From Candidatus Thorarchaeota archaeon (GTDB taxonomy: Archaea > Asgardarchaeota > Thorarchaeia > Thorarchaeales > Thorarchaeaceae), in contig DXJO01000020.1 in assembly GCA_019057475.1 (NCBI GenBank), positions 113,412 through 177,411 of the forward strand: a stretch of 64,000 nt of DNA, in the 5' to 3' direction. Shown one piece after another: positions 1 through 64,000 of this stretch. A model generated the notes under the pieces. The model was given only the letters and a program-made list of their open reading frames with translations. It did no database searches and was not told the DNA's origin. Positions within the stretch are counted from its first letter, which is position 1. Each line of letters starts with the position of its first letter. Made by a program: the position numbers and the translations under genes.

Positions 1-2
1 CC

Positions 3-596
3 GGGGACAACACAATATTCGTCTATCCAACTGGCGAAACGCTTGCAGACCTGCAGCGTCTGAGTGAAAAGATTCGTGAGGTGCGGGTCAAGGGTATAGA
101 CGATGTCACACACGTTGTGATTCGCAAGGAGTCAGATCGCTACGTTCTGTACACAGAGGGTTCTAACCTTCAAGATGCTCTGGAGATACCTGATGTCAAC
201 CCACACAAGATATACACTAACAATCTCAAAGAAATATACAAAGTTCTCGGGATTGAGGCAACCAGAAATGCAATCATCCAAGAGGCGATGAATGTTCTGA
301 ATGAGCAGGGTATGGATGTTGATGTACGACACATAATCCTCGTTGCTGACATGATGACTGCAGATGGTGCGATACGCCAGATTGGTCGGCATGGCATTTC
401 AGGTTCGAAGAACAGTGCTTTGGCTCGGGCCGCCTTTGAGGTGACTATCAAGCACTTACTGGGAGCAGGCATAGCAGGGACAAAGGACCCGCTTAGAGGC
501 ATAACTGAGAATGTTATTCTCGGGCAGCTCATCCCGTTGGGCACTGGTTCTATCGATTTACTGATGAATCCTCAGGGCTCTCCTAGCAAGAAATAG
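3..596 (+). CDS. rpoA2: DNA-directed RNA polymerase subunit A'' (Rpo1C), C-terminal part, truncated by window start
   Basis: Frame open from nt 3; motifs LGIEATRNAI, VDVRHIILVADMMT, GRHG, LARAAFE, GITENVILGQ. Confidence 0.96.
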   Translation, partial: GDNTIFVYPTGETLADLQRLSEKIREVRVKGIDDVTHVVIRKESDRYVLYTEGSNLQDALEIPDVNPHKIYTNNLKEIYKVLGIEATRNAIIQEAMNVLNEQGMDVDVRHIILVADMMTADGAIRQIGRHGISGSKNSALARAAFEVTIKHLLGAGIAGTKDPLRGITENVILGQLIPLGTGSIDLLMNPQGSPSKK

Positions 597-725
597 GCTA
601 TCTGAGGCGATACTAGCGCATCAATCAATGTTACAATGCGGAAACATTAAAACAGAAGTTAGTTTGACGAGATTGTTTCTGGGTTTATCAAGAAGCCGCA
701 TCAATACAAAATGAGGTTATGACCA

Positions 726-1019
726 TTGAGCCTGAATCAACCGATTGCAAGTGCAGTAAGCACAGGTGAGTGTCGCATAGGAGCAAAGTCCTCCATCGAT
801 GCGATAAAGAGCGGTGCTGCAAAACTAGTTGTGGTTGCTGCAAATTGTCCGAAGAATGAATACGCGGACATTGAAACCTACGCACAACTTGCTGAGGTCA
901 AGGTGCTAGAGTTTGAAGGCACATCATGGGATTTGGGAGAGGTCATAGGCAAACCCTTCATGGTATCAGCTATTGCTGTGATAAAGCCGGGCGATTCCAA
1001 GATTTTGAAGGCTGTTTGA
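726..1019 (+). CDS. rpl30e: 50S ribosomal protein L30e
   Basis: L30e motifs (AKLVVVAANCP, LGEVIGKPF, PGDSKIL); canonical position after rpoA2; TTG start. Confidence 0.95.
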   Translation: MSLNQPIASAVSTGECRIGAKSSIDAIKSGAAKLVVVAANCPKNEYADIETYAQLAEVKVLEFEGTSWDLGEVIGKPFMVSAIAVIKPGDSKILKAV

Positions 1020-1030
1020 GGCGATTCATA

Positions 1031-1465
1031 TTGCCCCGAGTCAGACTCTCGATGGATGACATGGCTCTCATTGCCACGTTCGAACGCATCACTGGGGCCT
1101 CCGCGGTGGATGTGGTTCGGGATGACGAGGGTGATCGACTGATCTTCATTGTGCGCCCAAAACAGCTCGGCAAAGCCATTGGTCGTGGTGGTGCAAACGT
1201 CAAGGCAGCGGCTGACGTCTTCGGCAGGCCTATCGACATTGTTGAGATAGCTGAAACTGCAGAGGAGTTTGTGAAGAAGGCGCTTGCCCCCGCCCGAGTT
1301 GAACAAGTGAAACTCGTTCGCCACAAGAATGGAAACACGATTGCCACAGTTACAGTCAAACAAGCGGACAGAGGCATTGCCATTGGACGAGAGGGTCGGA
1401 ATATCGCCCGTGCTCGAATATTAGCCAAGCGTCACTTTGACGTGACCAATGTGACAATTGCATAA
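1031..1465 (+). CDS. nusA: Archaeal NusA (KH-domain) transcription factor
   Basis: Two KH motifs (AIGRGGANV, AIGREGRNI); TTG start at 1031 with SD GAGGCGA 6 nt upstream. Confidence 0.94.
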   Translation: MPRVRLSMDDMALIATFERITGASAVDVVRDDEGDRLIFIVRPKQLGKAIGRGGANVKAAADVFGRPIDIVEIAETAEEFVKKALAPARVEQVKLVRHKNGNTIATVTVKQADRGIAIGREGRNIARARILAKRHFDVTNVTIA

Positions 1466-1622
1466 GGGACCTGACGCACTCAGAGGCCGTTTCGCAGCAA
1501 TATTCAATGAGATTGCCCTGGTTGTGTCATAACGCTTTTAAGCATACAACAGGCGGATGCCGTGACCACACGTAGAGAGCACTATGAATGGTGGTCCCAT
1601 TATCACCACAGAGGCGAATTAT

Positions 1623-2066
1623 TTGACTGGTTCAAAGAGCCCGATGGGCGAATTTGCAGCAAGACCCCTCCGGTCCAAGCGGAAGAAGTACCGCTGGAAG
1701 AAGCCCAGCTTGAAGAGACGAATGCTCAAGCTGAAGCGGAAGACCGATCCGCTAGAGGGTGCCCCGCAGGCACGCGGAATCGTGTTGGAGAAGGTCGGTA
1801 TTGAGTCGAAACAACCCAACTCAGCTATCAGAAAGGCCGTTAGGATTCAGCTCTCTAAGAACGGTAAACAAATCACCGCATTCATACCGGGCGATGGCGG
1901 ACTCAAATATATCGATGAACACGACGAAGTCATTGTCCAGGGCATTGGGGGCGCAATGGGAGGAGCTATGGGTGATATCCCCGGCGTAAGATGGGCTGTG
2001 GTAAAAGTCAACGGAGTTTCCCTTGAGTCTCTTATCTACGGCAGGGCAGAGAAACCAATTCGTTAG
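1623..2066 (+). CDS. rps12: 30S ribosomal protein S12 (uS12)
   Basis: KQPNSAIRK and GDIPGVR motifs; probable TTG start at 1623 after SD GAGGCGA. Confidence 0.97.
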
Positions 2067-2075
2067 GTGATAAAG

Positions 2076-2738
2076 ATGACTGAAGAAAAAAAAGATGCGC
2101 CAGTCCAAGAAGAGCCGAAGGCGCAAAGCCTGCCTGTAGCCACGCCTGATTTTCTGTTGTTTGGTAAATGGGATTCAACAGTGGTCCAAGTGAAGGATGT
2201 TGGTCTTACCCGATACATCTCTCTGAAGTCTGTCCTGATTCCGCATACAGCAGGAAGGCACAGCCACAAACGTTTCCACAAGAGCAATGTACCTATTGTA
2301 GAGCGATTCGTGAATAAACTACTCAATGCAGGACGGCGCAAAGACAAGAAGACACGCACTGGCAGGACCGCAGGCAAGAAAACACGAACAATCAACGTGG
2401 TCAGACGAGTCTTTGAGATTATTAATTTCAGAACTGGCCTCAATCCAATCCAAGTTCTCGTGACTGCTATCGAAAATACTGCTCCTTCCGAGGAAACGAC
2501 AAGAATTTCCTATGGTGGAATGGCATATCCTCGCTCAGTAGACGTTTCTCCCCAGCGCAGGATTGATCTCGCTTTGAAGTACCTCGCTGTAGGCGCAGTT
2601 CGTTCATCGCACAAGAATGCCAAGTCGTTCGAGGAATGTATCGTTGACGAGCTGCTTCTTGCTTACAAAGGCGATTCTGGAAGCTATGGAATTTCCAGAA
2701 AAGAAGAGCGCGAGAGAGTGGCCCGTTCAGCAAGGTAG
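2076..2738 (+). CDS. rps7: 30S ribosomal protein S7 (uS7)
   Basis: NPIQVLVTAIEN, VDVSPQRRID, ERERVARSAR; SD GGTGA. Confidence 0.97.
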   Translation: MTEEKKDAPVQEEPKAQSLPVATPDFLLFGKWDSTVVQVKDVGLTRYISLKSVLIPHTAGRHSHKRFHKSNVPIVERFVNKLLNAGRRKDKKTRTGRTAGKKTRTINVVRRVFEIINFRTGLNPIQVLVTAIENTAPSEETTRISYGGMAYPRSVDVSPQRRIDLALKYLAVGAVRSSHKNAKSFEECIVDELLLAYKGDSGSYGISRKEERERVARSAR

Positions 2739-2881
2739 TATTCTTCTCAACCTTGTATTATCATCCTGTATCAGCAGAATTGATGCTGCATTTCATAGTG
2801 TTTTTAGAGAGCCTTATCAGAGAGATAGGTTCCAGTCGATGCACTCAATGCGCAAGTGAAGAACCTGACGAGGAACGAGAG

Positions 2882-3790
2882 ATGAACAAGTCTACTGCGG
2901 CATGGCTTACAATAAATCTCATTACAGTGGCTTGGGCATCTTCTCTCATCCTCGCAAAGATTGCTTTCCTGGAAGGGTTGACACCCATCATCTTCGTTGC
3001 GGTACGCTACACTATCGCTTGCCCCTTTCTCATTGCAGCTGTTTACATGTTCGGACGCAGGTCGAAGCTGCGTGGAGATATGAGGAGTAACTGGCGGATC
3101 ATCCTGCTTGCGGGAATCACAGGTCCATTTCTCTCCCAAGTGCTGCAATACATTGGACTAAGTATGACAACAGCAGACGAAACCATACTACTCTTGAACA
3201 TGAGCCCTGTTTTCGCAGTCTTGATGGCCGCTCCAGTTCTGAAGGAGAAGATAACTAGTGAGAAGATAGGAGGCCTCTTTCTAGCGGTCATTGGTGTGGG
3301 TCTGATCGTCTTGGGTGGTACGCCACTTGATGATGCTTTTGGTCCCCTACGCCTGGTGGGCAACGCAATTGTGATAGTATCTACATTTCTGTTTGCGGTT
3401 AACGGAATAGCCGGCAAAATGGCGATTAAATCAATTGACGCTGTATCCCTCACTCTATACAGCACCCTATTTGCTGTGCCTTTCATCTGGCTCTCTGCAG
3501 CGTTCATGGAGGACATAACTGTAATACTGCGGCTGAGTGCTGGTGTCTGGGCAATCATCCTCTGGGTCGGGATAGTGAATACGGCACTAGCATTCGTCCT
3601 GTATTACAATGCGATGAATCACATTGAAGCCTCCAGAGTACAGATTGCGCTGAATCTGATAACAGTGTGGGGTGTGCTAATGGCGTTTCTATTCCTTGGT
3701 GAGCCTTTGTTTGCTCTTCAACTCGTAGGCGGTGCCTTGACTGTCGTTGGCGTCATAATCGCTCAGAGAGTTCGCAAAGCCGCCCCTTAA
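2882..3790 (+). CDS. DMT/EamA family transporter
   Basis: About 10 TM helices in two repeats; LKEKIT and LFLGEPL signatures; start moved to ATG 2882. Confidence 0.88.
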   Translation: MNKSTAAWLTINLITVAWASSLILAKIAFLEGLTPIIFVAVRYTIACPFLIAAVYMFGRRSKLRGDMRSNWRIILLAGITGPFLSQVLQYIGLSMTTADETILLLNMSPVFAVLMAAPVLKEKITSEKIGGLFLAVIGVGLIVLGGTPLDDAFGPLRLVGNAIVIVSTFLFAVNGIAGKMAIKSIDAVSLTLYSTLFAVPFIWLSAAFMEDITVILRLSAGVWAIILWVGIVNTALAFVLYYNAMNHIEASRVQIALNLITVWGVLMAFLFLGEPLFALQLVGGALTVVGVIIAQRVRKAAP

Positions 3791-3946
3791 GCTTGAAGTC
3801 GATGAGTCCACTGTTGGGAAATGAGTGCGCCATCTCCAATTAATCAGGCTGTCTTGTAGAAAGCGTTAAAAGCACGGTCCAAGGTGGCACTCACGGTCTG
3901 TACCCCTTAGAGGACAGATTGAAAGCGAATAAGGAGAAATAATGCC

Positions 3947-5251
3947 TTGTCCAAGAAACAGAAGGATCACCTGAATCTAGTGGTAGTTGGTCACGTCGAC
4001 CACGGCAAGTCCACTATGACTGGTAGACTCCTATACGAAACTGGCGCTGTTGACGAACGCACTTTCCAACAGCATAAAGCCGAAGCAGAAAAACTTGGGC
4101 GACCCAGCTGGGCATGGGCTTTTGCGCTGGACCGCCTGAAAGAGGAACGTGAGCGAGGTCTAACCATTGACATCGCCTTCTTCAAGTTCCTCACTGACAA
4201 ATACTATTACACGATCATCGATGCACCTGGTCACAAGGACTTCATCAAGAACATGATCACTGGCGCATCTCAGGCCGACGTGGCTCTTCTTGTGGTATCT
4301 GCAAAGAAGGGTGAATTCGAAGCCGGCATCGGACCTGGTGGCCAGACAAAGGAGCACGCATACCTAGTGATGACACTCGGTGTGCCGAGCATAATTGTCT
4401 GTGTCAACAAGATGGATGACGACAGCGTGAAGTACAGCGAGGACCGCTACAATGAGGTTAAGGAGGAAGTATCAGGCTTCCTGAAGAGCATTGGTTACAA
4501 AATGGACAAGATTCCGTTCATTCCAACTTCAGCCCTCGATGCAGCAAACCTGAAGGAACAGTCCAAGGACTTCACTCCTTGGTATGAAGGTCCCAGCTTG
4601 CTTCAGGCACTCGACCTCGTCGATCTTCCGCCAAAGCCACTTAAGAAGCCTCTGAGGATTCCGATTAACGACGTCTACTCAATCAAGGGTGTCGGAACTG
4701 TGCCAGTCGGTCGTGTTGAAACCGGTGTGATGAAGCCTGGGATGAAGATTACCTTCATGCCCCCCAACAAGACTGGAGAGGTCAAGTCAATCGAGATGCA
4801 TCACGAGATTCTGTCGCAGGCAGTACCTGGTGATAACATTGGCTTCAACATAAGAGGCATCGAGAGGAAAGACCTTGGCCGTGGTGACGTTGCAGGTCCT
4901 ACTGACAAGCCACCGACAGTCGCTGCTGACTACACTGGCCAGATCATGGTCATCCAGCATCCGACAGCCATCACAGTGGGTTATACTCCAGTTGTTCATG
5001 CACACACCGCTCAGGTAGCGTGCAGGTTCGATCAGATTCTGCAGAAGCTAGACCAGGCAACTGGTCAGCTTATCGAAGAGAATCCTGACTTTGTGAAGAA
5101 AGGCGAGAGCATGATAGCGAAACTCGTGCCTCTCAAGCCGATGTGCATTGAAACCTACAAGCAGTTCCCACAGCTCGGCCGCTTCGCGGTACGTGACATG
5201 GGCATGACAGTCGCAGTCGGCGTTGTCACAAAAGTCACTAAGAGGAAATAG
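3947..5251 (+). CDS. tuf: Translation elongation factor EF-1alpha
   Basis: [37 protein letters not shown]. Confidence 0.99.
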
Positions 5252-5256
5252 TTCAC

Positions 5257-5297
5257 AGAACCGGGTCGCAAGGCCCGAGTTCTCTCTTATTTTTTTA
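5257..5297 (+). terminator. Hairpin (GCAA tetraloop) plus T-tract after EF-1alpha
   Basis: AGAAC-CGGGTC-GCAA-GGCCCG-A-GTTCT followed by TTATTTTTTT. Confidence 0.65.
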
Positions 5298-5382
5298 TTC
5301 AGCTTTGCTTGTTACTATGCAATCCATATGCGATTCATCATTACCTGCTCTTGGGATAATGGGACTTCATCAAAATAGAGAG

Positions 5383-5497
5383 TGGCGCTGGGGGCGAGAT
5401 TCGAACTCGCGCGTGCAAGCACACCAACTGTCAGCCCGCCCGCGTCACGCGTAGGCGATTAGCAGGCTGGCTCCGTACCAGGCTCGGAAACCCCAGC
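5383..5497 (-). tRNA. tRNA-Ser(GCT) with 30-nt canonical 37/38 intron (5430-5459), encoded CCA
   Basis: Acceptor GCTGGGG/CCCCAGC, anticodon stem CCAGC/GTTGG, long variable arm, GTTCGAATC T-loop. Confidence 0.93.
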
Positions 5498-5636
5498 ATC
5501 AAGGTGTGCGAACTTTGCTCTTCTCTTAAAGATTATCGTACTTCTCTTTTACTTCGGCATTTGCCATCAACGATTTCATCATTACTGCAATAACAAACGC
5601 TATTTTGCTAAGAGTTATCCTTAGATTTGTGGGGTT

Positions 5637-5990
5637 GTGGCGATTTATCTGCTTACAGTAATCTATTCCGCGCTGAGAATAATACTGCATAATGAATCGG
5701 AACGGACTGGATACTCGGTAGTCCTCCTTAGGAAGCAGAGAATTCTCCTGTCGTTGGCAACCATTCCTGCATGGACAATTTACTATGTCTACACAGTCAT
5801 GACGTTCATAGTAATCTATTCAGACCCTCCAGATTTTTCAGGATTTCCACCATGGCCAGTTCCGTTCTACATTGCTGGCTTGGCCTGGCTTGTATTCGAT
5901 GTGTTGTGGCAGTTCCGGAAGCTTCAGCACGAGATAATTCGAGGTCCTATTATAGACGGCACCGCCGATTCATTTCAGAATCGTTGGTAG
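5637..5990 (+). CDS. Small membrane protein, paralog 1 of tandem pair
   Basis: About 3 hydrophobic segments; clear similarity to 6075-6413 (RILLSL..IPA, YIA.LAWLVFDVL). Confidence 0.55.
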   Translation: MAIYLLTVIYSALRIILHNESERTGYSVVLLRKQRILLSLATIPAWTIYYVYTVMTFIVIYSDPPDFSGFPPWPVPFYIAGLAWLVFDVLWQFRKLQHEIIRGPIIDGTADSFQNRW

Positions 5991-6074
5991 CACCTATCAA
6001 CAATTCTTCTCTAGGAAACCAGTACGAAAACGAACAGTTTTTCACTAAGAACAAGATATGCACCTGCGGGGGTC

Positions 6075-6413
6075 GTGTCGATTCAACTCGTTAAGAATTG
6101 TGTAGCAGCAGGAGTCTATCTCTTGTTGAGAGTACTACTCCAAAATGCACCAGAACAAACTAGACTCTCGATAATTCGCGTTCGCAAGCTGAGGATTCTT
6201 TTATCGCTATTGGCCATTCCCGCGTTGACTTTGCTTTATGTTGATGACATCATGGTACACCTACAGTACTATCCCATGGTCATGCCCCCGCTTCCTGTTT
6301 CGGTTTACATTGCTTGCCTAGCGTGGCTTGTATTCGATGTGTTGCGGGAGTACAATGCGCTTGTCAAAGCTAAAAGGTGGGCTAGTGAAGAAGATCCCGT
6401 TGAATCATCTTAG
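6075..6413 (+). CDS. Small membrane protein, paralog 2 of tandem pair
   Basis: Paralog of 5637-5990; shared DNA TGGCTTGTATTCGATGTGTTG. Confidence 0.55.
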   Translation: MSIQLVKNCVAAGVYLLLRVLLQNAPEQTRLSIIRVRKLRILLSLLAIPALTLLYVDDIMVHLQYYPMVMPPLPVSVYIACLAWLVFDVLREYNALVKAKRWASEEDPVESS

Positions 6414-6472
6414 GACTGATAGAGCCTGACAACTACTCCTTTTCAATGAATCAGAATAACAACAAGCAAAGG

Positions 6473-6784
6473 TGCAGCGGCCCCAACACTTCGGGTGTCC
6501 TTCTCCTGCGAAGAATGCTCGTCGTGCTTCTCAAAGCAGCGCTCTCTGAGGCTCCACCACTTAGTCTGAGGGCTGTTCCCGCCAGGGCCTGACCCGGTTC
6601 GACAATCTAAGTCAATCACAACAGTCCTACGACTGTTGGTATGACCGTGACAGACTTCAAAGACTGCTCGTCATCGTCCCACAGCGAATCTCAACAGGAT
6701 TGGGGTTCATCCTCCGCATGGTTACTGGTGCCACTATTGCCATGTGGTTTCAGCCGCGGCAAACGGCCCACCCTGCCCGCTGCA
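6473..6784 (-). ncRNA. ffs: Archaeal SRP (7S) RNA
   Basis: About 310 nt; terminal helix TGCAGCGG/CCGCTGCA; helix 6 CAACAGTC-GTAG-GACTGTTG; helix 8 GAACCGGGTCAGGCCC...GGGAACAGCCC; T-rich box about 25 nt upstream. Confidence 0.9.
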
Positions 6785-6838
6785 GTTCGAGGAATCTACT
6801 GGTATGCCTAAAAAAGTTACCAATTGGGCTCAAACAAA

Positions 6839-8621
6839 CTAGATGAAGGCTCCAGCCGCCCTCTTTATTGTAACGATCTCTTCCAACACATCCAGTTCTG
6901 GCTGTGTTAAATCCTCAGAAAACTTCTTTCTGATTGCGAGAATATGCTTGTCAGGCACGTCAATGTAGAGTACTTCATTGTCCTTTACCTGTCTGCCAAT
7001 GCTCGGCCCTCGGATAGACACTGCAACTTCCATTCCATCAGTTGCCTCATCTATCGTGACACTTCTATCCTGAATCTGCAGAATGGTTCCCACGCGCTTT
7101 CCTTGCCCATTGATGAGGGCTGTTCTTGGCTTCACAACGCCGCTTACTTTGACGCCTACGACTGCTGGATTCTTCTGCCTGAATACATAGTCAGGTATGA
7201 GCGTAATTTTTCCAGGCCTAACAATTGAGCCAAGCGACTCAGCCTTTGCCTGCTCTCGTTTCACTATGAGCCACGCGTTGAAATCATCAAAGAGGCGATA
7301 GATCACCTCATTCATGAATACCTCGACTCCGTATTCTGCAGCCAGATCCTCAATATCAGGTGCAATTTTAACGTTGAACCCCAGTACGACGGCGTTGAGA
7401 GGGTCTGTATCACCTGCAGCTTGGGCCTCAACTATGTCCCTTTTAACAATCTGACCAACATCAGCAATCCGTACTGGAATCTTGCGGTCCTGCAAGAACT
7501 GACTGACTGCCTCCAAAGAACCAAGAGTATCGGTCTTCAGAACAACACCGGATGAATCCTTCTGAATGCGTATTGAGCTGATCTCATCACGTATTTTGGA
7601 CTTGATAGCTTCAAGTTCATCTAAATCACTAACAGCATAGACTGGTGCACCAGCCAGTGCTCCCTTGATGTCGGGAGACACAATTTTAACACCTGCCGCG
7701 GCATGCACCTCGTCAACGTGCGCAAACTTCTCTTTTGGGTCTCTAATCTCATCAAGCGCCTTTGGGAGCAGTAATGCTCTGATTTTAGCAACTATGACAT
7801 CATCGAGACCGCCGACCACTATAGTATCAGACTTCCTCAAAACCCCCTCATAGATTATTGTATCAAGCGTTGTGCCTAGGCCGGTTTCCTCTCTGACCTC
7901 CAGTATCGCTCCCTTAGCCGGACCCGTGGAGATACTGAGCCTATCCTTAAGGTACTGCTGAGTCAGTCCTGAGAGGACCATCAACAGCTCAGGAATGCCA
8001 TCCCCGGTCTTCGCACTAGTGGGCACAATGGCCACAGTCTGCGTGAAGTCCTCTACACGATCATATCTTTCCGAAGCGATTCCGTTTGCAGACAGTGCTC
8101 CAACAATCTCGTATAGACGTCGGTCTAGCTCGTTCTGTATTGTCTTGTTCTGCGACTTTATGGCCTGGAACAGGTCGACATCAGGAACACTCCTCCATCC
8201 CGGGACCTTGTCGAGCTTGTTAGCGGCTATGAGGAACGGTGTTTTCCCTGATTTCAGTATCTTCAATGATTCATAGGACTGAGTCAGTGGCCCCTCATTG
8301 ATGTCCACTACTAATATCGCTATGTCAGCTATCGCTCCACCGCGTCTTCTGAGGTTCAGGTATGCTTCATGGCCTGGCGTGTCAATGAACAGCAGGCCAT
8401 CGATTGTTAATTGGGTGTTGACGCTCTCCAGAAGGTTTCCACAAATGGAGAGAATCGTTTCAGTCGGGAAAAAGGAAGCGCCGATATGTTGAGTGATGCC
8501 TGCCGCCTCTCGATCCTGCACTGCTGTACCTCGCATCTTGTCCAGTAGTGAGGTTTTGCCATGGTCTATGTGACCGAGTACCGTGACAATGGGGGAACGC
8601 AGTTTTGCTTCCTGAGTCATC
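6839..8621 (-). CDS. infB: Translation initiation factor aIF5B (IF-2)
   Basis: LRSPIVTVLGHIDHGKT, GITQHIGA, DTPGHEAY, NKLD; start at MTQEAK. Confidence 0.97.
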
Positions 8622-8754
8622 AATGGCCACCTCACAAGAAGATTGATGCCAAGCAATTTTCCCTAGCTTATGAAACTGTCGTTTGCGATAGTCGAGCCAC
8701 AACCCTGAAATAACAAAGAACTGTGTTCGCCATCAGCAAGATAGACATAGTTCG

Positions 8755-9426
8755 GTGAAGCAGTTGGAACGCTCTTTTGTAATAATCAAACCTGATGGAA
8801 CCGCTAGAAGAAGAGTGAGTGCCTTAGTGATCAAGGCTCTACTGGATAGAGGATACAGTGTCCGTGCCTTCAAAGAAATGAAGGTATCCAAATCGTTGGC
8901 TGAAATGCACTACGCGGTCCATAAGGAGAAACCATTCTTCCCTTGGCTTGTAGACTTCATAACTTCCGCCAATGTTCTGACAATGATTCTCGAAGCTGAT
9001 AACGTAATCGAGGGCGTTCGCGAAGCGCTTGGTGCGACATTCGTTCAGAAGGCTTCGTCCGATTCACTAAGAGGACGTTATGGAATATGGGCTGGCATCA
9101 ATATCGCCCACGCATCTGATGGACCGGATACCGCAAGAACTGAGATATCTCTCTGGATGACTGAAGGTGGCATTGAAGAGTCTGATGACGCAGAGGCCTC
9201 TGCTTGGGCCTATATCAACAAGTACAGTTCTGGAAGCGCAGATTATACCATGGATATTCGCAATATTGTCAAAGAATCCATTGAAAATGGAAACACATCA
9301 CCTGCTGTTCTGAGCTCGCTGGAAGATCTGCTAGGTAAAGATGCAGACGGAATCGAGAAGAAATCAATCGACGCTCTGGCAAACGCGATTTTTGATTACA
9401 TTAAGGAAGAAGCCGAGAAAAAATGA
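8755..9426 (+). CDS. ndk: Nucleoside diphosphate kinase with C-terminal extension
   Basis: ERSFVIIKPDG, HYAVHKEKPFF, SLRGRYG, catalytic NIAHASD. Confidence 0.9.
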   Translation: MKQLERSFVIIKPDGTARRRVSALVIKALLDRGYSVRAFKEMKVSKSLAEMHYAVHKEKPFFPWLVDFITSANVLTMILEADNVIEGVREALGATFVQKASSDSLRGRYGIWAGINIAHASDGPDTARTEISLWMTEGGIEESDDAEASAWAYINKYSSGSADYTMDIRNIVKESIENGNTSPAVLSSLEDLLGKDADGIEKKSIDALANAIFDYIKEEAEKK

Positions 9427-9483
9427 CACCAGGTGGCAAAAAGTACCACCTATGCCTTTTACATGCAGATTCAAACAGGTGCT

Positions 9484-9684
9484 TCAGCGCTTCGTTTTGC
9501 CACCCTTCTCATAGCCCGTAGTCCACTTGGTATCTCTGGGCTTCATCTTCCGTTTTATCCTGTTGACCTTGCACTTATTCGAACAGAACCACAGTACAGC
9601 CCCGTCCTTTGTCTGTACGTAGGCCATGCCCGTGCCAGGCTCGATGTCCTTGCCACAGAAGACGCATTTCTGTGTTCCAACCAC
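9484..9684 (-). CDS. rpl24e: 50S ribosomal protein L24e
   Basis: CVFCGKDIEPGTG...FCSNKC...KWT. Confidence 0.96.
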   Translation of the reverse strand: MVGTQKCVFCGKDIEPGTGMAYVQTKDGAVLWFCSNKCKVNRIKRKMKPRDTKWTTGYEKGGKTKR

Positions 9685-9686
9685 GC

Positions 9687-9920
9687 CTAACGCCTCCTCA
9701 TCTTCCGAGCTTCACGTTCAGTTTCTCGGAGAGAGAGAATATCGCCCTCTCTGACAGGGCCTTTCACGTTGCGAGTGAGCACCCGACCTCTGTCCCGTCC
9801 GTCCAATATCTTGACTCGGACTTGGGTGATTTCCCCGGTCACTCCAGTTCTTCCCAGAATCTGGATAACCTCCGCCGGGGTTGCGGCAGTCCTATCTGAG
9901 TCATCATTTGTTTTACTCAT
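9687..9920 (-). CDS. rps28e: 30S ribosomal protein S28e
   Basis: [28 protein letters not shown]. Confidence 0.96.
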
Positions 9921-9944
9921 CTAAAGCCATCACCTAGAAGAGCA

Positions 9945-10316
9945 CTATTTGCGCAGTCCAGCTATCTTCTCAACCAAGTCATCAACAAGGTCCTTCGCCT
10001 TGCCATCAATGACGATGGCGACCGCCGCTGTGGGGCGTTCGATACCGCAAGCATTACCAAGGTCCTTCTTGCTATCCACGAAGATGTATGGTGCTTTCTT
10101 GTCATCACAGAGACCTGGCAAGTACATGATGATCTCTGGAGGTTCTACGTCCCCTGCAACCAGTACAAGACGTGCAATTCCACGCTCGATGGACTTAGTT
10201 GCCTCGTTTATTCCTTTCTTGATTCGTCCTGTATCTTTGGCAATCTCAAGAGCTTCGAGAGCCTTCTTCTGGAGCTCTTCAGGGAATTCAACTTCAACAA
10301 AACTCGGTTTCGGCAT
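9945..10316 (-). CDS. rpl7ae: Ribosomal protein L7Ae
   Basis: KKGINEATKSIERG, DVEPPEI, SKKDLGNACG. Confidence 0.97.
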   Translation of the reverse strand: MPKPSFVEVEFPEELQKKALEALEIAKDTGRIKKGINEATKSIERGIARLVLVAGDVEPPEIIMYLPGLCDDKKAPYIFVDSKKDLGNACGIERPTAAVAIVIDGKAKDLVDDLVEKIAGLRK

Positions 10317-10457
10317 TATTATCTACCTCTGTTTTCACATCATTGGTATGAGTGTCTATTAACGCACCCGTTGCAAAGGGTGCATTCTCGTCGCTGTCAT
10401 GCCTACTTCTTTTAAAACTGTCGAACTAGTCTGACTCAACAACTAGGGATGGCATGT

Positions 10458-11450
10458 CTAATATCCTAGTTCCCTGATTGCCCCTACTAGGTCATCATCA
10501 CTTGCTTTGCAATGAGCAAGAACCGAGTATCTTCCTCGTTTCTTCATAATTTTCTGTGCGTGGTGTATGTCATCAAGAAATGTAGCTTCAGTTAAATCCA
10601 GTTCCTTGAGTTCTACTGGCATATTCCTCTCCAGTAGAAAGTCCCTGATATCTGATGGTCGATGCTTGGCATAGCCGGCCTCGTCAAGAAAATGGAGGCT
10701 TAGGGGAGTAGCAAATGCAACTTGAAGGCCATGTAGACTCTGCATCCTTCGATCCATTGCGTGGGATATTGCATGTTCTGTTCCGGAGCAGGGTCTAGAA
10801 CTCCCAAAGTCAGTCATGGCATTGCCTGTGTCTATCACAGATTTGACGAGGGTTTCGAGGTTATCGTCCTTTAGCACAGTTTCGAGTGCGAACTCTACTG
10901 TTCTGTAGACGTCCTCATCCAGTGGCTCACCTGCAAGCTCATTGGCGAGTCGCCACTCCGCTAAACTTGATGCCTTGCTGAGTATATCTCCTATCCCAGA
11001 CAGAGTCAGTATTCGAGGAGCGGTAGACATCACACTCAAATCCGCAAGTATGAAACTTGGCTTCTTGCATTTCTCTGAATAGCGATAACCGTCGTGCATT
11101 ACAGAGGCAACGTCACTCGCAATGCCGTCATGTGATGCCGCAGTGGGGATAGAAATCCAATCGAGTCCTGCTTCGAGTGCGAAGAGCTTGGCCATATCGA
11201 TGCTCCTTCCACCGCCAAAGCCTATGATCACATCGATGCCATGATATCGCGAAACCAATCCCTTCCGATAATCAGGTGATATGGACCACATCACGTCAGC
11301 ATCGATAATACTCTCCATCATTTGCCCATACTTGTCGTAGATGACCACATCCGATACGATTAGAGGTTTCTTGTATCCTTCAAGGATGTCATTGAGCTTC
11401 TCTAAGGCACCCTCTGCAATAATCACATTGCTTGAGGTCATATCGTCCAC
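10458..11450 (-). CDS. egsA: sn-glycerol-1-phosphate dehydrogenase
   Basis: GGGRSID, PTAASHDGIAS, SSRPCSGTEHAISH, HGLQV. Confidence 0.92.
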   Translation of the reverse strand: MDDMTSSNVIIAEGALEKLNDILEGYKKPLIVSDVVIYDKYGQMMESIIDADVMWSISPDYRKGLVSRYHGIDVIIGFGGGRSIDMAKLFALEAGLDWISIPTAASHDGIASDVASVMHDGYRYSEKCKKPSFILADLSVMSTAPRILTLSGIGDILSKASSLAEWRLANELAGEPLDEDVYRTVEFALETVLKDDNLETLVKSVIDTGNAMTDFGSSRPCSGTEHAISHAMDRRMQSLHGLQVAFATPLSLHFLDEAGYAKHRPSDIRDFLLERNMPVELKELDLTEATFLDDIHHAQKIMKKRGRYSVLAHCKASDDDLVGAIRELGY

Positions 11451-11606
11451 TTCTTATGGGCCGGTCCAAGTACCACAATTAAGGGTATGCAACAGCTGCG
11501 AAGAACCTGTAAAATCTTGAACATTTCGTAGGTAGTTATGACATACTGCTCAGGATTGAGTGGTGTGGTTGTTCAATGCTGATTGCTAATGCCTGCATGC
11601 AATTTG

Positions 11607-11763
11607 GTCGCCGCCAGTTAGACGGAGACAGAAAACGCCTATGGAGAGGACGTGAGACTTGTCGCAGATTCAGTAGGATCTGCAGAGCAGACCTCAATGA
11701 ATCAGGAACCGAACATCAGTCAAGGACATTGATGTCTAGGATTGTACAAGTTTCGGGCTACGG
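11607..11763 (+). repeat. Dispersed structured non-coding element, copy A
   Basis: 11661-11763 matches the reverse complement of 63896-63998 at 100/103 nt; diverged homolog at 49783-49934. Confidence 0.9.
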
Positions 11764-11915
11764 CTTCTATCTCGTGCCAACTGGGCCAGCTTCCAGTAAT
11801 CCTTGTATCAGTCTTAAGTAGAGTGAATTACGGGCCGGGAATTTGCGAGTGTAATACTACAGCTGATATGTTGAAGGTGCACGATTCATTCAGTGAGCAC
11901 CTGGAGTCCCATCTC

Positions 11916-12413
11916 ATGACCCGCTATGTCAAGGTTGCATTAATGGGGTCAGGGTATGCCGGCAAGTCCACCCTGATCAAACTTCTCACAGACAACATGT
12001 CCGATCTAGATGCCAACTACAAGCCGACCTGTGGGATGGATTGCGGGACAATCACACTCGACAAGTTCACCAAGATATCGTTGGTTGAGATGGGTGGTCA
12101 GACACACTTCGAGTTTATGTGGGCTGACTTGCTAAGGGGGAGCAAGATGGTGGTCGTTGTCACTGAGAGCACCCCCAAGGCAGTACTGAAGACGCGTCAA
12201 ATACTGCAGAAATACAGGAAGGAGCTCGAAGGCATTCAGGTCATCGCAATTGCAAATAAGCAGGACCTTCCAGGCTCTATGAAGCCCCGCTCAGTTGAGG
12301 ATTTGCTCGGAATTCCCACCTATGGCATGGTAGCTATTGATCCAAAGCAACAGCTACACGGCTACAAGCTGATAGTCAATGGACTACGTGATATGGCCCA
12401 AGTAGCAGCATAG
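11916..12413 (+). CDS. Small Ras-superfamily (Arf-like) GTPase
   Basis: G1 GSGYAGKST, G2 PT, G3 variant EMGGQ, G4 ANKQDLP; start at ATG 11916. Confidence 0.88.
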   Translation: MTRYVKVALMGSGYAGKSTLIKLLTDNMSDLDANYKPTCGMDCGTITLDKFTKISLVEMGGQTHFEFMWADLLRGSKMVVVVTESTPKAVLKTRQILQKYRKELEGIQVIAIANKQDLPGSMKPRSVEDLLGIPTYGMVAIDPKQQLHGYKLIVNGLRDMAQVAA

Positions 12414-12609
12414 CCACAGTTTCTTTGTTTATTGGGCAGGTTTTCAAGGCTTAATAGCAACGTTCTAGGACAATGCTTTTATACATACACAAGTGTGGCA
12501 GTCTTACCCAGAGCATGGGCGAGTGAGCTGTCAGCCCTCTGGTAGGGTATTTCAGCGAGTCTGTCCGGGATCAGTGTCTTTTGGGTACACTCCAAGGTCA
12601 GGTGAGATA

Positions 12610-13413
12610 ATGGAAATCACAATCATTAACAAACAGGATGATTCAATCCATTTCCTGGTTGAGGATGTAGATGTCGCATTCGCTAATGCAATCCGCAGGA
12701 CAATGCTAACTAAGTTACCTGCTATGGCGATAGATGAAGTACTCATACTGGAAAATACCAGTGTTATGTACGATGAAATGATTGCTCAGCGTCTTGGTCT
12801 CATTCCTATAGTAACGGACCTAGACTCCTACAATCTTCCCCAAGACTGCGAATGTGAAGGAAAAGGCTGCAGCCTCTGCCAATGTACGCTCACACTAGAG
12901 GTGGAACCTGAAGATGAAGAGGTCGTTGTATACTCACGTAGCCTGACCTCACAAGATCCAAAGATAGTTCCTGCCTCTGGAAACATCCCAATTACCAAAC
13001 TAGCACCCCATCAAAGACTGATTATAGAGGCCTACGCTCGACTTGGAACAGGAGCCGAGAATGCCAAGTTCCAACCCGTCGCAACGGTTGCATACAAGTA
13101 TGTTCCAGTTATTAGCGTGGATAAATCGAAATGCAATCTTTGTGAAGAATGCGTAAAGATCTGTCCGAAGAATATCATGAAAGTTGATGGAAGCACTTTG
13201 TCGACTCAGAACACATTGGACTGCAGCTTGTGCGAGGCCTGTGTTGATGTCTGCGAGCCTGGAGCCATAACAATCGATTCCAAGAAGAACGCCTTTCTCT
13301 TCAAAGTAGAATCTACCGGCTCTCTAAGCCCCGAAACCATTGTTTCGAAGACAGCAGAAATTCTGAAGACTAGAATCCAAGCAGCTCTTGATTACGCGAA
13401 CTCTCTGAGGTGA
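12610..13413 (+). CDS. rpoD: RNA polymerase subunit D (Rpo3) with ferredoxin-like domain
   Basis: FANAIRRTML, NTSVMYDEMIAQRLGLIP, two CxxCxxCxxxC motifs; SD GGTGA. Confidence 0.96.
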   Translation: MEITIINKQDDSIHFLVEDVDVAFANAIRRTMLTKLPAMAIDEVLILENTSVMYDEMIAQRLGLIPIVTDLDSYNLPQDCECEGKGCSLCQCTLTLEVEPEDEEVVVYSRSLTSQDPKIVPASGNIPITKLAPHQRLIIEAYARLGTGAENAKFQPVATVAYKYVPVISVDKSKCNLCEECVKICPKNIMKVDGSTLSTQNTLDCSLCEACVDVCEPGAITIDSKKNAFLFKVESTGSLSPETIVSKTAEILKTRIQAALDYANSLR

Positions 13414-13420
13414 GCCCGAG

Positions 13421-13780
13421 ATGGTAAGAGGACCAACCGACCCCAATACACGCGCTCTAATCAATTCATTAAAGAAGACATCTACAAAATATGATGTTAG
13501 AATATGGAGAAGAGTGGCCGAGCTTATAGCGCGCCCGGCTAGAAAACGTGCTACTGTGAATGTTGGCAAAATTGGCCGGCATACACGAGCTGGCGACATA
13601 GTCATTGTGCCAGGCAAAATCCTGGGATCAGGTATCATTCCACACAAAGTCACAGTCGCAGCAATGAATGCATCAACAACTGCTAGGTCGGCTATAGTGA
13701 ATGCAGGTGGATCACTGATTACGATCCCGGAGCTGCTCAACCAATCCCCAAAGGGGACAGGAATTACGATTATCATATGA
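13421..13780 (+). CDS. rpl18e: 50S ribosomal protein L18e
   Basis: VNVGKI, VPGKILGSG; operon position. Confidence 0.95.
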   Translation: MVRGPTDPNTRALINSLKKTSTKYDVRIWRRVAELIARPARKRATVNVGKIGRHTRAGDIVIVPGKILGSGIIPHKVTVAAMNASTTARSAIVNAGGSLITIPELLNQSPKGTGITIII

Positions 13781-13790
13781 GGTGGTTTCA

Positions 13791-14243
13791 ATGACCGAAC
13801 AGGCAGTGAAAGTTTACGATGCAGATAACATGGTGGTCGGCAGAATGGCATCAAAGGTTGCGAAGGCTGCCTTGCTAGGTGACCGAGTGGTCATACTGAA
13901 CGCCGAGAAGGCCATCATAACGGGTGCCCGACGAACAGTCATTGAAGCTTACAAGGAGAAATTCAATATCAGGACCTCCTACAGCCCGAGAAGGGGTCCA
14001 TTCCATCATCGACGTCCCGATAAGATGATACGACGGATTATACGTGGCATGCTTCCTTGGCCCACTCCCCGTGGAAAGGCAGCTTACAAACGAGTCCACG
14101 TTTACATAGGTGTGCCCGAACAGTACGCCGAAACTGAGAAGATAGTCCTCGAAGGATCGCGCTACAACAGCTTGGTCCGGAGATATATCACGGTCGGGGA
14201 CCTTAGTCATGAACTTGGCTGGAGAAATCCAGAGGTGCGATGA
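13791..14243 (+). CDS. rpl13: 50S ribosomal protein L13
   Basis: VVGRMASKVAK, NAEKAIITG, IRGMLP. Confidence 0.96.
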   Translation: MTEQAVKVYDADNMVVGRMASKVAKAALLGDRVVILNAEKAIITGARRTVIEAYKEKFNIRTSYSPRRGPFHHRRPDKMIRRIIRGMLPWPTPRGKAAYKRVHVYIGVPEQYAETEKIVLEGSRYNSLVRRYITVGDLSHELGWRNPEVR

Positions 14244-14244
14244 G

Positions 14245-14643
14245 ATGCGCGTAGTTGTTACCACCGGCAAAAGAAAGACGAGCCTAGCAAAGGCCACAAT
14301 CAAGGATGGGCGTGGTAGAATCAGAATCAATGGACGGCCGCTAGAGATTCACCAGCCAGAGATTGCCCGGATGCGAATCACAGAACCGTTGATACTCTTT
14401 GGCGATGGATGGAAGAGATACGACATCAAGGTAAGGGTTCGAGGCGGTGGTTTCATGAGTCAGGCTGATGCTATCAGAATGGCCATCGCCAATGGACTGA
14501 TTCGCATGAGCCAGAATTTCGAGGCACGCTCAAAGATGCAAGAACATGATAGGACAATGCTGGTCGGTGATCCTCGACGTACTGAACCGAAGAAGTTTGG
14601 CGGCCCCTCAGCACGATCTAGATATCAGAAATCCTACAGGTAG
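14245..14643 (+). CDS. rps9: 30S ribosomal protein S9
   Basis: GKRKTS, GGGFMSQA, EPKKFGGPSARSRYQKSYR. Confidence 0.97.
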   Translation: MRVVVTTGKRKTSLAKATIKDGRGRIRINGRPLEIHQPEIARMRITEPLILFGDGWKRYDIKVRVRGGGFMSQADAIRMAIANGLIRMSQNFEARSKMQEHDRTMLVGDPRRTEPKKFGGPSARSRYQKSYR

Positions 14644-14655
14644 GGAGATGTAACG

Positions 14656-14871
14656 ATGATAATTCCTGTGCGATGTTTCACATGCGGCAAAGTAGTTGCC
14701 GACAAGTACGAGCAGTTCAAGAGTGAGGTCCAACAGGGTGAGGACCCTGCAGCTGTGCTAGACCGCCTTGGACTCCAGAGATACTGCTGTCGAAGAATGC
14801 TTCTGGCACACATTGACATAATTGACAGCTTCATGGCTTTCGCCACATCTGATGTTGTGGAGGGTGTCTGA
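14656..14871 (+). CDS. rpoN: RNA polymerase subunit N (Rpo10)
   Basis: [19 protein letters not shown]. Confidence 0.98.
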
Positions 14872-14873
14872 TC

Positions 14874-15509
14874 ATGAGTGAAACAGAAATCTCAGAGATC
14901 GACCTGCTGACTCCCATGGATCAGTACCTTGCAGCAGGTTGTCATATAGGAACGCAAGTAAAGACTCATGACATGGAGCCGTTTGTCTACCGGCAAAGGC
15001 CCATCGGCCTCTACGTGTTGGATGTTCGTAAGACCGACGAACGAATCAGAGTTGCTGGCAAATACATTGCCAGAGTCAATGCCGACAGGATTGCAGTGGT
15101 TTCTGGTCGAGTCTACGGAAAGCGACCAGTAGAAGCATTTGCCCACTACATTACTGCCAATGCTTTCACAGAACGGTTCATCCCCGGTACTTTCACAAAT
15201 CCAAACATTTCCGGTCCTCGAACATATGTCGAGCCAGAGCTGGTGATTCTAACCGACCCCCGAACGGATCAACAAGCCTTGTCAGAGGCAGCTAGAATCG
15301 GCGTGCCTGTCATCGCACTCTGCGATACTGACAATGTGACGACTAACGTGGACTTGGTGGTGCCTACCAACAATCGTGGTCGCAAGTCACTGGCGCTTAT
15401 CTACTACCTATTGACTCGTCAGGTGCTGCGCGAGAAGGGTGACATACCTGAAGATGGCGAAACCGCCTTCACACCCGCAGATTTCGAGCCCCAGATTCAG
15501 CGGTACTAG
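14874..15509 (+). CDS. rps2: 30S ribosomal protein S2
   Basis: YLAAGCHIG, RFIPGTFTNP, PTNNRGRKS. Confidence 0.97.
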   Translation: MSETEISEIDLLTPMDQYLAAGCHIGTQVKTHDMEPFVYRQRPIGLYVLDVRKTDERIRVAGKYIARVNADRIAVVSGRVYGKRPVEAFAHYITANAFTERFIPGTFTNPNISGPRTYVEPELVILTDPRTDQQALSEAARIGVPVIALCDTDNVTTNVDLVVPTNNRGRKSLALIYYLLTRQVLREKGDIPEDGETAFTPADFEPQIQRY

Positions 15510-15517
15510 CGTTTCAT

Positions 15518-15913
15518 CTATTCCACGATAGAAACGACGCCGAGACCGGCGTCTACCACTAATTTCTGTCCAGTCCTAATTTTACTAACATCAATGTGAT
15601 CAATCGTTGGTATTTCAGAGATGATACTTCCAACAGCAACCACCGGGTCAGTTTCCTTGTTGACTATCGCTAGGGGTGCTTTGCCAGCCTTCTTCAGGGC
15701 GAAGAGAACATATGAACCAACAGTCGAACCCTTGCCAGACGGAAACACAAATATTTTTCCTGCAACGGATTTGCCCTCAAGTTCATGTCCTTTCTCGACG
15801 ATGACTCCGGTATCAGGCTCGCACCCACCGTAGAAACTGATGTCTTCTGACGTTACTAGGGCTTCGCCCTCAGCTCTGCCCTTGTAGATTTTTCTACCTT
15901 CGAACTTACTCAT
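15518..15913 (-). CDS. Phosphomevalonate dehydratase small subunit (aconitase X swivel domain, DUF126)
   Basis: ISFYGG, GKGSTVGSYV; ATGA overlap with large subunit. Confidence 0.88.
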   Translation of the reverse strand: MSKFEGRKIYKGRAEGEALVTSEDISFYGGCEPDTGVIVEKGHELEGKSVAGKIFVFPSGKGSTVGSYVLFALKKAGKAPLAIVNKETDPVVAVGSIISEIPTIDHIDVSKIRTGQKLVVDAGLGVVSIVE

Positions 15914-17103
15914 GCAATCGCCTCCTTGATGCATTCTTCGATTGTTCTTATTTTTGTCTTGAAGCTATTCTTTCCGCGCGCATAGAAACAAGCCTTGGCA
16001 GAGTCCGTCAGCAGACCCTTGAATCGTCCTTTTAGCGGTGCTACTGCGCAACAAGCGTCACTGACTAGGAACGCACCAGCCTTCTCTATAGTGTCATAGT
16101 ATCCCATCTTGACTGCAAGATCTTTGGTGGGTTTTGCAGTCGTAATCCAGACAGTCTTCTCCTTTGCCACCTTCTTGCCCTCTAGCATTTCCGCAATCTC
16201 TGCTATCTCCTTTATGCTAGCATGCGGACAGCCTACACTGATGAAATCAATCTCAACATCTGCATCGTCAAGCTCACTTCGAGCCGCATCCAACTCATCC
16301 TGAGTGATGACTTCAGTCTTGTCAGGTACCAGTGTCCTGTTTGGCGTCAAACCCTCCATGTGAAAGAGCGCAACTCCTCCGTAGGTTGCAACCGATGCGC
16401 AAAACGACTTCAGCTGCTCAGTTGTAGCATTTGCCACCCCTGTGATATAGGGTATCGCCTTCTTTGTGCGTGTCCCGATTACTTGCCCGAGAAGGCCAAA
16501 ATCATCAGTGTTCTCTATCCTTGCCTCGACATCGTATCTAACCTGTGCGACGCGATTCTCTTGCAGATGGAACCCATACTCTGCAGTTCTCCCGGTGAGT
16601 GCAGAAGCGAGCGCACTCGGGCCACCCTCTCTATTGGTCATTGCACCAATCACCGAGTTAGCAAAGCATACCGCTGAAGACTCCGCCCACGCGATATGTT
16701 CCCCATAGTGCGGCAGATTACCGATTAGGTACGGTGTGCATGTGCACGTGGCAATCACACCCATCTTCAAGAAGGCGTCCACTACTCTCTTCTGATTCTT
16801 CGCAAAGCTCTCACTGATGCCGTGCTTCTTCCATTCAGTCAGGTCCATTCCGGCAGGATTCAAAGTGGTGAGGACTCTGGTCTGACCATCTTCTGCCATA
16901 TCGGAGAGATATTCAAGACCTGCTTCTCCAAGATTATGGTACGAAACTCCCGCAATTTGGACACTTGAAACTGAAATGAGCCTCTTGGCCCCGTATATTT
17001 CTCCAAGTGCTGTTATGATCTCCATGGCCTTTTTGGCAGATTTTCCGTGCTTGCCATCCAGCATATCTCTGTCATCTTTAGTGAGTTCCAGCCCCAATCT
17101 CAA
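15910..17103 (-). CDS. Phosphomevalonate dehydratase large subunit (aconitase X, DUF521)
   Basis: TTLNP, CTCTPY, AESSAV, GCPH, DAC, TDSAK; start may be TTG 17097. Confidence 0.9.
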   Translation of the reverse strand: MRLGLELTKDDRDMLDGKHGKSAKKAMEIITALGEIYGAKRLISVSSVQIAGVSYHNLGEAGLEYLSDMAEDGQTRVLTTLNPAGMDLTEWKKHGISESFAKNQKRVVDAFLKMGVIATCTCTPYLIGNLPHYGEHIAWAESSAVCFANSVIGAMTNREGGPSALASALTGRTAEYGFHLQENRVAQVRYDVEARIENTDDFGLLGQVIGTRTKKAIPYITGVANATTEQLKSFCASVATYGGVALFHMEGLTPNRTLVPDKTEVITQDELDAARSELDDADVEIDFISVGCPHASIKEIAEIAEMLEGKKVAKEKTVWITTAKPTKDLAVKMGYYDTIEKAGAFLVSDACCAVAPLKGRFKGLLTDSAKACFYARGKNSFKTKIRTIEECIKEAIA

Positions 17104-18407
17104 TCGCTCCTGAATTTACTTGGGTCCATTTTTGGAAATTCCGCCCGGTCAAAGCTCTTTCCTTTCGCAACCAATGGCTTTGTGACGTCGAAGCCAATCT
17201 TTGTAGTCAACTTGGTGCCTGGCTCAGCACTCGGGTCGAGAGAGCTACCAGGTTCACGGTCCTTGATGAGCATGTCTTCATCACCCTGGAATCGTGTCGC
17301 CAATGCCCACTCTCTGTCCTGCTCGTTGTAGATGTCTATGTCATCATCATAAACCCAGACATGTTTTGCGCTTCGGTGTCCTCCAAATGCCCCCTCTAGA
17401 GCTTTGAGGCCATCATCCTCATTCTTTTTCCTGATTTTGATGGCTATGTGAAGCCAACTTGCCCCTCCAGGCGTGATGTTAACATCAAGCACATCAACTC
17501 CCTTCTCAGCCACCTTGCGAAAGACAGTAGGCTCCCTGGGCATCCCCATCAAGACCTTGTGCTCTGATCGTCCTGGCAGAAGTCCCTGCCAAATTGCAGT
17601 CTTTCTGTGAGTAATCTTCTTGACTTCAAAGATGGGTTCCTGACGAATCACGTCTACCGTTTCTGTCAGGTCAATGAATGGCCCTTCATCAGCTTTCTTT
17701 TCCAAGAACACTCTCCCTTCCAGCACAAACTCTGAATCTGCTGGTATCATCAGATCAACGGTCTTTGCTTTGGTCACTCTGATTGGTCTGAGCGCGTTGG
17801 CTATCTCGAGTTCGTCTACACCCGTTTCCACGGAAGTCGCGGCGGCTATCAGAATCTCCGGTGTATTACCTATACAGTAAGCAACGTCAACCTCGCCATT
17901 CCGTTCCAAGAACTTGTGAAAGTCACGTCCTCTGACAACTCTGGTGACCATTCGGTCCTTGCCAATCTGCATGGCTCTATGGAAGTCCAGATTCTGTCCA
18001 AACTCAGGGTCGCTAGCAACAACAACCCCTGATGATATGTATGGTCCTCCATCCACCTCATTATGAATTAGTATCGGGATGTCATCTAAGTTCACACTAT
18101 CCCTAATGACCTCTTGGCAAGGTGCGTCCTTTATTGCTTCAGGAGGGCTTCTATTCTCAATAGCCCTGGTAAGAGTTGGAATGATGTCTTCCGTCTTGAT
18201 TCCGAAATAATCCGCAATCTGCTCCTTTGTGCAGAAGAGGTTCCCTGCTACTCGAAATTCAGACTCCTTCACTTTTTCGAATATAGCTGGTGTTGGTTCC
18301 AATGCTTTGAGTACGCCCGCAATCTCAAGATTCCTTGAGATCTTCTTATCAAATTTCTCTATCTTGTTCTCATTGCTCAGTTTCTTAATGTAATTCTCGA
18401 GTATCAT
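17100..18407 (-). CDS. UbiD-family decarboxylase, probable anhydromevalonate phosphate decarboxylase
   Basis: DGGPYISSG, EGPF, DDDIDI, WALATR, SSLDPS; lies between mevalonate kinase and AcnX genes. Confidence 0.88.
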   Translation of the reverse strand: MILENYIKKLSNENKIEKFDKKISRNLEIAGVLKALEPTPAIFEKVKESEFRVAGNLFCTKEQIADYFGIKTEDIIPTLTRAIENRSPPEAIKDAPCQEVIRDSVNLDDIPILIHNEVDGGPYISSGVVVASDPEFGQNLDFHRAMQIGKDRMVTRVVRGRDFHKFLERNGEVDVAYCIGNTPEILIAAATSVETGVDELEIANALRPIRVTKAKTVDLMIPADSEFVLEGRVFLEKKADEGPFIDLTETVDVIRQEPIFEVKKITHRKTAIWQGLLPGRSEHKVLMGMPREPTVFRKVAEKGVDVLDVNITPGGASWLHIAIKIRKKNEDDGLKALEGAFGGHRSAKHVWVYDDDIDIYNEQDREWALATRFQGDEDMLIKDREPGSSLDPSAEPGTKLTTKIGFDVTKPLVAKGKSFDRAEFPKMDPSKFRSD

Positions 18408-18421
18408 TACGCACGCCTCTC

Positions 18422-19363
18422 TTACAGTCCAAAGGATGTTGTCCATACCCCAGCCGCGCCTGCTTGTTCCAAGACTTTTGCAATCCTATCTCTGGTAGCC
18501 TCATCCGGGGCTAGCGATATCATGTTGCCTCCTCGTCCTGTCCCAGTCATCTTGGAGCCCAGCGCTCCATTTTCTCCAGCAACTTTCGTCAGGGCATCCA
18601 GTTCCTTGCACGACACAGTGAGTTCCTGCAGCAGTTCGTGGTTCTTGTTCATGAGCTTGCCCACTTTCGAAAAATCCAGTTGAAGCAATGCATCATGACC
18701 AGAATGGACTAAGTTCTCGTACTCTCGGGCAATTTTGTCGAACCATTCAGGATTCTCATTTTTCTTGGCTCTCACATCCCCTACTACCTCTATCGTACTC
18801 GCAGTGATACCGGTGGATGCAATCACTAAATGCGCCAGTTTCTTCAGTTTGAGTTTCTCAAATGTTGGCGGGCCGCCCTTGAGATTTCTGATATACCACA
18901 CAAGTCCTCCAAAGGTTGACGCGGTGTTATCAATCCCAGATGGTGTTCCGTGATAGCCCTTCTCCCCCTCAAATGCAGCCTCATTGATCTGGTTATTGTT
19001 CAGTCCAAGTGAGAATTCATCACTCAGAGCTCGAGCTAGAGCGACACAGCTCGCTGCACTTGCTCCTATGCCAGACGCGCAGACTAAATCGCCTCCCAAC
19101 TCAATATGAATACCCGTTTCTGACAAGTCCACGTTGCAATATCGAAGAACATTGTCAATCGAAACCTTCTGCTCATCGAGTTTCTTGGCTTTGTATCCAG
19201 GCATGGCTGGCCTCTGATCATTAAGTGTCCATCCCACTTGATCTATCTTGCTAACCTTCGCCGTAGTTTCGGCAGCTATACCTGCAGCAAGCGCGGGTAA
19301 TCCATATACCACGAAATGCTCACCGAAGAGGATAGTCTTGCCTTTTCCGCTTCCTTGACCCAT
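18422..19363 (-). CDS. mvk: Mevalonate kinase
   Basis: GKTILFGEHFVVYG, GIGASAA, HGTPSGID, KMTGTGRGG. Confidence 0.93.
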   Translation of the reverse strand: MGQGSGKGKTILFGEHFVVYGLPALAAGIAAETTAKVSKIDQVGWTLNDQRPAMPGYKAKKLDEQKVSIDNVLRYCNVDLSETGIHIELGGDLVCASGIGASAASCVALARALSDEFSLGLNNNQINEAAFEGEKGYHGTPSGIDNTASTFGGLVWYIRNLKGGPPTFEKLKLKKLAHLVIASTGITASTIEVVGDVRAKKNENPEWFDKIAREYENLVHSGHDALLQLDFSKVGKLMNKNHELLQELTVSCKELDALTKVAGENGALGSKMTGTGRGGNMISLAPDEATRDRIAKVLEQAGAAGVWTTSFGL

Positions 19364-19521
19364 TGTCACTCAGGTTTAGGTCTGTAAAGCGGCTGTAGTT
19401 AATCGTTGCGCTTGAGCTCTCCCTTCGACATTGGATTAAGTTATGAAAACTTCGCCCTTTGCGTAAGACTCTTGTCCATTTCGCACGATGAACAATATAT
19501 CAACGTGTTAACTGCGGGATA

Positions 19522-20490
19522 ATGATGAGAATTCTTGATCTCTTTGCTGGTGCAGGTGGTTTCTCTGCAGGATTCGGTCCGTCATCTACTCACTCGCACC
19601 TAGCAATAGACAATGATCCTTTTCCTCTTGGCACATATGCGCTCAATAATCCCCATGCCAAAACCTTGCAGCGCGACATCAGCAAGCTTCACTCACTGCA
19701 GATAGAGGGGATTCTTGGAGGAACCCCAGACATAATCCTTGCATCACCACCCTGTGAAGAATTCAGTCTAGCGAATCCAAAGAGCAATGATCTCGCAGCT
19801 AATCGAATATATGGTACAGGAACTGCACGATTGCTGTTGGATACAATTCGACTAATTGGAGACCTCGCCCCAGATGTCTTTGTGATTGAAAACGTGGCCG
19901 CGCTCCTTCGGGCAGGAGGCAGAGAAATAACGACTCGAGAGTTCGAGCGTATCGGAATCTATGATATCCATTTCAATCTAGTCCGAGCACATCAACACGG
20001 AAACCCCTCGAAACGCCTCAGACTCTTCATGAGCAATGTGAAGTTGAAACTTCCAAGAAGTTATTCCCCCACTGTCATGGACGCGATTGGTAATCTCCCT
20101 CCCCTTGGACTCAATGCTCTTCTAAGCCCCTCCAATGAGGTTCCTAACCACGTTTATCGTCCCGCCACCGAACGCAATCAGAAACTAATCAATAAAGCAC
20201 GGTGGGGTTTCGGTGCGAAGCAATTCAGGGGTCCAAAAGGCAGAACCATGCCCAACTGGGTAAGACTATACCCGAATCAATCTTCATCATCCATAATCGG
20301 CCTATCTCGTTATATTCACCCATACGAAGACCGACTGCTCACTGTGCGCGAGCACGCGCGATTGATGTCATATCCAGATGGCTTTGTCTTCACGGGCCCG
20401 ATTGAGAGCCAATACAATCAAGTGGGGGAGAGTGTTCCACCCCTCATATCCAAGCTCATAGCCAAGGAGGTTCAAAAACATCTTGAATGA
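19522..20490 (+). CDS. C5-cytosine methyltransferase (orphan)
   Basis: LDLFAGAGG, SPPC, ENV, RxR, LTVREHARL, QVGESVPP. Confidence 0.92.
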   Translation: MMRILDLFAGAGGFSAGFGPSSTHSHLAIDNDPFPLGTYALNNPHAKTLQRDISKLHSLQIEGILGGTPDIILASPPCEEFSLANPKSNDLAANRIYGTGTARLLLDTIRLIGDLAPDVFVIENVAALLRAGGREITTREFERIGIYDIHFNLVRAHQHGNPSKRLRLFMSNVKLKLPRSYSPTVMDAIGNLPPLGLNALLSPSNEVPNHVYRPATERNQKLINKARWGFGAKQFRGPKGRTMPNWVRLYPNQSSSSIIGLSRYIHPYEDRLLTVREHARLMSYPDGFVFTGPIESQYNQVGESVPPLISKLIAKEVQKHLE

Positions 20491-20953
20491 TACTACAAAG
20501 AACGTGTATGTAGTACTACATAACGTACATTCAGTTAGCAAGGTTGCCGAAACCGCTCAGGTCGTCTACGGTCTCGGTTTTTCTAACTTCATTGTTTCAA
20601 AGGCTGAGGGTTCAGCCGCTCAGACAGGGGTTCCGGACGCAAATCGGTTTGCAGTCAAGATGAAGAGCAGCTTCATGGTGATGCCAGATTTACGGGATGT
20701 GCTCGAAGTCCTTGGAGTTGAAACCCCCCTGCTAGTTACATCCCCCGTTCTTACAAAAGAGAGAGTGAACTTTGACACGCTTGGCAAGAGAGTGAGGTCA
20801 GGAGAGAGGACAGTGATAGTCTTGTCTGGAAGCAACAGTTCGTTCTCGCGAAAAGAAATGGACGTGGGTGAGTGCGTAAGCCTTGAAGCCCGTGTCGACA
20901 TCGGACCTGCAGGAACTGCAGCGGTAATCCTTCATAGAATCCTTAGCTCATGA
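20483..20953 (+). CDS. DUF2122-type SPOUT-like protein (often annotated RecB-family nuclease)
   Basis: VVLHNVHS, KAEGSAAQTGVP, FSRKE, IGPAG; overlaps MTase stop. Confidence 0.7.
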   Translation: MNDTTKNVYVVLHNVHSVSKVAETAQVVYGLGFSNFIVSKAEGSAAQTGVPDANRFAVKMKSSFMVMPDLRDVLEVLGVETPLLVTSPVLTKERVNFDTLGKRVRSGERTVIVLSGSNSSFSRKEMDVGECVSLEARVDIGPAGTAAVILHRILSS

Positions 20954-20985
20954 AAACGATGAGGTACTAAGAGGATTAGCCCAGT

Positions 20986-22275
20986 CTAGAAGAGATCAGG
21001 AAGCAATGCCTTAGAGCCATGCAGTTTCGCTTGAATCAACGCTTTGATGGCAGTTGTCTTTGAAGGAGTGATATCAAGAACGCCTACTCCCATGAGTTTG
21101 CAGAGTGCAGACAGTGTCGCCGCTAGCCTGTTACAGGTCGGACTAGTGAACACATTTTTCCTCCCCAATCGTGCTTCGAGTGCCTCTCTGGTTTCTTCAA
21201 TTGCACAATCACCTGCGATGAATACCCTGCCAGTTATGGAGCCGACATCCTCTCTATCGAAGCCCTTTCCCATGAGGATTGTGAATCCCCCCTTTCCTTC
21301 GTAGTCATAATGAAGCATCTGTAGAACAATCAGCACATTCAGTTCACACCCCTCCGGGCAGAGCATCTCCTTGCCACGGATTATTCTAACATCCTCTGGC
21401 ATTGTATCGAGAATGTTACATGGATACTTCTTCTGGAATCGAGATAGATTCCCTTTCACATTTATCTTACTCAGGTCGCCGATGCCATTTCCATCATCAC
21501 GGACAAGTGCGAGGTGCTTGACTTCATTAATATCATAGCCAAGAACCTTGGCTCCCACCGTGTCTGTAGCCAGCGTATCTGCGCCACCGATTAGGATGTT
21601 CAATCGGTCCAACGACTTACTTTGGAATGGCTCAGTGCTCAGTGGATAGTGTCCGTTAAAGACGGCATTGGTTCCATCAACGAGCGTATAATCCGGTCGA
21701 ACCAGCGCGAAGAAATCGGCTAGTCTGCGGTGGAGATTGTAATTGTGATGGTACCCTCTATCTTTCTGGCTTGGGAATGCCATCTGATTCTTGACACCCA
21801 GAGTGACTGTACTCATAGAGTGAGTCTTCAGTTTGGGCAGAGAAACGTAAGTGTACTCGTCCTGTTCATTCATAAACTTCTGAACAATGAGCCTTGGAAA
21901 CTCTATTGTTTCATCGAAATGCGGCAGTTTGACACTTTCAGTGGGCTTCTCATCCAAATAGATGGGCTTTCCCCCAGTTCTCTTACACACTTCACGATAC
22001 CCTGTGAACTCGAACACAATTCGCGTCATGTTTCCTTGTGTTGAATTCTCCATAACAAAGACCTTGGATGCATCCAACTCGTAGAAGTAGTTAATCACAG
22101 CCTCCAAGACACTGGGATCTGTGTAGGCATAAGGCTTGAAGTCAATCGCATTTGGTTTGAGATACACCTCACCGGATGACTTGATTAGGCTCCTTTCTGG
22201 CACAGTGAGTCTGAAGACTTCTCTCACTGCGCTCAACACATCATTCTCAATGTCTACCACAGCAACATCAAACAT
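20986..22275 (-). CDS. DUF362-family Fe-S protein
   Basis: YLKPN, LPKLKTH, TLGVKN, conserved Cys in C-terminal part. Confidence 0.8.
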   Translation of the reverse strand: MFDVAVVDIENDVLSAVREVFRLTVPERSLIKSSGEVYLKPNAIDFKPYAYTDPSVLEAVINYFYELDASKVFVMENSTQGNMTRIVFEFTGYREVCKRTGGKPIYLDEKPTESVKLPHFDETIEFPRLIVQKFMNEQDEYTYVSLPKLKTHSMSTVTLGVKNQMAFPSQKDRGYHHNYNLHRRLADFFALVRPDYTLVDGTNAVFNGHYPLSTEPFQSKSLDRLNILIGGADTLATDTVGAKVLGYDINEVKHLALVRDDGNGIGDLSKINVKGNLSRFQKKYPCNILDTMPEDVRIIRGKEMLCPEGCELNVLIVLQMLHYDYEGKGGFTILMGKGFDREDVGSITGRVFIAGDCAIEETREALEARLGRKNVFTSPTCNRLAATLSALCKLMGVGVLDITPSKTTAIKALIQAKLHGSKALLPDLF

Positions 22276-22315
22276 ATTGGGTCAGTCATAGAATAGCAGT
22301 GGCAAGAGAAAAGTA

Positions 22316-22423
22316 TGGTGGGCCGGAGGCGATTTGAACGCCCGATCCCTTGGATCCGAACCAAGAATCAATTTGGCAGGTCGCTATTAGCGGCACCTTG
22401 TTACCAAGCTAGACCACCGACCC
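22316..22423 (-). tRNA. tRNA-Pro(CGG) with 31-nt non-canonical D-arm intron (22371-22401), encoded CCA
   Basis: Acceptor GGGTCGG/CCGGCCC; anticodon arm CTTGG-TTCGGAT-CCAAG; BHB with helix TTGG/CCAA and bulges TAA/ATT restores GGTA|TGAT. Confidence 0.92.
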
Positions 22424-22537
22424 ATGTGCGAACCCAATCCTAGGCGGGTGTCATTTAATTATTTCGTCGAGCATCAGGTGGAATACAGTCAACCGTACAA
22501 CATAATAAAGCGCCATATGAAAACGTGGCTGAGAAAC

Positions 22538-22924
22538 ATGTCACTACCTCCTAACGAAGTCAAAATGCTTTCTCGCAAGGACTTGACACAGAAGGATATA
22601 GAGTACTTCCGGGTCAAGTACGGCAAGAGGTTCGTGAGAGCATTGCGTGCTGTTGAGGAAGGGAAAGTAAAGAAATACCACTTCCTCCCAAGCGACACCA
22701 CTAAATGGGTTGTGCATGGTGATACTCGGGCGTACTTGCTAAGCCCTGAAGTTTTCTGTACATGTCGTTCATTCTATCAGTCAGCAGTCATTGCACGCGA
22801 AATCGACATGTGTTATCACATGCTAGCCCAGAAAATCGCGGCAATTCGCAGTCAGTACATGGCTATTGAGTCTAGTGACGCAGAGCGTAGACGATTATAT
22901 ACACAGTGGCGAAAAGTAGGTTGA
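22538..22924 (+). CDS. SWIM zinc-finger protein
   Basis: FCTCRSF...CYHMLA (CxC-xn-CxH). Confidence 0.8.
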   Translation: MSLPPNEVKMLSRKDLTQKDIEYFRVKYGKRFVRALRAVEEGKVKKYHFLPSDTTKWVVHGDTRAYLLSPEVFCTCRSFYQSAVIAREIDMCYHMLAQKIAAIRSQYMAIESSDAERRRLYTQWRKVG

Positions 22925-23015
22925 TTCATCAGTCGTGCATTCTTTGATTTGAGGATAACTTTAAAACTCAGACCAAGTGTGGCACGCTAACTGAGCTAGA
23001 AGGTCGGAAGTGCGA

Positions 23016-24119
23016 ATGCCACGCTTCAATAATACCTCACGGATTATCGTGACTGTAGTAGCCCTGATGATACTTCTGTCATCCTTTCAGCTCAACGTAA
23101 AAGCTCAAGCGCAGCTTGACCCAATTGTTGTTCTTTATGATGCAAGTCATCTTCAGCAGATTGACCCATTCGATGAGGAAGGGCTGAAGCTGATGTTTGA
23201 CATGGTGAATGAGTCATCACGATACATTATAAGAATCAATGAGGACAATTCTCTGAATGCATCGGTTCTGAATGATGTGGACATACTGATAATATCTGAT
23301 CCCGACGCAACCTCTGAATTCACTCAAGAGGAATCTTCTGCCATCGCAGAGATGCTGGTTAATGGCAGCTCGCTTTTGGCACTGGGAAATCCTACAATCA
23401 CTCAAAATTCGACCTATTGGAGTTCCGCACCGTTTCAGGATCTAGGTGAGAACATCGCACTGAATACACTCTTTGATCAAATCAACATGAGCGGAGTGAG
23501 ATTCAGTGTGAACTACACCTTGGACGACCGGATTTGGGGCGATACGTTGTTCGACTATGAGCATTCCCTACACCCCAACAGCTCGTGGGTACTACAGCTC
23601 GATTCCAGTACTTGGGATACAACGCATCCTATCTTCAAGGACATCAACGAGCTATTCACAATGACTGCCACGCTCAGGCCCATTGATGCGGCAAGCGCTG
23701 TTGCCAGAGGATACGATTCCTCTTTTGCCCAGTTTAGAAAAGGCCCTTACAGCTGGGGCAATGTATCGTTTCCGAACATTAGCCTGACAGAGTTTGAGGA
23801 AGCCCCGCTTTCGTATTCAGCCATCAATGGTACCCTCCCCCCATGGCTTGCAGCCTTCGAGTATAACGGAAGCAGGGTAATCGTTGCCGGGTCAACGATG
23901 ATGTTCACCGGTTACAACCTTGACCTGCCAGATGGGGTTTCAAGGTCGGAATCGCAGTGGTTCTACCAAGGTGATAACGCAAGGCTCTTCATGAATATGC
24001 TCGATTGGCTTTCAGCTGGTTCTGCTGAGCCTCCCAGTGCAATAGTGCCCATGTTGACGATTTCTGCTGTGATACTACTTGTTGGTATTGCTTACTACCT
24101 CATCAAAAAGATGCGGTGA
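23016..24119 (+). CDS. Secreted, C-terminally anchored GIFT/DUF4350-like glycoprotein
   Basis: Signal peptide, DILII..P...FT.EE...I..G.SLL motif, RVIVAGS...DNARLFMNMLDWL, C-terminal TM, many N-x-S/T sequons. Confidence 0.7.
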   Translation: MPRFNNTSRIIVTVVALMILLSSFQLNVKAQAQLDPIVVLYDASHLQQIDPFDEEGLKLMFDMVNESSRYIIRINEDNSLNASVLNDVDILIISDPDATSEFTQEESSAIAEMLVNGSSLLALGNPTITQNSTYWSSAPFQDLGENIALNTLFDQINMSGVRFSVNYTLDDRIWGDTLFDYEHSLHPNSSWVLQLDSSTWDTTHPIFKDINELFTMTATLRPIDAASAVARGYDSSFAQFRKGPYSWGNVSFPNISLTEFEEAPLSYSAINGTLPPWLAAFEYNGSRVIVAGSTMMFTGYNLDLPDGVSRSESQWFYQGDNARLFMNMLDWLSAGSAEPPSAIVPMLTISAVILLVGIAYYLIKKMR

Positions 24120-24123
24120 AACA

Positions 24124-24744
24124 TCACCATTCCGGCTTCTCTACGCCCCGCCTGTCCAAATTCGCTTCGATGGTTTCCTTAAGCTGTGAGATGTTAACAC
24201 GCTTAGATGCAGATATCGGCACAATCTGAGGCTCTATGTCTGGCACAACCTCTCTAAGCTTCATCTCCAAATAGTCGAGCTCGTGGGAAATCCTGCTTTT
24301 CTTGACTTTATCGATTTTGTTTGCAGCCACAACTACACCTGAGGAAATCTCGGATAAGAAACCGTAAAACTCGATATCAACAGGAATCTCACCACGTTTA
24401 TCCCATCTCTCGACAAGCACTCTAAACAGGGATACATCTACAATCAGGATTGCTACAGCTATTTTCTTCCCCCATTCCTCAAGCCTGTGAATGACCGTAG
24501 TCTTCGTTTCTTCTATTGTTGCCTTGCTTTGACCTGCCATGTGACCAAAGCCTGCCATGTCAGCTAGAATGACTGGACCAAGGTCTATGAGAAACTCCCA
24601 GCGCGTGCTTCCGGGGCGCTTGCCAACCCGCACTCGCCTACCAGTCAACGCCCGTATAGTACTGCTTTTTCCAACATTGCTTCTGCCAGCAAATACTATC
24701 AGCGGCTTTCCACCCTTGATCTTGGTACGGCTTCGTTCTTGCAT
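24124..24744 (-). CDS. engB: EngB/YihA-family GTPase
   Basis: GRSNVGKSS, PGST, DMAGFG, ANKID, SA. Confidence 0.88.
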   Translation of the reverse strand: MQERSRTKIKGGKPLIVFAGRSNVGKSSTIRALTGRRVRVGKRPGSTRWEFLIDLGPVILADMAGFGHMAGQSKATIEETKTTVIHRLEEWGKKIAVAILIVDVSLFRVLVERWDKRGEIPVDIEFYGFLSEISSGVVVAANKIDKVKKSRISHELDYLEMKLREVVPDIEPQIVPISASKRVNISQLKETIEANLDRRGVEKPEW

Positions 24745-24937
24745 TCTCCTTCTTCGCCTTTGCTATTTCTCTCAAGAGTGCGTGTTGTTCATGTCGTAGA
24801 ATAATCGATGCAGTCGGCGGTCCAACTCCTGCGTCCGAGAACTCTGGGAACAGTCTTCTCCTGAATCTCAGTAAAAGGTGTAATTTGCTGGGATGAAATA
24901 CAATTGTGTATCTCTTCATTGAGGGACGCAAACATGC

Positions 24938-25189
24938 TCATCTAGAGGACTTCCTCTCCTTCAGATGCTGAATCTCGTTTATCAAGATACGCATGTCAGT
25001 CCTAAGTGTAATCTCCACATCATCCATTTTGGACTCAAGATCACGCACAACGCCATCGATTGAAACGCATTCAGTCACGAACTCATCAACAGTCATCTGT
25101 AATGCTGCCAAGTTAGAGATGTGCGCTGCAACATTGTCAAAAGCAGAACGAATTATTTCGTAACAGTCACTGGGAGGAGATTCTCCCAT
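24938..25189 (-). CDS. Hypothetical protein
   Basis: 83-aa ORF, SD GAGGAG within upstream mini-gene, helical character. Confidence 0.6.
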   Translation of the reverse strand: MGESPPSDCYEIIRSAFDNVAAHISNLAALQMTVDEFVTECVSIDGVVRDLESKMDDVEITLRTDMRILINEIQHLKERKSSR

Positions 25190-25192
25190 CGC

Positions 25193-25306
25193 CTACTCCT
25201 CTTCTTGAGTTTCACCATAGACTGTGTAGCCGAGAATCATAATTAGCACTACAATGCCGAGTATCTTTAGGGCGACATCAACTATTGGAATTAAATCGGC
25301 TTGCAT
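25193..25306 (-). CDS. 37-aa single-pass membrane micro-protein (not in ORF track)
   Basis: MQADLIPIVDVALKILGIVVLIMILGYTVYGETQEEE; TATA-like TTATAA upstream; stop 3 nt before next ATG. Confidence 0.65.
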   Translation of the reverse strand: MQADLIPIVDVALKILGIVVLIMILGYTVYGETQEEE

Positions 25307-25386
25307 GGCAATCCTGTGTCCTCGGAATAGGTCGGCTTATAATAATTGCTGATAGACAAATCCCGAACTACAGGACAATGCTCTGT

Positions 25387-25641
25387 CTATGCAGCTTCTG
25401 CTTTGCGCTTTTCATAGAATTTGTCTATGAAAGATCCATAGACGTCTACAGGCTCAGTTAAATCATTAACTTCATCTATTGCCATCTCCAGCCCACAGAA
25501 TCCGCACTTGACTGTCGCCACAATTTTGGCACGATATAGCTCTATCTTGATGGAGGTGTTACCACACTCCGGACACGGGTAGACGTCCGGAATACGCTTC
25601 TGAGGTCGTCGACGCACCTTCTGCCTTCGTCTTCTACCCAT
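25387..25641 (-). CDS. elf1: Transcription elongation factor Elf1
   Basis: MGRRRR, CPECG...CGFCG, DVYGSFID. Confidence 0.9.
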   Translation of the reverse strand: MGRRRRQKVRRRPQKRIPDVYPCPECGNTSIKIELYRAKIVATVKCGFCGLEMAIDEVNDLTEPVDVYGSFIDKFYEKRKAEAA

Positions 25642-25847
25642 ATTGAATCACCATTTGCCTATTTCACACAGACCGCGGATGGGCCCCGAAAGAAACAGAG
25701 CGGGCTCTGCGACGCCAGTTTTCATTTAAGCATTATGTTAGGTCAACCATCACTAACTGAAATCAGTGACCTAAACGCTGAACGTTCAAATCAAGCAAGT
25801 TTTGCGCACAGAAGCTTTCTTATCTCAGCATACTTCGCTGTGAAACT

Positions 25848-26084
25848 ATGTCAGGTTTCTCAAGGAACGCCCAGTGTGTTTTGCGCATCCTAGAGTCGTC
25901 AGAGTCGATGTTAACTTCGGAGATTCTGGAAACCGCAAAACAGCCTGAGTATGTGGATCTCTGCGCAGACTGCGCTGGAGGCGACGCATTCATTGCAGCT
26001 GCGAATCAGCTAGCAAGTCAAGGTCTAATTGCTAAGAAGTTTGGAAAGGGCGGCTACCGCTGGCATCTTGTGGGGGCGAAGTAG
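25848..26084 (+). CDS. Small winged-helix-like protein with CxxC
   Basis: CADCAGGD, wing-like KKFGKGGYRW; abuts desulfurase start. Confidence 0.6.
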   Translation: MSGFSRNAQCVLRILESSESMLTSEILETAKQPEYVDLCADCAGGDAFIAAANQLASQGLIAKKFGKGGYRWHLVGAK

Positions 26085-27323
26085 TTGGACGTAGCAAGAA
26101 TACGCGAGGATTTTCCTGTCTTGAAGCGCATAATCAATGGTCATCCACTCGTTTACCTTGATAGTGCATGCATGTCACTGAAGCCTTTGCAGGTACTTGC
26201 TGCTATGCGCGAGTACTATGAACAGTATCCAGCTTGTGCTGGTCGAAGTATCCACAAGCTTGGTGAAGAAGCATCAAATGCATACTCTGCAGCACGAGCC
26301 AAGATTGCCGACTTCATCAATACTGCTGAGCCTGAGGAGTGTATCTGGACGAGGAATGCAACTGAGTCGTTGAACATGGTGGCCAGTTCGGTGAAGCTTC
26401 CGAAGGGCTCGAAGATAGTTACTACTACCCTAGAGCATCACAGTGGCTCATTGCCATTTGTGGAGCGCGCACGCAGAGATGGTCTAAAGATTGAGATAAT
26501 TGAAGCCAAAGATGATGGCACATTCGACATTGAGGACTGGAAAAGAGTCATAGATACTAACACTAGTTTGATTTCAGTAGTCCATTCATCCAATGTAACT
26601 GGCACTGTTGCCCCGATGAAGGAGATTGTCGAGATAGCTCATGACCGGGGGGCGTTGGTCATGTCTGATGATGCCCAATACGCTCCACACCACCCCCTGG
26701 ACGTGCAGGATTTAGATGTTGATTTCTCAGCTATCTCAGTTCACAAGATGTGTGGACCCACCGGTGTAGGGGTTCTCTATGGAAAGATGGACCTTCTGAA
26801 GTCAATGGACATGTTTCTGGTTGGAGGTGACACCGTAGCTGACGTCAGGTATGTTGATGGCAAAATCGTTCCGGAATACTTGCCTCCGCCAGAGAAATTT
26901 GAGGCCGGGCTGCAGAACTATGCTGGAGCCATTGGTGCAGGAGCAGCTGCTGATTATCTTCAATCAATTGGGATGCACAACATCGAGCTTCATGAGAGGA
27001 ATCTTTTGAGTTTCGTGTTGAAGTCCCTGAAAGAGATGGATAATCTTACAATCTTTGGAACGGACGACATCAGCATCAAAACTGGACTTGTTGCTTTTAT
27101 GGTCAGTACAGTGAACACTGCGCATGATGTGGCCGGCTATCTCAGTGATTCATACGGCGTAATGCTGAGGTCTGGTGCACACTGCACTCATCCTTACCAC
27201 TACCAGATGGGAATACCTCCTTCGAAAGGGACCAACAGGGCTTCGGTCTACCTCTACAATAACAGAAAGGATGTGGAGGCATTCATAGAGGGATTGCATG
27301 CGCTGATTGAAGCAAGTTCCTAG
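26085..27323 (+). CDS. sufS: Cysteine desulfurase, SufS type
   Basis: YLDSA, EHHS, SVHKMCGPTG, RSGAHC, RASVYLYN. Confidence 0.92.
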   Translation: MDVARIREDFPVLKRIINGHPLVYLDSACMSLKPLQVLAAMREYYEQYPACAGRSIHKLGEEASNAYSAARAKIADFINTAEPEECIWTRNATESLNMVASSVKLPKGSKIVTTTLEHHSGSLPFVERARRDGLKIEIIEAKDDGTFDIEDWKRVIDTNTSLISVVHSSNVTGTVAPMKEIVEIAHDRGALVMSDDAQYAPHHPLDVQDLDVDFSAISVHKMCGPTGVGVLYGKMDLLKSMDMFLVGGDTVADVRYVDGKIVPEYLPPPEKFEAGLQNYAGAIGAGAAADYLQSIGMHNIELHERNLLSFVLKSLKEMDNLTIFGTDDISIKTGLVAFMVSTVNTAHDVAGYLSDSYGVMLRSGAHCTHPYHYQMGIPPSKGTNRASVYLYNNRKDVEAFIEGLHALIEASS

Positions 27324-29122
27324 TCCAGCATATCTGCGACATTCTGCTTCATTCGCTTGATCTCTTCAATGGGATCTGCGAAATCAAGACCGCTCGCAGC
27401 TATATCTACAGAGTCTTTGTACTTAGTCACACGTCCTTGAATCGAAATGTATCGTCCAAGCATCTTGTCAGTGTTTTGCTCTATTGGTGCTTGGTTGTTT
27501 CCAGATTTTGAAATGAGATCGAATGCCTCTTGGGCTGTCATCTGCAGGAGTTCTTCACCTGTTTCGCCAAAGAGAGTCACTCGAATAGAACCGGAACCAT
27601 CGTCCAACGTGACCTTGTACAGCATTCTGGGCTCTGGTTTCTTAACCTCGCCGCAGACGCTGCAGATGTACTTACCATCTCTATCCTCGACCTTCTTCCT
27701 ACAACTCGGGCAGGCTTGGTACACAGGACTTACCTGACCAACCCCTACAACTATGCCACAGACCTCTACAGTTTGTCCTTCGTTCTCCGCATCTATGTCG
27801 CCAATCATGACTCTTCCTGCGCGAGTTATCGTTTCCAAAGACACTCCCGAGAGGTCAAGCTTTGCCAGTTTCGAACCCTTGGGGTTGATTTTGATTTTAG
27901 CACGGCGACCCACGTGAAATTCAATACCACCTCTAAATCCCTCCTTCACGTAGCCATGTTTGATTCTGATGACATTGTCCTCCTGCAAATCTTCTATCTT
28001 GTCTACATCATCATTCCAAAATGTGACCCGTGTGGTCCCAGATTCATCGGCAACAATAAGATTCTGAACTTTGCCCTCTTTTCCGTCCCTCTCAAAGGTC
28101 TTGGACGGGAAAATCCTGGCCACTTTGCCCTCAATGTCGACATCACGCATATCTACTGTCAGTTCCGAGATGTTCTTCCTGCCAAGTGGCTCTGAGGCAG
28201 GTGCTCCTACACTCACTTCCACCGCATCTATCTTCTCCTTTAAATCTCTCTCAACTTTCGAGGCTCTGGTGGTATGGAACTCGACATCTCCGTAGCGACC
28301 AGCCTTGGTGCGGCCGCCAGTGACTCTGATGACCTCACCCTCCTTAGCATCCTGCATCTCTTCCGCATGCTGGTCCCAAAATACAAGTCTGGCACTGCCA
28401 GTTTCATCAGCGCCAATGATGCTCAACACCTTGCCTTCACTACCGTCGCTTTTGCGGGTGAATGTGGATAGATTGAAAATCTTGCCGATTTTCACCAACA
28501 GATTCACATCAAACGCCCCATCCTGAAGGTCATTCATTTTAGCAGTCTGCGACTCAAGCACATCAAACTCTAGACCTTCCATCTCGTGGTCATCAATGAT
28601 TCTAATGTTCGCCATGCGACCAAGGTTGAGTTCAAGGGCGTCACGCATTCCTTTCTTCACATAGGCACCTCTTATCTGAATTACGTCGCCAACATTGATT
28701 GCCCCCTCAGACACTGCCACTGTTTGGTCGTCCCACATAGCGATTCTGATTCTTCCAGTTTCATCTGCAACCACTATGCTGGCGACCTTTCCTTCTCCGC
28801 CGCCGGATCGAGAAAAAGTTCTGACTGTACCAACATTGACAACCTTTGCAGTTAGGGCAACATTCCTAATATCCTCGGATATGTCTTTGATTGTCAGGCG
28901 TGCTTTGGGAGATACCTGATGAAGATCGATACCAAGTTCACGTGCAACAATCATTGCTGCAGATTCGTCGTTAACAACCTCAGGACCCAACTCCTGGCGT
29001 TTCTCTTCGATGAATTTCAAGATGTCCTTGCGTTCATAATCGGATTTGTGTTTCAAAATAAGTTGAATTGTTTCTTCAAGCGTGAGCACTTCTATTACCA
29101 TCCAGTTGCTGGGTAGTGACAT
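27320..29122 (-). CDS. rpa: Replication protein A large subunit (multi-OB fold, Zn finger)
   Basis: Repeated DETG..R...W OB motifs; CPSC...CSVC; start uncertain by about 12 codons. Confidence 0.88.
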   Translation of the reverse strand: MSLPSNWMVIEVLTLEETIQLILKHKSDYERKDILKFIEEKRQELGPEVVNDESAAMIVARELGIDLHQVSPKARLTIKDISEDIRNVALTAKVVNVGTVRTFSRSGGGEGKVASIVVADETGRIRIAMWDDQTVAVSEGAINVGDVIQIRGAYVKKGMRDALELNLGRMANIRIIDDHEMEGLEFDVLESQTAKMNDLQDGAFDVNLLVKIGKIFNLSTFTRKSDGSEGKVLSIIGADETGSARLVFWDQHAEEMQDAKEGEVIRVTGGRTKAGRYGDVEFHTTRASKVERDLKEKIDAVEVSVGAPASEPLGRKNISELTVDMRDVDIEGKVARIFPSKTFERDGKEGKVQNLIVADESGTTRVTFWNDDVDKIEDLQEDNVIRIKHGYVKEGFRGGIEFHVGRRAKIKINPKGSKLAKLDLSGVSLETITRAGRVMIGDIDAENEGQTVEVCGIVVGVGQVSPVYQACPSCRKKVEDRDGKYICSVCGEVKKPEPRMLYKVTLDDGSGSIRVTLFGETGEELLQMTAQEAFDLISKSGNNQAPIEQNTDKMLGRYISIQGRVTKYKDSVDIAASGLDFADPIEEIKRMKQNVADMLD

Positions 29123-29254
29123 CCACTCGATACAACATTTCAGCTTGTATCCTATAAAGTAGTATGCTCAATCCTACCGAGCTGGATTGACTAATCCGCA
29201 GTTGACAGGCCGAAACATAAATGACCACTACCGACAACAGAGAAATGACAACTT

Positions 29255-32200
29255 GTGACCGAGTCTGAGCCTAGCCTACCAAAGCATAGCATCCACTATG
29301 CCCGCTACTTCGCTGCACTGAATAAAGAGGTCAAAAGAATCTATGCAGTCGCAGAGAGTGCAAGGGCGAAGGGCGTTGACCCCACAACAGTTGTTGAGAT
29401 TCCGCCAGCGTATGATGTAGCTGCTCGTGTTGAAGCTACACTTGACGGCCCTGTTGGCGTAGCAAAGCGAATTCGAGAGCTGCAGAAAGACAAAAAGCGC
29501 TCAAGAGAAGAGGTAGCCTTTGCTGTCGCCAAAGAGATTGCCACAGGGAATCTAGGTGGCATCACAGACCATGAAAAGGCTGCAGACAAAGCCGTACGAG
29601 TGGCTCTGGCGATACTTACCGAGAGCATTACTGCTGCTCCAATTGAAGGAATCTCAAAAGTTCGAATTAGGGGCGCGGGTTCAGATCAATACCTTGCCAT
29701 CTATCTCGCGGGGCCTATACGGGCTGCTGGCGGTACAGAGGCCGCCATGACGGTTCTAGTTGCAGACTATGTACGGCAGGTGTTAGATCTTCCAGCATTC
29801 AAGGCTACTGAGGAGGAAGTCGAGAGATCTCTGGAAGAGGTTGAGCTCTATGCACGAGCAGTGCATCTTCAGTATCCAGTGCAGCTTGACCTTTTACGAC
29901 TAGCAGCCTCGAAACTACCAATAATGCTGACGGGGGAACCAACGGAGGAGTTCGAGGTATCGGGCAGTCGCGATTTGGATCGAATAGAAACCAACCGTGT
30001 TAGAGGTGGGGCAGTTCTAGTACTCAATGACGGAGTCGTTGGGAGGGCTGCCAAGCTCGCCAAGATTGTGAACGGATTGGAGATGCCTGGGTGGGAGTGG
30101 CTCAATGAGTTAGCTGAAAAAACCAGCAAGGCCGAGTCATCAGAGGATGAATCAGAGGAGAAGAAACTGGCTCCGAAATCCGAGTATCTAGCAGATGTGA
30201 TTGGCGGCCGCCCGGTGTTTTCACATCCATCACGAATTGGTGGTTTCAGATTGAGATATGGCCGGTCTCGCAACACAGGATTGGCAGGGGTGGGCGTACA
30301 TCCTGCTACGATGTTCTTGGCTGACGAGTTCTTGGCTCCTGGGACTCACATCCGAACAGAGCGTCCCGGTAAAGGCTCCATAGTGTCCCCCGTAGACACC
30401 ATCGAAGGCCCTACGGTACTTCTTCGAGATGGAACAGTTAAGCAGGTATTTACTGCTGAAGAGGCATGCAGGCTTCAAGATAAGACCGAACGCATAATCT
30501 TTCTTGGCGATATATTGGTTGCACTTGGCGAGTTTCTTGAGAACAATCACCCACTCGTTCCATCGGGGTATTGCGAAGAATGGTGGTCACACGATCTCGA
30601 CAAAGCACTCATGAAACTCAAAAAATCTGAGGTCGAACAACGCCTTTCAGGCTCGGACATCACCGCCAGTGATTTATCCGGATTTATCAGCAACCCTCTC
30701 TCAAGTATCCCCTCACCAGAACAAGCACTTCATCTGGCAATGTCATTTAGGGTGCCACTTCACCCTAGGTATCTCTATCGTTGGCTTGCGTTGAATGGTG
30801 AGGAAATATCGGATCTTAGGACTTGGCTTTTGAAGAATAAGAGGATAGAGAGAACCTCCCAAAACAGCCGCATAGTCCTTCCAAATGATGCACGATACAA
30901 AGAGCTACTCACAAGAGCAGGTATCCCTCATTCTCTGAATGAAGACCGTAGTATGATTTGCATCACAGATAGCCCCGCAACAGTTCTAGCGCAATTGGGT
31001 GACAAACGCAAATCCCCCAAGGGAAGTAACGCTCTTGAGGCTCTCAATTCTTGCACGAAAATCGAGCTTAGGGATAAATTGGGGTTCTCGATAGGGGCAA
31101 GAATGGGTCGGCCTGAGAAGGCTGAAGAACGCAAGATGAAGCCTCCTGTTCACGTGTTGTTCCCGGTAGGACGAGCTCTATCAAGCGAACGACGAGTGGA
31201 ACGCATTGCCAAAAGCAACGAACACACATCAACACAATGCACCTTCGATGCTGATGGCACGGTTATGGAACCCGCTCTGGGGGGTTCAGGTGTACGGCTT
31301 GAAATGGTATCCAGAATCTGCACAGGATGTGGGCTTGAAACCTTTGAGTCCAAATGTCGCGAATGTGAGTCACATACTGAAGTCCAATCGTGGTGTTCGC
31401 ATGAAGAGTGTGGCAGGGCAGTGGATACCACCACTGGAGTGTGCCCCAATAAACATGACATGAATCTTATCCGCACCACGAAGACTATCTCTGTGGACTT
31501 CCAAGCGCTTTTGGAAGACATAAAGAAAGATCTTGGTGAGTCACAGACTTACAATCTTCGAGGAGTCCTAGGACTGACCAGCAATCATAAGGTGCCAGAA
31601 TATCTTGGAAAGGGAGTCTTGCGCGCCAAACATGATGTATACACTTACCGCGATGGCACAGCACGATTCGACGCCACTGATGCACCGCTGACTCACTTCA
31701 AACCCAGAGAGATTGGGGTTTCTGTGGGCCGTTTACATGAACTCGGATACAGAGCTGATTATCAAGGCGAGCCTCTGGTTTCAGATGAGCAGGTCATTGA
31801 GCTCATGGTTCAAGATTTGGTTGTCCCTGAAAATTGTGCGGACTACTTGGTTAATGTAGGCAATTTTGTAGATGATTGCCTTCAGCGAATCTATGGCTTG
31901 GACAGATACTACGGGTTCCGTAGTCGTGAGGCCATAATCGGACAGTTGGTGATTGGGCTTGCTCCTCACACATCTGCGGGGATAATTGGCAGAATAATTG
32001 GGTTTACAAATGCAAGCGTGTGCTATGCACATCCTTACTGGCATGCTGCAAAACGGAGAAACTGTGATGGTGACGAAGACGCCCTAATTCTAGTCCTTGA
32101 TGCACTCATCAACTTCTCTAAAGCTTATCTTCCAAGGGGCAGAGGTGGATTCATGGATGCTCCCCTTGTTCTGTCTGTAGTTCTAGACCCGACCGAGATT

Positions 32201-32818
32201 GATGATGAAGCTCACAACATGGAAGTCTGCAATCGATATCCTGCTCAGTTCTACAGTACGGCTGCTGAGGCGCAGCACCCTCGAGTGGTCGAGAGTCTCG
32301 TAGATATCGTGGCATCACGACTAGACAAAGAGGCACAATACGAGGGACTTGGCTTTACACATGACACGTCATCAATCGATGATGGTCCGCGCAACTCGAG
32401 ATACAAGACGCTAGGCAGTATGGTTGAGAAACTTGATGCACAGCTCAAGCTTGCGAAACTCATTGATGCAGTAGACTCGCAGGATGTTGCAGAACGTGTG
32501 CTTTCACATCATTTCATTCGTGATATCAGGGGAAATCTTCGGGCATACTCAACGCAGAAAATACAATGCCTGAAGTGTCACAGAGTATACAGAAGAGTTC
32601 CACTCTCCGGTTCTTGTGTCTGTGGCGCGAAGCTCTCACTCACTGTGAGGCAGAAGAATATCTCAAAGTACCTGACTATAGCCCAGCGGTTGATTCGTGA
32701 ACATGGACTCGGACAGTACCTACAACAACGCCTTAATCTGATTAACTCATCTTTGGACTCGATGTTCGTATCCGAACAGACATCTCTGTCTGAACAAGCT
32801 TCTCAAGCCAGCCTGTAA
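29255..32818 (+). CDS. polC: DNA polymerase D large subunit DP2 (no intein)
   Basis: AGPIRAAGGT, GFRLRYGRSR, KRRNCDGDED uninterrupted, C-terminal Zn finger. Confidence 0.97.
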   Translation: MTESEPSLPKHSIHYARYFAALNKEVKRIYAVAESARAKGVDPTTVVEIPPAYDVAARVEATLDGPVGVAKRIRELQKDKKRSREEVAFAVAKEIATGNLGGITDHEKAADKAVRVALAILTESITAAPIEGISKVRIRGAGSDQYLAIYLAGPIRAAGGTEAAMTVLVADYVRQVLDLPAFKATEEEVERSLEEVELYARAVHLQYPVQLDLLRLAASKLPIMLTGEPTEEFEVSGSRDLDRIETNRVRGGAVLVLNDGVVGRAAKLAKIVNGLEMPGWEWLNELAEKTSKAESSEDESEEKKLAPKSEYLADVIGGRPVFSHPSRIGGFRLRYGRSRNTGLAGVGVHPATMFLADEFLAPGTHIRTERPGKGSIVSPVDTIEGPTVLLRDGTVKQVFTAEEACRLQDKTERIIFLGDILVALGEFLENNHPLVPSGYCEEWWSHDLDKALMKLKKSEVEQRLSGSDITASDLSGFISNPLSSIPSPEQALHLAMSFRVPLHPRYLYRWLALNGEEISDLRTWLLKNKRIERTSQNSRIVLPNDARYKELLTRAGIPHSLNEDRSMICITDSPATVLAQLGDKRKSPKGSNALEALNSCTKIELRDKLGFSIGARMGRPEKAEERKMKPPVHVLFPVGRALSSERRVERIAKSNEHTSTQCTFDADGTVMEPALGGSGVRLEMVSRICTGCGLETFESKCRECESHTEVQSWCSHEECGRAVDTTTGVCPNKHDMNLIRTTKTISVDFQALLEDIKKDLGESQTYNLRGVLGLTSNHKVPEYLGKGVLRAKHDVYTYRDGTARFDATDAPLTHFKPREIGVSVGRLHELGYRADYQGEPLVSDEQVIELMVQDLVVPENCADYLVNVGNFVDDCLQRIYGLDRYYGFRSREAIIGQLVIGLAPHTSAGIIGRIIGFTNASVCYAHPYWHAAKRRNCDGDEDALILVLDALINFSKAYLPRGRGGFMDAPLVLSVVLDPTEIDDEAHNMEVCNRYPAQFYSTAAEAQHPRVVESLVDIVASRLDKEAQYEGLGFTHDTSSIDDGPRNSRYKTLGSMVEKLDAQLKLAKLIDAVDSQDVAERVLSHHFIRDIRGNLRAYSTQKIQCLKCHRVYRRVPLSGSCVCGAKLSLTVRQKNISKYLTIAQRLIREHGLGQYLQQRLNLINSSLDSMFVSEQTSLSEQASQASL

Positions 32819-32823
32819 TATCC

Positions 32824-33675
32824 CTATTCGACCTCGGTTGCTAGCCCCAACAAATCGCGATCATCTATTATGCCAATAAGATTGCCTGCGGCTGAAAGCA
32901 CCGGTGCTTGGTCAATGTCATTTTTCCTTAGTATTCGTACACATTCAGGAATGGTTGTGACTTCGGTTACATTGATTATGCTCTTGGTCATGACCTGTTC
33001 CACAGGAACATTGGGCAATTTCAAGAGTCTCTTGGTGACAATCAGAAAATCCTTGGAGGTCCAGCCCCATTCCACAGCTTGGTCAGTCCCGCTGTAGGTC
33101 TTGGATACATTCTCCTCGACTGTGATCTCAGACAGTCGTATGTAATCGCTGACTGATATCACACCTGCGACTCCTCCGGCTTCGTTGACTACCACAAGCG
33201 CATGCTTCCCGGCCATCTCCATAATCATGTATGATAGGGGAAGAGGAGTCTGATCCCACACTGCAATGACTTGATGGTTAACAAAGTCTTCGATGCTCTT
33301 GTCGTCATATTCTCCGCTCTCTTCTAGTATTGCACCCAGAATGTCAGGTATGGACACAAGCCCCACGAGCTTGTCCTTATCCACCACAGGTAATCTCCTG
33401 TACTTCTTGTCCCGCATGAGCTTGGCTGCCGTCTTCACATTAGTTCTAGGTGTGACAGTGTCCGGGTCTCTTACCATGAGCATGGCAAGCTGGTTCTCGT
33501 CTGCTTTCCGCAAGAGGTCTGTTCTTGTGACTATTCCCACAAGGGTTTTGGTCCCTTTCTTCACGATAGGGAGTCCGTTGATTTGTTTCTCTGCCATGAG
33601 TAGCAGGACATCTTCTCTGGTGCCTGGTACTGATACGAAGACCACGTCTTTCTGCATGCAGTCTGCGACTTTCAT
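32824..33675 (-). CDS. Four-CBS-domain protein
   Basis: Repeated LPIV/LPVV...GIVT/GLVS CBS motifs. Confidence 0.88.
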   Translation of the reverse strand: MKVADCMQKDVVFVSVPGTREDVLLLMAEKQINGLPIVKKGTKTLVGIVTRTDLLRKADENQLAMLMVRDPDTVTPRTNVKTAAKLMRDKKYRRLPVVDKDKLVGLVSIPDILGAILEESGEYDDKSIEDFVNHQVIAVWDQTPLPLSYMIMEMAGKHALVVVNEAGGVAGVISVSDYIRLSEITVEENVSKTYSGTDQAVEWGWTSKDFLIVTKRLLKLPNVPVEQVMTKSIINVTEVTTIPECVRILRKNDIDQAPVLSAAGNLIGIIDDRDLLGLATEVE

Positions 33676-33832
33676 TGTTGATATTACTCCGGTACAAGAT
33701 ATAGAGTGTCATTGAACCTGCTAATTCTTGTTGGACAATTGAGATGTCTAGCCTCAACGACAGAACAAGAATAGGCTCTCTGCTGACCTTTTATGTCTAT
33801 CTTTCATTTTAAAATGTTCATCTTTGGACACG

Positions 33833-34393
33833 CTACCAAGGGTTCTTCTTTAGCCCCAGTAGGTAGCTGCCTGCATTGCTCACCCAGTGAATGACGAGGG
33901 TTATGAGAATAAGAATTGCGGGATACACTGGATTTGGCTGTAGGAATGGAGCAGCAAGAATCAACGCCATCAGTACAAACCCGAGCTGATCAAGCATTGG
34001 CGATGGCGCGCCACTATGGAGATTGACTCGCCTTTTTAGAAATGAACCTACCAAATCACCAAGCAGAGCGCCAATCGACAATATCAGGGCGATTGAAACG
34101 CCTGAGAAGAGAATGGTTTCCATGCCTTGTGTCACCGCAAGATACTGCACCATATGCGATTTAACATATGGGGCAGCGATTGATTGTGCAACTCCGGTAA
34201 AAACACCGAAAATAATCCCTGAAGTAAATCCTCTGATAGTCTTGCCGTCCCCGAGAATCCTGTTGCCATCCCTGAACAGTAGCCCAGCGTCCATTGGTCT
34301 TCTTCCGCCAAAGATAACTGGAGTGGCATTGGCAACCCACGCTGGCAAGCCGAGCCATAGGGCGAGTCCAACTAGGGCAAGTTCCTCATACAT
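33833..34393 (-). CDS. carS: CDP-archaeol synthase
   Basis: PAWVANATP, GDGKT, GDLVGSFLKRR, LDQLGF, KKNPW. Confidence 0.93.
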   Translation of the reverse strand: MYEELALVGLALWLGLPAWVANATPVIFGGRRPMDAGLLFRDGNRILGDGKTIRGFTSGIIFGVFTGVAQSIAAPYVKSHMVQYLAVTQGMETILFSGVSIALILSIGALLGDLVGSFLKRRVNLHSGAPSPMLDQLGFVLMALILAAPFLQPNPVYPAILILITLVIHWVSNAGSYLLGLKKNPW

Positions 34394-35139
34394 CAGCGTT
34401 GCTCCTGTGTCAGACTCTCTTCTGGTTCCATTTCACTGTTTTCTTCTGTGCTGCGCTCTGCTGTGAATCCTTTCATAGCAAGATACATCACACTCTTCGA
34501 GGGCTCGCCTTCAGGTACCAGTCTCTCCACGATTCTTTCTGCTCTGCCACGCCCGACTTTCAATCGTATGGAATAGTCCTCATAAAACTCCATGATGTTT
34601 CGGGCGACGGGTTCGAATCCTTGTGATTCATCCATTCGTCCCCTTACTTGATTCAATACCATCACAGCCATGTTTCGTTCCTTTGCAAGTCCCTTCAGGA
34701 CGCCCATCTGTGTATTCAGTTCTCGATGTGCTGCGTAGTTAATCTTCTTGTCTTCAAGGGCGGCTCTGTACAATCTTGTGAGAGTGTCGACAACAACCAG
34801 TCTTGTCCCCTCTCGCGAATAGAGGTCGAGGTCATCTATGAGTGTTCCCTGTTCGCTGAAGCTCTTAGGCGAAAGAATGGTCACTAGGCTCTCAATCTCA
34901 TCTAGTTTCTTATTCGTGATTTGCTCAAGTCTTTCGATTGGTGATGCCCCCTCAGAATTCACATAGACGGTTCCAACATCCAGACGACAAGCGGCGCTGA
35001 CAAAATGGAGTGCCAAGGTTGTCTTACCAGCTGCCGCTTCACCAAAGGCATGAGTCAGGCGTCCAGTGTGCAAGCCTCCATTAAGGATGAGGTCCAATGA
35101 GGAAACCCCTGTTGGAATAATCAATGCGGATTTCACCAT
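34393..35139 (-). CDS. radB: RadB-like recombination protein
   Basis: IPTG..SLD.IL.GG, GEAAAGKT, VVVD, NQVR; no N-terminal HhH domain. Confidence 0.8.
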   Translation of the reverse strand: MVKSALIIPTGVSSLDLILNGGLHTGRLTHAFGEAAAGKTTLALHFVSAACRLDVGTVYVNSEGASPIERLEQITNKKLDEIESLVTILSPKSFSEQGTLIDDLDLYSREGTRLVVVDTLTRLYRAALEDKKINYAAHRELNTQMGVLKGLAKERNMAVMVLNQVRGRMDESQGFEPVARNIMEFYEDYSIRLKVGRGRAERIVERLVPEGEPSKSVMYLAMKGFTAERSTEENSEMEPEESLTQEQR

Positions 35140-35189
35140 CTGTAGATTCTATCTAAGAAGTCTTAAGGATACCCCAGTACGCGTATGTA

Positions 35190-35951
35190 ATGCCTCGCAG
35201 CGAAGTCGCAGTAGCAACAAGAAACCCTAAAACGCTCTATCTCATTATGGAGGTTCTCAAGAGCCTAGATCTGGATTTCGTGGTCTGTGAGCCTAGTGGT
35301 GCAGAGTGTCAGATTGCCAAGGTAATCATAACCACAAGTGACGAGGCAAAAGATCTAGACCCTGAACGAGTAGTCATTGTAGAAGATGATTTTAATGAAG
35401 ACTCCATGGTGATTGCTCTGATGCTCCACCTTCTGGACATAAAAAAACCCACAAGCATTGTTGTTGGGATTGATCCCGGACTGCGATTCGGGTTGGCCCT
35501 GGTCATAGACGGCAACGTAGTTCGGACCAAGATATCCTCCTCACCGGCCAAGGCTGCCCGTTTCACCTTGCGCTGGTTGGCAGCAGTCAACGAAAGCTTC
35601 TCTCAGGAGCCCGTGATACGAGTTGGTACTGGATCCAGCATGTTTACAGCACTCTTTCTTCGAGAAATCACTCCTCATGTAGACAGCACTTCACTGGAGC
35701 TGGTTAACGAAGAGAATACCACAAAGGTTGGTGAATCGGACAAGTCATCTGCTATTCTGATTGCCATGCGTAAAGGTCGGCCGTTGAAAGAATCGGATGA
35801 TATCTTTGAAATCCGGGAAAGCCATGTGCAATCGCTGAAACATTTGGTTCTTGATATCACCAATGGCACCAAACGTATTTCCACAGCTGATGCACAAGCA
35901 GTACTGCTGGGCGACAAATCATTTGAATGGCTACTGGGCACCACTAGCTAG
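35190..35951 (+). CDS. Hypothetical protein with RNase H-fold (YqgF-like) domain
   Basis: VVGIDPG..FGLA, RVGTG, VNEENTT, D..AI.IA. Confidence 0.65.
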   Translation: MPRSEVAVATRNPKTLYLIMEVLKSLDLDFVVCEPSGAECQIAKVIITTSDEAKDLDPERVVIVEDDFNEDSMVIALMLHLLDIKKPTSIVVGIDPGLRFGLALVIDGNVVRTKISSSPAKAARFTLRWLAAVNESFSQEPVIRVGTGSSMFTALFLREITPHVDSTSLELVNEENTTKVGESDKSSAILIAMRKGRPLKESDDIFEIRESHVQSLKHLVLDITNGTKRISTADAQAVLLGDKSFEWLLGTTS

Positions 35952-37876
35952 TCGCTGAAGAAGGCTTCCACCTGTTGAGCCACCATGTCTGGGCTGTCAG
36001 GCATCACTTGTGTAACCTCATCTAACCATTTGGGCATAAATCGTCGGAGGTAACTTGTTGCAAATCGTTGATCCAAGAGAATAATGACTCCGCGGTCTTC
36101 GAGTCGCCGAACTGGCCGGCCAGCCGCCTGAACCGCTCGAGTCATTGATGGTAGGACATAGGCATAGTCCCTTCCTCTGCGATTAAAGCGCTTATCGAAG
36201 TACTGAATCAGTGCATCCGTTCGAGGGGTTGGTCTAGCATAAGGCACCCCCACAACGATGACACTCTCCATTGTAGAACTTGGGAAGTCACCTCCCTCGG
36301 AGTTGCGCCCTCCTTGCACTCCCAATAGGACGGCACCTCCCATATCACCTCTTGCTTTGAATTCCTCTATCAGGGTGTCGTTGTCACTGGTCTTCATCCC
36401 TTGCTTCTCTAAATAGAGCTTCTTCCGCAGCCTCTTCTCCAAGCCTGCTCTGAGCAGGGCACCCCCTACAGCATAGCTTGTGGTGAAAATGCCAGTGTTG
36501 CCTGGCGTAGCGTGAGCAACAGCAACACAGTGATCAACCATGCGACTGAATAGCGCATCAGACCGTGTCTTGTAGGAAGTACCCACCCCCTCAACAATCA
36601 TCGCCAACCTGTTTCGCTTAGCGAACGGATTATGGAATGTCAATTTAGCAGTTTCAGGACCAAACCCTATCATCTCGGAAAAGGCATCGAGGGGGGAGAG
36701 AGTCCCGGAGATTGCAACTGAACTACGCACCATTCTGAGTATTGGATTCGTGATTACAGTTGGGTCAAGTGCCACAAGATCAAGCGAAACTCTTCTACTC
36801 TCTCTACTAGCCTGAGCTGACGCAATCATGAACGTGTAGTCTTCTCGTTCAGAATATTCAACCCACTTCAGCATGAAATCAGCAACTCTGTGAATTGTAG
36901 ACCTAGGGAATTTCCCAGCCTTCAGAAGACCTCGTCGTATACTTGCTCCCATGTCTTTCATGTGCGATATGACTTCGTCTTCCGGTTCCATTCCAGCCTC
37001 CATAATCGCAATCTCAAAGATGACCTCTGGATCCACCATCTTCTCATCATCTTCTTTCATCTCTGCTGAATGCTCTAGGATGACTTTTGCAAGTTCTCTG
37101 CAGAAGTCCTTGGAAATGGTATCGTGGTAAGTCGTCGCCTCACGGATGGCCTGTCTCACCGTTCCCACGGATAGCGAGTCGCTAGCAGAACTTAGAGCTG
37201 TAGACGGTATATTGTGCGCTTCATCTTGAATCAAAACGACCCTTCCAAGAGGGGTTTCAAGTTCGGGTATGAACGCTTCCATAACAAAAGGGTCAAACAC
37301 GTAGAGGTAGGAGAGAGCTACAACATCAACGACCTTGGCGAGCTTCTTGGCCAGTTCGTATGGGCAGAAAGTACGCTTCTTGGCGACTCTCACTATGTCC
37401 GGCGCCGTGAGGACCCCTGAGGGCATAATGTCAAGAACACTCGCAGAATTCACTGCTTTCTTTGTTCTCTCGTAGTATGCGCACTTTCCTGTTGCCTTTA
37501 GCTGTCCACATACCTCACTGATGGGCGCGAAAAAGCCAGCATTCTCAAGAACGAAAGGATTGAGACACATATGGCGCCTTCCTCTGAAAGAAACTCCAGT
37601 TACGCATTGCTTCTTTGATATTGCGTCAAGCTCTTCCATGACACGATCTAGCTGTCTATGCGTCCGTGCGCAATAGAGCACTTTTCCATTGTTTTCCAAA
37701 ACCCATGGTAGAACTCCACATAATGTCACGCAAGTCTTTCCAAATCCATTTGGCGCCTCACAGACAATATCGTGCCCGCTTCTGACCTTGTCGCTAATCT
37801 GATTCATCATGTCCTCTTGGCCGTTACGAGGTTCATCATATGGAAAGAAGTCCATTGGAGCGGGTTGTTCAGTCAT
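35948..37876 (-). CDS. xpd: XPD/Rad3-family Fe-S DNA helicase
   Basis: EAPNGFGKT, four Fe-S Cys, DEAHN, SGTL, SEGGDF, QAAGRPVR. Confidence 0.92.
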   Translation of the reverse strand: MTEQPAPMDFFPYDEPRNGQEDMMNQISDKVRSGHDIVCEAPNGFGKTCVTLCGVLPWVLENNGKVLYCARTHRQLDRVMEELDAISKKQCVTGVSFRGRRHMCLNPFVLENAGFFAPISEVCGQLKATGKCAYYERTKKAVNSASVLDIMPSGVLTAPDIVRVAKKRTFCPYELAKKLAKVVDVVALSYLYVFDPFVMEAFIPELETPLGRVVLIQDEAHNIPSTALSSASDSLSVGTVRQAIREATTYHDTISKDFCRELAKVILEHSAEMKEDDEKMVDPEVIFEIAIMEAGMEPEDEVISHMKDMGASIRRGLLKAGKFPRSTIHRVADFMLKWVEYSEREDYTFMIASAQASRESRRVSLDLVALDPTVITNPILRMVRSSVAISGTLSPLDAFSEMIGFGPETAKLTFHNPFAKRNRLAMIVEGVGTSYKTRSDALFSRMVDHCVAVAHATPGNTGIFTTSYAVGGALLRAGLEKRLRKKLYLEKQGMKTSDNDTLIEEFKARGDMGGAVLLGVQGGRNSEGGDFPSSTMESVIVVGVPYARPTPRTDALIQYFDKRFNRRGRDYAYVLPSMTRAVQAAGRPVRRLEDRGVIILLDQRFATSYLRRFMPKWLDEVTQVMPDSPDMVAQQVEAFFSD

Positions 37877-37991
37877 GAAGATTCCACCGAAATCAGCAGT
37901 GCTACTATTGATAACGATGTTGCTTGGCTTGCATGAATTCGCCGCACATCATACCTGTTTATTACCTCATTGAGCATTATGGCATCCGGCG

Positions 37992-38342
37992 ATGGAAATG
38001 AGTCTGGATGATATCAGGGAATTCGAATCCGCGTTTTCACAGGGCAAGCTTAGGGGTAGAGTAATTGACCTTGAGAATGGCATACTGCTTCTCTTGTCTG
38101 ACTCAGAAAGGTTCCGAATTTCTCTTTCGGCTGTGGCAATTCCGCCGGCTCATGGACGTAAAGAGCCCGTTTCCACTGGTTTTCTCTCGACGGGTCTAGA
38201 CGCAACGCTTGTACGCACTATAGCCGAGAGAGTTGCAGCATGGACCAATCAGACCTGCATGCTAGTCATCGCGGTGAATGGTCTGAACAGGGAACTGATG
38301 ATGGAAATCATTGCAATCCTGAAGAACTACCTTGTGACATAA
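37992..38342 (+). CDS. Hypothetical protein, possible PAC4-like proteasome assembly chaperone
   Basis: Pattern SLSAVAIP...STGFL...IAERVA..TNQ resembles PAC4/PSMG4 (by eye). Confidence 0.5.
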   Translation: MEMSLDDIREFESAFSQGKLRGRVIDLENGILLLLSDSERFRISLSAVAIPPAHGRKEPVSTGFLSTGLDATLVRTIAERVAAWTNQTCMLVIAVNGLNRELMMEIIAILKNYLVT

Positions 38343-38541
38343 GATGTTCAGCAATCTCGCGTACCCACATACCCGTTTCATCTAGTTCGTGCACGCGATT
38401 CAGGTACTCTTTCCAGTCTATCTCAAATGCGCGTTTCCAATCATCGAACGTAGCCCGCAGGTTATCAAGCGCGTGTCTGTGGTAAATACAGAGCTCTGAG
38501 TCCTCTGCAACTTCACGACCGCATACCGAACACACATTCAC
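38308..38541 (-). CDS. Small Zn-binding hypothetical protein
   Basis: CSVC...CIYH; coupled to topA stop. Confidence 0.7.
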   Translation of the reverse strand: MNVCSVCGREVAEDSELCIYHRHALDNLRATFDDWKRAFEIDWKEYLNRVHELDETGMWVREIAEHLMSQGSSSGLQ

Positions 38542-40667
38542 TTGCTCTTTCCTCCCGTTTTGCGCTTAGCATAGCTCTTTCTACGTTTCTCAAGCTCCTC
38601 GAGGTCATCCTGGCGGCCAGAACATTCAGCCCAGTTGATGCAGGTTTCCCACGCCCTTCTTCCAGAGGTAATCTTGATCATCTGATATCCGCAATGAGGG
38701 CACATCTTGTCTAGTGGAGATATCTTACCGCTTTGGGGCAGTGGGTACGTCTGTTCACATCTCCCCTCCTTATAGTTCGAGCAGCCTAGAAATCGCTTTC
38801 CCGTCTTTGATGAAGATATTATGTTCAGTGTTCCCACATTGCAAGTTGGGCATGGTCCAATCTCTTGTTTTTCCGTCCAGTATCTTCGAAGACCTCTAAC
38901 TAAGGTGTTCCCTATTGCCGCCTCCATCAGCCTGAACCTCTCCAGAATTTCGAGAAGTTCTCTCTTGGCATCCACCAACACTTGCTCTCTATCAGTATCC
39001 CCATCTTGGATACCTTCCATCTGTTTCTCAAGATGTCGAGTCAACTCAGCAGACAACACCTCGGGTACATACCGTTCCAATGTTTCGAATAATGCATAAC
39101 CCAAAGTCGATAGTTCGAACCTATCATTCAAGACATACCCTCTTGACCTGACAGAATCAGCAATTCTTGAACGAGTTGACTTTGTACCCAAGTTCTCTCT
39201 CTCAAGGGCTTTGAGCAGACTGGAGGGATTGTAACGTGGAACCGGGGAGGTCTGTTTGTCAGTTACATGTACTGAAGTAAGTTGTATCGAATCTCCTCTC
39301 TCTATCGGTGGAAATTCCTTCTCATTTGTAGTTGCATATGGCTCGTAGAACGCCATCCAGCCCTGCTTCACCACTCTGAGCCCTCGCACATGGAATAGAT
39401 GGGTGTTGCACCTGACATCAGCCCTGCGGCTCTCCTTGACAGATGGCTCTCCAAAGAGCGCAATGAATCGCCGAACGATTAGGTCGAAAACCTTCTTCTC
39501 GCTGGGAGTGAGTCGACGAGGGGGTTTAACTCCTGTAGGATGTATCGCTGGATGTGCTGGGTCATCTTTCTTACCTTGAACAGGCATGAGCATTCCGCCA
39601 TCAAGCACACGTTTGGCCAGAAACCCATATTGCTTGAGTCCGCTGAGTCCAAGGAGAATCTCCTTCACATCAACACTCGCTGGTATCTTCTGACTACTGG
39701 TTCGTGGGTACGAGATTAAAGCATCCAAGTAGAGCTTCTGTGCAAGAACGAGCGTTCTACTAGGCTTGAACCCGAAGTGTCTGTATGATTCTGCTTGGAG
39801 GCCGCTTAGGTTGAACGGAACAGGCGGTTTTTGTGTGCTCTTCTTCTTTTCGATTGAATCAATATGTGCTTGTTTCCCCTGAAGTTCACTACCAATCGCA
39901 TCTGCCTCTTTCTTGATGTCGATTCGTTTCCTAGAGTACTCCAGTTCGATTTCAACTCCGTCGTGGTCGCCCATGGCCTTTATGGTCCAGAATGGGACCG
40001 GCACGAAGAGGTTGATCTCCTGCTCTCTTTTTGCCACAAATGCAAGTGCGGGACCCTGAACTCTGCCAGTTGATACTATCTTGAACCAGCCCGCAGTACT
40101 CTTGATTGCAAGAGTCAGGGCACGTGTGAGGTTTATTCCATAGAGCCAATCGACCTCATGCCGCACCTGACCCGCTTCTATTATGGGAAACTCCAACGTC
40201 AGTGACATGTTTTCATAGGCATTTTCAAGGTCCTTGGCTGTCAGCGACGAGAAAATCATTCTCTTTGCATCTGCAGGGTCCGTCCCACAAGCATACTTCA
40301 CAGTCAGATAACCAATCAAGCTCCCCTCAATGTCGTAATCAGTAGCTACCACAAATTCATCTGCGTCTTTTGCAAGCCTCTTGATCAGTCGGATGATTGG
40401 CTTGATTGCTGTCGCTTTCTTGACGACCTCATATTTCGGAACCCACTCTGTTTCGAGTCTAGGGTATGTCCACCCCTTCTCTATTTGGCGGAGATCATAC
40501 AGATGCCCTAGCGCGTAGGCTACAATGAGGGTGTCCTTACCTCTCTTGAACTTGTAGTATGAAACTCGCCCCTCCTTGACTTCACTCAAAGACTCCTGTT
40601 GACTCAACGCTTCAGCGATTCGTTTCGCGGCGGTGGGTTTTTCAGAGATAATCAGGACTCTCGACAG
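38538..40667 (-). CDS. topA: DNA topoisomerase IA
   Basis: IISEKP, ATDYDIEG, STGRVQ, ISYPRT, AHPAIHPT, C-terminal Zn ribbons; proposed CTG start at 40667. Confidence 0.95.
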   Translation of the reverse strand: MSRVLIISEKPTAAKRIAEALSQQESLSEVKEGRVSYYKFKRGKDTLIVAYALGHLYDLRQIEKGWTYPRLETEWVPKYEVVKKATAIKPIIRLIKRLAKDADEFVVATDYDIEGSLIGYLTVKYACGTDPADAKRMIFSSLTAKDLENAYENMSLTLEFPIIEAGQVRHEVDWLYGINLTRALTLAIKSTAGWFKIVSTGRVQGPALAFVAKREQEINLFVPVPFWTIKAMGDHDGVEIELEYSRKRIDIKKEADAIGSELQGKQAHIDSIEKKKSTQKPPVPFNLSGLQAESYRHFGFKPSRTLVLAQKLYLDALISYPRTSSQKIPASVDVKEILLGLSGLKQYGFLAKRVLDGGMLMPVQGKKDDPAHPAIHPTGVKPPRRLTPSEKKVFDLIVRRFIALFGEPSVKESRRADVRCNTHLFHVRGLRVVKQGWMAFYEPYATTNEKEFPPIERGDSIQLTSVHVTDKQTSPVPRYNPSSLLKALERENLGTKSTRSRIADSVRSRGYVLNDRFELSTLGYALFETLERYVPEVLSAELTRHLEKQMEGIQDGDTDREQVLVDAKRELLEILERFRLMEAAIGNTLVRGLRRYWTEKQEIGPCPTCNVGTLNIISSSKTGKRFLGCSNYKEGRCEQTYPLPQSGKISPLDKMCPHCGYQMIKITSGRRAWETCINWAECSGRQDDLEELEKRRKSYAKRKTGGKSK

Positions 40668-40797
40668 TTTGGCTCGCCTCTCTCGAATCTGGCGGAATAG
40701 ACCAGTCCAATCTAGTGATACTTGGACTGGTACAAATGTGCATTTCACGATAGTCTTAAAAGCAGACCGCCAAACGGCACCGTTCGAGGTCGAACAG

Positions 40798-41262
40798 ATG
40801 AAACCATGGTGGCCGCGATTCATTGTCAAACCCCGCGTGCGACTTATTAGGCCGCGTTTCGGAATGCCCGCACGGCCTCCAGAAATTCTCGTATTTGGTG
40901 TGTTTTTCTTTGCTATATTGTTCGTTCTCGGGGGAAACATCTACACTCTGGTGAAGTCCCCCCCTGCCATAGCAACTGGGCCAAACAGTGAACCCATCAT
41001 AGTCTACCCCGCCCTCGACGTCCAGCTGGGGCTGGAGGGCATGGTAGCTTCGGTTGTCATAATGATTGGTGTCATTGGTCTGGGGCTAATCTATTACAGT
41101 TCTAGATACGTTTTCCAACCGGGTTACGCAATGCGTCTCATGGCTCTTGGGATGATTCTGGCTGGAGGAGCTTTCCTTATGGTCACCTATCTTATGATCC
41201 TGAAATCTCCAAGTAGAACAGGCATCATTCCGGTGCTCGAAATGGTCCAAGCTTTAACCTAA
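40798..41262 (+). CDS. OSTC/DC2 (OST3/OST6 family)-like oligosaccharyltransferase subunit
   Basis: GGNIY..V..PP, QLGLEG, three TMs and terminal M..K.P mirror eukaryotic DC2; SD GAGGT. Confidence 0.8.
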   Translation: MKPWWPRFIVKPRVRLIRPRFGMPARPPEILVFGVFFFAILFVLGGNIYTLVKSPPAIATGPNSEPIIVYPALDVQLGLEGMVASVVIMIGVIGLGLIYYSSRYVFQPGYAMRLMALGMILAGGAFLMVTYLMILKSPSRTGIIPVLEMVQALT

Positions 41263-41967
41263 CACGTGGTACTCTATCCTGCTGCTCGACATCAAATGTG
41301 TCAAGAGCTCTTCTGCAATCTGAAGCTTAATCCTCTTCCGCTTGCTGGCACGGAAATTCCCTTCGTGATTGGGTTTTGACCACTTGCCCACAGTTACCCC
41401 AAAATCCATCCCCGCAAGTACTATGCGTCTTGGTGCATTCTGGGCAATGATATGACAGGCTCTATCTCCATCAGTGAAGCCGCCCCAGAGGAATACATTG
41501 TCTGTGGGTTCGACCTGGGTGCTGCCCAAGATTATTCCTAAACTTGGAACGGACTCTCTCACCATTTCCATGTTATCACCATGCGCATGAACAATGGCGA
41601 GGGTGCCATGCTCTACTGCTTTCTTAATGTGCTCCATTCGCCCATCAAGGTCAGTTACAATAATGTCACAGTTTAGTCCCAGATTGATAAATGCTGATAT
41701 CGCTCCATCCGCAGCAACGTACACGGCATTGTCAAACTCCTTTGACTTGATCACAATTTCAAGGTGTCGCTCTAAAGATGGGCCCGCTCCGCATACTATT
41801 ACTGTGCGTCCAGCAACAAGTTCATTCAGGTCACGAAGTAGTGGTTCAGGATCTATATCCTTAAGCAAGTCTGTCAGCAGGGCTGTAGCCATGCGGTCTG
41901 CTTGAACATCGAGCTCAAGTCTATCAACGATGTCCAGATAGAACGGTTTCCACTCTTCCCATCGCAT
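41254..41967 (-). CDS. mptE: 6-hydroxymethyl-7,8-dihydropterin pyrophosphokinase MptE (DUF115)
   Basis: GAGPSL, AADGA, VTDLDG, HAHGDN, GGFTDGDRA. Confidence 0.9.
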   Translation of the reverse strand: MRWEEWKPFYLDIVDRLELDVQADRMATALLTDLLKDIDPEPLLRDLNELVAGRTVIVCGAGPSLERHLEIVIKSKEFDNAVYVAADGAISAFINLGLNCDIIVTDLDGRMEHIKKAVEHGTLAIVHAHGDNMEMVRESVPSLGIILGSTQVEPTDNVFLWGGFTDGDRACHIIAQNAPRRIVLAGMDFGVTVGKWSKPNHEGNFRASKRKRIKLQIAEELLTHLMSSSRIEYHVLG

Positions 41968-41973
41968 ATGGAA

Positions 41974-42867
41974 CTACTCCGCGCTCTCCCGACTCTCGCT
42001 TATGCCAGACACTCTCCTCAGTGCTTTTCCTATTTTCGCAGCAATCTTGCCCTCTTTCACATCGTGTGTACGGATCAAATTGGCGCCATTCGCCACAGCT
42101 ATAGATGTGACTGCGATGGTGCCCGTGAGTCTTATGCTAGGATCTGGCTGATTGAGTAGATTTCCAATGAAAGCCTTCCTCGAAACACCAACAAGCACAG
42201 GGTGCCCCAGACTGCAGAATCTATCTAGCTCTCTGATAATTTCCAGATCCACCTCTGATGGCTTGCCAAATCCAATACCTGGGTCAATAATGATTCTTTC
42301 TTGCGGTATGCCAACAGATAGAGCGGTCTTGACACTCCTCTCAACTGAGCGAATGGACGCCTTCAACGTCTGACATGAGCCTCCGCAGTCAGCCATCAGC
42401 ACAATGGGCACGCCACGGTCAGCGACAAGCTTTGCCATTCTCTTGTCTCTGGCAAGTCCTGAAACATCATTCACCAATGAAACCCCAATGTCGATAGCAG
42501 CTTCAGCAACTTCTGAGTGGACCGTGTCTATTGAAACCGGAACTCTCGTGTTCCGAATAATGTACTCCAAATTCCTAGTCACTCTCTCAAGCTCAACTTC
42601 AACAGTCACCTCGGGAGTACCATAGACTCCTCTTGGTGCGGTTGATGCGCCCCCGACATCAATGATGTCAGCACCATCTTGTTCCATACCGTTGATGGCC
42701 TTGGCCAGTTGTTCACTGTTATCCACGATTGAGTCGCGATAGAATGATTCCGGGGAGAGGTTGATGACACTCATGACGCGCGGAAGAAAGTCAGCTCCAA
42801 CCTTGAGCCCACCTATGTCTACCGTGTGATGCTTCACGACCAAGAAACCTCGCGTGGTGAGCGACAC
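41974..42867 (-). CDS. folP: Dihydropteroate synthase
   Basis: INLSPESF, IDVGGAST, NDVSG, DPGIGFGK, SRKAF, RTHDV; start uncertain. Confidence 0.93.
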   Translation of the reverse strand: MSLTTRGFLVVKHHTVDIGGLKVGADFLPRVMSVINLSPESFYRDSIVDNSEQLAKAINGMEQDGADIIDVGGASTAPRGVYGTPEVTVEVELERVTRNLEYIIRNTRVPVSIDTVHSEVAEAAIDIGVSLVNDVSGLARDKRMAKLVADRGVPIVLMADCGGSCQTLKASIRSVERSVKTALSVGIPQERIIIDPGIGFGKPSEVDLEIIRELDRFCSLGHPVLVGVSRKAFIGNLLNQPDPSIRLTGTIAVTSIAVANGANLIRTHDVKEGKIAAKIGKALRRVSGISESRESAE

Positions 42868-42896
42868 AGAAGAAGATAAAACCTAGCTCATTTCGA

Positions 42897-44072
42897 GTGA
42901 GCTTGAATGACTTGGAGTCAACGACCTTGAATGACAAGCTCCGCCGACCTCAGCTATTCGAATGGCACAAAGCTCATGGAGATGTAGTTCCGTTTGCGGG
43001 CTGGGAGATGCCAGTTAGATATACAGACATCCGAGAAGAACACTTAGCTGTCAGGAATGCAGTTGGCATATTCGACATTTCGCATATGTATCGCTTCTTC
43101 ATCAGAGGTCGTCAGGCAGCACAGTTTCTGCAGACAATCACAACAAATAACGTGAATAAACTGAAGGTGAACGGAGGGCACTACACGACGTGTCTCAATG
43201 AGCAGGGCGGAATCCATGACGATTTGATGCTCTACAGAATTGCTGAGCACGAGTACATTTGGATCACCAATGCATCGAATGGCCCAAAAATCACACAGCA
43301 TCTATTGACGGAAGCCGTGAATTTCGAGGTTGAAGTGGAGGACAAGACAAGTGAGATTACTATGGTTGCTGTTCAAGGCCCAAAAGCGCTTTCCTTGCTG
43401 TGCAAACTGGCTGGAACCGATGTAAGCGAATTTCCAAAGTTCAGTTGCAATCTTATCAAGCTTGCAGGACATGACTGTTACTTGTGCCGAACCGGTTACA
43501 CTGGGGAGGCGGGGGCCGAGATACTCCTTCTCAATACCCCCTTCAATGATGAAGGGACGAGCAGAGCAGTTGCATTCTGGGAAGAGCTGCTGAAGCAAGG
43601 TGCGGAATATGGCGTGAAACCATGCGGTCTCGGCTCAAGAGATTCCACCCGCCTAGAGGCTGGTTTCGTTCTCTATGGTCACGAGCTGGAGGAAGACATC
43701 ACTCCGATTGAAGCACGGATACGCTATGCGGTGAAGTTCAAAGTTGAGCCACATTATATCGGATATGATGTGTTGAAGAAGCAGAAGGAAGAGGGAGTAG
43801 AGAAAACGCGTATCGGACTCGTCATGATAGACCGCGGTGTTCCGCGGCAACACTACAATGTTCTATTCAACAGCAACAAAATTGGGCACATCAGTAGTGG
43901 TGGCGTATCTCCGCTCTTGAAGAAGGGCATCGGACTGGCCTTTGTCATTCCAAGCATGGTCAATGAAGGCGATACTGTTGAGATAGACATCAAAGGGCGA
44001 CTACGAAAGGCTCGTGTGAGCGGGTGGCCCTTCTTTGACTCAGAACGCTATGGTGAGAAGCGCACCAAGTGA
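42897..44072 (+). CDS. gcvT: Glycine cleavage system T protein
   Basis: FAGWEMP, FDISHM, RTGYTGE, GLGSRDSTRLEAG. Confidence 0.95.
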   Translation: MSLNDLESTTLNDKLRRPQLFEWHKAHGDVVPFAGWEMPVRYTDIREEHLAVRNAVGIFDISHMYRFFIRGRQAAQFLQTITTNNVNKLKVNGGHYTTCLNEQGGIHDDLMLYRIAEHEYIWITNASNGPKITQHLLTEAVNFEVEVEDKTSEITMVAVQGPKALSLLCKLAGTDVSEFPKFSCNLIKLAGHDCYLCRTGYTGEAGAEILLLNTPFNDEGTSRAVAFWEELLKQGAEYGVKPCGLGSRDSTRLEAGFVLYGHELEEDITPIEARIRYAVKFKVEPHYIGYDVLKKQKEEGVEKTRIGLVMIDRGVPRQHYNVLFNSNKIGHISSGGVSPLLKKGIGLAFVIPSMVNEGDTVEIDIKGRLRKARVSGWPFFDSERYGEKRTK

Positions 44073-44125
44073 TGGGAACTGATTTAAAGGAGCCCAAATC
44101 ACACCGAACCCGAAGGTGTAATCCT

Positions 44126-44524
44126 ATGACAAAAGGCACCGCAGTTATCGAAGGACTATACTACAGTAAGGCTCACGAATGGGCCAAAGTTGAAGGTGAC
44201 GTCGTGATTGTGGGCATTACAGACTATGCTCAAAACTCACTGCACGAAATCACATTCGTAGAAATCAGTGATGTAGGGACATCACTCAAAGTTGATGAAG
44301 AGTGTGGCCTTGTTGAGTCTATGAAGGCATCATCGGACCTCTTCACACCCCTGGCTGGAGAGATTGTCGAAGTGAACGAAGCATTGGAAGACGCACCAGA
44401 ACTCGTCAATGAGGATCCCTACGGCAAGGGATGGATGTGGAAGATTAAGCCATCCAATCTTAAGGGTGATTTGAAGGCACTCCTAGACGCCAAGGGCTAC
44501 AGCGAGTATACTGCATCCCTCTAG
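44126..44524 (+). CDS. gcvH: Glycine cleavage system H protein
   Basis: HEW, GITDYAQ, lipoyl VESMKA, VNEDPYGKGW. Confidence 0.96.
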   Translation: MTKGTAVIEGLYYSKAHEWAKVEGDVVIVGITDYAQNSLHEITFVEISDVGTSLKVDEECGLVESMKASSDLFTPLAGEIVEVNEALEDAPELVNEDPYGKGWMWKIKPSNLKGDLKALLDAKGYSEYTASL

Positions 44525-44812
44525 CAAGGTTCTAACGCCCCGAGCGATAGATACTCCTGGGAACTGCATAAACAGATTGGGGGTCTTTTGAATTCGGCCC
44601 CCAACCATTATTATCCAATTGGCACTGCTCAGATACCACCTCTCAGACATCTTAACCCCATCACACTGCATAAGTGATGAAAATTCTTCTCGAGTCTACG
44701 GGGGTTTTGCATTTTATTCCGAAGTGTACATCCTCTGAACTAACAGCAACCTTTTTAGCGAATCCAAGTTTGCCTCGAACTAATTCGAGTCCAAACGGAG
44801 AGAACCCGCTGT

Positions 44813-47539
44813 ATGTCTAGACTTAGCAGACTCAAGAAAGCCACCGTAAAATTCCTACGGCAGGTCTTTCACAAACCCAAAGCCAAGATCTCGCGAGGCT
44901 CCATTATCATAGTTCTCGCATTGACTATCATATTCTTTGTGGCTCTGGGGCTGCGTCTGCAACCCTTACTGAACTCCCAACCTATTGTGCGCGCTTTCGA
45001 CCCATGGCTTCAGCTGAAGCTCACGTCGTATATCACAGAGAACGGAATCTCGGCGTTTTTCACGTGGTATGATGACTCCACATGGGTGCCGTTCGGTCGA
45101 GACGTAGCTGCTGGCGTGTACCTTGGAGTGCCGTTCACAACTGCATTCTTCTATTGGTTCTTGAATGCAATCGGTATCAGTGTAGAATTGATATACGTCG
45201 CCATAGTCTTGCCCGCTTTCATGGGAGCACTCACATGTATGGTTATGTTCCTCCTTGGTAGAGAGCTTCACAGCAACAGCGTTGGATTATTCAGTGCGCT
45301 CTTCATGGCGTTCATTCCAGCTTTCATGCAGAGGACTGTTGTTGGTTTCTTCGACAATGAGTGCATAGGTGTTTTCGCTATTGTCCTCACTTCATACTTC
45401 TTCATTAGAAGCACAAGGAAAAGCTCTATGCGTTCTGCGGTCGGAGCCGGCCTCTCCCTAGCTTACCTTCTTGGGTCTTGGGGAGCAGCTGACTTTATGC
45501 TCGGCCTTCTTGCTCTCTATGGGTTCTTCATGCTGGTTTCCGGACGATACAGTAGGCGCCTGTTGACTTCCTATCTCATAACACTGAGCCTTGGCATTTT
45601 CTTGGGTGGTCTAGTCCCGCGCAATGGGTTTGGTAATCTCACTTCATTCTCCATGCTCGCCCCGATTGGAGTGGGAGCTCTGCTGGCAGGTTATGAGATA
45701 TGGCGGAGGATTGGAGTTTACCGTGAAGCGACTGCCTCCGTACTTGCTCCACATATGAAACCGATTCTGCTCGGTCTGATAACCCCCGTTGTGGGCGCAG
45801 CAGCCTACTTCATCTTTGCAGGAAACGAAGAACTCACCATTAGTCCTTTTCAATCCAACCCGTTCGTCACTCTCGGTGCCAAATTCATGAGCGTCATCAA
45901 TCCATTCTTCAGGCTGGATCAACGAATTTTCGCATCAGTTGCGGAGCATCTTCCCAGCCCATGGGGAAGCTTTTACCAGACGTTGCTGGTCTTGATATTC
46001 TTTTTCCCATTAGGGATGTACTTTCTGTTCAAACGGGGTCGTGATGAAGACTGGTTTATCTTTCTATTCGGTCTAACCACCGTCTACTTCGCAGGGAGTA
46101 TGATTCGACTTGGACTCATTCTCGCCCCTGCCGTATCAGTCATTGGAGCTGTCGCAGTTTACAGCATCCTCTCTCCGTTCGCCAAAATAGTAACTCAGCA
46201 GTCAGTCTTTGAGAGGCGTCGATTTCGAATCAGCTCAGCACTCACGTCTGAGCACGCGATCGCAGCGTATATGATTGTTGGACTCTTGCTATCAGTGAAC
46301 GTGATTCTGGGTGCAGACTATGCCGCTAACATGTCCAACCCCGAATTCTCTCCCGGTGATATTTCCAAGGGCGCAACCCTTACTGACTGGCCCACCGCAA
46401 TGACATATATCCGCAATGTATTACCTGACGACGCAATTATCGCTAGCTGGTGGGACTACGGATACTGGATCAATGGTGCAGCGGGTGGGACCACTATTGT
46501 GGATAACGCAACATGGAACAGTACGCAAATCGCATGGATGGGCTATGCATTAATGGCGCTGAATTTGACGGAGTCACTCAAGACCTTCAAACGCTGGAAT
46601 ACCACCCATGTCCTTGTCTATTGGGGGCATGGCAGCCCCGCTTTCGGCGGTGATGAGGGCAAATGGCCTTGGATGGTGCGGATTGCAGAGGATCGGTTCG
46701 GGTCCGACTTCATAGATGATGCAACGTATCTCAGTGAGAGCGATCAGACTCTTGAGGCGTTCTACTCATCAACACTATTCAAACTGCTGGCCTATGGTGA
46801 GCCCAGAACTGAAGCTGAAGCCACTGAGATGGGGCTCCCAAATGACCGAATGGCGCTCGACCAGGTAATCTGGGGCAACTCTGATTATACAAGTCATATG
46901 CCGGTAGATTTGCACGGTGCTTTCTTAGCGCCATATTACAGCTCCACGTACGGCACAGTCAAAATCTACGAGATTGATTACACGATGTACGATCAGTACG
47001 TCAACAGAACCCATGCGGATTGGGTGCCCGATCTGGACCTTCTAGATGGAGGCATTGCTGATGGTAACATCGCTGAAAACGAGAGAGAATTTCAGAACTA
47101 TCCGGTTGTCTTCGGAGGTGGCTATGAAGCAACAGTGTACACAAGGTCAAACTCGACCCATATGTACTACGGTATTTCAATGGACAACTACACGTTGGGC
47201 CAAGATGCCTTCGGTCTGCAGCTTGCACCTCTTGATTCAACTAGTCGTCCTGACATCCGAATTGTGAACTACGATGGTCAAGAGTTCTACGATGGCAACG
47301 TAGGATTCGACGGAGAATGGGGCGCTGACTCAAGCGATCTGAACGCGATAGAGTTTGGCACTGGCGATAACGTAATCGAGTTCATAATACGACTCGATTC
47401 GCAAGACCCACAGGATGTTTTCATGCATAGCGGCATGAACTACCAGCTCAGGTTCTTGTTCTGGAACAATGTTCTCTCCGGCGAGCCTACGCTCTCATCC
47501 GACTGGACGTCTTTCTGGGTTCCAGTAGATCTCTACTAA
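44813..47539 (+). CDS. aglB: Oligosaccharyltransferase catalytic subunit STT3/AglB
   Basis: AFDP, FDNE, SVAEH, WWDYG, DNAT, DEGKWPWMVRI; multi-TM N-terminal half. Confidence 0.96.
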   Translation: MSRLSRLKKATVKFLRQVFHKPKAKISRGSIIIVLALTIIFFVALGLRLQPLLNSQPIVRAFDPWLQLKLTSYITENGISAFFTWYDDSTWVPFGRDVAAGVYLGVPFTTAFFYWFLNAIGISVELIYVAIVLPAFMGALTCMVMFLLGRELHSNSVGLFSALFMAFIPAFMQRTVVGFFDNECIGVFAIVLTSYFFIRSTRKSSMRSAVGAGLSLAYLLGSWGAADFMLGLLALYGFFMLVSGRYSRRLLTSYLITLSLGIFLGGLVPRNGFGNLTSFSMLAPIGVGALLAGYEIWRRIGVYREATASVLAPHMKPILLGLITPVVGAAAYFIFAGNEELTISPFQSNPFVTLGAKFMSVINPFFRLDQRIFASVAEHLPSPWGSFYQTLLVLIFFFPLGMYFLFKRGRDEDWFIFLFGLTTVYFAGSMIRLGLILAPAVSVIGAVAVYSILSPFAKIVTQQSVFERRRFRISSALTSEHAIAAYMIVGLLLSVNVILGADYAANMSNPEFSPGDISKGATLTDWPTAMTYIRNVLPDDAIIASWWDYGYWINGAAGGTTIVDNATWNSTQIAWMGYALMALNLTESLKTFKRWNTTHVLVYWGHGSPAFGGDEGKWPWMVRIAEDRFGSDFIDDATYLSESDQTLEAFYSSTLFKLLAYGEPRTEAEATEMGLPNDRMALDQVIWGNSDYTSHMPVDLHGAFLAPYYSSTYGTVKIYEIDYTMYDQYVNRTHADWVPDLDLLDGGIADGNIAENEREFQNYPVVFGGGYEATVYTRSNSTHMYYGISMDNYTLGQDAFGLQLAPLDSTSRPDIRIVNYDGQEFYDGNVGFDGEWGADSSDLNAIEFGTGDNVIEFIIRLDSQDPQDVFMHSGMNYQLRFLFWNNVLSGEPTLSSDWTSFWVPVDLY

Positions 47540-47602
47540 TGAAAATGTGATCTGGCGGTTGACCTTATGGCCAATCGCTAGTCCCCTCCTTTAGAATGAG
47601 TG

Positions 47603-47776
47603 CTAGCAAGATGTCTGGCGCGTTCTTTTCTTCGCACGTCGGCGATAGTCCCCATACTTATCTTGAGGACTGTACCTTGCTGGATGTGGCGTCTTAACGC
47701 GCTTTCCACATTTAGGGCACTTGGAATCATCTAGCGTGTAATACCCACAATCTGCGCATTTGAATAACTGAGTCAT
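47603..47776 (-). CDS. nop10: H/ACA RNP protein Nop10 (not in ORF track)
   Basis: MTQLFKCADCGYYTL...CPKCG...PHPARYSPQDKYGDYR; canonical position after aIF2alpha. Confidence 0.93.
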   Translation of the reverse strand: MTQLFKCADCGYYTLDDSKCPKCGKRVKTPHPARYSPQDKYGDYRRRAKKRTRQTSC

Positions 47777-47785
47777 CAGAAACCA

Positions 47786-48577
47786 CTATTTACGCTGGAA
47801 TACGATAGTGCCATTATTGCTCTCGATGACCTTGGTCACTTTACCAAGAATTTCTGAAAGCACGTCTTCGGCTTCGCTATAGTCAGGGCTAACAATGCAT
47901 AACTTGTAACGGGGGGATCCGAGTGCGTATATCTCGACAGATGACTTTTCCTTTTTGCCTGATTCTAGTCCGGCTGACAGCGCCTTCTTAATCGTGTCAA
48001 CGCCCTTCGGTCCTGGGACAAGGATAGTCATTTCCCCATCTATCTCAACTTGCGGTATCTCAATACGCGCCTTTGCTAAGTCTGCCACTTGTTTCCGGAG
48101 CTTCTTGGTGGCTTTAACTTCTTCAAACGCATCAACACCCAGGTCTGAGGCTTTTTCTAGTCCCTTGTATATCTCACCAAAGACATCCTCAAGGGGCCAG
48201 CCAATCTGTTCATAGATATTCTCTAGTGAAACATCATTCTCCTTTGCAACCAGCTCCAGAAGCTTTTCAGCCTTTTGAGCACGCTTCCAATCGTTGTTCT
48301 TGGCTCTCCTTGCCTCAGATGAAACTCGCCTTAGGGAGCAGTCAATATGCCTCTTATGCGTATCAACCTGAAGCACCTTGACAACCACTCGCTTGTTCTC
48401 ATGAACGTGATTACGTATATTCCTGACCCAAGTGCTGCTAATTTCGGAGATGTGGATGAACCCCTCTTTTTCACCGAACTCTGGCAATTTGACGTAAGCG
48501 CCATAGGGGGCAACCTTAGTAGCAACTGCAATCGCGTACTCATCAGGGTGCGGCCACTCAGCACGCTTCAAAACCAT
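47786..48577 (-). CDS. eif2a: Translation initiation factor aIF2 alpha
   Basis: S1 domain GAYV.L.E...EGFIHISE, GSPRY. Confidence 0.95.
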   Translation of the reverse strand: MVLKRAEWPHPDEYAIAVATKVAPYGAYVKLPEFGEKEGFIHISEISSTWVRNIRNHVHENKRVVVKVLQVDTHKRHIDCSLRRVSSEARRAKNNDWKRAQKAEKLLELVAKENDVSLENIYEQIGWPLEDVFGEIYKGLEKASDLGVDAFEEVKATKKLRKQVADLAKARIEIPQVEIDGEMTILVPGPKGVDTIKKALSAGLESGKKEKSSVEIYALGSPRYKLCIVSPDYSEAEDVLSEILGKVTKVIESNNGTIVFQRK

Positions 48578-48614
48578 TCTCCACATACCTCCAACTAGCA
48601 CTTCTCAGGCGGGA

Positions 48615-48815
48615 TTATGGAAGCACTTCCAGCTCCCGAGCTGTCGGCTCAAGTTTGGCCTTTCCGCCAGATGGTTTAGCCAGTATCTTCTCACATTTCA
48701 GACACCTGACCTCGGTCGTTGAGTGGCTGAAGATAATTTGCTCATTCTCGCAGTCAAGGCATTTCACTTTAATGAACCGTGACTTGGGCTGCTGAATGAT
48801 TTCTCCTTTGCCCAT
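48615..48815 (-). CDS. rps27e: 30S ribosomal protein S27e
   Basis: PKSRFIKVKCLDCENEQ, CLKC, PSGGK. Confidence 0.96.
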   Translation of the reverse strand: MGKGEIIQQPKSRFIKVKCLDCENEQIIFSHSTTEVRCLKCEKILAKPSGGKAKLEPTARELEVLP

Positions 48816-48824
48816 TAACATCAC

Positions 48825-49106
48825 CTAAACTTTCTCTATTTCTACCTTCTTCAGTCGCATGCTTTTTGATATGAGTGTAAAATCACATTCAGTGCATCGA
48901 AGCCTAAGTGTGGTCTTCTTTGTTGTCTTAGCGAAGCGTTTCTGAATCGGCTTTGGAAACGAACCATAGCCTTTGGTCTTCCTGGTCATCCTACGCTTCC
49001 CCTGTGCCCTCGATCTGTCCTTACCTTTCTTGTAGATAGAAACGGCATGTTCAGTGTGCTGTCGGCAGCGGGGACAGTACTTGTTCATGACACTCTTCAC
49101 TTTCAT
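48825..49106 (-). CDS. rpl44e: 50S ribosomal protein L44e
   Basis: YCPRCRQHT, KTTKK, CTEC. Confidence 0.96.
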   Translation of the reverse strand: MKVKSVMNKYCPRCRQHTEHAVSIYKKGKDRSRAQGKRRMTRKTKGYGSFPKPIQKRFAKTTKKTTLRLRCTECDFTLISKSMRLKKVEIEKV

Positions 49107-49198
49107 TTGAGAATCACCAGACTTAGGTCGTGGGACCCGGCTTTAGGTCGTTTATAACCATTGGGGCGTGAGCTACCGTGTTTGATGGAATAGTTCCG

Positions 49199-49396
49199 TC
49201 AGAACCAGCCGAGCTGCGTTCCCACATGCGCTATGACTATGGACACCACAAGCATAGATGCAAAGATTACAACCAAGGTAGGCCCAACCTTGATACCAGG
49301 CGTTTCGTCCTCAAAGAAACGTATGAGACCAGCTCCGCCCGAGGGCATTGGCCCCTCACCTTTCTTCTTCCTGCGTTTCTTTTGGGTCTTAGGCAT
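49199..49396 (-). CDS. secG: Preprotein translocase subunit Sec61beta
   Basis: AGLIRFFEDE..GIKVGP plus C-terminal TM. Confidence 0.92.
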   Translation of the reverse strand: MPKTQKKRRKKKGEGPMPSGGAGLIRFFEDETPGIKVGPTLVVIFASMLVVSIVIAHVGTQLGWF

Positions 49397-49476
49397 GCCT
49401 TTGTATCTCCTGGACCGATGACTTGAGCCTGATATCAACTTTTAATCCTTTTGACCGGTCAGGGGTTGGAATGCAA

Positions 49477-49773
49477 TCAGGGGGCTTCAGTACACTCACA
49501 GGGCGTCCTTCCACACTTGGAGCACACTCCGCTGTACTTGTTGTATAGTGCCTCTGAGAGATCGATGTCCAAAAGGTTCGCAATCGAACATACCCACGCA
49601 AAGACATCTGCGACCTCATCAGACAGTTCGTTTTTGCTTTTGCTTCTTAGGATTGCATCGCTCAGCTCACCCAGTTCCTCGAAGGTTCTAAGCAATGTTC
49701 TCTCTAGTCCTCTTGCCCTATCTCTCTCTATGTAGATGTGACGTATCATGTCCTGTGCTTTTTTCGTATCCAT
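49477..49773 (-). CDS. MazG-like nucleotide pyrophosphohydrolase
   Basis: EELGEL, DEVADV, CSKC..PCEC tail. Confidence 0.88.
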   Translation of the reverse strand: MDTKKAQDMIRHIYIERDRARGLERTLLRTFEELGELSDAILRSKSKNELSDEVADVFAWVCSIANLLDIDLSEALYNKYSGVCSKCGRTPCECTEAP

Positions 49774-49782
49774 GAGAGCTCA

Positions 49783-49934
49783 CCGTTGCCCGAAACCTAG
49801 ACGATCCTGGACATCATATTCCATGATCGATGTTCGGTTCCTGATTCATCAAGGTTGCATCGTAAATCCTTGACCTACGACGTCTAACGACCTTTCCAAC
49901 AGGCGTTTTAAGTCTCCGTGCAACTCGCGGCGAC
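49783..49934 (-). repeat. Dispersed structured non-coding element, copy B (diverged)
   Basis: Aligns to 11607-11763 with conserved blocks (GTCGCCGC, ACGGAGAC, AAAACGCCT, ATGAATCAGGAACCGAACATC, GTTTCGGGC-ACGG). Confidence 0.85.
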
Positions 49935-50092
49935 AATAGAGTTAGTTCATGGACTTGGTTCTTGTCCTGAATCGGCTCCATACCCTAGTATTCCATCTGG
50001 ACTTTATATGCACCAATAATAAAATGTGCAGCAATGTCTAGGTTTTTAGCAGCTGTTGGCAACCTCACAAAGCCCACGATTGCAGTGGTCCC

Positions 50093-51415
50093 TTACATGA
50101 ATCTCAAATGTGCATATGCGGGCGTGTCAGTGTCGAAAGCATAGTGGACTTTCTGATAGTCCTTTCTAAACTCTGCAACTTCAGCTGCAATCTTGTTCAC
50201 ATCCTCACCTTTCATGACGACACGATGCATGAGCTCTGCGATTGCATCCATCTCAGACTCCTTCATGCCCAGTCTCGTCATCTCGCTTGTTCCCAGTCGA
50301 ATTCCACCGGGTGTCTTGTAGTCGCGCCCCATCTTCTTGTCCCATGGCAGAAGGTTACGATTGATCACAATGTTCGCGTTTTCCAGCTCTTCTTCCACCG
50401 TTCGACCGTTTTTCATTGGTGAGTCTGATATGTCCGCTAGAACCACATGGGATTCGGTGAAGCCCTTGTGTTCTGCAATCACTTTCCATCCTCTCTCGTG
50501 GAGCGCCTGTGCCAGAGCTTTGGCATTCTTGAGTATCTGGTCCATGTATGCATCTCCAAACTCAGTCAGCTCAGCGAGTACTACTGCAAGTCCAGCCACG
50601 TTGTGGAGATGGTGATTACTAAGCATCCCTGGGAATGATGCCTTCTTAATCGGTTCGGCGAACTCAGCCTTGGATAAAACAATGCCGTGCTGCGGGCCAG
50701 GCATAGTCTTATGCGTTGAGGCAGTCATGATGTCTGCACCCTCCCTCAACGGGTCTTGAAACAGTCCTGCTGCAATCAGACCTGAAACGTGCGCTGAGTC
50801 ATAGCCAATCTTCATTTCGTACTCGTCAGCAATCTCTCGAAACTCCTTCACCGGATGTGGGAATGGGAATACACTGCCACCGAAGAGCAAGAGCTTGATC
50901 TCCTTCCCGTCTGCATGCATTTTCTTAATCAGCTTCATGCTTGCATCCACATCGATGTTGAACTCATTATCGTCAAAGATCCAGTTCCTCACTTTGTGGC
51001 CTCTTATTGCTCCAGCAGTTCCCCCCAGGTTCTTCCTAGCATGAGAGATGTGTCCGCCATGTGCGATTGAAAGAGCCATCATCCTATCGAGGGGTGCCAT
51101 AACTGCTGTGTACATCACCAGATTAGCGACTACTCCGGACACCGGCCGCACGTCAGCAAACTCTGCTTTGAACAGTCTCTCAGCGAGTTCTATGCAGATT
51201 AGCTCCACCTCATCGATGTACTTACAGCCTGCATACACCCTCTCTCCCGGCCAGCCCTCTGCATAGCGGTCTCGAAAGTCACTGACTATCGCAGACCTAA
51301 CGGCTGGTGATGACACATTCTCTGATGCAATGAGGTTGATTGTATTCTGCATCCATGTGTCATGTTTCTCTAAGAGTCCAAATACTTCATCGTAAAGCTT
51401 CTTGTGGTCGCTCAA
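50093..51415 (-). CDS. glyA: Serine hydroxymethyltransferase
   Basis: NLIASEN, RYAEG, GGHISH, STHKT, GIRLGT; TTG start after AAGGAGG. Confidence 0.96.
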   Translation of the reverse strand: MSDHKKLYDEVFGLLEKHDTWMQNTINLIASENVSSPAVRSAIVSDFRDRYAEGWPGERVYAGCKYIDEVELICIELAERLFKAEFADVRPVSGVVANLVMYTAVMAPLDRMMALSIAHGGHISHARKNLGGTAGAIRGHKVRNWIFDDNEFNIDVDASMKLIKKMHADGKEIKLLLFGGSVFPFPHPVKEFREIADEYEMKIGYDSAHVSGLIAAGLFQDPLREGADIMTASTHKTMPGPQHGIVLSKAEFAEPIKKASFPGMLSNHHLHNVAGLAVVLAELTEFGDAYMDQILKNAKALAQALHERGWKVIAEHKGFTESHVVLADISDSPMKNGRTVEEELENANIVINRNLLPWDKKMGRDYKTPGGIRLGTSEMTRLGMKESEMDAIAELMHRVVMKGEDVNKIAAEVAEFRKDYQKVHYAFDTDTPAYAHLRFM

Positions 51416-51496
51416 ACATAGAGCCTCCTTATCCTGAAGACGTTGGCCGCTAGACTTCGGTTTGTTATATGACTTATGCAACCTACGTAGTCAACA

Positions 51497-51979
51497 TTAG
51501 AGAACCCAGCCCCAAAAGGTGACTATGAACATGGCTTCGCCCGGGAAGTAAACTAGTGCTCCAAATGGCACTCTAACAACGTTCTTAGGCACATCAACTA
51601 CTGGAATTGTTGACCCGAGATAATCATATGGTTCCTCAGGTCCTCCAAGACGATCTGTCACTAAATCTATTGCATAGTCATTAGTCATCCAGGGTGACCA
51701 TGCAAGAAAACCAAGAATTACTAAAATCAATACAATCTTTGATTTGTGTGACCTCACAAAACTGGTTCCCGACCTTAGATGTGGCTTCTGCGAATAGAGA
51801 ACGAGTACCACACCAAGAGGCATAAAGAGTAGCATGAACCAGCCCAACATAATAAACACAATACCTATCCATAGAAGTCTTCTCCCCCCAAGCCGCACCA
51901 AACCCGGTCTTGATTCAGCTGCCGGAAGGCGACAAACTCTCTTAATCACATTGAATTCATCTAGTTGTTCTATTTCCAT
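51497..51979 (-). CDS. Hypothetical membrane protein
   Basis: Hydrophobic segments; coupled to upstream HTH gene. Confidence 0.55.
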   Translation of the reverse strand: MEIEQLDEFNVIKRVCRLPAAESRPGLVRLGGRRLLWIGIVFIMLGWFMLLFMPLGVVLVLYSQKPHLRSGTSFVRSHKSKIVLILVILGFLAWSPWMTNDYAIDLVTDRLGGPEEPYDYLGSTIPVVDVPKNVVRVPFGALVYFPGEAMFIVTFWGWVL

Positions 51980-52437
51980 TGCAATTGCCTCATTATCAAT
52001 TTGAAAAGTTTCTCACCAAGTCGAGTAGGTGCCAAGTCTTTCGGCAGAGGAATCTCCCATTCTTCTGCTAAGTTCCGAAGCACTTCGTCGCAATTTTCCA
52101 TCATGTCACAGCTATCACAATCACCCCTGTGTGAAAACCAAACTTGGACTCCCATCTTATGAGAGTAGGTGATGTATGTTAAGGAATCATGAGCGTGACA
52201 ATAACCCACCGCAAAACCGTATTCTGGGCTCATGTTTTGGAGAACAATGCGGCTCACTTTTGCTGTATGTCTAAGAAGACTCTCAATTCGCTCTTCCGCT
52301 ATTCTCTGCGCTTGACTCACATATGGTCTTGAAACCGCTAATTCCTTGGCGATGTCCGACGGCAGATTATTCTGCCTTCTTCTCAGCCAGATAGTACTCT
52401 GTTGCTTTGTTGGATAGCGAATTCCGATGGACATCAT
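51970..52437 (-). CDS. HTH transcriptional regulator with Cys/His C-terminal domain
   Basis: SDIAKELAVSRPYVSQ HTH; H..DC.SC...C. Confidence 0.75.
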   Translation of the reverse strand: MMSIGIRYPTKQQSTIWLRRRQNNLPSDIAKELAVSRPYVSQAQRIAEERIESLLRHTAKVSRIVLQNMSPEYGFAVGYCHAHDSLTYITYSHKMGVQVWFSHRGDCDSCDMMENCDEVLRNLAEEWEIPLPKDLAPTRLGEKLFKLIMRQLQWK

Positions 52438-52456
52438 TGATCCCCGCGAGTAGCAG

Positions 52457-52518
52457 TTAACTGATTTCGTGCAACTCCGGACAGCTCACTCATATAAATT
52501 AACCGATTTCATGCAACT
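52457..52518. promoter_or_regulatory. Two 20-bp direct repeats flanking the TATA box of the HTH gene (putative operator)
   Basis: TTAACTGATTTCGTGCAACT (52457) and TTAACCGATTTCATGCAACT (52499), 42-bp period; minus-strand TTTATATG at 52491-52498. Confidence 0.7.
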
Positions 52519-52720
52519 ATCTAATGAAATTCATTTTAACCTGAAGACGTTGGGCGCTAGACCTGTCTTCGTTATGTGACTTACGACAAGACGAAAGCCG
52601 GCAATACCGCAATCCCTATAAACCAAGAGAAGCGAACGACCGTTCCGTGGGCCAGTGGCTACCCAGGGAGAGTTCATAGACTTCAACTGGATAGAGATGA
52701 AGGGGAGTTTGGGCCAAGCT

Positions 52721-55700
52721 TTAGTAATCCCTGAAGAATATCACTCCCTCTTTCAAAAGGATGTTCTTAACTTCCTCAATGACCCTTTCAATGGTTTCAT
52801 CATCAATACTATACTGCTCAAGCTTTTCTCCAACCTCTCGTTCTATGAGATCAGGGTCTACCCCACCTGCCATCTCTGTCCAACCCTGATAGGTGTGTAT
52901 CCACTGTGTAACTTGAATAGAAACATACTCGCTCTCTTCGGCGACGAAGTTCGCAACTATCACCTGTCCTCCAGCCGCATCCCTTGTTATATCCACTGAT
53001 TCAAATTGTAGTCCTGCAATTTCCTTCTCTTGGATAAGAGAGAGATGGTCTTCAATCTCTTTGTCGACCAACTGTTTCATTATTTTGCTATCAGAGAACC
53101 CTCCTTGATCCAGTACTTCCTCCATTCCTTCCTTCAAGAGTGAAGATAGATGTTCTCTCTCTAGCATCTCAACTTTGGGCACAATAACTATGTGGACCAT
53201 CTTTTGAAGAGTAAGCTCAGATACAAGTCTAAATTCAACTCGATCTTCGAATCTCTTTATCTCAGGACTCCAACCATCAAGGAGGTAGATTCCTGGGTAT
53301 ATTGCTCTCTCCTTTCTCCAACGCATAACGTGTATAGATTCTCTGAACTCCCTAGGCAAGTCTTTGGACTCTGGAATCCGAATATCATACCACATCCATT
53401 GGCCGTCATAAGCACGATAGGAAATCGCACCTGTTTCAAGAAACGCTGCAAGAGCTGGACCGGTGAACTTGATCTGTTCTAGTTCTCTGATCTCTTCAGG
53501 AACCTTATCATCGGAGTAGAAAGTTATTCTCCAACAAGCGCCATGTCTGTATATTGACTCGTTGAATAATGGCTCCGGTTGTCCAGGGTGACCGTCTACA
53601 TCTTGCAGGTATTCAATAACCCTCTTGGTTGCCTTGGAGTGTTTTGTTATGCTCTCAAGATTCTGACTTCTCAGTGGACAAATATGATAATCATGACTGA
53701 TTTTAATTCTCTGAACAACACCTTTACTGAAACTAAGGAATGCTTCAGCCGTAGGTGGAAGTGATACTGATTCAATCTTGAAAGGGTCACTCCTAAGGAC
53801 GAAAGGTCGTAGGATTTTCACATCCTCATCAAATTCGATATCATCAAACCTGTTCCACACATAGTGGTTTTCATCTATGACAACTGGCTCGCATGAAAAA
53901 TCAGGCCGTCGTAAGATCTCAAGTACATCCACAGTTCTTTTGATTAGTAACTGTCCAATCTCATCCTCACTCCCATGATTTAGTAATGAAATCCTGAACA
54001 TTTGCGCTTCATGGTCTAAGTACACATGACACTTAACAGATATACAATCTCGGAACACAGCTGAAATGAGACCGAGACCTACTTTGATATAATCTGCAAG
54101 ATTCCTTGGTGGCGCCCTGATATTGTTTCCAGCTACCCCTAGAAGAGTTGAGTCATCTCTCAGAGTCATCGACATGAGGAGTGTGACAGTTTCGCGTCTT
54201 CGTCTGTAATACTCGATTCTCCCCACTGGCAACCAATTCGAAGTCTTTCCATTGTAAACCCAGAGACCTTGAATCCCCCTTTGAGTGGCAACCATAATGT
54301 CTATTCCCTGTTCAGGGTCCACTCGTTCTGACAATTCCCTGAGTAAAGTCAGATCGCTTGTTCCCCAGAAGGGTTTGTTTCTGCAGAATCCTTTCAAAAC
54401 ATCAAGAATCAAACCCTCTTTCCCAGAGGGACGTCTAAGGTAAATCATACTCATTTCATGACTGCCTAGATTTGTCTGAAAGGTCAAAAAGAGCTGCTGT
54501 GGACTATCACTATTATTCCTCTCTACAAAACATGCTCGACCAAAGAGAACATCACTTACTTGCTCTCCTCTCAGGATTTTCTTCAGACCTTTAGCTCTCT
54601 CTCTTAACCGATCGATAAGTTTTGTTCTATGGAGAAACGACTCTCCAGTATTATGTTGAGAGTGGTATTCTGGACTGAAGCCCACACCTATCAACTGAAA
54701 GGGTACGAGATAGTTCCAGAGCTTTTCTATCAGACTTCTAGGTGAATCGAGAGTTCCTGATTCATAGAGTGATATCAGGAGAAGAAGGAAGAGATGGTTG
54801 CCAACTATTAGTAACAGGTCTGGGTCTTTAGCAAGAAGTTTCTTCAGTTCTATCTTCTGATTCTCTAAGAGGCCATCTGAAATCCATGAACGTTGTTTCT
54901 TCAAGGCCATCCAAATTTCCTTACTCAAATCATGAGTTTCGAGGAATACACGGATTGTTCTTAGAACGTTAAACACATCACTCTGCAAATACCCATCAAC
55001 TAATTTCCCATCAACAAGTCTGTCCAGAGATTCAAGAAACTCTTTCCATTCTTTTTTATCACCATGTCGTTTCGCAATTGTTTTAGCTATGCGTCTTATC
55101 CCACTAAGCTCTTTTCTAACCAGAGTCAATCTATTGGAACCGTAAAATTTCAGTAGACCAATATGTGGTGGTCGTGTGGTTTTCCTTGGAGGGGTTCTGT
55201 GCAAACGAGTTACCCTGTACTCTCTTGTATGGTTTATCATTTCCAACGGTTCAAGCTTTTTCACTCGACCATCTGCATCAACAGAGGTCTGATGCTGATA
55301 TGGCTCGAAGACAACCCTCGAAAGGAGTGACGGTGGATTAGAACTAACACCGGAGGGTTCTTTCTTCTGAATCAAGAATTGGCTCTCTTCTTCGGAATCT
55401 GCCTTCTGATAGAATCTGCTGAGATGTGGAACCAGCTCAAGCACATCATTATTATCATCCTCACAATAGTTTCTAAGATAGCCCTTTCTTATGGAAGAAT
55501 AATTGGACCTAAGATAGAACACTTGTTGCTTGTCTATATTCTTCTCCCGATTATTATCAGGTCTAAACTTTTCTCCCCATTGGTACAATGGTGTAATCAA
55601 AACAGGGTCAATGCTGAAATCATTCTTTCTCTCAGTCACAACCCATCTGACATCATCATCTACAGGAACATAGGATCCATATCTCCTCGGAGCCATAGGC

Positions 55701-58120
55701 AAGTTGTAGACAATCTCATTAATTACCTGCATCCATGGACTGCTTGGATAAAAGGGGGCGACACATCGAGTATCATACTTCTGACTCGTCTGACTCAGCG
55801 GTACAGGTCTATCGAACCAGAGTACTGTTAAACGACGAGGCATCTTCTCGATAAACCAAAGTAAAAACTCATCAAGAAAAGATTTCTTTTGTTTTGAGGT
55901 ACTTCTTCTAACTTTATCCAAACCTGTAACAACAATGAATGGTCTTCTCTTATTCCTGAGGCTCACACTCAGTTCTCTGCCAATAGTTTCAAGAGTATCC
56001 CTTTCATTTACATATGATGAAAGAGGTTCTGACATATCAACGAAGGTTATCTTCTTCCTCAATAGCCTCCGAATGCTTTTCGAATGAAGACTGGCTCGGA
56101 GGTTTTGTTCTCTCAAGCCAGGACTCTTGAATTCGCCTGCAAAGTCAAACCACACAATATCCCTATGCTTTCCTCTCACTCGTTCATGGATATATTTCAG
56201 TCCATGCCAATTGGCAGCTATCTCTGCCGCAGACTGAGAAGGAGATCCTTTCCCTGACACTGTGAGGTACAGAATAAACTCTCTGTCATCATCACGAAAT
56301 CTTGAATACTGGAAAGGATTGAACTCTTGGATGTTAGCAGTTGGAATTGTATTTCTATTCTCACAGTCACTATATACTACAAGTCCCATTCTGAAACTCT
56401 TATCCCCCAATGTAGGATAGAAGAGCTGCCCCTTCGAAAATGCATCATCTTGTGAGTTACTGTACGCTTTGAGAATCAGATTTCTGATGTTACTCCTTAG
56501 GGTTTCCCAATTCTCCTTTAAATCAACAACGAGCACTCCTTTCATCAGCCTTTCAGGAGGACTGACATCACTCCGTACGTATTTCCTATAACTAGAGAGT
56601 ATGACTTTCTCATATGCATCAAGCTGCTTCCTTCCATAGACAGTTGGAGTTGAGTCGATGACATCTTGCCACTCCATATCCTCTGACTTTCTCCTATCCA
56701 TGATTGGTTCAACAACTCTTCTGTTCAGGTCCTTTGACTTTGTAGATGTTGCATACAGGTCAAGTTTGTAGAAACACTTGGTCTTGACTTCGATGAGAAT
56801 ACACGGTTCCCAGATAGTAACTGGACTTGACTCATCAGCTCTCTCCAAATTCTTTCTTCGAAAAACGAGAATATCGACCCGTCCTCTGCCATCAGCCACA
56901 GTAACCTCGCAGGTAAACAAGAAATCAGTTTCTTCTGTGACCATTTCGTCACCATGCCTGATTGAGCCAAAAAGTGAAAATGGCTGAACTGAGAAGTTTG
57001 AGTTGGCAATGAAATCATGAAAAGCAGAGCCCATCATCCGACTGCTTTCGAGCAGGCTCTTCATTGCATGCTCTGCATCAGCTCGAGTCAGTATCCCATT
57101 CTTAACTAGGGACATCACCTTTTCCACATGAACCCTCCACTCCGGATGAAGGTCCAAGTCACACCGTTCTGTTACATCTGAGAAGAAAGTGTCCAGCTCA
57201 TCCTCACTCACATCTTCAGGGTCGGAGGCATCTACTTCTCTTGGCTCATCATCCATGATTGCTTCTAATTGGTCTGGCTCATTGGCAATTAGTGATTCTG
57301 CTATTGCGTGATCCTCTGTTCTTGCATCCATCAAATGACTTGAAATTTCCCCGGTAATCGATGGAGGTCGACCGTTCACACCACCATACACCGCTCGGAT
57401 CTCATGAACAATTTCTCGAAGCTCTCTTACCCCTTTATGGATGAATCCCTTCTCTCCCCTCTTCCTCTCAGTGTAAACATATTCGAGATAGGGCACGAGT
57501 CGCTCGATGAGACCGTCAAGGTATCGTTTTGCATCCCTTATGGGGACTGAATATTTCATGCATTGTCTAGCAAGCTCGATACCATGACTTCTGATCATAT
57601 CCACGAAATCGAGCTCCGGAGTAGTATGAGTTGGGATATACTTTGGAATCCGAGCACTTCCTGGATAGATTCGTTTCACACTCTTAGCTTTGGTGATTAT
57701 CCGCACTGGTGTTGGGAATGGAAACCCTGATGCTCCAAGGTTTCTGATTCTTGCACCGTAATAGTCAGCGAGGATATTGATGTATTTTCGATCCTCTTTC
57801 CGTCTTCTTCTCTTCTCCTCAACATTCCCGTAAGGAACAGATGTATTCAGTACAATCTTGTTGTGGTTGCGACGGATGTTATTCTCCACACGCTGAAGGT
57901 GCCTTGCGTCTGGTCTTCTCTCCTTTACGGATCTCTGATAGTCTAGGAGGGCATCCTTCAGAATCTTCCTGATTCCCTTTCGACCCTTTCCTCCCCAGTA
58001 GAGGTGTTTTGTAGTTTTTGTTACCCTTCCTCTAGCTAGATATGCCGTTGCTGTTAGACCAGATTGCAGCGCTTTAGTGAGAACCTTCCCAGGGTTTTTT
58101 GGGAAACCTGCGTTTTTCAT
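52721..58120 (-). CDS. Giant multidomain protein: diverged Cas1-like domain + PD-(D/E)xK (Cas4/RecB-like) nuclease + degenerate P-loop domain
   Basis: E109/H165/D171/D174 in Cas1-like contexts; GRVD416...E444VK...QLDAY; SGKGSPSQS and IVVTGLD; 1799 uninterrupted codons. Confidence 0.75.
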   Translation of the reverse strand: MKNAGFPKNPGKVLTKALQSGLTATAYLARGRVTKTTKHLYWGGKGRKGIRKILKDALLDYQRSVKERRPDARHLQRVENNIRRNHNKIVLNTSVPYGNVEEKRRRRKEDRKYINILADYYGARIRNLGASGFPFPTPVRIITKAKSVKRIYPGSARIPKYIPTHTTPELDFVDMIRSHGIELARQCMKYSVPIRDAKRYLDGLIERLVPYLEYVYTERKRGEKGFIHKGVRELREIVHEIRAVYGGVNGRPPSITGEISSHLMDARTEDHAIAESLIANEPDQLEAIMDDEPREVDASDPEDVSEDELDTFFSDVTERCDLDLHPEWRVHVEKVMSLVKNGILTRADAEHAMKSLLESSRMMGSAFHDFIANSNFSVQPFSLFGSIRHGDEMVTEETDFLFTCEVTVADGRGRVDILVFRRKNLERADESSPVTIWEPCILIEVKTKCFYKLDLYATSTKSKDLNRRVVEPIMDRRKSEDMEWQDVIDSTPTVYGRKQLDAYEKVILSSYRKYVRSDVSPPERLMKGVLVVDLKENWETLRSNIRNLILKAYSNSQDDAFSKGQLFYPTLGDKSFRMGLVVYSDCENRNTIPTANIQEFNPFQYSRFRDDDREFILYLTVSGKGSPSQSAAEIAANWHGLKYIHERVRGKHRDIVWFDFAGEFKSPGLREQNLRASLHSKSIRRLLRKKITFVDMSEPLSSYVNERDTLETIGRELSVSLRNKRRPFIVVTGLDKVRRSTSKQKKSFLDEFLLWFIEKMPRRLTVLWFDRPVPLSQTSQKYDTRCVAPFYPSSPWMQVINEIVYNLPMAPRRYGSYVPVDDDVRWVVTERKNDFSIDPVLITPLYQWGEKFRPDNNREKNIDKQQVFYLRSNYSSIRKGYLRNYCEDDNNDVLELVPHLSRFYQKADSEEESQFLIQKKEPSGVSSNPPSLLSRVVFEPYQHQTSVDADGRVKKLEPLEMINHTREYRVTRLHRTPPRKTTRPPHIGLLKFYGSNRLTLVRKELSGIRRIAKTIAKRHGDKKEWKEFLESLDRLVDGKLVDGYLQSDVFNVLRTIRVFLETHDLSKEIWMALKKQRSWISDGLLENQKIELKKLLAKDPDLLLIVGNHLFLLLLISLYESGTLDSPRSLIEKLWNYLVPFQLIGVGFSPEYHSQHNTGESFLHRTKLIDRLRERAKGLKKILRGEQVSDVLFGRACFVERNNSDSPQQLFLTFQTNLGSHEMSMIYLRRPSGKEGLILDVLKGFCRNKPFWGTSDLTLLRELSERVDPEQGIDIMVATQRGIQGLWVYNGKTSNWLPVGRIEYYRRRRETVTLLMSMTLRDDSTLLGVAGNNIRAPPRNLADYIKVGLGLISAVFRDCISVKCHVYLDHEAQMFRISLLNHGSEDEIGQLLIKRTVDVLEILRRPDFSCEPVVIDENHYVWNRFDDIEFDEDVKILRPFVLRSDPFKIESVSLPPTAEAFLSFSKGVVQRIKISHDYHICPLRSQNLESITKHSKATKRVIEYLQDVDGHPGQPEPLFNESIYRHGACWRITFYSDDKVPEEIRELEQIKFTGPALAAFLETGAISYRAYDGQWMWYDIRIPESKDLPREFRESIHVMRWRKERAIYPGIYLLDGWSPEIKRFEDRVEFRLVSELTLQKMVHIVIVPKVEMLEREHLSSLLKEGMEEVLDQGGFSDSKIMKQLVDKEIEDHLSLIQEKEIAGLQFESVDITRDAAGGQVIVANFVAEESEYVSIQVTQWIHTYQGWTEMAGGVDPDLIEREVGEKLEQYSIDDETIERVIEEVKNILLKEGVIFFRDY

Positions 58121-58308
58121 TATAACAATGGTTTTATCATTACCTTATATATATTCATTTTATTGAGTATTGTCCATTATCTATTCTCCCATTTATCGCA
58201 GATAATGGCCGGTATCATAGATTTCCAGCGTTTCCATTTTCTAGTCTTGGTAAATTTAAATATATTATGAGAATATAATATTCTGTGGAATATTGAGAGT
58301 GGTGGCCG

Positions 58309-60456
58309 ATGATTAAGCAACAAAAAGCCCGGCGTCGTCCCCGGGAGCAAACGCAGTCTATGACTGAAGAGCAACATACAATGGATGACAAATTTAAATA
58401 TCCATCATCGGGAACGCCAAAAACGGGGCTAAGATATCTCACCGAGTCATTCACTCTCAATTCAGTAGAACGAATTGTGCAGAAACAAGGGAAAGGAAGA
58501 AAGCCTAAACCTATGTTTGGCACAGTTGATGGCATTCAGAAAGGAATTGAAAAGACCACAGGTCGAAAGGTCAAAGATGTTGATGTTCTTCTTCTTGGAG
58601 AGCGTTTCGCAGTCTATGTCAAACTCGTGAATATGGTCCTTGAGCGGGTCTATGTATCTGATGATAGAGCTGAATCAGTTGGCAGACAATTGTCCGAGCA
58701 TCGAGGAAAGGGATATAGCTTCCTGAAGAATTTGAAGTACCTCAGGTACAGGGACAATGAAGAGATTAAGACCATTTGCTTTGAGAGGATGTATCGAAAC
58801 GCCTTGGAACAGGCAGCAAGAATCATCCTGTCCGACTGGAAACGACGACAGCTAATGACTACTGCTCTGTCTGTTCTATATAGGGATGAAGAACTACTCC
58901 TGAAGCTTCTGAAGAACAAATACATCTCTTCTTTGCTGGTAAAAACAATCCGAAAGGAATGTGAAATAGTCAAGTCCAACGGGAAGAGTTACTACTATGT
59001 AGTTTCAGTCCTGAAGCAGCTTCGCCGCATATTGGATGAGAAGATACTCACAGAACGAGGAGAACCTCCTCGATTCAGGAAGAGTCAGCGAGTGCGAGTA
59101 AAGAAGTTTCTTGGAGAGGACTTAGACTCAATCATGGCTATAGTCCGGCCAACAGTGACTCAATGGTATAGAGATGGGTATCCTTTCTCTGTTCCAAAGA
59201 TGTTCTCGTTCTCAGAGGACTTTTCAGCTGGATCTGAGAGCAATATCGGACAGGGTTACTGGTATAGTGTTGACAGGAGTCCAGATCGCGAGAACGAGAT
59301 ACTGTTCTTTCTTAAGCTTCCTGAACCTCTTAATGGCGTGGAGCACAATGATTCTCCTTATCGCACAAAGACCTTGAGTTTTCGGTTCCTTGATTGGCTT
59401 CCTCGTGCGGCACAAAAGGATTCGAAGAAAGCTAACAGAGCCGAGAGAGATGGACATTACCAACGAGCAAAACAACTTCGATTTCGAGCTGCAAAGTTCA
59501 ATGACATGCATCAACAACTAATGAACACTATCGAATGCCAACACACCGCCTATCAACTCAAGCGACTCAAAGGTAGAAAGAACGTAGACACCGAGAAGAT
59601 CATACGACTGGAAGCCCGATTGACAGAATTGAATAGTTCCAGGAAATGCAAACCTCCACAGCTCGTGCTTCGCGAACACAAAGTCACCCTATATCTTCCG
59701 TTCCTACCACCTACTTACAAGGTAATAGAAACGACTCTTGGCAAGAAGAAGTATCATCGACGAGCAGGTGCTGATAGGGGTCTCCGTGTCCCCATTGCGG
59801 TATCTGTTCAGAAGGATGGCAGATACGTCGATAAACTCATTGAGATGAATGAGCTCCTGAAGAAGCGCATGCGGTTGCATGAGGACACAAAGTGGTTGCA
59901 GTCTGAGATAACAAGAACGCAGAACAATTGGGAAAGGAAGCATCCGGATTCATCCTATCCCTCTCACATCCTCAAGAAGCGACGACATCATGATGCGATA
60001 TGGGGAAGAATACGAAGGATTGATAGAGAGATTGCCCGTCAAGTCGCGTCAAGATTGGTCTGGTTCTGTGAGGAACATGAGGTCAAGACAATTGTCTTCG
60101 AGAATCTGAAGAACTATTCTGCTCCGTCTGGCTTCAAAAACCTCTCTTGGAATCTTACCGCTAACCTCTTTTCAAAAGTGTTTGAAACTGTTCGTTACAT
60201 GCGTCGGAGCATGGGTCATAATTATGGCGGTGTATGGACAGTCAGTCCTGCATGGACATCTCAGACCTGCCATCAGTGTGGTGAGATTGGTATCCGAGTT
60301 GCGAATGAAATCTCAACTTCCGAAATGAAAAGAGGTGAGTTCTTCTACTGCGTAGAGTGTAACGAGCATTTCCATGCTGATATCAATGCTTCACGAAACA
60401 TAATTCATGTTCAGCAAAAGAAAATGTCCAGTGCCGTTCCTGGACGGTCAGCTTGA
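58309..60456 (+). CDS. tnpB: Large TnpB/Cas12f-like RNA-guided RuvC nuclease
   Basis: RuvC-I GAD489RG, RuvC-II FE598NL, TSQTCHQCG...CVEC Zn finger, RuvC-III HAD691INASRNI; start may be 58360 or 58381. Confidence 0.88.
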   Translation: MIKQQKARRRPREQTQSMTEEQHTMDDKFKYPSSGTPKTGLRYLTESFTLNSVERIVQKQGKGRKPKPMFGTVDGIQKGIEKTTGRKVKDVDVLLLGERFAVYVKLVNMVLERVYVSDDRAESVGRQLSEHRGKGYSFLKNLKYLRYRDNEEIKTICFERMYRNALEQAARIILSDWKRRQLMTTALSVLYRDEELLLKLLKNKYISSLLVKTIRKECEIVKSNGKSYYYVVSVLKQLRRILDEKILTERGEPPRFRKSQRVRVKKFLGEDLDSIMAIVRPTVTQWYRDGYPFSVPKMFSFSEDFSAGSESNIGQGYWYSVDRSPDRENEILFFLKLPEPLNGVEHNDSPYRTKTLSFRFLDWLPRAAQKDSKKANRAERDGHYQRAKQLRFRAAKFNDMHQQLMNTIECQHTAYQLKRLKGRKNVDTEKIIRLEARLTELNSSRKCKPPQLVLREHKVTLYLPFLPPTYKVIETTLGKKKYHRRAGADRGLRVPIAVSVQKDGRYVDKLIEMNELLKKRMRLHEDTKWLQSEITRTQNNWERKHPDSSYPSHILKKRRHHDAIWGRIRRIDREIARQVASRLVWFCEEHEVKTIVFENLKNYSAPSGFKNLSWNLTANLFSKVFETVRYMRRSMGHNYGGVWTVSPAWTSQTCHQCGEIGIRVANEISTSEMKRGEFFYCVECNEHFHADINASRNIIHVQQKKMSSAVPGRSA

Positions 60457-60545
60457 CTTTCATGTCAAGATGTTCCATCTAACAATGATCGGTTAGTGGC
60501 TTAGCAGGATGGTTCGGTTCATTCAAAAGAATAAGGTGGCGGGCC
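60425..60545 (+). ncRNA. Putative omega-RNA-like scaffold and guide at tnpB 3' end
   Basis: Hairpins CCGT/ACGG, CTTGAC/GTCAAG, CCATC/GATGG enclosing CTAAC/GTTAG, ending GGTTCA-TTCA. Confidence 0.5.
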
Positions 60546-60613
60546 GGGCGGGATTCGAACCCGCGGCCAACAAGTTAAGAGCCTGTCGCTCTACCGGGCT
60601 GAGCCACCGGCCC
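60537..60613 (-). tRNA. tRNA-Lys(CTT), encoded CCA
   Basis: GGGCCGG/CCGGCCC acceptor; ACAGG-CTCTTAA-CTTGT; GTTCGAATC. Confidence 0.96.
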
Positions 60614-60837
60614 ATGATTTCGCATCTCTCCTGTTTTGGGTTATAGAGGTTTCGGAATGTTATGGGAATAGAAGGACCTATTTCTGAGAAGGCCTTTCGA
60701 AATATTTCAATCCACTCCTGACCCATAGAACCGATTTTTTGGATTCCTTGATTAAATCAGATATCCTATTTGGTTTTCAGAGTATTACACAGGAAACTTC
60801 TTCTTGCGGGTAGCTCTTATCTTTAGAGGTGATTAGG

Positions 60838-61539
60838 ATGCGTGGGGAATCCCATCTTCTTGTTTCAATACTCATCAGTCTCCCTACGAGCATGGTATTG
60901 TTCAATTTACTTCCTTCTGAGAATTTCAATGCTATTATCTATCTACTGGGGGGAGTTATGATAGGCAGTTTACTTCCTGATGTTGACGCTTCTGATGCTA
61001 AGGTCATGCATGGATACTGGAAACCTATAGGGCTGTTTGGAAAATACCTATTCTATAAGCCCATGACATGGGTTCTACGGAGCAGATCTGAATCATTTCA
61101 GGAACAACATCGTGGTTATCTACACTCGCTTATTGGATGTTTATTAGCAACTGTGTTCTTTGCAATTCCGATTGGGGTTATTTTTCTGGTTTCCATATTT
61201 CTCTGGACGGTTTCAATAGAGCTCGCATCCCTCATCTGGTATCTTTGGATTGGCCTACCGTTTGGTTTCTTGATGCATCTTTTTGAAGACAGTTTCACCA
61301 AGTCAGGGGTTCGCTGGTTCTTTCCAAGAGGCAAGGCATACTCCGGTCAAACAAGAACAGGAAAGAGAAGTGAGTACAACCTCACATCGGCATTCTTCAT
61401 CCTCTATGGTCTGATGACAATATTCGTGTGGATGCAACCCGCTAGTTACGAATTATTACTTGGGACTATCTTGGGGTCAATATTACTTCTAGGTGTTCTC
61501 TATGCTGTCAATCCGATAATAAGCAAGCTCAGTCAGTAG
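60838..61539 (+). CDS. YdjM-like membrane metal-dependent hydrolase
   Basis: SH, GSLLPDVD, HRGYLHS, HLFEDSFT.SGV. Confidence 0.85.
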   Translation: MRGESHLLVSILISLPTSMVLFNLLPSENFNAIIYLLGGVMIGSLLPDVDASDAKVMHGYWKPIGLFGKYLFYKPMTWVLRSRSESFQEQHRGYLHSLIGCLLATVFFAIPIGVIFLVSIFLWTVSIELASLIWYLWIGLPFGFLMHLFEDSFTKSGVRWFFPRGKAYSGQTRTGKRSEYNLTSAFFILYGLMTIFVWMQPASYELLLGTILGSILLLGVLYAVNPIISKLSQ

Positions 61540-61594
61540 AAAATCGAATTCTCAGGAAACAATCATTAGGTCAAACAAGAAATCGAATTCCTTC

Positions 61595-61900
61595 TTGCTA
61601 TGGTACCTCCTTCCTCTAGCTGGGATTCCAGCCCTAGCTCTTACCAAGCTCAAGTCCACACCGCGTTTTGGCCATACTTCAATAGCATGCCTATCCATCG
61701 GGCTTGTCATCATTGGTATGGTATCTCTAGCGGCTCTTGTTGTTGCTTACTCAAGTTGGCTTGTAATTGACACCAGTGGCGAGAACTACGCAACACCCTT
61801 CTCACTGCTCGGCCTAAGTTCTGGCATTCTTATCCTTTCAAGCACGATTGCATATGCTTTGACTCAAAACGATAAGGAAAGCCATCTTGTAGATGATTGA
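61595..61900 (+). CDS. Hypothetical membrane protein or fragment
   Basis: Three hydrophobic segments; TTG start without clear SD. Confidence 0.35.
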   Translation: MLWYLLPLAGIPALALTKLKSTPRFGHTSIACLSIGLVIIGMVSLAALVVAYSSWLVIDTSGENYATPFSLLGLSSGILILSSTIAYALTQNDKESHLVDD

Positions 61901-62055
61901 CTCGCATTTTCAAATTCCTCCCAGCCCACCATCCTCACTCTGCAAACAATCACTGAGCAAGGAAACCGATTGTCCTCGAGTAGACGTTATGGTTTCAACT
62001 TCCAGAACACATTTTACGAGCAACTGAAAATGTGTTTTGGCGGGTTCGACAAGGA

Positions 62056-63774
62056 ATGATACTACTAAACCCTAACAATCATACTCGCGAATATCCTGAT
62101 GAAGCATCAAGAGAAATCATGCTTAAGACAATCCAGTTCTTTGAGAACAAAGGAAAAGTCAAGCTCAAGAATGATGACCACGCATTAGTCTGGTATCAAG
62201 ATTTTCTTGATTATGTTAAGAAGGAGGAAATCTTCTACAAGCTACTTACGCCGCCAGAATACGGAGAGGAAGGTTGCCGTTGGGATACATGGCGAAACAT
62301 GGAGTTCAATGAGATTCTAGCCTTCTATGGACTGCATTACTGGTATACTTGGCAGGTGACAGCCCTTGGATTGGGGCCGATATGGATGAGCAAGAATGAG
62401 GGCGTGAAACAAAAGACAGCTCAACTGCTGAAAGATGGCGGAGTATTCGCTTTCGGATTGAGTGAGAAAGAACATGGTGCTGACATCTACTCATCTGAGA
62501 TGCTGCTCAAGGTGTTGGGCGATAACAAGTACGAGGCAAAGGGCAGCAAGTACTACATAGGGAATGGCAACATAGCTAGCTTGGTTTCCATCTTCGCCAA
62601 GACAGACAAACCTACGGATCCGGATGACAAGAAGTACGGAGACTACGTGTTTTTCGTTGCTGACTCGCAGCACGAGAAGTATGAATGTGTCAGGAACCTT
62701 GTTGCAGTTCAATCATACGTGGCAGAGTACAGGCTCAATGACTATCCAATAACCGATGCAGATATCCTATCCAAAGGGCGTGATGCCTGGGATTGCACGC
62801 TGAATACAGTCAATCTATGCAAGTATAATTTAGGTTGGGCGTCGATAGGGATCTGTACCCACGCATTGTATGAAGCCATCAATCACGCGGCTAACCGATA
62901 TCTGTATGGCCACTGGGTCACTGACTTTTCACATGTCCGTCATCTATTGGTTGATGCCTATTCGCGTCTTGTCGCGATGAAGCTGTTTGCCAAACGAGCT
63001 GGGGACTACATGCGAACAGCCACTCTTGAAGATCGTCGCTACATTCTCTATAACAGCATGGTGAAAATGAAAGTCACCAGTGAGGGAGAGAAAGTAATCG
63101 ACCATCTGTGGGACGTGATTGCAGCAAGAGGGTTTGAGGCTGAAACGTTCTTCTCCGCGGCAACTAGAGACATACGAGCGCTGCCCAAACTTGAGGGAAC
63201 AGTTCATGTCAACATGGCACAGATAATCAAGTTCATGCCAGCCTATTTCTTCATGAGTGATGAATGTTCTGAAATTCCGACGGTAGATGCTCCCAAGCAT
63301 GACGAGTTCATGTTCAATCAGGGCATAACAAAGGGGATGGGCCTGATACGGTTCCATGACTACCGTAAAACGTATGATACTGTCAGCTTGCCAAACGTAG
63401 ACGTTTTCAAGGAGCAGATCGACGCCTTCAACGAGTTCATGGCCGAGGCGACACCCGATGAAAAACAGGGAGAGGATCTCGACTTCATTCTCAATGCTGG
63501 AGAGCTATTCACGTTGGTGGTGTATGGACAGCTCATTATAGAGAACGCGGAGAAGCACGATATTGGCGATGCACTACTCGATCAGATATTCAACATCATT
63601 GTACGCGACTTCTCATTGTACGCCCTAAAGCTTCATTCCAAGCCGAGCAGTACTGAGAAACAGCAGGAAATACTTCTGAGATGCATTAGGAAACCAAATG
63701 TCGATGAAGATCGCTTTGGGGAAGTGTGGGAGGAAGTCCATTCGTTGAAGGATCTATATGAAATGAAGCAATAG
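62056..63774 (+). CDS. Acyl-CoA dehydrogenase family protein
   Basis: AFGLSEKEHGAD, KYYIGNG, PKLEGT. Confidence 0.9.
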   Translation: MILLNPNNHTREYPDEASREIMLKTIQFFENKGKVKLKNDDHALVWYQDFLDYVKKEEIFYKLLTPPEYGEEGCRWDTWRNMEFNEILAFYGLHYWYTWQVTALGLGPIWMSKNEGVKQKTAQLLKDGGVFAFGLSEKEHGADIYSSEMLLKVLGDNKYEAKGSKYYIGNGNIASLVSIFAKTDKPTDPDDKKYGDYVFFVADSQHEKYECVRNLVAVQSYVAEYRLNDYPITDADILSKGRDAWDCTLNTVNLCKYNLGWASIGICTHALYEAINHAANRYLYGHWVTDFSHVRHLLVDAYSRLVAMKLFAKRAGDYMRTATLEDRRYILYNSMVKMKVTSEGEKVIDHLWDVIAARGFEAETFFSAATRDIRALPKLEGTVHVNMAQIIKFMPAYFFMSDECSEIPTVDAPKHDEFMFNQGITKGMGLIRFHDYRKTYDTVSLPNVDVFKEQIDAFNEFMAEATPDEKQGEDLDFILNAGELFTLVVYGQLIIENAEKHDIGDALLDQIFNIIVRDFSLYALKLHSKPSSTEKQQEILLRCIRKPNVDEDRFGEVWEEVHSLKDLYEMKQ

Positions 63775-63895
63775 TACTCATGGGACTGGGGCTCCCTCAG
63801 TCTTCTTCTTGACTCCTCTGTTCGCGCATCTATGGTTCGTAGTAATGTCAAAGGTCATGCCTGAAGCATTCCCTCAATAGTTGATGGGAGGTTTC

Positions 63896-63998
63896 CCGTT
63901 GCCCGAAACTTGTACAATCATGGACATCAATGTCCTTGACTGATGTTCGGTTCCTGATTCATTGAGGTCTGCTCTGCAGATCCTACTGAATCTGCGAC
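63896..63998 (-). repeat. Dispersed structured non-coding element, copy C (cut by window end)
   Basis: 100/103 identity to 11661-11763 in reverse complement. Confidence 0.9.
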
Positions 63999-64000
63999 TA

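What the first reader, a model, noticed from the sequence alone, without database searches (positions are those of the whole stretch)
11607..11763. Unannotated multi-hairpin non-coding element in three dispersed copies with compensatory changes
Seen: copies at 11607-11763 (+), 49783-49934 (-) and 63896-63998 (-, cut by the window). A and C are 100/103 identical; B is diverged and has small indels that break codon phase, which argues against coding. Conserved stems: GTC.CCG/CGG.GAC; ACG-CCT/AGG.CGT with a kept bulge; GCAGAT/ATCTGC in A versus GTAGGT/ATTTAC in B (one compensatory pair plus G-U wobbles that fix the strand); ACATC/GATGT; CCGAA/TTCGG. Similarity stops sharply after TTTCGGGC(T/A)ACGG. 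Neighbours are unrelated (GTPase, MazG, convergent acyl-CoA dehydrogenase), arguing against a riboswitch. I do not recognise the family. Inference: a new structured RNA family, possibly stand-alone guide scaffolds with variable 3' guides, or a non-autonomous mobile element.
Basis: partly seen in the sequence, partly recalled or inferred. Interest (0 to 1): 0.82.

Follow-up and report, generated by a model that had tools for sequence, protein, structure and literature searches.

The report
Gene-less mini-transposon carrying a TnpB guide RNA
The "new multi-hairpin RNA" is the guide-RNA (omega RNA) scaffold and right end of a 278-bp gene-less derivative of an IS607-family TnpB transposon that has spread through a Thorarchaeota (Asgard archaeon) genus. 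It is a real structured RNA element, but of a kind already described.

Summary
In detail: three copies sit at the stated places, the stems are real, and similarity stops sharply after ...GGGC(A/T)ACGG. The element is larger than reported and is not a new RNA class.

Copy A is window 11486-11763, a 278-bp non-autonomous (MITE-like) internal-deletion derivative of a ~1.34-kb tnpB-only element. Its intact form elsewhere in the genome encodes a 404-aa TnpB.

The reported 157 nt are the last ~40 codons of tnpB plus ~34 nt to the right end. That is where TnpB elements encode their omega RNA scaffold, and the variable flank serves as guide.

Empty orthologous sites in three congeneric genomes show insertion at a single GG, with an AGGG|Y target and no duplication. 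A 67%-identical TnpB with the same right end sits directly behind an IS607 serine transposase gene in another genus. The family is therefore IS607, not IS605; no Y1 transposase was found.

Covariation supports the RNA fold: 15 of 29 pairs show compensatory changes across 43 sequences. At least five independent deletion forms all keep the same ~150-185-nt 3' module. Within the gene-less copies this module is half as diverse as the left end.

Stand-alone omega RNAs are already known. This is a new member of a known kind, of moderate-to-low interest.

The parts
11484..11485 (+). Left GG of the target (core dinucleotide); the 5' flank reads AAGGG
   Evidence: Empty sites in G005, G003 and G006 carry one GG where G000 has GG...element...GG. 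The 5' flank logo is A18/23, G20/23, G23/23, G22/23.
11486..11597 (+). Copy A, left-end part. It holds the transposon left end, the tnpB 5' leader, and the tnpB start codon (ATG at 11576) with its first ~7 codons, up to the deletion junction.
   Evidence: It aligns to positions 120-233 of the full-length element on G000:C18.
11598..11763 (+). Copy A, right-end module: the remnant of the last ~40 tnpB codons (carrying a TGG>TAG change at 11633-11635) plus ~34 nt to the right end. The omega RNA scaffold is 11605-11763 and ends in GG.
   Evidence: It aligns to positions 1287-1457 of the full-length element. The covariance model scores it 187.3 bits. Fold energy is -47.8 kcal/mol, z = -2.5.
11764..11779 (+). 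Predicted guide segment of copy A (the flank directly 3' of the scaffold)
   Evidence: This is an inference from TnpB/omega RNA biology. The flanks of all copies are unrelated to each other and have no second genomic match next to AGGG.
49783..50062 (-). Copy B, a complete 280-bp mini-element of a diverged subfamily. Its scaffold is 49783-49936. It fills the spacer between the SHMT stop (50093) and the mazG start (49773).
   Evidence: (139.7 bits). An orthologous copy with the same flank lies at G001:C38.
63896..64000 (-). Copy C, the 3' 105 nt of an A-type right end, cut off by the end of the contig (which is also the end of the window)
   Evidence: 100/103 identical to A; 112.1 bits, model positions 55-159, cut at the 5' side.

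Best explanation
The element is a non-autonomous, MITE-like internal-deletion derivative of an IS607-family tnpB element. It keeps two parts. The first is the left end, with the tnpB leader and start codon. The second is the ~160-170-nt 3' module that, in the intact element, overlaps the end of tnpB and runs to the right end. That module encodes the omega RNA scaffold, and the DNA just beyond the right end supplies the guide.

Shown here:
- Derivation from a TnpB element.
- Insertion at a GG core in an AGGG|Y context, without target duplication.
- A conserved RNA fold that shows covariation.
- Spread of the gene-less form through a whole genus.

Inferred:
- The mini-elements are cut out and pasted by an IS607-type serine transposase supplied in trans.
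- Their omega RNAs are transcribed in the tnpB sense, possibly from the retained tnpB leader.
- These RNAs load onto TnpB made by the few intact copies. TnpB then cuts the vacated site (TAM about AGGG plus the flank matching the guide), and repair from the sister copy restores the mini-element.
For: 1. Full-length parent. G000:C18 carries a ~1340-bp element with a 404-aa ORF. Pfam finds HTH_OrfB_IS605, OrfB_IS605 and Cas12f1-like_TNB. NCBIfam gives guided_TnpB 330.7 bits (cut-off 100) and IS607_TnpB 342.8 bits (cut-off 350). The match to ISDra2 TnpB (8h1j) has E = 2.4e-68, with the GVDLG, IEDL and DRDLNAA motifs and two CxxC pairs present.

2. Deletion structure. The mini-element equals positions 120-233 joined to 1287-1457 of that parent.

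3. Insertion site. G005, G003 and G006 have the uninterrupted site ...TTAAGGGCTTCTAT..., leaving a 2-nt GG ambiguity. Flank logos give AGGG on the left and C or T (27/31) on the right. This matches the strict GG core and TGGG target/TAM shown experimentally for an IS607 TnpA (10.1101/2023.11.20.567912).

4. Link to an IS607 transposase. In G012, a different genus, a 190-aa IS607 transposase (186 bits, cut-off 110) overlaps a tnpB 67% identical to this one. That tnpB is followed by a right end 79% identical, ending GTTTCGGGCAACGG.

5. Transposases in this genome. No Y1 transposase was found in this genome or in the two other genus genomes searched with that family. Two IS607-type transposase genes are present. 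One of them lies in an element whose left and right subterminal sequences are homologous to those of the mini-element.

6. RNA fold. On 43 sequences from three taxonomic families, 88% of cells pair against 31-46% when slid. Fifteen of 29 pairs have compensatory changes, and the covariation score is 0.251 against 0.126 for shuffles, with 0 of 500 shuffles reaching it. Frequent U-G pairs fit the tnpB-sense strand.

7. Position relative to tnpB. Distant model hits in G029, G030, G049 and G015 sit at the 3' end of tnpB genes 48-52% identical to this one.

8. The module is kept. Five separate deletion forms all retain it: the 283-bp and 325-bp forms in G000, the ~345-bp form in G004, the B/C type, and the D type that carries a tnpA N-terminal remnant. 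In 13 gene-less copies, diversity is 0.064 in this module against 0.125 in the left part. It is lowest (0.03-0.05) in the interior of the module, more than 30 nt from the end.
Against: - Transcription, processing and TnpB loading of the gene-less copies are therefore unproven.
- No intact cognate transposase was found in the genus. The two IS607 transposases in this genome are only 33-42% identical to the G012 TnpA. The one whose element ends resemble the mini-element looks frameshifted before its C-terminal helix.
- The TnpB scores just below the IS607_TnpB cut-off (342.8 against 350) and almost as well on the IS200_TnpB model.
- The low diversity of the module could also reflect gene conversion from full-length copies.
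- The alignment used was fitted to the model, which favours the tested structure.
Confidence: 0.88

Rival explanations
1. The mini-elements are mobile, but their omega RNA part is a passive relic. On this view the 3' module is kept only because the transposase needs the right end, and the RNA has no function in gene-less copies.
For: There is no expression evidence. Copy A has substitutions in the leader (TTATAA to TTATGA) and in the scaffold. No guide has a second genomic target.
Against: An IS607 TnpA needs only about 60 bp of each end. Yet five independent deletions all stop just upstream of the first stem, about 150-185 nt from the end. The best-conserved stretch is the interior of the scaffold, not the terminal 30 nt. 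Base pairing is maintained by compensatory changes among gene-less subfamilies.
Confidence: 0.25
2. It is an IS200/IS605-type (Y1, single-strand) element of the PATE or IS1341 kind. On this view the hairpins are DNA hairpins recognised by a Y1 TnpA.
For: The TnpB scores almost equally on the IS200/IS605 TnpB model. Its closest solved relative is ISDra2 TnpB, from an IS200/IS605-family element (the family assignment is from my own knowledge). The own-genome copies carry tnpB only.
Against: No Y1 transposase was found in this genome or the two other genus genomes searched with that family; it appears in only 1 of 21 genomes searched (own genome included). There is a GG at both junctions and a single GG in empty sites. 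A serine transposase gene directly precedes the 67%-identical tnpB in G012. Remnants of that tnpA lie inside D-type mini-elements.
Confidence: 0.04
3. It is an independent, novel structured non-coding RNA gene or cis-regulatory element unrelated to transposons.
For: There is no Rfam match. The stems covary.
Against: It is collinear with the 3' end of tnpB in full-length copies. It is always bounded by transposon ends. There is insertion polymorphism between species. The genomic neighbours are unrelated to each other and there is no orientation bias.
Confidence: 0.02
4. It encodes a small protein, for example the 81-aa ORF at 11576-11821 that starts at the retained tnpB ATG.
For: An ORF runs from the retained ATG through the module into the flank in copy A.
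Against: Its frame differs from the tnpB frame and continues into unrelated flanks. Subfamilies differ by indels that are not multiples of three. The substitution pattern preserves base pairs rather than codons.
Confidence: 0.02

Closest known systems
TnpB omega RNA (reRNA) of OMEGA systems, including stand-alone mobilised omega RNAs (Altae-Tran et al. 2021, as summarised in PMC10691335)
   Same: The scaffold overlaps the 3' end of tnpB and runs to the right end. A variable flank sits directly after it as guide. Gene-less copies coexist with a few effector-bearing copies in one genome.
   Different: This lineage is from an Asgard archaeon and has no Rfam model. Trans use is not shown here. Here the gene-less copies outnumber tnpB copies about 5 to 1, fall into several subfamilies, and persist across a genus.
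IS607 family (serine-recombinase TnpA plus TnpB), e.g. H. pylori IS607 and the C. botulinum IStron (10.1101/2023.11.20.567912; PMC6188088)
   Same: There is a GG core dinucleotide at both junctions and no target duplication. The NGGG target doubles as the presumed TAM. A MerR-HTH/resolvase transposase lies upstream of tnpB in the autonomous relative. Laboratory mini-IS constructs lacking both genes are mobilised in trans.
   Different: The copies in this genome lack tnpA. The target is AGGG rather than TGGG. The left and right subterminal regions share an imperfect ~20-nt inverted repeat, whereas IS607 is described as lacking terminal inverted repeats. There is no group I intron.
MITEs and PATEs derived from IS200/IS605-family elements in archaea and bacteria
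   Same: They are short, gene-less, multi-copy internal-deletion derivatives that share their ends with a full-length IS and show insertion polymorphism.
   Different: The ends and target are of the serine-recombinase (double-strand, GG) type, not Y1 hairpin ends. The element keeps a whole guide-RNA module rather than only the terminal recognition sequences.

Membership tests
TnpB omega RNA | Encoded at or overlapping the 3' end of tnpB and ending at the transposon right end | tested here: met
   Full-length copies on C18 and C31 place the tnpB stop about 34 nt before the right end, with the scaffold covering the last ~40 codons. The same arrangement holds for tnpB genes 48-67% identical in G012, G029, G030, G049 and G015.
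TnpB omega RNA | Conserved secondary structure supported by covariation | tested here: met
   88% of cells paired against 31-46% slid; 15 of 29 pairs with compensatory changes; 0 of 500 shuffles reach the observed score. One search gives 92.7% paired on an alignment that was not fitted to the structure.
TnpB omega RNA | Variable guide immediately 3' of the scaffold, taken from flanking DNA | tested here: met
   Similarity ends at ...CAACGG in every copy, and the flanks are unrelated.
TnpB omega RNA | Transcribed, processed and bound by TnpB to direct TAM-dependent DNA cleavage | not testable with these tools
IS607 family | Serine-recombinase TnpA (N-terminal MerR-type HTH plus resolvase catalytic domain) encoded upstream of tnpB in autonomous members | tested here: met
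   G012, locus L116: a 190-aa IS607 transposase (186.3 bits, cut-off 110) overlaps the 67%-identical tnpB. In the window's genus only N-terminal tnpA remnants and distant IS607 transposases were found.
IS607 family | Recombination at a GG core: GG at both junctions, one GG in the empty site, no target-site duplication | tested here: met
   Three empty orthologous sites. Logos come from 23 left and 31 right junctions.
IS607 family | TnpB passes the curated IS607_TnpB model | tested here: inconclusive
   342.8 bits against a cut-off of 350. The IS200_TnpB model gives 333.8 against 425. The general TnpB model is passed.
IS200/IS605 (Y1) family | Y1 HUH transposase available, and insertion 3' of a TAM without shared junction bases | tested here: not met
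   PF01797 was not found in G000 (96% complete), G001 or G005. The junctions share GG.
MITE (non-autonomous IS derivative) | Short, gene-less and multi-copy; ends identical to a full-length element; presence/absence polymorphism | tested here: met
   There are about 18 copies of the 283-bp form plus other forms in G000. The same junction occurs in six other species. Empty sites exist. There are no true terminal inverted repeats, only an imperfect subterminal one, hence 'MITE-like'.

The most novel reading that the evidence does not exclude
The gene-less copies may be actively selected trans-acting guide carriers. They would parasitise both the serine transposase (for movement) and TnpB made by the few intact copies (for homing back into vacated sites). 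On this reading the repeated, independent trimming of elements down to 'left end plus omega RNA' is an adaptive route to many guides per nuclease gene. It would be a dispersed natural counterpart of a guide array in an Asgard archaeon. The four-state orthologous site (empty, 278-283 bp, ~345 bp, full-length) would then reflect homing or conversion among family members.
Probability: 0.3. Interest if true: 0.55.

Novelty: new member of a known kind. Interest (0 to 1): 0.33.

Why it matters
- It explains a repeat that breaks this assembly at many contig ends, and that looks like a new RNA gene when read without tools.
- It gives a covariance model and fold for an Asgard IS607 omega RNA that Rfam lacks.
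- The five independent deletion forms act as a natural deletion map. They place the 5' edge of the functional 3' module within about 25 nt of the first stem (GTCGCCG...).
- It predicts a TAM (AGGG) and an intact compact 404-aa TnpB that could be tested together.
- It does not reveal a new class of system.

Tried and rejected
- Rfam at gathering and at permissive thresholds gave only chance-level hits: RAGATH-18 at 19.9 bits against a cut-off of 44.9.
- The search for a Y1 transposase in this genome and family found none in the genus.
- I searched for second genomic targets of the 31 predicted guides (16 nt, up to 2 mismatches). There were only chance matches, none preceded by AGGG. There is therefore no sign that guides have been co-opted for other targets.
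- I tested orientation relative to the downstream gene. There was no bias, about 12 co-oriented against 16 opposed, so no support for a regulatory role.
- I tested the CCGAA/TTCGG stem against the long-range GAGACTTGT/ACAAGTTTC helix. The two overlap, so both cannot form fully. The first never varies, so covariation neither supports nor contradicts it. The second is only 71-81% paired, with some compensatory changes. I could not decide which forms, or whether it is a pseudoknot.
- I considered in-situ recurrent deletion to explain the shared 283-bp junction. I rejected it because the junction region of copy A carries mini-element-specific substitutions (AATTTGG against AATCTTG). Conversion from another mini-element is more likely.

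Full report
**Observation**

The three copies are at the stated coordinates. A and C are 100/103 identical. B is 76.6% identical, with indels. Similarity ends at ...GTTTCGGGC(A/T)ACGG in every copy. The neighbours are an Arf-family GTPase, MazG (with SHMT upstream), and a convergent acyl-CoA dehydrogenase. Rfam has no match.

The element is far from three-copy. BLAST finds about 40 matches in the window's own 3.34-Mb, 56-contig assembly, many exactly at contig ends. The repeat also extends about 121 nt further upstream than reported.

**What it derives from**

In a few places the upstream and downstream parts of the repeat lie about 1.05 kb apart. The complete copy on G000:C18 is about 1340 bp and holds one 404-aa ORF.
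- Pfam finds HTH_OrfB_IS605, OrfB_IS605 and Cas12f1-like_TNB.
- NCBIfam passes the general TnpB model (330.7 bits against a cut-off of 100). It scores 342.8 on IS607_TnpB (cut-off 350) and 333.8 on IS200_TnpB (cut-off 425).
- The match to ISDra2 TnpB has E = 2.4e-68, with the RuvC motifs and the zinc-ribbon cysteines in place.

The short element equals positions 120-233 of this parent (left end, leader, ATG and about 7 codons) joined to positions 1287-1457. The second piece is the last ~40 codons plus about 34 nt to the right end. In copy A the tnpB frame carries a TGG>TAG change. This is exactly the stretch where TnpB elements encode the omega RNA scaffold.

**Ends, target and family**

For copy A, the orthologous site is uninterrupted in three congeneric genomes (G005, G003, G006). 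It reads ...TTAAGGGCTTCTAT..., so the insert is 278 bp with a 2-nt GG ambiguity.

Across 23 left and 31 right junctions in this genome, the 5' flank is A-G-G-G and the first 3' base is C or T in 27 of 31. This is the IS607 signature. Experiments on an IS607 TnpA showed a strict GG core, a TGGG target equal to the TnpB TAM, and trans mobilisation of a mini-IS lacking both genes (10.1101/2023.11.20.567912).

In genome G012, a different genus, a 190-aa IS607 transposase (186 bits, cut-off 110) overlaps a tnpB 67% identical to this one. That tnpB is followed by a right end ending GTTTCGGGCAACGG.

No Y1 transposase was found in this genome, or in the two other genus genomes that were among the 21 searched with that family.

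This genome has two IS607-type transposase genes.
- The one on C53 lies in a larger element whose left subterminal 44 nt (about 75% identical) and right subterminal 40 nt resemble those of the mini-element. However, it appears frameshifted before its C-terminal helix.
- Both are only 33-42% identical to the G012 enzyme.
- In the genus, only N-terminal remnants of a closer tnpA were found, embedded in another mini-element type.

Which enzyme moves these elements today is therefore open.

**RNA structure**

At that sampling, clear compensatory change is confined to the variable hairpin.

I built a covariance model. It finds the element in 23 of the 61 genomes searched in the taxonomic family (7 of 16 genera). 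A separate search also found it in two genomes from other families of the phylum.

On 43 sequences from this wider set:
- 15 of 29 pairs show compensatory changes: all 6 in the variable hairpin, 4 of 5 in the 3' hairpin, 2 in the first stem and 3 in the long-range helix.
- 88% of cells pair, against 31-46% for slid partners.
- No shuffle out of 500 reaches the observed covariation score.

This alignment was fitted to the model, which favours the structure. Many U-G pairs fit the tnpB-sense strand. The distant hits lie at the 3' ends of tnpB genes 48-52% identical to this one, while those examined in G014 (five loci) have no tnpB upstream.

**Is the RNA module kept for a reason?**

At least five independent deletion forms exist:
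- the 283-bp form in G000;
- the 325-bp form in G000;
- a ~345-bp form in G004 at the site orthologous to copy A;
- the B/C type;
- the D type, which carries a tnpA remnant.

All of them retain about 150-185 nt at the 3' end, and homology begins within about 25 nt of the first stem.

Among 13 gene-less copies, diversity is 0.125 in the left part and 0.064 in the module. The minimum (0.03-0.05) is in the interior of the module, while the last 30 nt score 0.10. A serine transposase needs only about 60 bp of each end. The pattern therefore suggests selection on the RNA, although gene conversion from full-length copies could contribute.

The guides have no second targets, and insertion orientation is unbiased. 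The expected role is the ordinary one: directing TnpB to the vacated site.

**Comparison and novelty**

Stand-alone, mobilised omega RNAs that work in trans are already described (PMC10691335, citing Altae-Tran 2021). The IS607 GG mechanics are also known.

What is new here is a specific Asgard (Thorarchaeota) IS607 omega RNA lineage with no Rfam model. Gene-less copies outnumber tnpB copies about 5 to 1, fall into several subfamilies, and are shared across a genus. That makes it a new member of a known kind.

Earlier notes of this scan on other pieces of the same genome also report IS607-like elements with GG junctions and miniature copies. I used them as leads only.

**Limits**

The mobilising transposase is unidentified. 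The choice between the long-range helix and the CCGAA/TTCGG stem is unresolved. Copy counts are approximate because many copies sit at contig ends.

Noticed in passing
window 11484-11763, and the orthologous sites G001:C275/C175, G004:C72:4949-5014, G005:C61:18117, G003:C158 and G006:C100: One orthologous GG site exists in four states within the genus. It holds a full-length tnpB element in G001, a ~345-bp derivative in G004, and the 278-283-bp mini-element in G000. It is empty in G003, G005 and G006. The G000 and G004 copies share rare left-end substitutions, but only G000 has the standard mini-element junction. This suggests conversion from another mini-element.
   Followed up: partly
window 49773-50093 (- strand): Mini-element B fills the whole spacer between the SHMT stop and the mazG start. 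Its terminal GG plus the flank reads GGTGA about 8 nt before the mazG ATG, so a Shine-Dalgarno-like motif stays intact after insertion. G001 carries the same insertion.
   Followed up: partly
G000:C53:742-1500 (L032): The IS607-type tnpA, whose element ends resemble the mini-element ends, looks disrupted. The conserved C-terminal ...SF..R.YG.RS helix is encoded in another frame, after a stop.
   Followed up: partly
G000:C53:683-695 and 9292-9304: Both junctions of the large C53 IS607-like element read GG followed by the same TTCCGTAACTG.
   Followed up: no
Left end about 14-36 nt in and right end about 2-24 nt in, e.g. window 11499-11517 and 11740-11761: The subterminal regions of the left and right ends form an imperfect ~20-nt inverted repeat. 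It is AACTTGTACAAT / ATTGTACAAGTT in the A type and AACCTAGAC / GTCTAGGTT in the B type, and it changes together between subfamilies. It could be a transposase binding site. The right arm is also the 3' strand of the long-range RNA helix.
   Followed up: partly
G004:C17:7-166, G004:C159 and G004:C18 (L095-L097): These are recombinant right ends, with a C-type 5' half (hairpin AGTTAATTC...) joined to an A-type 3' half (GTACAAGTTTCGG). This shows exchange between subfamilies.
   Followed up: no
G014 (16 model hits; five examined in L125, L130, L133, L135, L137): Another genus carries 16 matches to the model. The five loci examined show no tnpB within 1.5 kb upstream, so this is probably a separate expansion of stand-alone copies.
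   Followed up: partly
window 60540-60613 (-): A tRNA gene, the only Rfam match in the window (69.6 bits).
   Followed up: no
G000:C34:69130-69146 and G000:C3:138682-138706: The predicted guide of the right end at the end of contig C34 resembles (14 of 16) the left flank of the mini-element at the end of contig C3. This may be an assembly adjacency or chance.
   Followed up: no

Follow-up and report, generated by a model that had tools for sequence, protein, structure and literature searches.

A probable old copy of the Asgard aCas1-TnpB family among tRNA-Lys gene remains in a Thorarchaeota genome

The locus described here is probably (at a probability of roughly 0.6) an old member of the aCas1-TnpB family of Asgard archaea, selfish elements of two genes found in Thorarchaeota, with the 5' end of tRNA-Lys as its guide. 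This choice of guide follows from the position of the copy among the remains of a tRNA-Lys gene. The locus lies in a window (the whole stretch of DNA that was analysed) of 64,000 nucleotides from a Candidatus Thorarchaeota archaeon and comprises the gene for a giant protein and the gene for a TnpB-like nuclease (Table 1). In the proposed mechanism the giant protein would be the integrase or transposase, and a complex of TnpB and omega-RNA would read the right-end flank as guide, by analogy with IS200/IS605. The guided TnpB would, as in those elements, cut targets without the element, and retention or homing would thereby be favoured.

The two genes diverge from an AT-rich region, as the first-pass annotation had claimed, and the spacer of about 190 bp given there measures 188 nt. 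They fill the unit; no other ORF of at least 150 amino acids fits, in agreement with the earlier statement that a further gene such as cas2, tnpA or PolB is absent. The absence of a CRISPR-like repeat array was likewise confirmed in 51000-62200, and no pair of terminal inverted repeats was found. A tRNA-Lys(CTT) gene adjoins the pair as annotated. The unit had been said to end just past this gene, which had to be corrected: related copies are conserved as far as 60491, 45 nt short of the 3' end of the tRNA. On the left the comparison with related copies places the limit of conservation at about 52603. In Rfam at E <= 1 the tRNA was the sole match on the locus, and no Rfam family was found for the 3' scaffold.

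Table 1. Features of the locus, in window coordinates, with domains of the giant protein also given in amino acids.
Feature	Position	Strand	Remarks
Orphan tRNA-type promoter block	52603-52648	+	left limit of conserved unit
TATA-like CTATAAA	52616-52622		about 27-33 nt before tRNA-like start
Left tRNA-Lys 5' copy	52649-52688	+	positions 1 to ~41, decayed
Giant gene, 1799 aa	52721-58120	-	ORF translation
C-terminal ~900 aa of giant protein			alpha/beta domains, no family assigned
RecA/KaiC-like domain	aa 608-896 = nt 55433-56299	-	deviant Walker A, SGKGS
Putative PD-(D/E)xK nuclease region	aa 330-607 = nt 56300-57133	-	D416, E444-x-K446
Acidic linker			between Cas1-like alpha domain and PD-(D/E)xK region
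Cas1-like alpha domain	aa 1-250 = nt 57371-58120	-	predicted fold
Divergent intergenic spacer, AT-rich, 188 nt	58121-58308	.	presumably both promoters; GC 0.39 in its 500-nt bin
TnpB/Cas12f-like RuvC nuclease gene, 715 aa	58309-60456	+	ORF, Pfam, RuvC/zinc-ribbon residues
Putative omega-RNA-like 3' scaffold	60427-60491	+	overlaps tnpB 3' end; conserved, structured
Hairpin TCCAG-N8-CTGGA	60427-60444	+	in 3' scaffold; then second nested stem region
Terminal motif ACAATGATCG	60482-60491	+	taken as element right end
Guide-position segment	60492-60530	+	first ~20 nt, GTTAGTGGCTTAGCAGGATGG, a diverged sense copy of tRNA-Lys positions 3-22; right-hand repeat
tRNA-Lys(CTT), intact	60537-60613	-	outside conserved element; inverted relative to both tRNA fragments
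Promoter of intact tRNA-Lys(CTT)	about 60614-60660

The 715-aa protein is a divergent, enlarged TnpB. The RuvC triad (D489, E598, D691) is intact, and both the triad and the CxxC...CxxC zinc ribbon (C654, C657, C681, C684) are invariant among three paralogs. The protein passes the cut-off of PF07282 (45.2 bits against 26.3) and stays below that of the NCBIfam model guided_TnpB (59.2 bits against 100). Its PDB matches are TnpB and Cas12f, with E values of 9e-8 to 1e-5, and there are about 300 additional N-terminal residues. It belongs to a group of TnpBs of 700-760 amino acids; a separate group of shorter TnpBs is found in the same genome.

The N-terminus of the giant protein, about 250 residues, is predicted to adopt the alpha-helical fold of the catalytic Cas1 domain, with invariant acidic and histidine residues. 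The AF2 model of this part has a pLDDT of 83, and its top 27 rows in VIA-align are exclusively Cas1 or casposase, of many subtypes (Z 7.2-12.0, 137-193 residues); below them the rows turn to unrelated folds, at Z 6 or less. Casposase 6opm is found among the structural matches at Z 10.0. In a separate ranking by Foldseek, Cas1 occupies seven of the first eight rows. The VIA-align matches fall on the C-terminal domains of Cas1, and in most rows residue 1 of the model pairs with Cas1 residues 78-130; the N-terminal beta domain of Cas1 thus has no counterpart in the giant protein. Across 17 diverse homologs E79, E101, H165, D171 and D174 do not vary. An hhalign comparison with 10 Thorarchaeota Cas1 proteins is not significant (E 0.37); its alignment places N115, H165, D171 and D174 opposite the N, H, D and E motif positions of Cas1 (H...D-x-x-E). 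Pfam Cas1 (PF01867) does not match any part of the giant protein or its 17 homologs even at E 10, and no significant Cas1 match was obtained in an NCBIfam search of the giant protein or with the homolog profile against PDB sequences. Of the Cas1 domain claimed for this N-terminus in the first-pass annotation, the Cas1-type fold is upheld by the model, limited to the alpha-helical half and invisible to Pfam and profile searches. Elsewhere in the genome there is no canonical Cas1 (PF01867) at E <= 1e-10. A Cas2 partner is also missing, the unit having no other ORF; weak Cas2 matches in Pfam (E 0.11-0.26) were dismissed as noise.

Behind the Cas1-like domain the giant protein contains a putative PD-(D/E)xK nuclease and a RecA/KaiC-like domain. 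The nuclease domain is based on its motif and on atlas matches at lead level. D416 and K446 are invariant in the homolog alignment and residue 444 is acidic throughout, and among the named atlas clusters the closest ones all belong to PD-(D/E)xK families, with scores of 0.81-0.86 that count as leads only. The RecA/KaiC-like fold was matched across about 205 residues with a Z of 12.5 and an rmsd of 3.6-3.9. Where a canonical Walker A would read GxxxxGK[ST], the P-loop position has a deviating SGKGSPS. An atlas feature search of residues 900-1799 gave no usable match.

The assignment of 60427-60530 to an omega-RNA with its guide is presumed from sequence conservation and the signs of pairing. 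In an alignment of 26 loci, the closing pair of the hairpin shows a compensatory change, with U-A in 18 sequences and C-G in 8. Owing to gaps in the middle of the alignment, RNAalifold found no more than two short helices. The terminal motif ACAATGAWCG is conserved across the same alignment. Three pairs of related copies from different sites lose their homology sharply past it, the flanks beyond being unrelated. The sequences in guide position are wholly different among unlinked copies, and homology between related copies is not resumed beyond this position. Scores of the guide position against tRNA-Lys are 10-18 in the linked loci, whereas 27 unlinked loci average 6.4 and do not exceed 10; the tRNA linkage proposed in the first-pass annotation is borne out by these scores. 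In the window copy the guide-position segment differs from the left tRNA copy at 7 of 20 positions, and its 20-mer has no other match in the genome with up to 4 mismatches. An inverted match to the guide downstream of the element was considered as a general rule and rejected: only some tRNA-linked loci exceed the null, the window copy does not, and the unlinked copies have none.

The window copy lies between two sense fragments of tRNA-Lys, the left one consisting of the promoter and positions 1 to ~41 and the right one of positions 3-22. The orphan promoter block is conserved in the window copy, L014 and L028, and its layout is that of the intact tRNA-Lys promoter. The left homology to L027, a relative with 95% identity, stops at about 52601-52606, and that to G031 at 52587. 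The first 13 nt of the left tRNA copy, GGGCCAGTGGCTA, are identical to the allele in element-free genomes; its place is taken by GGGCCAGTGGCTAGC in L028 and by GGGCTGGTGG in L014.

At least one relative, the younger L108, is bounded by long direct repeats, of which the right one starts at the guide position. It was the only clear case in a direct-repeat test of 13 complete elements, where two or three others, among them the window copy and L060, gave borderline scores and the remainder only noise; a search with wider flanks gave noise level as well. The L108 repeat extends from 33 nt (30/33 identical) to 68 nt and scores 27 against a null maximum of 13, with the right-hand copy starting 2 nt past the terminal motif. 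The differences between its copies are largely synonymous in a shared reading frame, and an att-like or homology-based origin of the repeats fits as well as a staggered-cut duplication. The two tRNA-Lys fragments of the window form a decayed direct repeat with a score of 9 against a null mean of 8.3, and each of them matches tRNA-Lys separately. In a rather unlikely extension of the main reading, the family would integrate in the manner of Cas1 and home by its TnpB into the 5' ends of tRNA genes. The repeats of 20 to 68 bp would in that case be target duplications from Cas1-style staggered cuts, the right copy would double as the guide, and the element would pass from genome to genome at one and the same tRNA-Lys site, with the functional allele next to it diverging from the guide. 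If this were true, the family would be a present-day case of a Cas1 integrase producing the repeat by which an RNA-guided nuclease is programmed, a step that has been postulated on the way from transposons to CRISPR arrays.

The element family is an obligate pair, multi-copy and of patchy distribution. The co-occurrence of the two genes, a check named in the first-pass annotation, was complete in 45/45 copies (5/5 in the genome itself and 40/40 sampled regardless of TnpB), and the head-to-head spacing is 150-250 nt in 38/40 sampled loci. Solo tnpB copies are also found (C42b, L015, L016 and L063). The family is present in 49/87 genomes of the order and absent from 38/87, with 0-20 copies per genome. 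The copies inside this genome are only 28-50% identical and therefore give no sign of recent movement here. The window copy is under purifying selection both here and in one sister genome; the dN/dS of the giant gene is 0.23 against the L027 ortholog. It is old, is not a recent insertion, and has been reduced by deletion to remnants in other sister genomes. The glyA/tRNA-Lys neighbourhood is common to the genus and to another genus, g3. The first-pass annotation had suggested looking in related genomes for an empty glyA/HTH-tRNA-Lys site; in close relatives no clean one was found, and deletion remnants only were present. A fixed and syntenic locus, which the same annotation had taken to speak against a mobile element, describes the window copy in part, by its shared neighbourhood, and does not describe the family.

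Several of these features would also fit a fixed module of host defence or regulation, in which TnpB and its RNA recognise a target, the giant nuclease/ATPase is the effector and the Cas1-like domain integrates nothing. Among them are the purifying selection, the neighbourhood common to the genus and g3, the age of the paralogs in the genome and the guide-position segment, which is conserved across 10 loci; a PD-(D/E)xK nuclease with a P-loop-type domain is, furthermore, a common defence architecture. Such a module is nevertheless doubtful for a family with up to 20 copies in one genome and none in 38/87, whose related copies are found in unrelated flanks with homology ending sharply, have been lost by deletion in close relatives, include one element (L108) with flanking direct repeats and, when unlinked, have entirely different sequences in guide position. 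The Cas1 likeness could in turn be a shared helical arrangement without a shared function, any mobility then coming from the PD-(D/E)xK and RecA-like domains or from host recombination at the tRNA-Lys fragments, in which the region is rich and which could support it. The sequence searches without significant Cas1 signal agree with this, as does the structural tool's own note that helical models often reach Z near 13 by chance. The chance of this is slim, given that the 27 best rows are all Cas1 or casposase with a clear gap to other folds, that Foldseek agrees in seven of its first eight rows, and that the sole hhalign alignment puts an N, an H and a D-x-x-D described as invariant on the Cas1 motifs, residues that do not vary in 17 diverse homologs.

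In type V-K CAST an RNA-guided type V-like protein is part of a mobile element beside tRNA genes, with a guide that resembles tRNA. The present locus is similar in having a TnpB-type protein in a tRNA-adjacent element with a tRNA-resembling guide position. RNA-guided transposition of this kind, in which the tRNA-5' guide leads TnpB to the tRNA gene and the giant protein inserts at a fixed distance downstream, would explain why tRNA-linked loci always have an intact tRNA of the same kind 43-79 nt past the right end. The same geometry is found in 10 tRNA-Lys-linked loci and one tRNA-Arg-linked locus, the latter an independent case. The linked TnpBs form three clades mixed with unlinked ones in a quick tree, G053 and G055 of one genus have TnpBs of different clades at the same tRNA-Lys site, and four element-free loci share a single tRNA-Lys allele from which the alleles adjoining the element differ, all of which would fit such insertion. 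Guided insertion is hypothetical here, however, and it is improbable: the RuvC site is intact, unlike that of Cas12k, and the guides have several mismatches, seed positions included, to every tRNA allele seen; unlinked copies lack the inverted match downstream, and related copies show no renewed homology past the guide position. The locus also differs from type V-K CAST in having no Tn7 genes and a guide outside any array. The left tRNA fragment with its promoter is more simply explained by insertion into a copy of the tRNA gene. The preferred reading remains that of an old selfish element of the aCas1-TnpB family.

Loci of this family in Asgard archaea have been described bioinformatically by Altae-Tran et al. 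2023 (PMC10691335), citing Makarova et al. 2020, CRISPR J; passages of the former distinguish the groups Cas1H-Asgard-1 and -2. The literature on Asgard Cas1 beside TnpB that the first-pass annotation had named exists, and the locus is an instance of the published association, its kind being already known; the combination of Cas1 and TnpB is not new. The earlier reading stands as regards the Cas1 fold, the pairing, the literature and the tRNA link, and falls as regards newness, recent insertion and the status of an intermediate between IS605 and type V CRISPR, which no test here supports. The likeness to the loci in these passages of PMC10691335 includes the Asgard host (Thorarchaeota), a diverged Cas1 homolog beside TnpB, the lack of a Y1 or serine TnpA and a conserved region downstream of tnpB; the repeats around the published loci have a clear counterpart in L108 and a borderline one in the window copy. 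The same passages hold no mention of a right end at ACAATGATCG, tRNA-fragment flanks, the 33-68-nt repeats of L108, the RecA-like domain or deletion remnants.

The locus shares with IS200/IS605 a RuvC and zinc-ribbon nuclease, a structured region that overlaps the 3' end of the gene and stops at the right end, the adjoining flank in guide position and the existence of solo tnpB copies. It differs in that there is no TnpA, the partner being a divergently transcribed Cas1-like fusion of 1400-1980 amino acids, in a TnpB almost twice as long, and in one relative (L108) with long direct repeats at both ends, which IS200/IS605 do not make. With casposons it has in common the predicted Cas1-family fold as presumed integrase, the association with tRNA genes and, clearly in L108, flanking direct duplications, but there is no PolB, no terminal inverted repeat, no Cas1 beta domain and no HTH, the duplication is far above the 14-15 bp of casposons, and TnpB is present. 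The CRISPR adaptation module Cas1-Cas2(-Cas4) is similar in its Cas1 catalytic-domain fold and a duplication of repeat-like length, and the putative PD-(D/E)xK nuclease within the same polypeptide has a parallel in Cas4-Cas1 fusions; unlike the module, the locus has no Cas2, array or leader, Pfam Cas_Cas1 does not match and the genome has no canonical Cas1. In contrast to type V CRISPR-Cas there is no array beside the effector (51000-62200). Aloposons (Wu et al. 2022) were rejected as a match, as they consist of tandem genes of 3000-6000 amino acids and a ParA-like gene, and TnpB is unmentioned.

Few natural links connect the CRISPR integrase family with the transposon ancestor of Cas12; the aCas1-TnpB association is among them, and it has been described from sequence alone. 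The locus and its relatives give this association a testable anatomy, with a right end, a tRNA-5' segment in guide position, a relative with a long duplication and a domain map of the giant protein. If the Cas1-like domain is an integrase and the duplications are its product, this bears directly on the origin of CRISPR repeats and of adaptation. If not, it is still an abundant and unexplained element of the archaeal lineage closest to eukaryotes, where one genome can contain as many as 20 copies.

The two TnpB groups differ at their right ends. According to passages of PMC10691335 the published GTTCACTCA follows a variable stretch, as it does here in almost every locus with a TnpB of the shorter group, while the 700-760-aa group of the window ends in ACAATGAWCG instead. 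The window copy has a one-mismatch GTTCATTCA at 60519-60527, a motif not conserved within its own TnpB group. In the shorter group the 'hypervariable' stretch looks, by eye, to be paired with the bases after GTTCACTCA, and conservation continues beyond; this would argue against that stretch as the guide.

The locus is a genuine member of the aCas1-TnpB family, a published and experimentally untouched group of two-gene elements in which a diverged Cas1 homolog of Asgard archaea accompanies a TnpB-like gene. Both open reading frames, the tRNA gene and the AT-rich spacer lie where the first-pass annotation had placed them, and the absence of a CRISPR array that it noted was borne out for 51000-62200, where no repeat array was found. 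The source genome, a metagenome-assembled Thorarchaeota sequence of 3.34 Mb in 56 contigs, contains no canonical Cas1 gene. It contains five giant paralogs, 28-50% identical and each head to head with a TnpB-like gene, and additionally one solo TnpB-like gene and two fragments. The TnpB-like genes form two groups, one of 700-760 aa (with the window's copy) and the other of 560-620 aa. With a profile of the Cas1-like domain the family was found in 49 of the 87 genomes of the order, a patchy distribution with 0-20 copies per genome, and the matches nearly always begin frames of 1400-1980 codons. Forty hits were drawn irrespective of TnpB presence and all had a divergent TnpB-like gene, which together with the five paralogs bears out the expected co-occurrence as an obligate pairing. 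The suspected precedent also exists: Altae-Tran et al. 2023 (PMC10691335), citing Makarova et al. 2020, report the aCas1-TnpB association, suggest that aCas1 is the transposase and note a GTTCACTCA motif as well as repeats at the flanks. The window's element is thus of a known kind and its novelty is below the first estimate; the locus supplies useful, testable anatomical detail on the family.

Two loci at the same tRNA-Lys site (L060 and L061, in G074 and G075) have a TnpB 53% identical to that of the window and a giant partner of 1555-1561 aa that is only 25% identical; giant and TnpB genes can reassort between subfamilies. One giant paralog of the source genome (L011) aligns from query residue 6, and ATG, GTG and TTG are all missing from its first ~58 codons; another start codon may be used, or the start may have been lost.

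By its sequence, the 715-aa protein is a divergent, enlarged member of the predicted TnpB/Cas12f-like nucleases. Its PF07282 score exceeds the cut-off, and its score with NCBIfam guided_TnpB is under the cut-off of that model. The RuvC residues D489, E598 and D691 and the four zinc-ribbon cysteines are intact and show no variation among the paralogs, and the closest solved proteins are TnpB and Cas12f.

Sequence methods (Pfam, NCBIfam and profiles against PDB sequences) gave no known family for the giant protein. Its N-terminus was modelled from an alignment of 17 N-terminal regions (pLDDT 83), and the best 27 structural matches are all Cas1, of many subtypes, or casposase (Z 7.2-12.0, with 137-193 residues aligned to the C-terminal alpha-helical domain of Cas1), after which the matches fall off to unrelated folds. 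Cas1 occupies seven of the first eight rows in the Foldseek ranking, with weak E-values. Nothing in the model is equivalent to the N-terminal beta domain of Cas1. Profile-profile comparison with ten Thorarchaeota Cas1 proteins was not significant (E 0.37); its single alignment sets the invariant N115, H165, D171 and D174 on the N, H and D-x-x-E motif of Cas1. Because of the structural matches and this motif placement, the protein likely carries a Cas1-like catalytic domain with predicted activity, in agreement with the fold first proposed for the N-terminus. In a second model (residues 330-1520, pLDDT 81), residues 608-896 form a RecA/KaiC/RAD51-like domain (Z about 12.5) with SGKGS at the P-loop position. 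Residues 390-560, which include D416...E444-x-K446, have only PD-(D/E)xK families as their closest named atlas clusters, with scores at lead level. About 900 further residues were assigned no domain. The dN/dS of the giant gene is 0.23 against a 95%-identical ortholog and the gene is therefore kept by purifying selection.

Comparison of 26 loci of the window's TnpB group shows a conserved stretch made up of the 3' end of the gene and the ~30 nt after it. This structured tail contains a hairpin, closed by C-G instead of U-A in eight of the sequences, and ends in ACAATGAWCG. In three pairs of related copies, which occupy different sites, similarity is gone directly past this motif; the sharp right end is taken as 60491, and the bases past it, by analogy with IS200/IS605 elements, as the putative guide position. 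At the left end, three genomes share a conserved block that stops at about 52603, the exact break of homology to two near-identical relatives.

The shorter TnpB group has GGGTGGAAC, 19-25 variable nt and then GTTCACTCAC in its 3' region. Inspected by eye, the variable bases can often be paired with those just 3' of the motif, and conservation extends 30-100 nt beyond it; for these reasons the stretch published as 'hypervariable' may be a stem rather than a guide. A tRNA gene lies within 450 nt in 6 of about 24 such loci.

The proposed tRNA linkage recurs among homologous pairs, at ten tRNA-Lys(CTT) loci and one tRNA-Arg(TCG) locus, which were compared with 27 unlinked copies. The ten loci come from several genera with differing outer flanks, and have an intact, inverted tRNA-Lys(CTT) 43-79 nt past the right end. 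In all ten the guide position (~20 nt) holds a diverged copy, in sense orientation, of tRNA-Lys positions 2/3-22, with local scores of 10-18 and the anchor always at tRNA positions 2-6; the 27 unlinked copies have a mean score of 6.4 and a maximum of 10. At the more distant tRNA-Arg locus the match to the 5' part of that tRNA is 12/12. The left end in the window has a TATA-type promoter block and then GGGCCAGTGGCTA..., a second sense copy (tRNA-Lys positions 1 to about 41) also found in L028 and L014. Long direct repeats at both ends were found in one younger relative, L108, whose genome holds the Cas1-like domain in about 20 copies. They measure 33 nt (30/33 identical) to 68 nt and correspond to the final ~21 codons of a host gene, the right copy beginning 2 nt past the motif. 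The simplest reading is that the element sits inside a duplicated stretch of its target, in the window's lineage the start of a tRNA-Lys gene copy, and that the right-hand copy is then its guide.

Downstream of the element, and oriented like the two 5' fragments, lie decayed tRNA-Lys copies or 3'-end fragments that end in CCA; L028 has five, spaced 0.8-2 kb. The pattern suggests an integration hotspot with a series of att-like remnants. Element-adjacent tRNA-Lys(CTT) genes (L030-L061) comprise six alleles differing mostly at positions 5-21, and four element-free loci have one common 5' sequence, GGGCCAGTGGCTAAGCCAGGTATAGC; this allele is the one that several guide segments resemble most. Two copies of GGTGAAACAGAAGTGGCTTAGCCT.TTGGGGCACGGG, 707 nt apart in the source genome, have an 11-mer in common with the guide segment.

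The giant gene is complete, at 95% nucleotide identity, in one sister genome (L027), whose DNA left of 52601 is different. All that is left in G031 and G082 is the final 125-137 codons of tnpB with the scaffold, guide segment and tRNA; G085 has a scaffold remnant alone, and G007, of another genus, a tnpB remnant between tRNA-Lys and glyA. The clean empty site sought among the genomes compared was therefore not found, and the window's copy appears to be an old one that is being eroded in some lineages. The family as such does move or is exchanged: in a quick tree the tRNA-Lys-linked TnpBs fall into three clades interspersed with unlinked ones, and two genomes of one genus have different clades at the tRNA-Lys site. 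In L065, of the window's genus, genes of 394 and 509 aa between glyA and an omega-RNA-like remnant by tRNA-Lys occupy the position of the element.

In the proposed mechanism the giant protein would integrate the element, and TnpB with its RNA would cut unoccupied targets, which would promote retention or homing. Three rivals remain: the pair may be a fixed defence or regulatory module, insertion may be guided in a CAST-like manner, or the Cas1 resemblance may be non-functional.

Positions of the element and of associated features
Feature	Sequence	Position	Strand
Giant gene	window	52721-58120	-
AT-rich spacer	window	58121-58308	
TnpB-like gene	window	58309-60456	+
tRNA-Lys(CTT)	window	60537-60613	-
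glyA direct repeat	window	51429-51476; 52536-52583	
Decayed tRNA-Lys pieces	window	61860-61931	+
Decayed tRNA-Lys pieces	L028	11286-16122	
Decayed tRNA-Lys pieces	L029	10232-15297	
Decayed tRNA-Lys pieces	L014	16701-20333	
Giant paralog (L011)	source genome	C9:15748-21003	
Shorter-group loci	source genome	C42:34447-36300; C9:21191-23100; C18:46484-48400	
Shorter-group loci	L073-L107		
GGTGAAACAGAAGTGGCTTAGCCT.TTGGGGCACGGG copies	source genome	C19:95320; C19:96027	
L108	G043	C49:3500-16000	
L065	G085	C335:1-7059	

Left of the element, a 48-nt direct repeat (83% identical), equal to the first 16 codons of glyA, flanks a 1.1-kb insert with an HTH-like gene of 155 aa and a membrane-protein gene of 160 aa. 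The insert is absent from the sister genome behind L027, where the repeat sequence is single-copy; this may be a further small insertion that duplicated a long stretch of its target.

Follow-up and report, generated by a model that had tools for sequence, protein, structure and literature searches.

Asgard archaea carry TnpB groups, Cas1H-Asgard-1 and -2, that are associated with a protein called aCas1; in the part of the original description drawn upon here, aCas1 is named as the probable transposase of these TnpB-associated loci, and a 9-nt motif behind tnpB is described for them (Altae-Tran et al. 2023, PMC10691335). The same part of that paper makes no mention of tRNA genes being targeted or split, of a carried tRNA or of a tRNA-matching guide, nor of the loss of the Cas1 β-domain or the register of its active-site residues. 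The locus described here lies in a 64,000-nt stretch of DNA from Candidatus Thorarchaeota archaeon (hereafter, the window), in which a giant gene and tnpB are placed head-to-head with a gap of 188 nt (Table 1). As far as that partial account goes, the published aCas1–TnpB loci agree in having an Asgard host, a diverged Cas1 next to TnpB, TnpB of two types and flanking repeats, whereas the copy in the window has the long TnpB type and is without the published 9-nt motif in register; a look-alike with one mismatch is found at 60517–60525, and close relatives lack it. By host, pairing and flanking repeats, the giant gene and TnpB are an Asgard aCas1–TnpB element as described there. Since, furthermore, ten loci of the family with the short TnpB have the published motif without a mismatch, and the description of aCas1–TnpB applies, we are dealing with a kind of element that is already catalogued. 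aCas1 is reportedly treated in Makarova et al. 2020 also.

Several better-known systems share parts of this arrangement. Casposons are marked by a protein-primed family B polymerase, terminal inverted repeats and a target duplication of 13–27 bp; the present element lacks both a PolB gene and an N-terminal β-domain and has no clear terminal inverted repeats. Casposases (Methanosarcina mazei, 6opm; A. boonei), which target tRNA genes, have the same Cas1 fold, the four catalytic residues, no Cas2 and the same tRNA preference (PMC9939771), whereas the Cas1 domain here is fused to ~1550 further residues and paired with TnpB. CRISPR Cas1 (E. coli; A. fulgidus, 4n06) has the same helical catalytic domain and order of residues, but our locus has neither an array nor Cas2, its His loop is shorter by 3–6 residues, and its Glu–His distance is longer by ~23 residues. 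In Cas4–Cas1 fusions (7mi4), a RecB/Cas4-type nuclease is also part of the same chain, but it precedes Cas1 there and follows it here. IS200/IS605 and IS607 have the same layout, namely a transposase-like gene head-to-head with tnpB and a guide behind a conserved right-end motif; here, in contrast, there is no Y1 or serine transposase, and the TnpB of 715 aa scores below curated cut-offs. Unlike in CAST, the RuvC triad is intact, and no Tns genes (TnsB/TnsC/TniQ) are present in the insert. The element would resemble a casposase in its working, yet without a family B polymerase it is no casposon, and without the β-domain, Cas2 and an array it is no canonical CRISPR Cas1.

Table 1. Features of the locus, with positions counted from the first nucleotide of the window
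Feature	Position	Strand	Basis
5′ remnant of split host tRNA-Lys, 12 nt exact and then decayed	52649..52672	(+)	empty sites in genomes G391 and G393
Giant aCas1-family gene, 1,799 aa	52721..58120	(-)	ORF of the Thorarchaeota window
Helical domain, residues ~991–1169, possible inactive second Cas1-like domain	54614..55150	(-)	structure search
Conserved domain with degenerate P-loop/RecA-like pattern, no Walker A lysine	55541..56305	(-)	consensus by eye
PD-(D/E)xK nuclease domain, RecB/Cas4 type, apparently intact	56516..57088	(-)	sequence
Acidic variable linker, residues ~281–312	57185..57280	(-)	sequence; columns unconserved from ~260
Residues 1–245, probable Cas1 catalytic helical domain without Cas1 N-terminal β-domain	57386..58120	(-)	AlphaFold model; structure and profile matches
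H165-D171-D174, putative equivalents of E. coli H208, D218 and D221	57599..57628	(-)	conservation; alignment
E109, rejected candidate Glu	57794..57796	(-)	variable in both gene sets; inside helix 100–132
E79, putative catalytic Glu, equivalent to E. coli E141	57884..57886	(-)	conservation in both gene sets; alignment to Cas1 Glu
TnpB-family RNA-guided nuclease, 715 aa	58309..60456	(+)	RuvC D489/E598/D691 and zinc finger intact
Conserved end motif behind tnpB	60484..60491	(+)	
Predicted guide resembling tRNA-Lys 5′ end, 20 nt	60492..60511	(+)	
Intact tRNA-Lys(CTT) carried inside the insert	60537..60613	(-)	absent from empty site
Passenger YdjM-family membrane protein inside the insert	60829..61539	(+)	
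Passenger 101-aa ORF inside the insert	61595..61900	(+)	
Decayed 3′ remnant of split host tRNA-Lys	61913..61931	(+)	alignment to G393 empty site

Cas1-like domain of residues 1–245

A first-pass annotation had proposed that the giant protein begins with a compact, Cas1-like integrase that standard profiles could miss, with E109, H165, D171 and D174 in its active site. All four residues are indeed in place in the minus-strand ORF, and the acidic linker reported after the domain is there as well, just outside the range of 57340–58120 assigned to the feature. The motif by itself is weak evidence and does not exceed chance, since 100 of the 1919 proteins of the genome carry a loosely defined E..H..DxxD/ExxK/R pattern; fold and conservation, on the other hand, go beyond chance. 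A model of residues 1–266, built by AlphaFold from 32 sequences (mean pLDDT 86; confidence <50 from residue 249 on), is mostly helical with a first helix at residues 10–30 and has the Cas1 fold. When it was compared with 48,161 solved chains, ranks 1–12 were all Cas1 or casposase (Z 11.3–7.1): A. fulgidus Cas1 came first (4n06_B; Z 11.3, rmsd 3.9, 182 residues aligned), the casposase 6opm gave Z 9.5 (casposases over this and the second search, 9.5–10.3) and E. coli Cas1 7.1–7.4, and the best unrelated chain stood at 6.3. The top 17 rows of a second structure search were all of the Cas1 family, and Foldseek returned Cas1 in its top six rows without significance (E 0.09–0.3). As a Z of 11 is below the caution level of the tool for helical folds (~13), with rmsd 3.5–4.7 and identity 7–14%, the score alone is borderline, and the case is carried by the unbroken ranking together with the agreement of the sequences. 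The matches start at residue ~84–113 of stand-alone Cas1 chains and at residue 1–11 of the model; the giant protein thus has the catalytic helical domain only, and the N-terminal β-strand domain of Cas1, which makes the Cas1 dimer, is absent from the start of the protein (residues 1–266 and 880–1620 having been folded).

A profile search found 132 relatives. Conservation was read from a main alignment of 96 diverse homologues (mean column identity, 34%) and from 88 genes extracted from genome sequences, a second set that partly overlaps the first and gave the same picture. H165 is present in 96/96 homologues, D171 in 94/96 and D174 in 92/96 with Glu in the other 4, so that these three assignments of the first-pass annotation are upheld; R104, N115 and R177 are each invariant (96/96). 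Its equation of E109 with E. coli E141, in contrast, proved wrong: this position is Glu in only 54 of the 96 homologues and in 63/83 of the second set, whereas E79 is Glu in 93/94 and 74/74, respectively. Indeed, alignment of the family profile with that of 28 canonical Cas1 proteins by hhalign (~100 columns, P 0.0009–0.005; the score of 27.3 exceeded all 60 shuffled decoys, the best of which reached 22.2) matched E79 to the catalytic Glu, R104 to the invariant Arg, N115 to the invariant Asn, and D171 and D174 to the two acidic residues of Cas1 (Asp and Glu). Also, the homologue P0104 matches the canonical Cas1 profile over the Glu helix (E 1.2e-5 in a search of 184 sequences), and its Glu aligned to the catalytic one is that of the E79 column. 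The spacing of E79, R104 and N115 is 25 and 11 residues, compared with 23–25 and 10 in canonical Cas1. There, the Glu helix and the His loop are separated by a long helix that bears the Asn; if E79 is taken as the Glu, the counterpart of this helix is helix 100–132 of the model, inside which E109 sits. E109 was accordingly ruled out by its variability, its location in the following helix and the fit of E79. E101, conserved in 90/96, was ruled out as the catalytic Glu as well, since the profile alignments and P0104 put E79 there; it may contribute at the site.

The His is less straightforward, because in the hhalign alignments the canonical His falls near residues 152–154 and not on H165. The most divergent members of the family have no hairpin at 152–154 and keep their His 6–8 residues ahead of the first Asp; H165 is therefore the best equivalent, in a shortened loop. 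The shorter spacing claimed earlier holds for this part only: His and D174 are 9–11 residues apart (13 in E. coli, 15 in the archaeal set), but the Glu-to-His distance is longer than the canonical one (median 88 vs 64–66). By comparison with the catalytic set of E. coli Cas1, E141/H208/D218/D221 (PMC9939771), the catalytic site of the giant protein is likely E79/H165/D171/D174, and the conservation of all four residues suggests that it is catalytically intact.

The likeness to Cas1 might instead come from a convergent helical bundle, or from a DNA-binding remnant with no catalysis. Such readings would fit the results of Pfam, NCBIfam and PDB sequence searches, which gave no Cas1 match for this protein (PF01867 touches 3 of the 96 homologues, in line with the expectation that the domain escapes standard profiles), and of ESM Atlas feature and shape searches, which gave nothing usable and no Cas1 row; the Foldseek E-values above 0.001 and the low hhalign probability against canonical Cas1 (9–22%) point the same way. 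Nonetheless, none of the other chains ranks as high as any of the twelve Cas1-family representatives, a homologue matches the Cas1 profile directly, and the conserved Glu, Arg, Asn, His and two acidic residues follow one another as they do in Cas1. We hence regard these readings as very improbable, and hold with high confidence that residues 1–245 are a Cas1 homologue. A weak Cas2 match (E 0.2) was set aside because the model shows helices in that stretch. Other Asgard families (L087–L089) also have giant proteins that match Cas1 in Pfam; these have a helicase-type start and provide no bridge to the present family.

Remaining domains of the giant protein

Behind the acidic linker, residues ~345–535 look like an apparently intact PD-(D/E)xK nuclease of the RecB/Cas4 type: G364, H368, D416, K446, Q499 and Y503 are kept in 165/165 sequences and E405 in 163/165, and the RecB-type Gln-x3-Tyr is present. 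PDDEXK_9 and HSDR_N gave weak matches, each in 2 of 73 giant-family members. Residues 606–860 are conserved and, judged from their sequence pattern, may resemble a P-loop domain without its lysine, for which the searches gave no profile support; PDB profile searches with this domain and with the nuclease found nothing. The named homologues of the giant protein are from Thorarchaeota.

The model of residues 880–1620 (pLDDT 84) has no clear structural match. For its helical part, residues ~991–1169, five Cas1 chains were among the top 17 rows (Z 4.6–5.7), tied with unrelated helical folds such as TssK and lyases; the part has no His or Asp pair, its hhalign comparison with Cas1 and with the N-terminal domain did not rise above decoys, and Foldseek and the second structure search on this model did not list Cas1. 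That these residues form a second, inactive Cas1-like domain is thus a weak and doubtful hint from the model. If true, the dead domain would neatly stand in for the missing dimer partner. Distinctly improbable, in our estimate, is the further possibility of a single-chain Cas1 pseudo-dimer, made of the active N-terminal domain and the inactive residues ~991–1169 and steered by the tRNA-matching guide of TnpB, which would amount to an RNA-programmable integrase for multi-kilobase cargo.

Split tRNA-Lys gene and the TnpB partner

In the window, a host tRNA-Lys gene is split by 9.2 kb of inserted DNA, which contains the present copy of the element together with another tRNA-Lys. In two genomes of the same genus, G391 and G393, the sequence to the left of 52661 continues into an intact, intron-containing tRNA-Lys, and in G393 the DNA beyond this gene matches the window from 61912 onward. 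Independent samples yielded contigs in which 52660 is joined to 61939 (run X2) or which depart from the window at 52660/52661. The insert contains the giant gene, tnpB, the intact tRNA-Lys, the YdjM gene and the 101-aa ORF only. Rather than producing a target duplication, it has replaced the central part of the tRNA gene; clean terminal inverted repeats and a single duplication length were not found, and no strong inverted repeat is present at the locus. Since the middle of the tRNA was replaced without a target duplication, the insert is not a plain product of Cas1.

Either side of the gene pair carries a decayed piece of ~20 nt from a tRNA 5′ end, and this piece may be the guide. The 11-nt core of the predicted guide fully matches the host-type tRNA-Lys and matches the carried gene at 9/11 positions, while the first guide bases have drifted in this copy. 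The end motif followed by a guide resembling the tRNA-Lys 5′ end is found also in five other Lys loci, L068, L069, L108, L112 and L178. The 3′ region of the predicted guide RNA folds no better than shuffled sequences (z -0.7), and Rfam found the tRNA only.

The pairing extends over the family, with a head-to-head TnpB in 77 of 88 homologous loci. A tRNA gene, of about a dozen kinds, lies within 500 nt of an end in 28/88 loci (expected, ~3%), where the calls were made at a relaxed threshold and the counts over these related loci are not independent. Direct repeats flank 7/65 loci (0.8% in the control) and inverted repeats 4/65, with cross-locus controls below 1%; direct repeats at other loci are 45–68 bp long. 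The giant family is found in 52 of 400 genomes of the phylum, 48 of these being among the 85 genomes of the host's family, with up to nine matches per genome. The genome of the window has 5 members that are only 28–47% identical, which suggests old lineages, with nothing to indicate recent transposition. The TnpB of the family comes in two types that are unrelated (17% identity); the type does not follow the tree of the giant proteins (rho 0.04), while the identities of giant proteins and long-type TnpB correlate (rho 0.63). The two types have been swapped among the giant-gene lineages of this genome. The short type has Gly at RuvC-II and a conserved Glu later, by which RuvC-II counts are distorted, and we do not call it dead.

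One reading of this pairing is RNA-guided integration, in which TnpB and its guide would find the tRNA gene and recruit the giant protein, whose Cas1 would then insert the element at the site chosen by the guide, as in CAST but with a Cas1. The strict head-to-head arrangement, the correlation between giant and long-type TnpB identities and the use of many different tRNAs by one giant family would all agree with it, as would the tRNA-matching sequence directly behind the end motif in six Lys loci and, at 13/14 nt, in a Thr locus. CAST effectors are nuclease-dead, however, whereas the present TnpB keeps all three RuvC residues; in an ordinary TnpB element, the sequence flanking the right end serves as the guide, so that the match can be explained without any guidance of integration; the two TnpB types do not track the giant tree; and many loci have no match to the 5′ end of the neighboring tRNA. 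This reading is unlikely in our view.

Other inserts are seen around the same site. Two ORFs absent in G393 lie between direct repeats at 51429–51476 and 52536–52583, an insert of ~400 bp is present at the tRNA-Lys promoter in G351, and the direct repeats of these independent inserts at the locus are 48–53 bp long. Run X2 has a different insert at 52661. Elsewhere in the family, loci L081 and L176 contain tandem repeats of a tRNA 3′ half.

An active but sedentary Cas1 domain, which would insert cassettes or short DNA at tRNA-derived repeats and so create a hotspot with array-like acquisition, could account for the independent inserts and their repeats, the different insert of run X2, the tandem 3′-half repeats and the old, divergent copies. 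Yet no CRISPR array is present between 44 and 64 kb of the window, and neither Cas2 nor canonical Cas1 (PF01867) in this genome, which is 96% complete; many integrases use tRNA genes as hotspots, and aCas1 is not required to explain the other inserts; and the patchy presence in 48/85 genomes of the host's family, at many sites, fits mobility. We thus consider a sedentary domain quite unlikely.

Proposed mode of action and significance

The reading that we favor as probable is that a truncated but true Cas1 is the integrase of a two-gene element, giant aCas1 and TnpB, at tRNA genes. Fold, register, conservation, TnpB pairing, tRNA bias and the split gene were all obtained by computation, and the chemistry proposed from them is conjectural. 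E79, H165, D171 and D174 would form a metal site in the N-terminal Cas1 domain, which would join the 3′-OH ends of the element to a target within a tRNA gene or next to one, in the manner of a casposase. The fused PD-(D/E)xK nuclease may excise the element or trim its ends; an end-processing role belongs to the polymerase in casposons and to Cas4 in CRISPR. TnpB, with a guide matching the 5′ end of the host tRNA, would cut empty alleles and thereby favor the filled one, while the carried tRNA, differing within the guide match, would restore tRNA function. Other parts of the giant protein would replace the missing dimerization domain.

In conclusion, the family is already catalogued, and what is new here is the corrected register with E79 and the weak hint of a second Cas1-like domain. 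The right residue to mutate is E79 and not E109, as an E109A protein would probably have stayed active and misled. Also at hand are a minimal domain (residues 1–245), a target (the tRNA-Lys 5′ end) with its breakpoint at 52660/52661, matched empty sites and a candidate guide. In aCas1–TnpB, the two ancestors of type V CRISPR, a Cas1 integrase and TnpB, are found within the same mobile element; a Cas1 that works without the β-domain or is steered by TnpB would, if true, be a new integrase architecture useful for genome engineering.

tRNA pieces at the ends of related elements

Pieces of tRNA genes were found on the flanks of several of the homologous loci. In L186, L143, and L178, an inverted 5′ half of a tRNA (His) or an inverted promoter (Lys) lies on the giant-gene side, and the matching tRNA is intact on the TnpB side, which is the same arrangement as in the window. 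Also, we noticed that the elements adjacent to tRNA-Gly (L081, L083, L150, L168, and L176) each lie between the intact tRNA and a 42-53-bp duplicate of that tRNA's 3′ half. In two of these five loci (L081 and L176), furthermore, the 3′-half repeat passes directly into an older element's end, which suggests serial insertion there.

Separate insertions and repeats around tRNA-Lys

Just outside the main insert, two small ORFs, which are missing from the same-genus genome G393, are enclosed by a pair of long direct repeats (see the table); this stretch is a cassette insertion distinct from the main insert and has its own long duplication. At the same tRNA locus as the window element, tRNA-Lys, the relative G351 (locus L123) has an insert of ~400 bp enclosed by a direct repeat. 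Another repeat pair in the window, with 14 kb between its copies, is probably paralogous coding sequence. In terms of composition, GC drops across the main insert to 0.42-0.45 from ~0.48-0.49 (window 50000-62000).

The tRNA-Lys genes in L117 (G393), L113 (G349), and L123 either contain a pair of introns or are interrupted at unusual positions, and ARAGORN gave no call for these intron-bearing genes.

Coordinates of repeats, insertions, and TnpB copies
Feature	Location	Coordinates	Description
Direct repeat	window	51429-51476 and 52536-52583	48 bp, 83% identical; leader of serine hydroxymethyltransferase gene
Two small ORFs	window	51497-52437	
Direct repeat with enclosed insert	L123 (G351)	~975-1546	repeat 53 bp; tRNA-Lys promoter and first bases
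Direct repeat	window	49783-49855 and 63896-63968	73 nt, 82% identical
tRNA-Lys	L117 (G393)	2043-2160	
TnpB 3′ fragment	L110 (G341)	1437-1866	
TnpB 3′ fragment	L111 (G317)		
Solo TnpB	G000	C42:185753-187885	full length

Giant proteins and TnpB types

Giant proteins in other Asgard families (L087, L088, and L089; 1320-2160 aa) have N-terminal helicase-type motifs and a Cas1 region detectable by Pfam, and each gene is adjoined by a divergent neighbour gene. The distant homologues P0143 and P0146 (2240-2350 aa) have C-terminal TPR repeats.

TnpB was also found without the giant gene, namely, as 3′ fragments at the tRNA-Lys locus of two relatives and as a solo copy in the window's own genome. Among the short-type TnpB partners (e.g., in L071-L073), 47 proteins of ~555 aa show Gly where the RuvC-II residue is expected, and their conserved Glu comes later, immediately upstream of the zinc finger, as in TnpBs with a rearranged RuvC.

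Follow-up and report, generated by a model that had tools for sequence, protein, structure and literature searches.

The window analysed here comprises 64 kb of Thorarchaeota DNA, and a tnpB-like gene (P0001) lies at 58309..60456 on its forward strand. The open reading frame starts with ATG, contains no internal stop codon on translation and encodes a protein of 715 aa with Pfam and NCBIfam matches and more than 100 full-length homologues. The RuvC nuclease and the zinc-ribbon TNB domain were assigned to aa 484-704 (59758..60420, +) by motifs, alignment and structure superposition. The catalytic codons on the forward strand are D489 (59773-59775), E598 (60100-60102) and D691 (60379-60381) in the contexts GADRG, IVFENL and HADINA, and the zinc ribbon is formed by C654-x2-C657 and C681-x2-C684. 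The catalytic triad and the four cysteines are invariant in 72/72 sequences of the family alignment. RuvC is split (D..E..D) and the CxxC..CxxC TNB is inserted ahead of RuvC-III, as in the TnpB/Cas12 superfamily.

A second large gene is transcribed divergently from tnpB (52721..58120, reverse strand). It is an uninterrupted ORF of 1,799 codons and its product carries a Cas1-like catalytic domain at the N-terminus (aCas1 fusion). A tRNA-Lys(CTT) gene is located at 60537..60613 on the reverse strand, 43 nt past the right end of the element described below. No TnpA-like ORF (Y1 or serine) was found between 52.5 and 60.6 kb. No CRISPR array is present in the window, which holds only five short two-copy tandem repeats, none of them intergenic at this locus.

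Domain composition and predicted structure

The Cas12f1-like TNB domain of Pfam (PF07282) was matched by the 715-aa query with 1e-11, which exceeds the cut-off, and OrfB_IS605 was matched weakly. The NCBIfam models guided_TnpB (4e-16) and Cas12f2 (8.5e-15) were both hit under their curated cut-offs, the latter with 54.5 bits vs a cut-off of 450. Besides Cas12f2, no other Cas12 model was found in the NCBIfam search.

Residues 1-480 are basic with 20% K+R, mainly helical in the AlphaFold (AF2) model and conserved throughout in more than 100 homologues of 45-95% identity. As the conservation extends from end to end, this part is genuine protein and not the result of a mis-called start. The AF2 model has a pLDDT of 81.5 and adopts the bilobed WED-REC / RuvC-TNB fold. 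It was superposed on AsCas12f (8dzj) with Z 18.4, an rmsd of 3.9 and 381/416 residues aligned, covering model residues 41-706. Superposition on Fanzor2 (9b0l) gave Z 14.3, and on ISDra2 TnpB (8h1j) Z 13.8 with 352/362 residues aligned.

According to the model, the protein exceeds the TnpB/Cas12f core by approx. 300 residues, which are located in the REC/WED half. They comprise a tail at the N-terminus, a helical REC region that is doubled and an inserted coiled coil. The enlarged N-terminal half spans aa 44-470 (58438..59718, +), mostly with a pLDDT above 85, and the superposition begins at residue ∼41. It consists of WED strands (aa 44-49, 302-361 and 451-465), a helical REC part (73-289) and the coiled-coil insert (364-443) in the AF2 secondary structure. 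Related forms of 730-870 aa are carried by other Asgard families.

An earlier, sequence-only reading of this DNA had proposed an intact nuclease of TnpB/Cas12f fold with the triad and the zinc finger at these residues, preceded by ∼480 aa of basic, helical sequence and enlarged in the REC/WED region. The full-length frame, its translation, the invariance in 72 homologues and the AF2 superposition bear all of this out. The same reading had called the nuclease compact, which does not apply to 715 aa when compared with the 360-530 aa of TnpB or Cas12f.

Partner gene and family membership

No Pfam or NCBIfam domain was found in the 1,799-aa partner, and a PDB search with the single sequence of its N-terminus returned chance-level matches only. 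The Cas1 fold emerged only once an AF2 model was compared with a broad set of structures. When the model of aa 1-330 was compared with 48,161 PDB chains, the top 11 were all Cas1 or casposase with Z 11.7-7.7, and the N-terminal 235 residues are the part that matches their catalytic domains. The name aCas1 is reportedly that of Makarova et al. 2020.

The pairing of tnpB with the Cas1-like gene is conserved. It was found in L003/5, L008, L009, L012, L013, L031, L035, L036 and L042 as well as in many metagenome loci. All homologues and contigs that bear names belong to Candidatus Thorarchaeota. With the N-terminal half as query, 34/76 genomes of one family were positive, whereas all 225 genomes from 29 further families of the phylum were negative. 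The family is set apart in a library of 1.84 billion proteins, which yielded 23 clusters below 1e-30; the next matches were generic TnpBs from 1e-13, aligned in the RuvC part only.

Asgard TnpB groups associated with aCas1 have been catalogued computationally as 'Cas1H-Asgard-1/-2' (Altae-Tran et al. 2023, PMC10691335), and nothing contradicts the assignment of the 715-aa protein to them. The family, paired with a giant Cas1-like gene, has very probably been recorded in these computational surveys already and would not be a new lineage, and the independent, unrecognised Cas12-like expansion that had been suggested from the sequence was not borne out. As the family had been flagged by two computational surveys, the gene is ordinary on membership count, being one more intact member. 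Nesting in an already characterised family had been named as a reason to abandon the sequence-only reading; it holds by half, as the family is known from computational cataloguing.

Mobility and ends of the element

The window's own genome contains seven family matches and relatives contain up to nine, including contig-end fragments and copies with stop codons. A 2,264-nt unit occurs with 93% identity at different sites in two genomes, and the sequences on either side of ∼75 copies are single-copy DNA without relation to each other. The right end reads AAT[GC]AACG[GA]; the next base is T in 60/74 and C in 13/74 copies, followed by unrelated sequence. The analysis of a paralogous solo element placed the left end at GTTGCCAAYAGC.. 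and the right end at ..ACAATGAACGRY, with the right-end terminus opposite this left end also given as ...ACAATGAACGGT.

For this paralogue, an empty site in G001, G003, G004 and G005, all of the same genus, could be compared with the occupied alleles L002 and L054. In L054, the 20 nt 3' of the right end match the empty site in 19/20 positions, and no target duplication of more than 2 nt separates empty and occupied sites. Insertion of the IS200/IS605 type, i.e. without duplication, with asymmetric ends and with a guide in the right flank, was seen for the paralogous solo copy only. A 33-nt segment adjoining its right end is inverted between two alleles. In L002, L014, L037 and L042, a part of the 3' module described below (TGTCCAAnnTTGTCCAA) is found again in inverted orientation close to the left end; this motif has 17 nt, is internal and is confined to some copies. 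On the left side of the window, local alignment and Hamming scans revealed no terminal inverted repeat above chance, and no empty allele was found for this copy's own site.

Adjacency to tRNA-Lys recurs in several subfamilies. At the syntenic or tRNA-Lys-adjacent locus, close relatives retain only codons 579-715 or 591-715, or a right-end relic of ∼60 nt. As these loci hold decayed copies, the present copy may no longer be mobile. The element would be a Thorarchaeota transposon with tnpB as its right arm and the giant aCas1 fusion as its left arm. The CRISPR-like, Cas12-type context implied by the sequence-only reading is not supported by this position in a mobile element, nor by the array-free window.

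Predicted scaffold and guide at the 3' end

An omega-RNA-like scaffold is predicted at 60427..60493 (+), where it overlaps the stop codon. It would comprise the hairpins HP1 (60427-60444) and HP2 (60452-60469) and the terminus ACAATGATCGG-T, which ends at 60493. Conservation stops abruptly at this position in ∼75 copies. A covariance model built from 3' modules only (R1) scored the 3' scaffold with 61 bits. In the proposed stems 87.9% of the cells pair, compared with 26-47% in slid controls, and 37 double-sided stem changes were counted vs 14.7 ± 3 in shuffles. The single-sequence folding energies of the two modules were not significant (z -0.6 and -1.3), and the support for the scaffold is thus comparative. 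The 3' scaffold overlaps coding sequence, which is itself a constraint on conservation.

By analogy with TnpB, the 20 nt of flank that follow (TAGTGGCTTAGCAGGATGGT, 60494..60513, +) are the predicted 3' guide. In this copy they form a degenerate tRNA-Lys-like block that resembles nt 5-20 of tRNA-Lys. Among 81 family genomes, no site with at most two mismatches was detected besides the orthologous loci. Apart from the site itself in the window's own genome, the near matches were orthologous loci, one in G001 with one mismatch and one in G114 with three mismatches beside that genome's own copy; the other matches with three mismatches (30 in all) were about as frequent as those of a reversed-pattern control (38). 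Cutting of intact tRNA-Lys genes with this guide is not supported at this locus, given that the genome's own tRNA-Lys shares only ∼12/20 positions with the guide, that the mismatches are TAM-proximal and that the 5' flank of the tRNA is not YTGNT.

Putative second scaffold and promoter match

R1 had a single other match on both strands of the 64-kb window, and it lies within the tnpB reading frame at codons 7-27 (58328..58389, +). This 5' copy was matched over the full model length with 19.7 bits and E 4e-4. It consists of HP1' (58328-58345), HP2' (58354-58366) and the terminus ACAATGGATGAC (58378-58389). Across 45 loci, 24/25 secondary R1 matches are situated at the 5' end of the ORF, and the hairpin of the 5' module covaries between CCAG/CTGG and CCGG/CCGG.

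The 12 nt following this terminus (AAATTTAAATAT, 58390..58401, +) are the predicted 5' guide. They are identical to 58252-58263 (+) in the A/T-rich, TATA-like promoter region 57 nt before the start codon, where the match is preceded by the TAM-like TTGGT (58247-58251). A match to the promoter of at least 10 nt that begins exactly at the scaffold end was observed in 39/52 loci, with a sequence that differs by locus; 13/52 loci are without it. In the controls, such a match was seen in 0/52 loci when the 20 nt further on were used, and comparison across loci gave 0.4%. The 5' flanks of the promoter sites were CTTGTT, CTTGAT, GTTGTT, CTTGGT and similar. A single TAM consensus could not be derived, as the promoter sites have YTGNT and the one available empty site AGGAT. 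At the self sites the last letters are ..CGGT or ..TGAC, with little difference.

Proposed function and alternative explanations

The 715-aa product is predicted to be an RNA-guided DNA endonuclease of the TnpB type (OMEGA) that is enlarged and competent for catalysis. Judging from the sequences, the 3' module would be its homing guide and the 5' module a self-repressing guide. As a whole, the explanation by an enlarged TnpB in an aCas1 transposon with these two guides is given a probability of about two in three. The protein would bind the two-hairpin scaffold of ∼65 nt, a transcript of the 3' end of tnpB that reaches as far as the right end, and ∼20 nt of the flanking DNA next to it would serve as guide. 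The complex would recognise and cut the same site lacking the element, as does the TnpB of IS200/IS605, and we propose that re-copying or retention would be favoured by this cleavage. The 5' scaffold copy would carry its 12-nt guide to the gene's own TATA-like promoter beside TTGGT. A match of this length would probably permit binding without cutting, and the nuclease would in this proposal throttle its own transcription. An RNA role of the modules is inferred, as are cleavage, the TAM, repression and homing.

An active TnpB nuclease with two built-in mini guide RNAs, whose dosage is limited by self-CRISPRi and whose extra residues possibly replace scaffold, appears to us as probable as its opposite. 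The guide for self-CRISPRi would measure 10-16 nt and retain its identity with the TATA-like promoter of the gene next to TTGNT. No published description of such a promoter-matching self guide was found. With its additional ∼300 residues, the protein may take over from the RNA scaffold on which ordinary TnpBs depend.

Several observations on the modules would also suit DNA signals, i.e. subterminal hairpins for the element's transposase similar to LE/RE of IS200/IS605, with the promoter identity as a by-product of end processing and the nuclease guide elsewhere or unneeded. The element physically ends on the right with the 3' module, part of which recurs inverted near some left ends, insertion in the paralogue proceeded without target duplication as in IS200/IS605 with its DNA-hairpin ends, and the folding energies are unremarkable. 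However, known TnpB right ends serve as both DNA end and RNA, and the two readings are compatible for this reason. The 5' module is located within the reading frame. It is separated from the promoter site by ∼135 nt and is distant from the left end, which lies beyond the aCas1 gene. Moreover, DNA signals leave unexplained why the 10-16 nt after it follow the promoter sequence from one locus to the next, beside a flank similar to TTGNT. They are considered an unlikely replacement for the guide-RNA interpretation.

The conserved position beside tRNA-Lys could suggest a fixed, host-domesticated gene, e.g. one that regulates or guards the tRNA-Lys locus with the help of a guide RNA. The subfamily adjoins tRNA-Lys(CTT) in genomes that encode proteins of 74-97% identity. 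The protein has retained its active site, and the 20 nt past the right end are better conserved than the next spacer in L001, L036 and L038. However, the remnants left at this locus in relatives indicate decay and not purifying selection, and the family is multi-copy with pseudogenes. Sites of this kind are also occupied by other subfamilies with 49-54% identity, so that a site preference fits better, and we regard domestication as very improbable.

An even slimmer chance is given to an adaptive system, hinted at by Altae-Tran et al. 2023 (PMC10691335), in whose description a conserved T and GTTCACTCA enclose a hypervariable segment. The locus would then be an array-less, type V-like system, a Cas12 in the making, whose Cas1-like partner loads spacer-like guides between scaffold and repeat-like motif. 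The Cas1 catalytic fold of the partner, the T at 60493 with GTTCATTCA at 60517-60525 and the 33-nt inversion in the paralogue agree with it. Yet among ∼75 flanks GTTCAYTCA was present only in the orthologous L001, L040, L041 and L108 and, at +65, in L031; the base after the terminus is T or C in 73/74 copies, but a GTTCACTCA-type motif is not general. The variable sequence runs on into unrelated genomic DNA, and in the paralogue it is pre-existing target DNA of the empty sites. The window is without repeats or array, and an inverted copy of the terminus downstream was not enriched over controls. Least probable of all is a functionally dead relic of intact appearance, for which the decayed copies at this site in relatives would speak, against a full-length frame with all invariant family residues, two intact scaffold copies, an intact promoter match and an unbroken partner ORF.

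If the promoter guide of the preferred two-guide explanation works, this would be a nuclease-active TnpB that regulates itself through a truncated guide. If the ∼65-nt scaffold is sufficient, the family would be a natural and clear example of a growing protein that takes over from guide-RNA scaffold on the way from TnpB to Cas12. The Cas1-fold partner together with insertion without target duplication bears on how mobile elements recruited Cas1. The anatomy renders the family directly testable, as it provides the right end, a minimal scaffold, the candidate TAM YTGNT, pairs of empty and occupied sites and the second scaffold.

Comparison with known systems

The TnpBs of IS200/IS605 (ISDra2, 8h1j; ISFba1, 8iaz) share the WED-REC-RuvC-TNB fold with Z 13.6-13.8. 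As with the scaffold predicted here, their guide-RNA gene reaches across the 3' end of tnpB to the right end and the flank is the guide. Insertion is without target duplication, as in the paralogue, and the flank of the promoter-site match is similar to TTGAT. In contrast to them, the 715-aa protein is nearly double in size with a shared scaffold of merely ∼65 nt, a giant Cas1-like partner takes the place of the Y1 or serine TnpA, and a second scaffold is found internally.

The best structural matches were Cas12f proteins (AsCas12f 8dzj/7wju, OsCas12f 9nzq, CnCas12f 8hr5 and Un1Cas12f1 7c7l/7l48) with Z 15-18 over ∼380 residues, and in the RuvC/TNB region they also rank first by sequence. The present gene differs from them by being transposon-borne and without CRISPR array or tracrRNA context. 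A type V CRISPR effector was rejected on the missing array in the window and the low Cas12f2 score. Fanzors (Fanzor2) have the same core fold and are likewise enlarged compared with TnpB, but they are eukaryotic or viral and belong to other transposon contexts, and no specific sequence affinity to them was seen.

Casposons carry a polymerase and produce target duplications of 14-15 bp. They resemble the element in the Cas1 fold of the presumed transposase (6opm, Z 9.8) and in insertion beside a tRNA gene, while the paralogue shows no duplication and the partner's Cas1 domain has no N-terminal beta domain in the alignment range. A casposon was rejected, given the absence of a target duplication above 2 nt in the paralogue and inverted motifs that are restricted to the internal 17 nt of some copies.

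TldRs are nuclease-dead TnpB derivatives that repress promoters via guides of 9-16 nt (bioRxiv 10.1101/2023.11.30.569447). The TnpB fold and a natural short guide, here a predicted one, matching a promoter next to a TAM are common to both. Host genes are the targets of TldRs, whose nuclease activity is lost, whereas here the nuclease is intact and the predicted guide is directed to its own promoter.

The closest relatives are the Cas1H-Asgard-1/-2 groups, which have in common with this locus an Asgard (Thorarchaeota) host and a tnpB beside a Cas1-like gene without CRISPR array. End repeats in some copies and the conserved T followed by a variable stretch 3' of tnpB are further likenesses, and GTTCATTCA is likewise present. 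To their description the present analysis adds the mapped enlargement of ∼300 residues as modelled, the exact right end, the covarying scaffold of ∼65 nt, a second scaffold within the ORF with a predicted promoter-matching guide, the restriction of GTTCAYTCA to few of the flanks, and empty sites without target duplication.

The nuclease and its family

The comparative evidence is best read, at a probability of roughly two in three, as pointing to a transposon-encoded, catalytically competent RNA-guided nuclease that would use a short scaffold and two guides. Its identity as a nuclease and its membership of the element are almost certain and thus much more secure than the RNA roles predicted for the modules, which range from about even to likely.

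The tnpB-like gene (58309-60456, + strand) is an uninterrupted frame of 715 codons with an ATG start. The oversized, intact TnpB/Cas12f-like nuclease that the sequence-only reading had claimed for this Asgard genome was borne out by the frame, the catalytic triad D489/E598/D691 (in GADRG, IVFENL and HADINA, respectively) and the zinc finger cysteines (CHQC at 654-657, CVEC at 681-684). In Pfam, a Cas12f1-like TNB zinc ribbon was found above the cut-off (1e-11) and OrfB_IS605 matched weakly, while the NCBIfam matches guided_TnpB (4e-16) and Cas12f2 (8.5e-15) both remained far below their curated cut-offs. The nearest solved structures by sequence were Cas12f, TranC and CasPhi, in the RuvC/TNB part only.

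The protein was folded by AlphaFold2 using the family alignment (pLDDT 81.5, pTM 0.76). Cas12f, Cas12p, TnpB, Fanzor2 and further Cas12 proteins were among the Foldseek matches in the PDB. With VIA-align, the model was superimposed on AsCas12f 8dzj with Z 18.4 (rmsd 3.9, 381/416 residues, model range 41-706), followed by OsCas12f (18.1), Fanzor2 (14.3), ISDra2 TnpB (13.8, 352/362 residues) and ISFba1 TnpB (13.6). As AsCas12f and TnpB are covered nearly whole, the entire minimal TnpB/Cas12f core is present. About 300 extra residues were placed by model secondary structure and aligned ranges, coarser than residue level: a disordered basic tail (aa 1-41), a disordered loop (59-84), a helical REC region of ∼215 residues (73-289) and a pair of long helices of 80 residues between WED strands (364-443).

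A search of 5.8 billion proteins gave 108 relatives, about 100 of them with 690-730 aa and 45-95% identity across the full length; all named ones are Candidatus Thorarchaeota. Among 1.84 billion cluster representatives, just 23 clusters fell below 1e-30, beyond which generic TnpBs followed at 1e-13 and worse, aligning to the RuvC part alone. The triad and the four cysteines were invariant in an alignment of 72 sequences, and scattered invariant positions were also found in the N-terminal 480 residues. When residues 44-470 served as the query, one family was positive in 34 of its 76 genomes, and none of 225 genomes in 29 other families of the phylum gave a match. More distant proteins of 730-870 aa have the same architecture; the family profile matched the protein P0145 with 99.2% probability over 497 columns, REC and WED motifs included (hhalign). 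P0145-related open frames of 730-870 codons occur in other Asgard families (G207:C139, G152:C13, G144:C15, G052:C51, G141:C130 and others; L145-L150). Proteins of this type, which have the enlarged architecture too, may represent the second published Asgard group.

Predicted guide modules

The final 67 nt before the conservation boundary (60427-60493, + strand) make up the 3' module. It consists of hairpin HP1, (U/C/G)CCAG-N8-CUGG(A/G/C), and hairpin HP2, whose outer stem GGACA/UGUCC encloses a variable inner one, together with a single-stranded segment and the terminus ACAATGAWCGRY. In a 33-sequence alignment, 87.9% of cells paired in the proposed stems versus 26-47% with slid partners. Both-sided changes affected 37 cells compared to 14.7 ± 3 in shuffles (0/500 reached 37), and seven of 14 pairs showed compensatory types (GGACA/UGUCC vs GUACA/UGUAC, GCUCU/..GAGC and AGACA/UGUCU). 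The single-sequence folding energy was not significant and the module overlaps the last ten codons of the gene; therefore, its support is comparative.

HP1 occurs again at codons 7-12. A covariance model (R1) was built from 3' modules alone and run with filters off on both strands of the whole 64-kb window. It matched the 3' module with 61 bits, and the only other match below E 0.01 was a 5' module at 58328-58389 (+ strand), which covered the model in full at 19.7 bits (E 4e-4) and has the internal terminus ACAATGGATGAC (58378-58389, + strand). Over 45 other loci (412 kb), R1 detected 44 3' modules and 25 further matches, 24 of which were located at the 5' end of the tnpB frame on the gene strand. 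A weak match at 5801-5879 (− strand, 11.8 bits, E ∼0.1), in which an HP1-like hairpin is combined with the terminus ..UUACUAUGAACG, could be due to chance or be what is left of an orphan right end. The N-terminal 41 residues overlap the 5' module and are disordered in the AlphaFold2 model; their conservation may thus be owed to the nucleic acid.

The bases after the internal terminus were looked for upstream of the start codon in 52 distinct loci. In 39 of them, a stretch of 10-16 nt (median 12) that begins precisely at the terminus was repeated at -38 to -67, with sequences varying by locus, namely AAATTTAAATAT in the focal copy, AAATTTATATCCT in L036, AACTATTATAACCT in L056 and AGGTATAATTGTGG in L011. 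The following 20 nt gave 0/52 and cross-locus comparisons 0.4% as controls. Motifs such as CTTGTT, CTTGAT, GTTGTT and CTTGGT stand directly before the promoter copy, in the focal locus TTGGT (58247-58251). These resemble TTGAT, the TAM of ISDra2 TnpB.

The main rival explanation is that the modules serve solely as DNA ends. The 3' module does sit at the right end of the element; set against this are the second copy at the start of the gene and its promoter match.

The Cas1-like partner gene

Divergent from the tnpB-like gene lies a giant 1,799-codon frame (52721-58120, − strand), whose protein had no match in sequence-library searches. Its residues 1-330 were folded with an alignment of ten homologues' N-termini from the loci (pLDDT 77) and compared, with no Foldseek pre-filter, to 48,161 PDB representatives. 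The best eleven matches were all Cas1 or casposase catalytic domains, with Z 11.7 over 177 residues for A. fulgidus Cas1 and 9.8 for casposase 6opm, followed by unrelated helical bundles (Z ≤7.5). Both genes are paired in many genome and metagenome loci; the remaining family copies are solo or accompanied by a mere stub of the giant gene. Some metagenome loci (L086:1269-1924, L100:525-938) are derivatives of the element with an internal deletion, in which the C-terminus of the giant aCas1 gene directly adjoins tnpB at its middle or end. An adaptive, spacer-loading system is another, unlikely rival; the Cas1 likeness of the partner speaks for it, and against it no CRISPR array was found in the 64-kb window.

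aCas1 has been proposed as transposase, and a variable stretch bounded by a conserved T and GTTCACTCA has been described downstream of tnpB (Altae-Tran et al. 2023, PMC10691335). At the focal locus, T is found at 60493 and GTTCATTCA at 60517-60525. The family is already catalogued. The focal nuclease is a member of a group that has been described computationally in print, and the independent expansion put forward in the sequence-only reading is not supported. No bench work on the family was found in the literature searched.

Insertion sites and mobility

Across ∼75 non-redundant copies, nucleotide conservation breaks off sharply after AAT[GC]AACG[GA]. Of 74 copies, 60 continue with T and 13 with C, and the sequence beyond is unrelated. 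The left end GTTGCCAAYAGCTCCAAGAATC is common to copies at different sites. Two genomes share, in different flanks, a 2,264-nt unit that includes a paralogue and shows 93% identity. For a paralogous solo element of the window's genome G000 (L002), four same-genus genomes carry the empty site ...GTCTTTGAAAAGG-AT-TAACCATTCTGCAC..., and in L054, the occupied allele, the right end is followed by T|TAACAATTCTGCAC..., so that 19 of the first 20 flank bases agree with the empty site. No target duplication was found between L054 and the empty sites beyond two ambiguous bases. At L002:3660-3692 (G000:C42), the 33-35 nt that adjoin the right end are inverted, judged against the empty sites (L152-L155) and L054:3341-3375. 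The segment is flanked by GGAT...ATCC, and recombination at a short inverted repeat or repair after cleavage could be the cause.

The focal copy and the 3' end of tRNA-Lys(CTT) are 43 nt apart, and copies of other subfamilies (49-74% identity) likewise adjoin this gene. The bases past the right end of tRNA-Lys-adjacent copies all read YNRGTGGCTNAGYMRG, resembling tRNA-Lys nt 4-20. The predicted 3' guide differs from G000's own tRNA-Lys at ∼8/20 positions, and no other near-match was found in 81 family genomes except at orthologous loci. A tRNA-Lys 5'-like block flanks the focal element on the left (GGGCCAGTGGCTACCCAGG, 52650-52672) and after the right end (TAGTGGCTTAGCAGG, 60494-60509). At least four subfamilies, each beside an oppositely oriented tRNA-Lys(CTT), have a similar block after the right end (L036, L038, L048, L100, L137, L138), and the sequences suggest a putative preferred insertion point after GGG of tRNA-Lys-like sequence. 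The tRNA-Lys(CTT) genes at L036:10215-10320 and L038:770-905 seem split by one or two inserts, probably archaeal tRNA introns, hence the missing ARAGORN call. Immediately to the left of the element there are two direct copies of a 48-nt repeat (83% identity), 1.1 kb apart at 51429-51476 and 52536-52583, the second copy between a small ORF (51970-52437) and the giant gene's stop; homology to the decayed relative L041 stops at 52587, immediately past this copy.

Domestication of the focal copy, a further unlikely rival, is argued against by decay at the same site. Just tnpB codons 591-715 are left in L041, a close relative with the SHMT...YdjM neighbourhood (L041:1000-1500), and codons 579-715 in G001 (L040/L136), syntenic on the YdjM side; G006 (L137:1400-1510) retains a ∼60-nt right-end relic of a different variant alone beside the same tRNA-Lys-YdjM locus. 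G000 has seven family matches, including another full copy, a variant of 766 codons, a stop-codon copy and fragments, and relatives have up to nine per genome, many at contig ends or stop-bearing. A dead relic, the weakest rival, would suit the decay at this site in relatives and sits poorly with the intact focal frame. The 766-codon frame (G000:C53:7004-9250, L003/L005), the third copy in G000, has an insert between family-alignment residues ∼259 and 260 and is paired with its own aCas1 homologue.

Proposed mechanism and comparison with known systems

The anatomy of the family is worth more than the gene, as the mini-scaffold, the second, promoter-matching guide and the duplication-free empty sites make the family testable; none of the three was found in the literature searched, the coverage of which is incomplete. 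For the RNA-guided nuclease proposed here, the first guide would be taken from the right flank and could recognise the unoccupied site, like IS200/IS605 TnpB. The insertion geometry of the paralogous solo element is likewise the same as in IS200/IS605 TnpB elements and unlike that of casposons. The second guide, truncated and matching the gene's own promoter, should allow binding but no cutting, and in this way would repress. A precedent for promoter repression by a short guide is given by TldR proteins, which repress promoters with guides of 9-16 nt (bioRxiv 10.1101/2023.11.30.569447).
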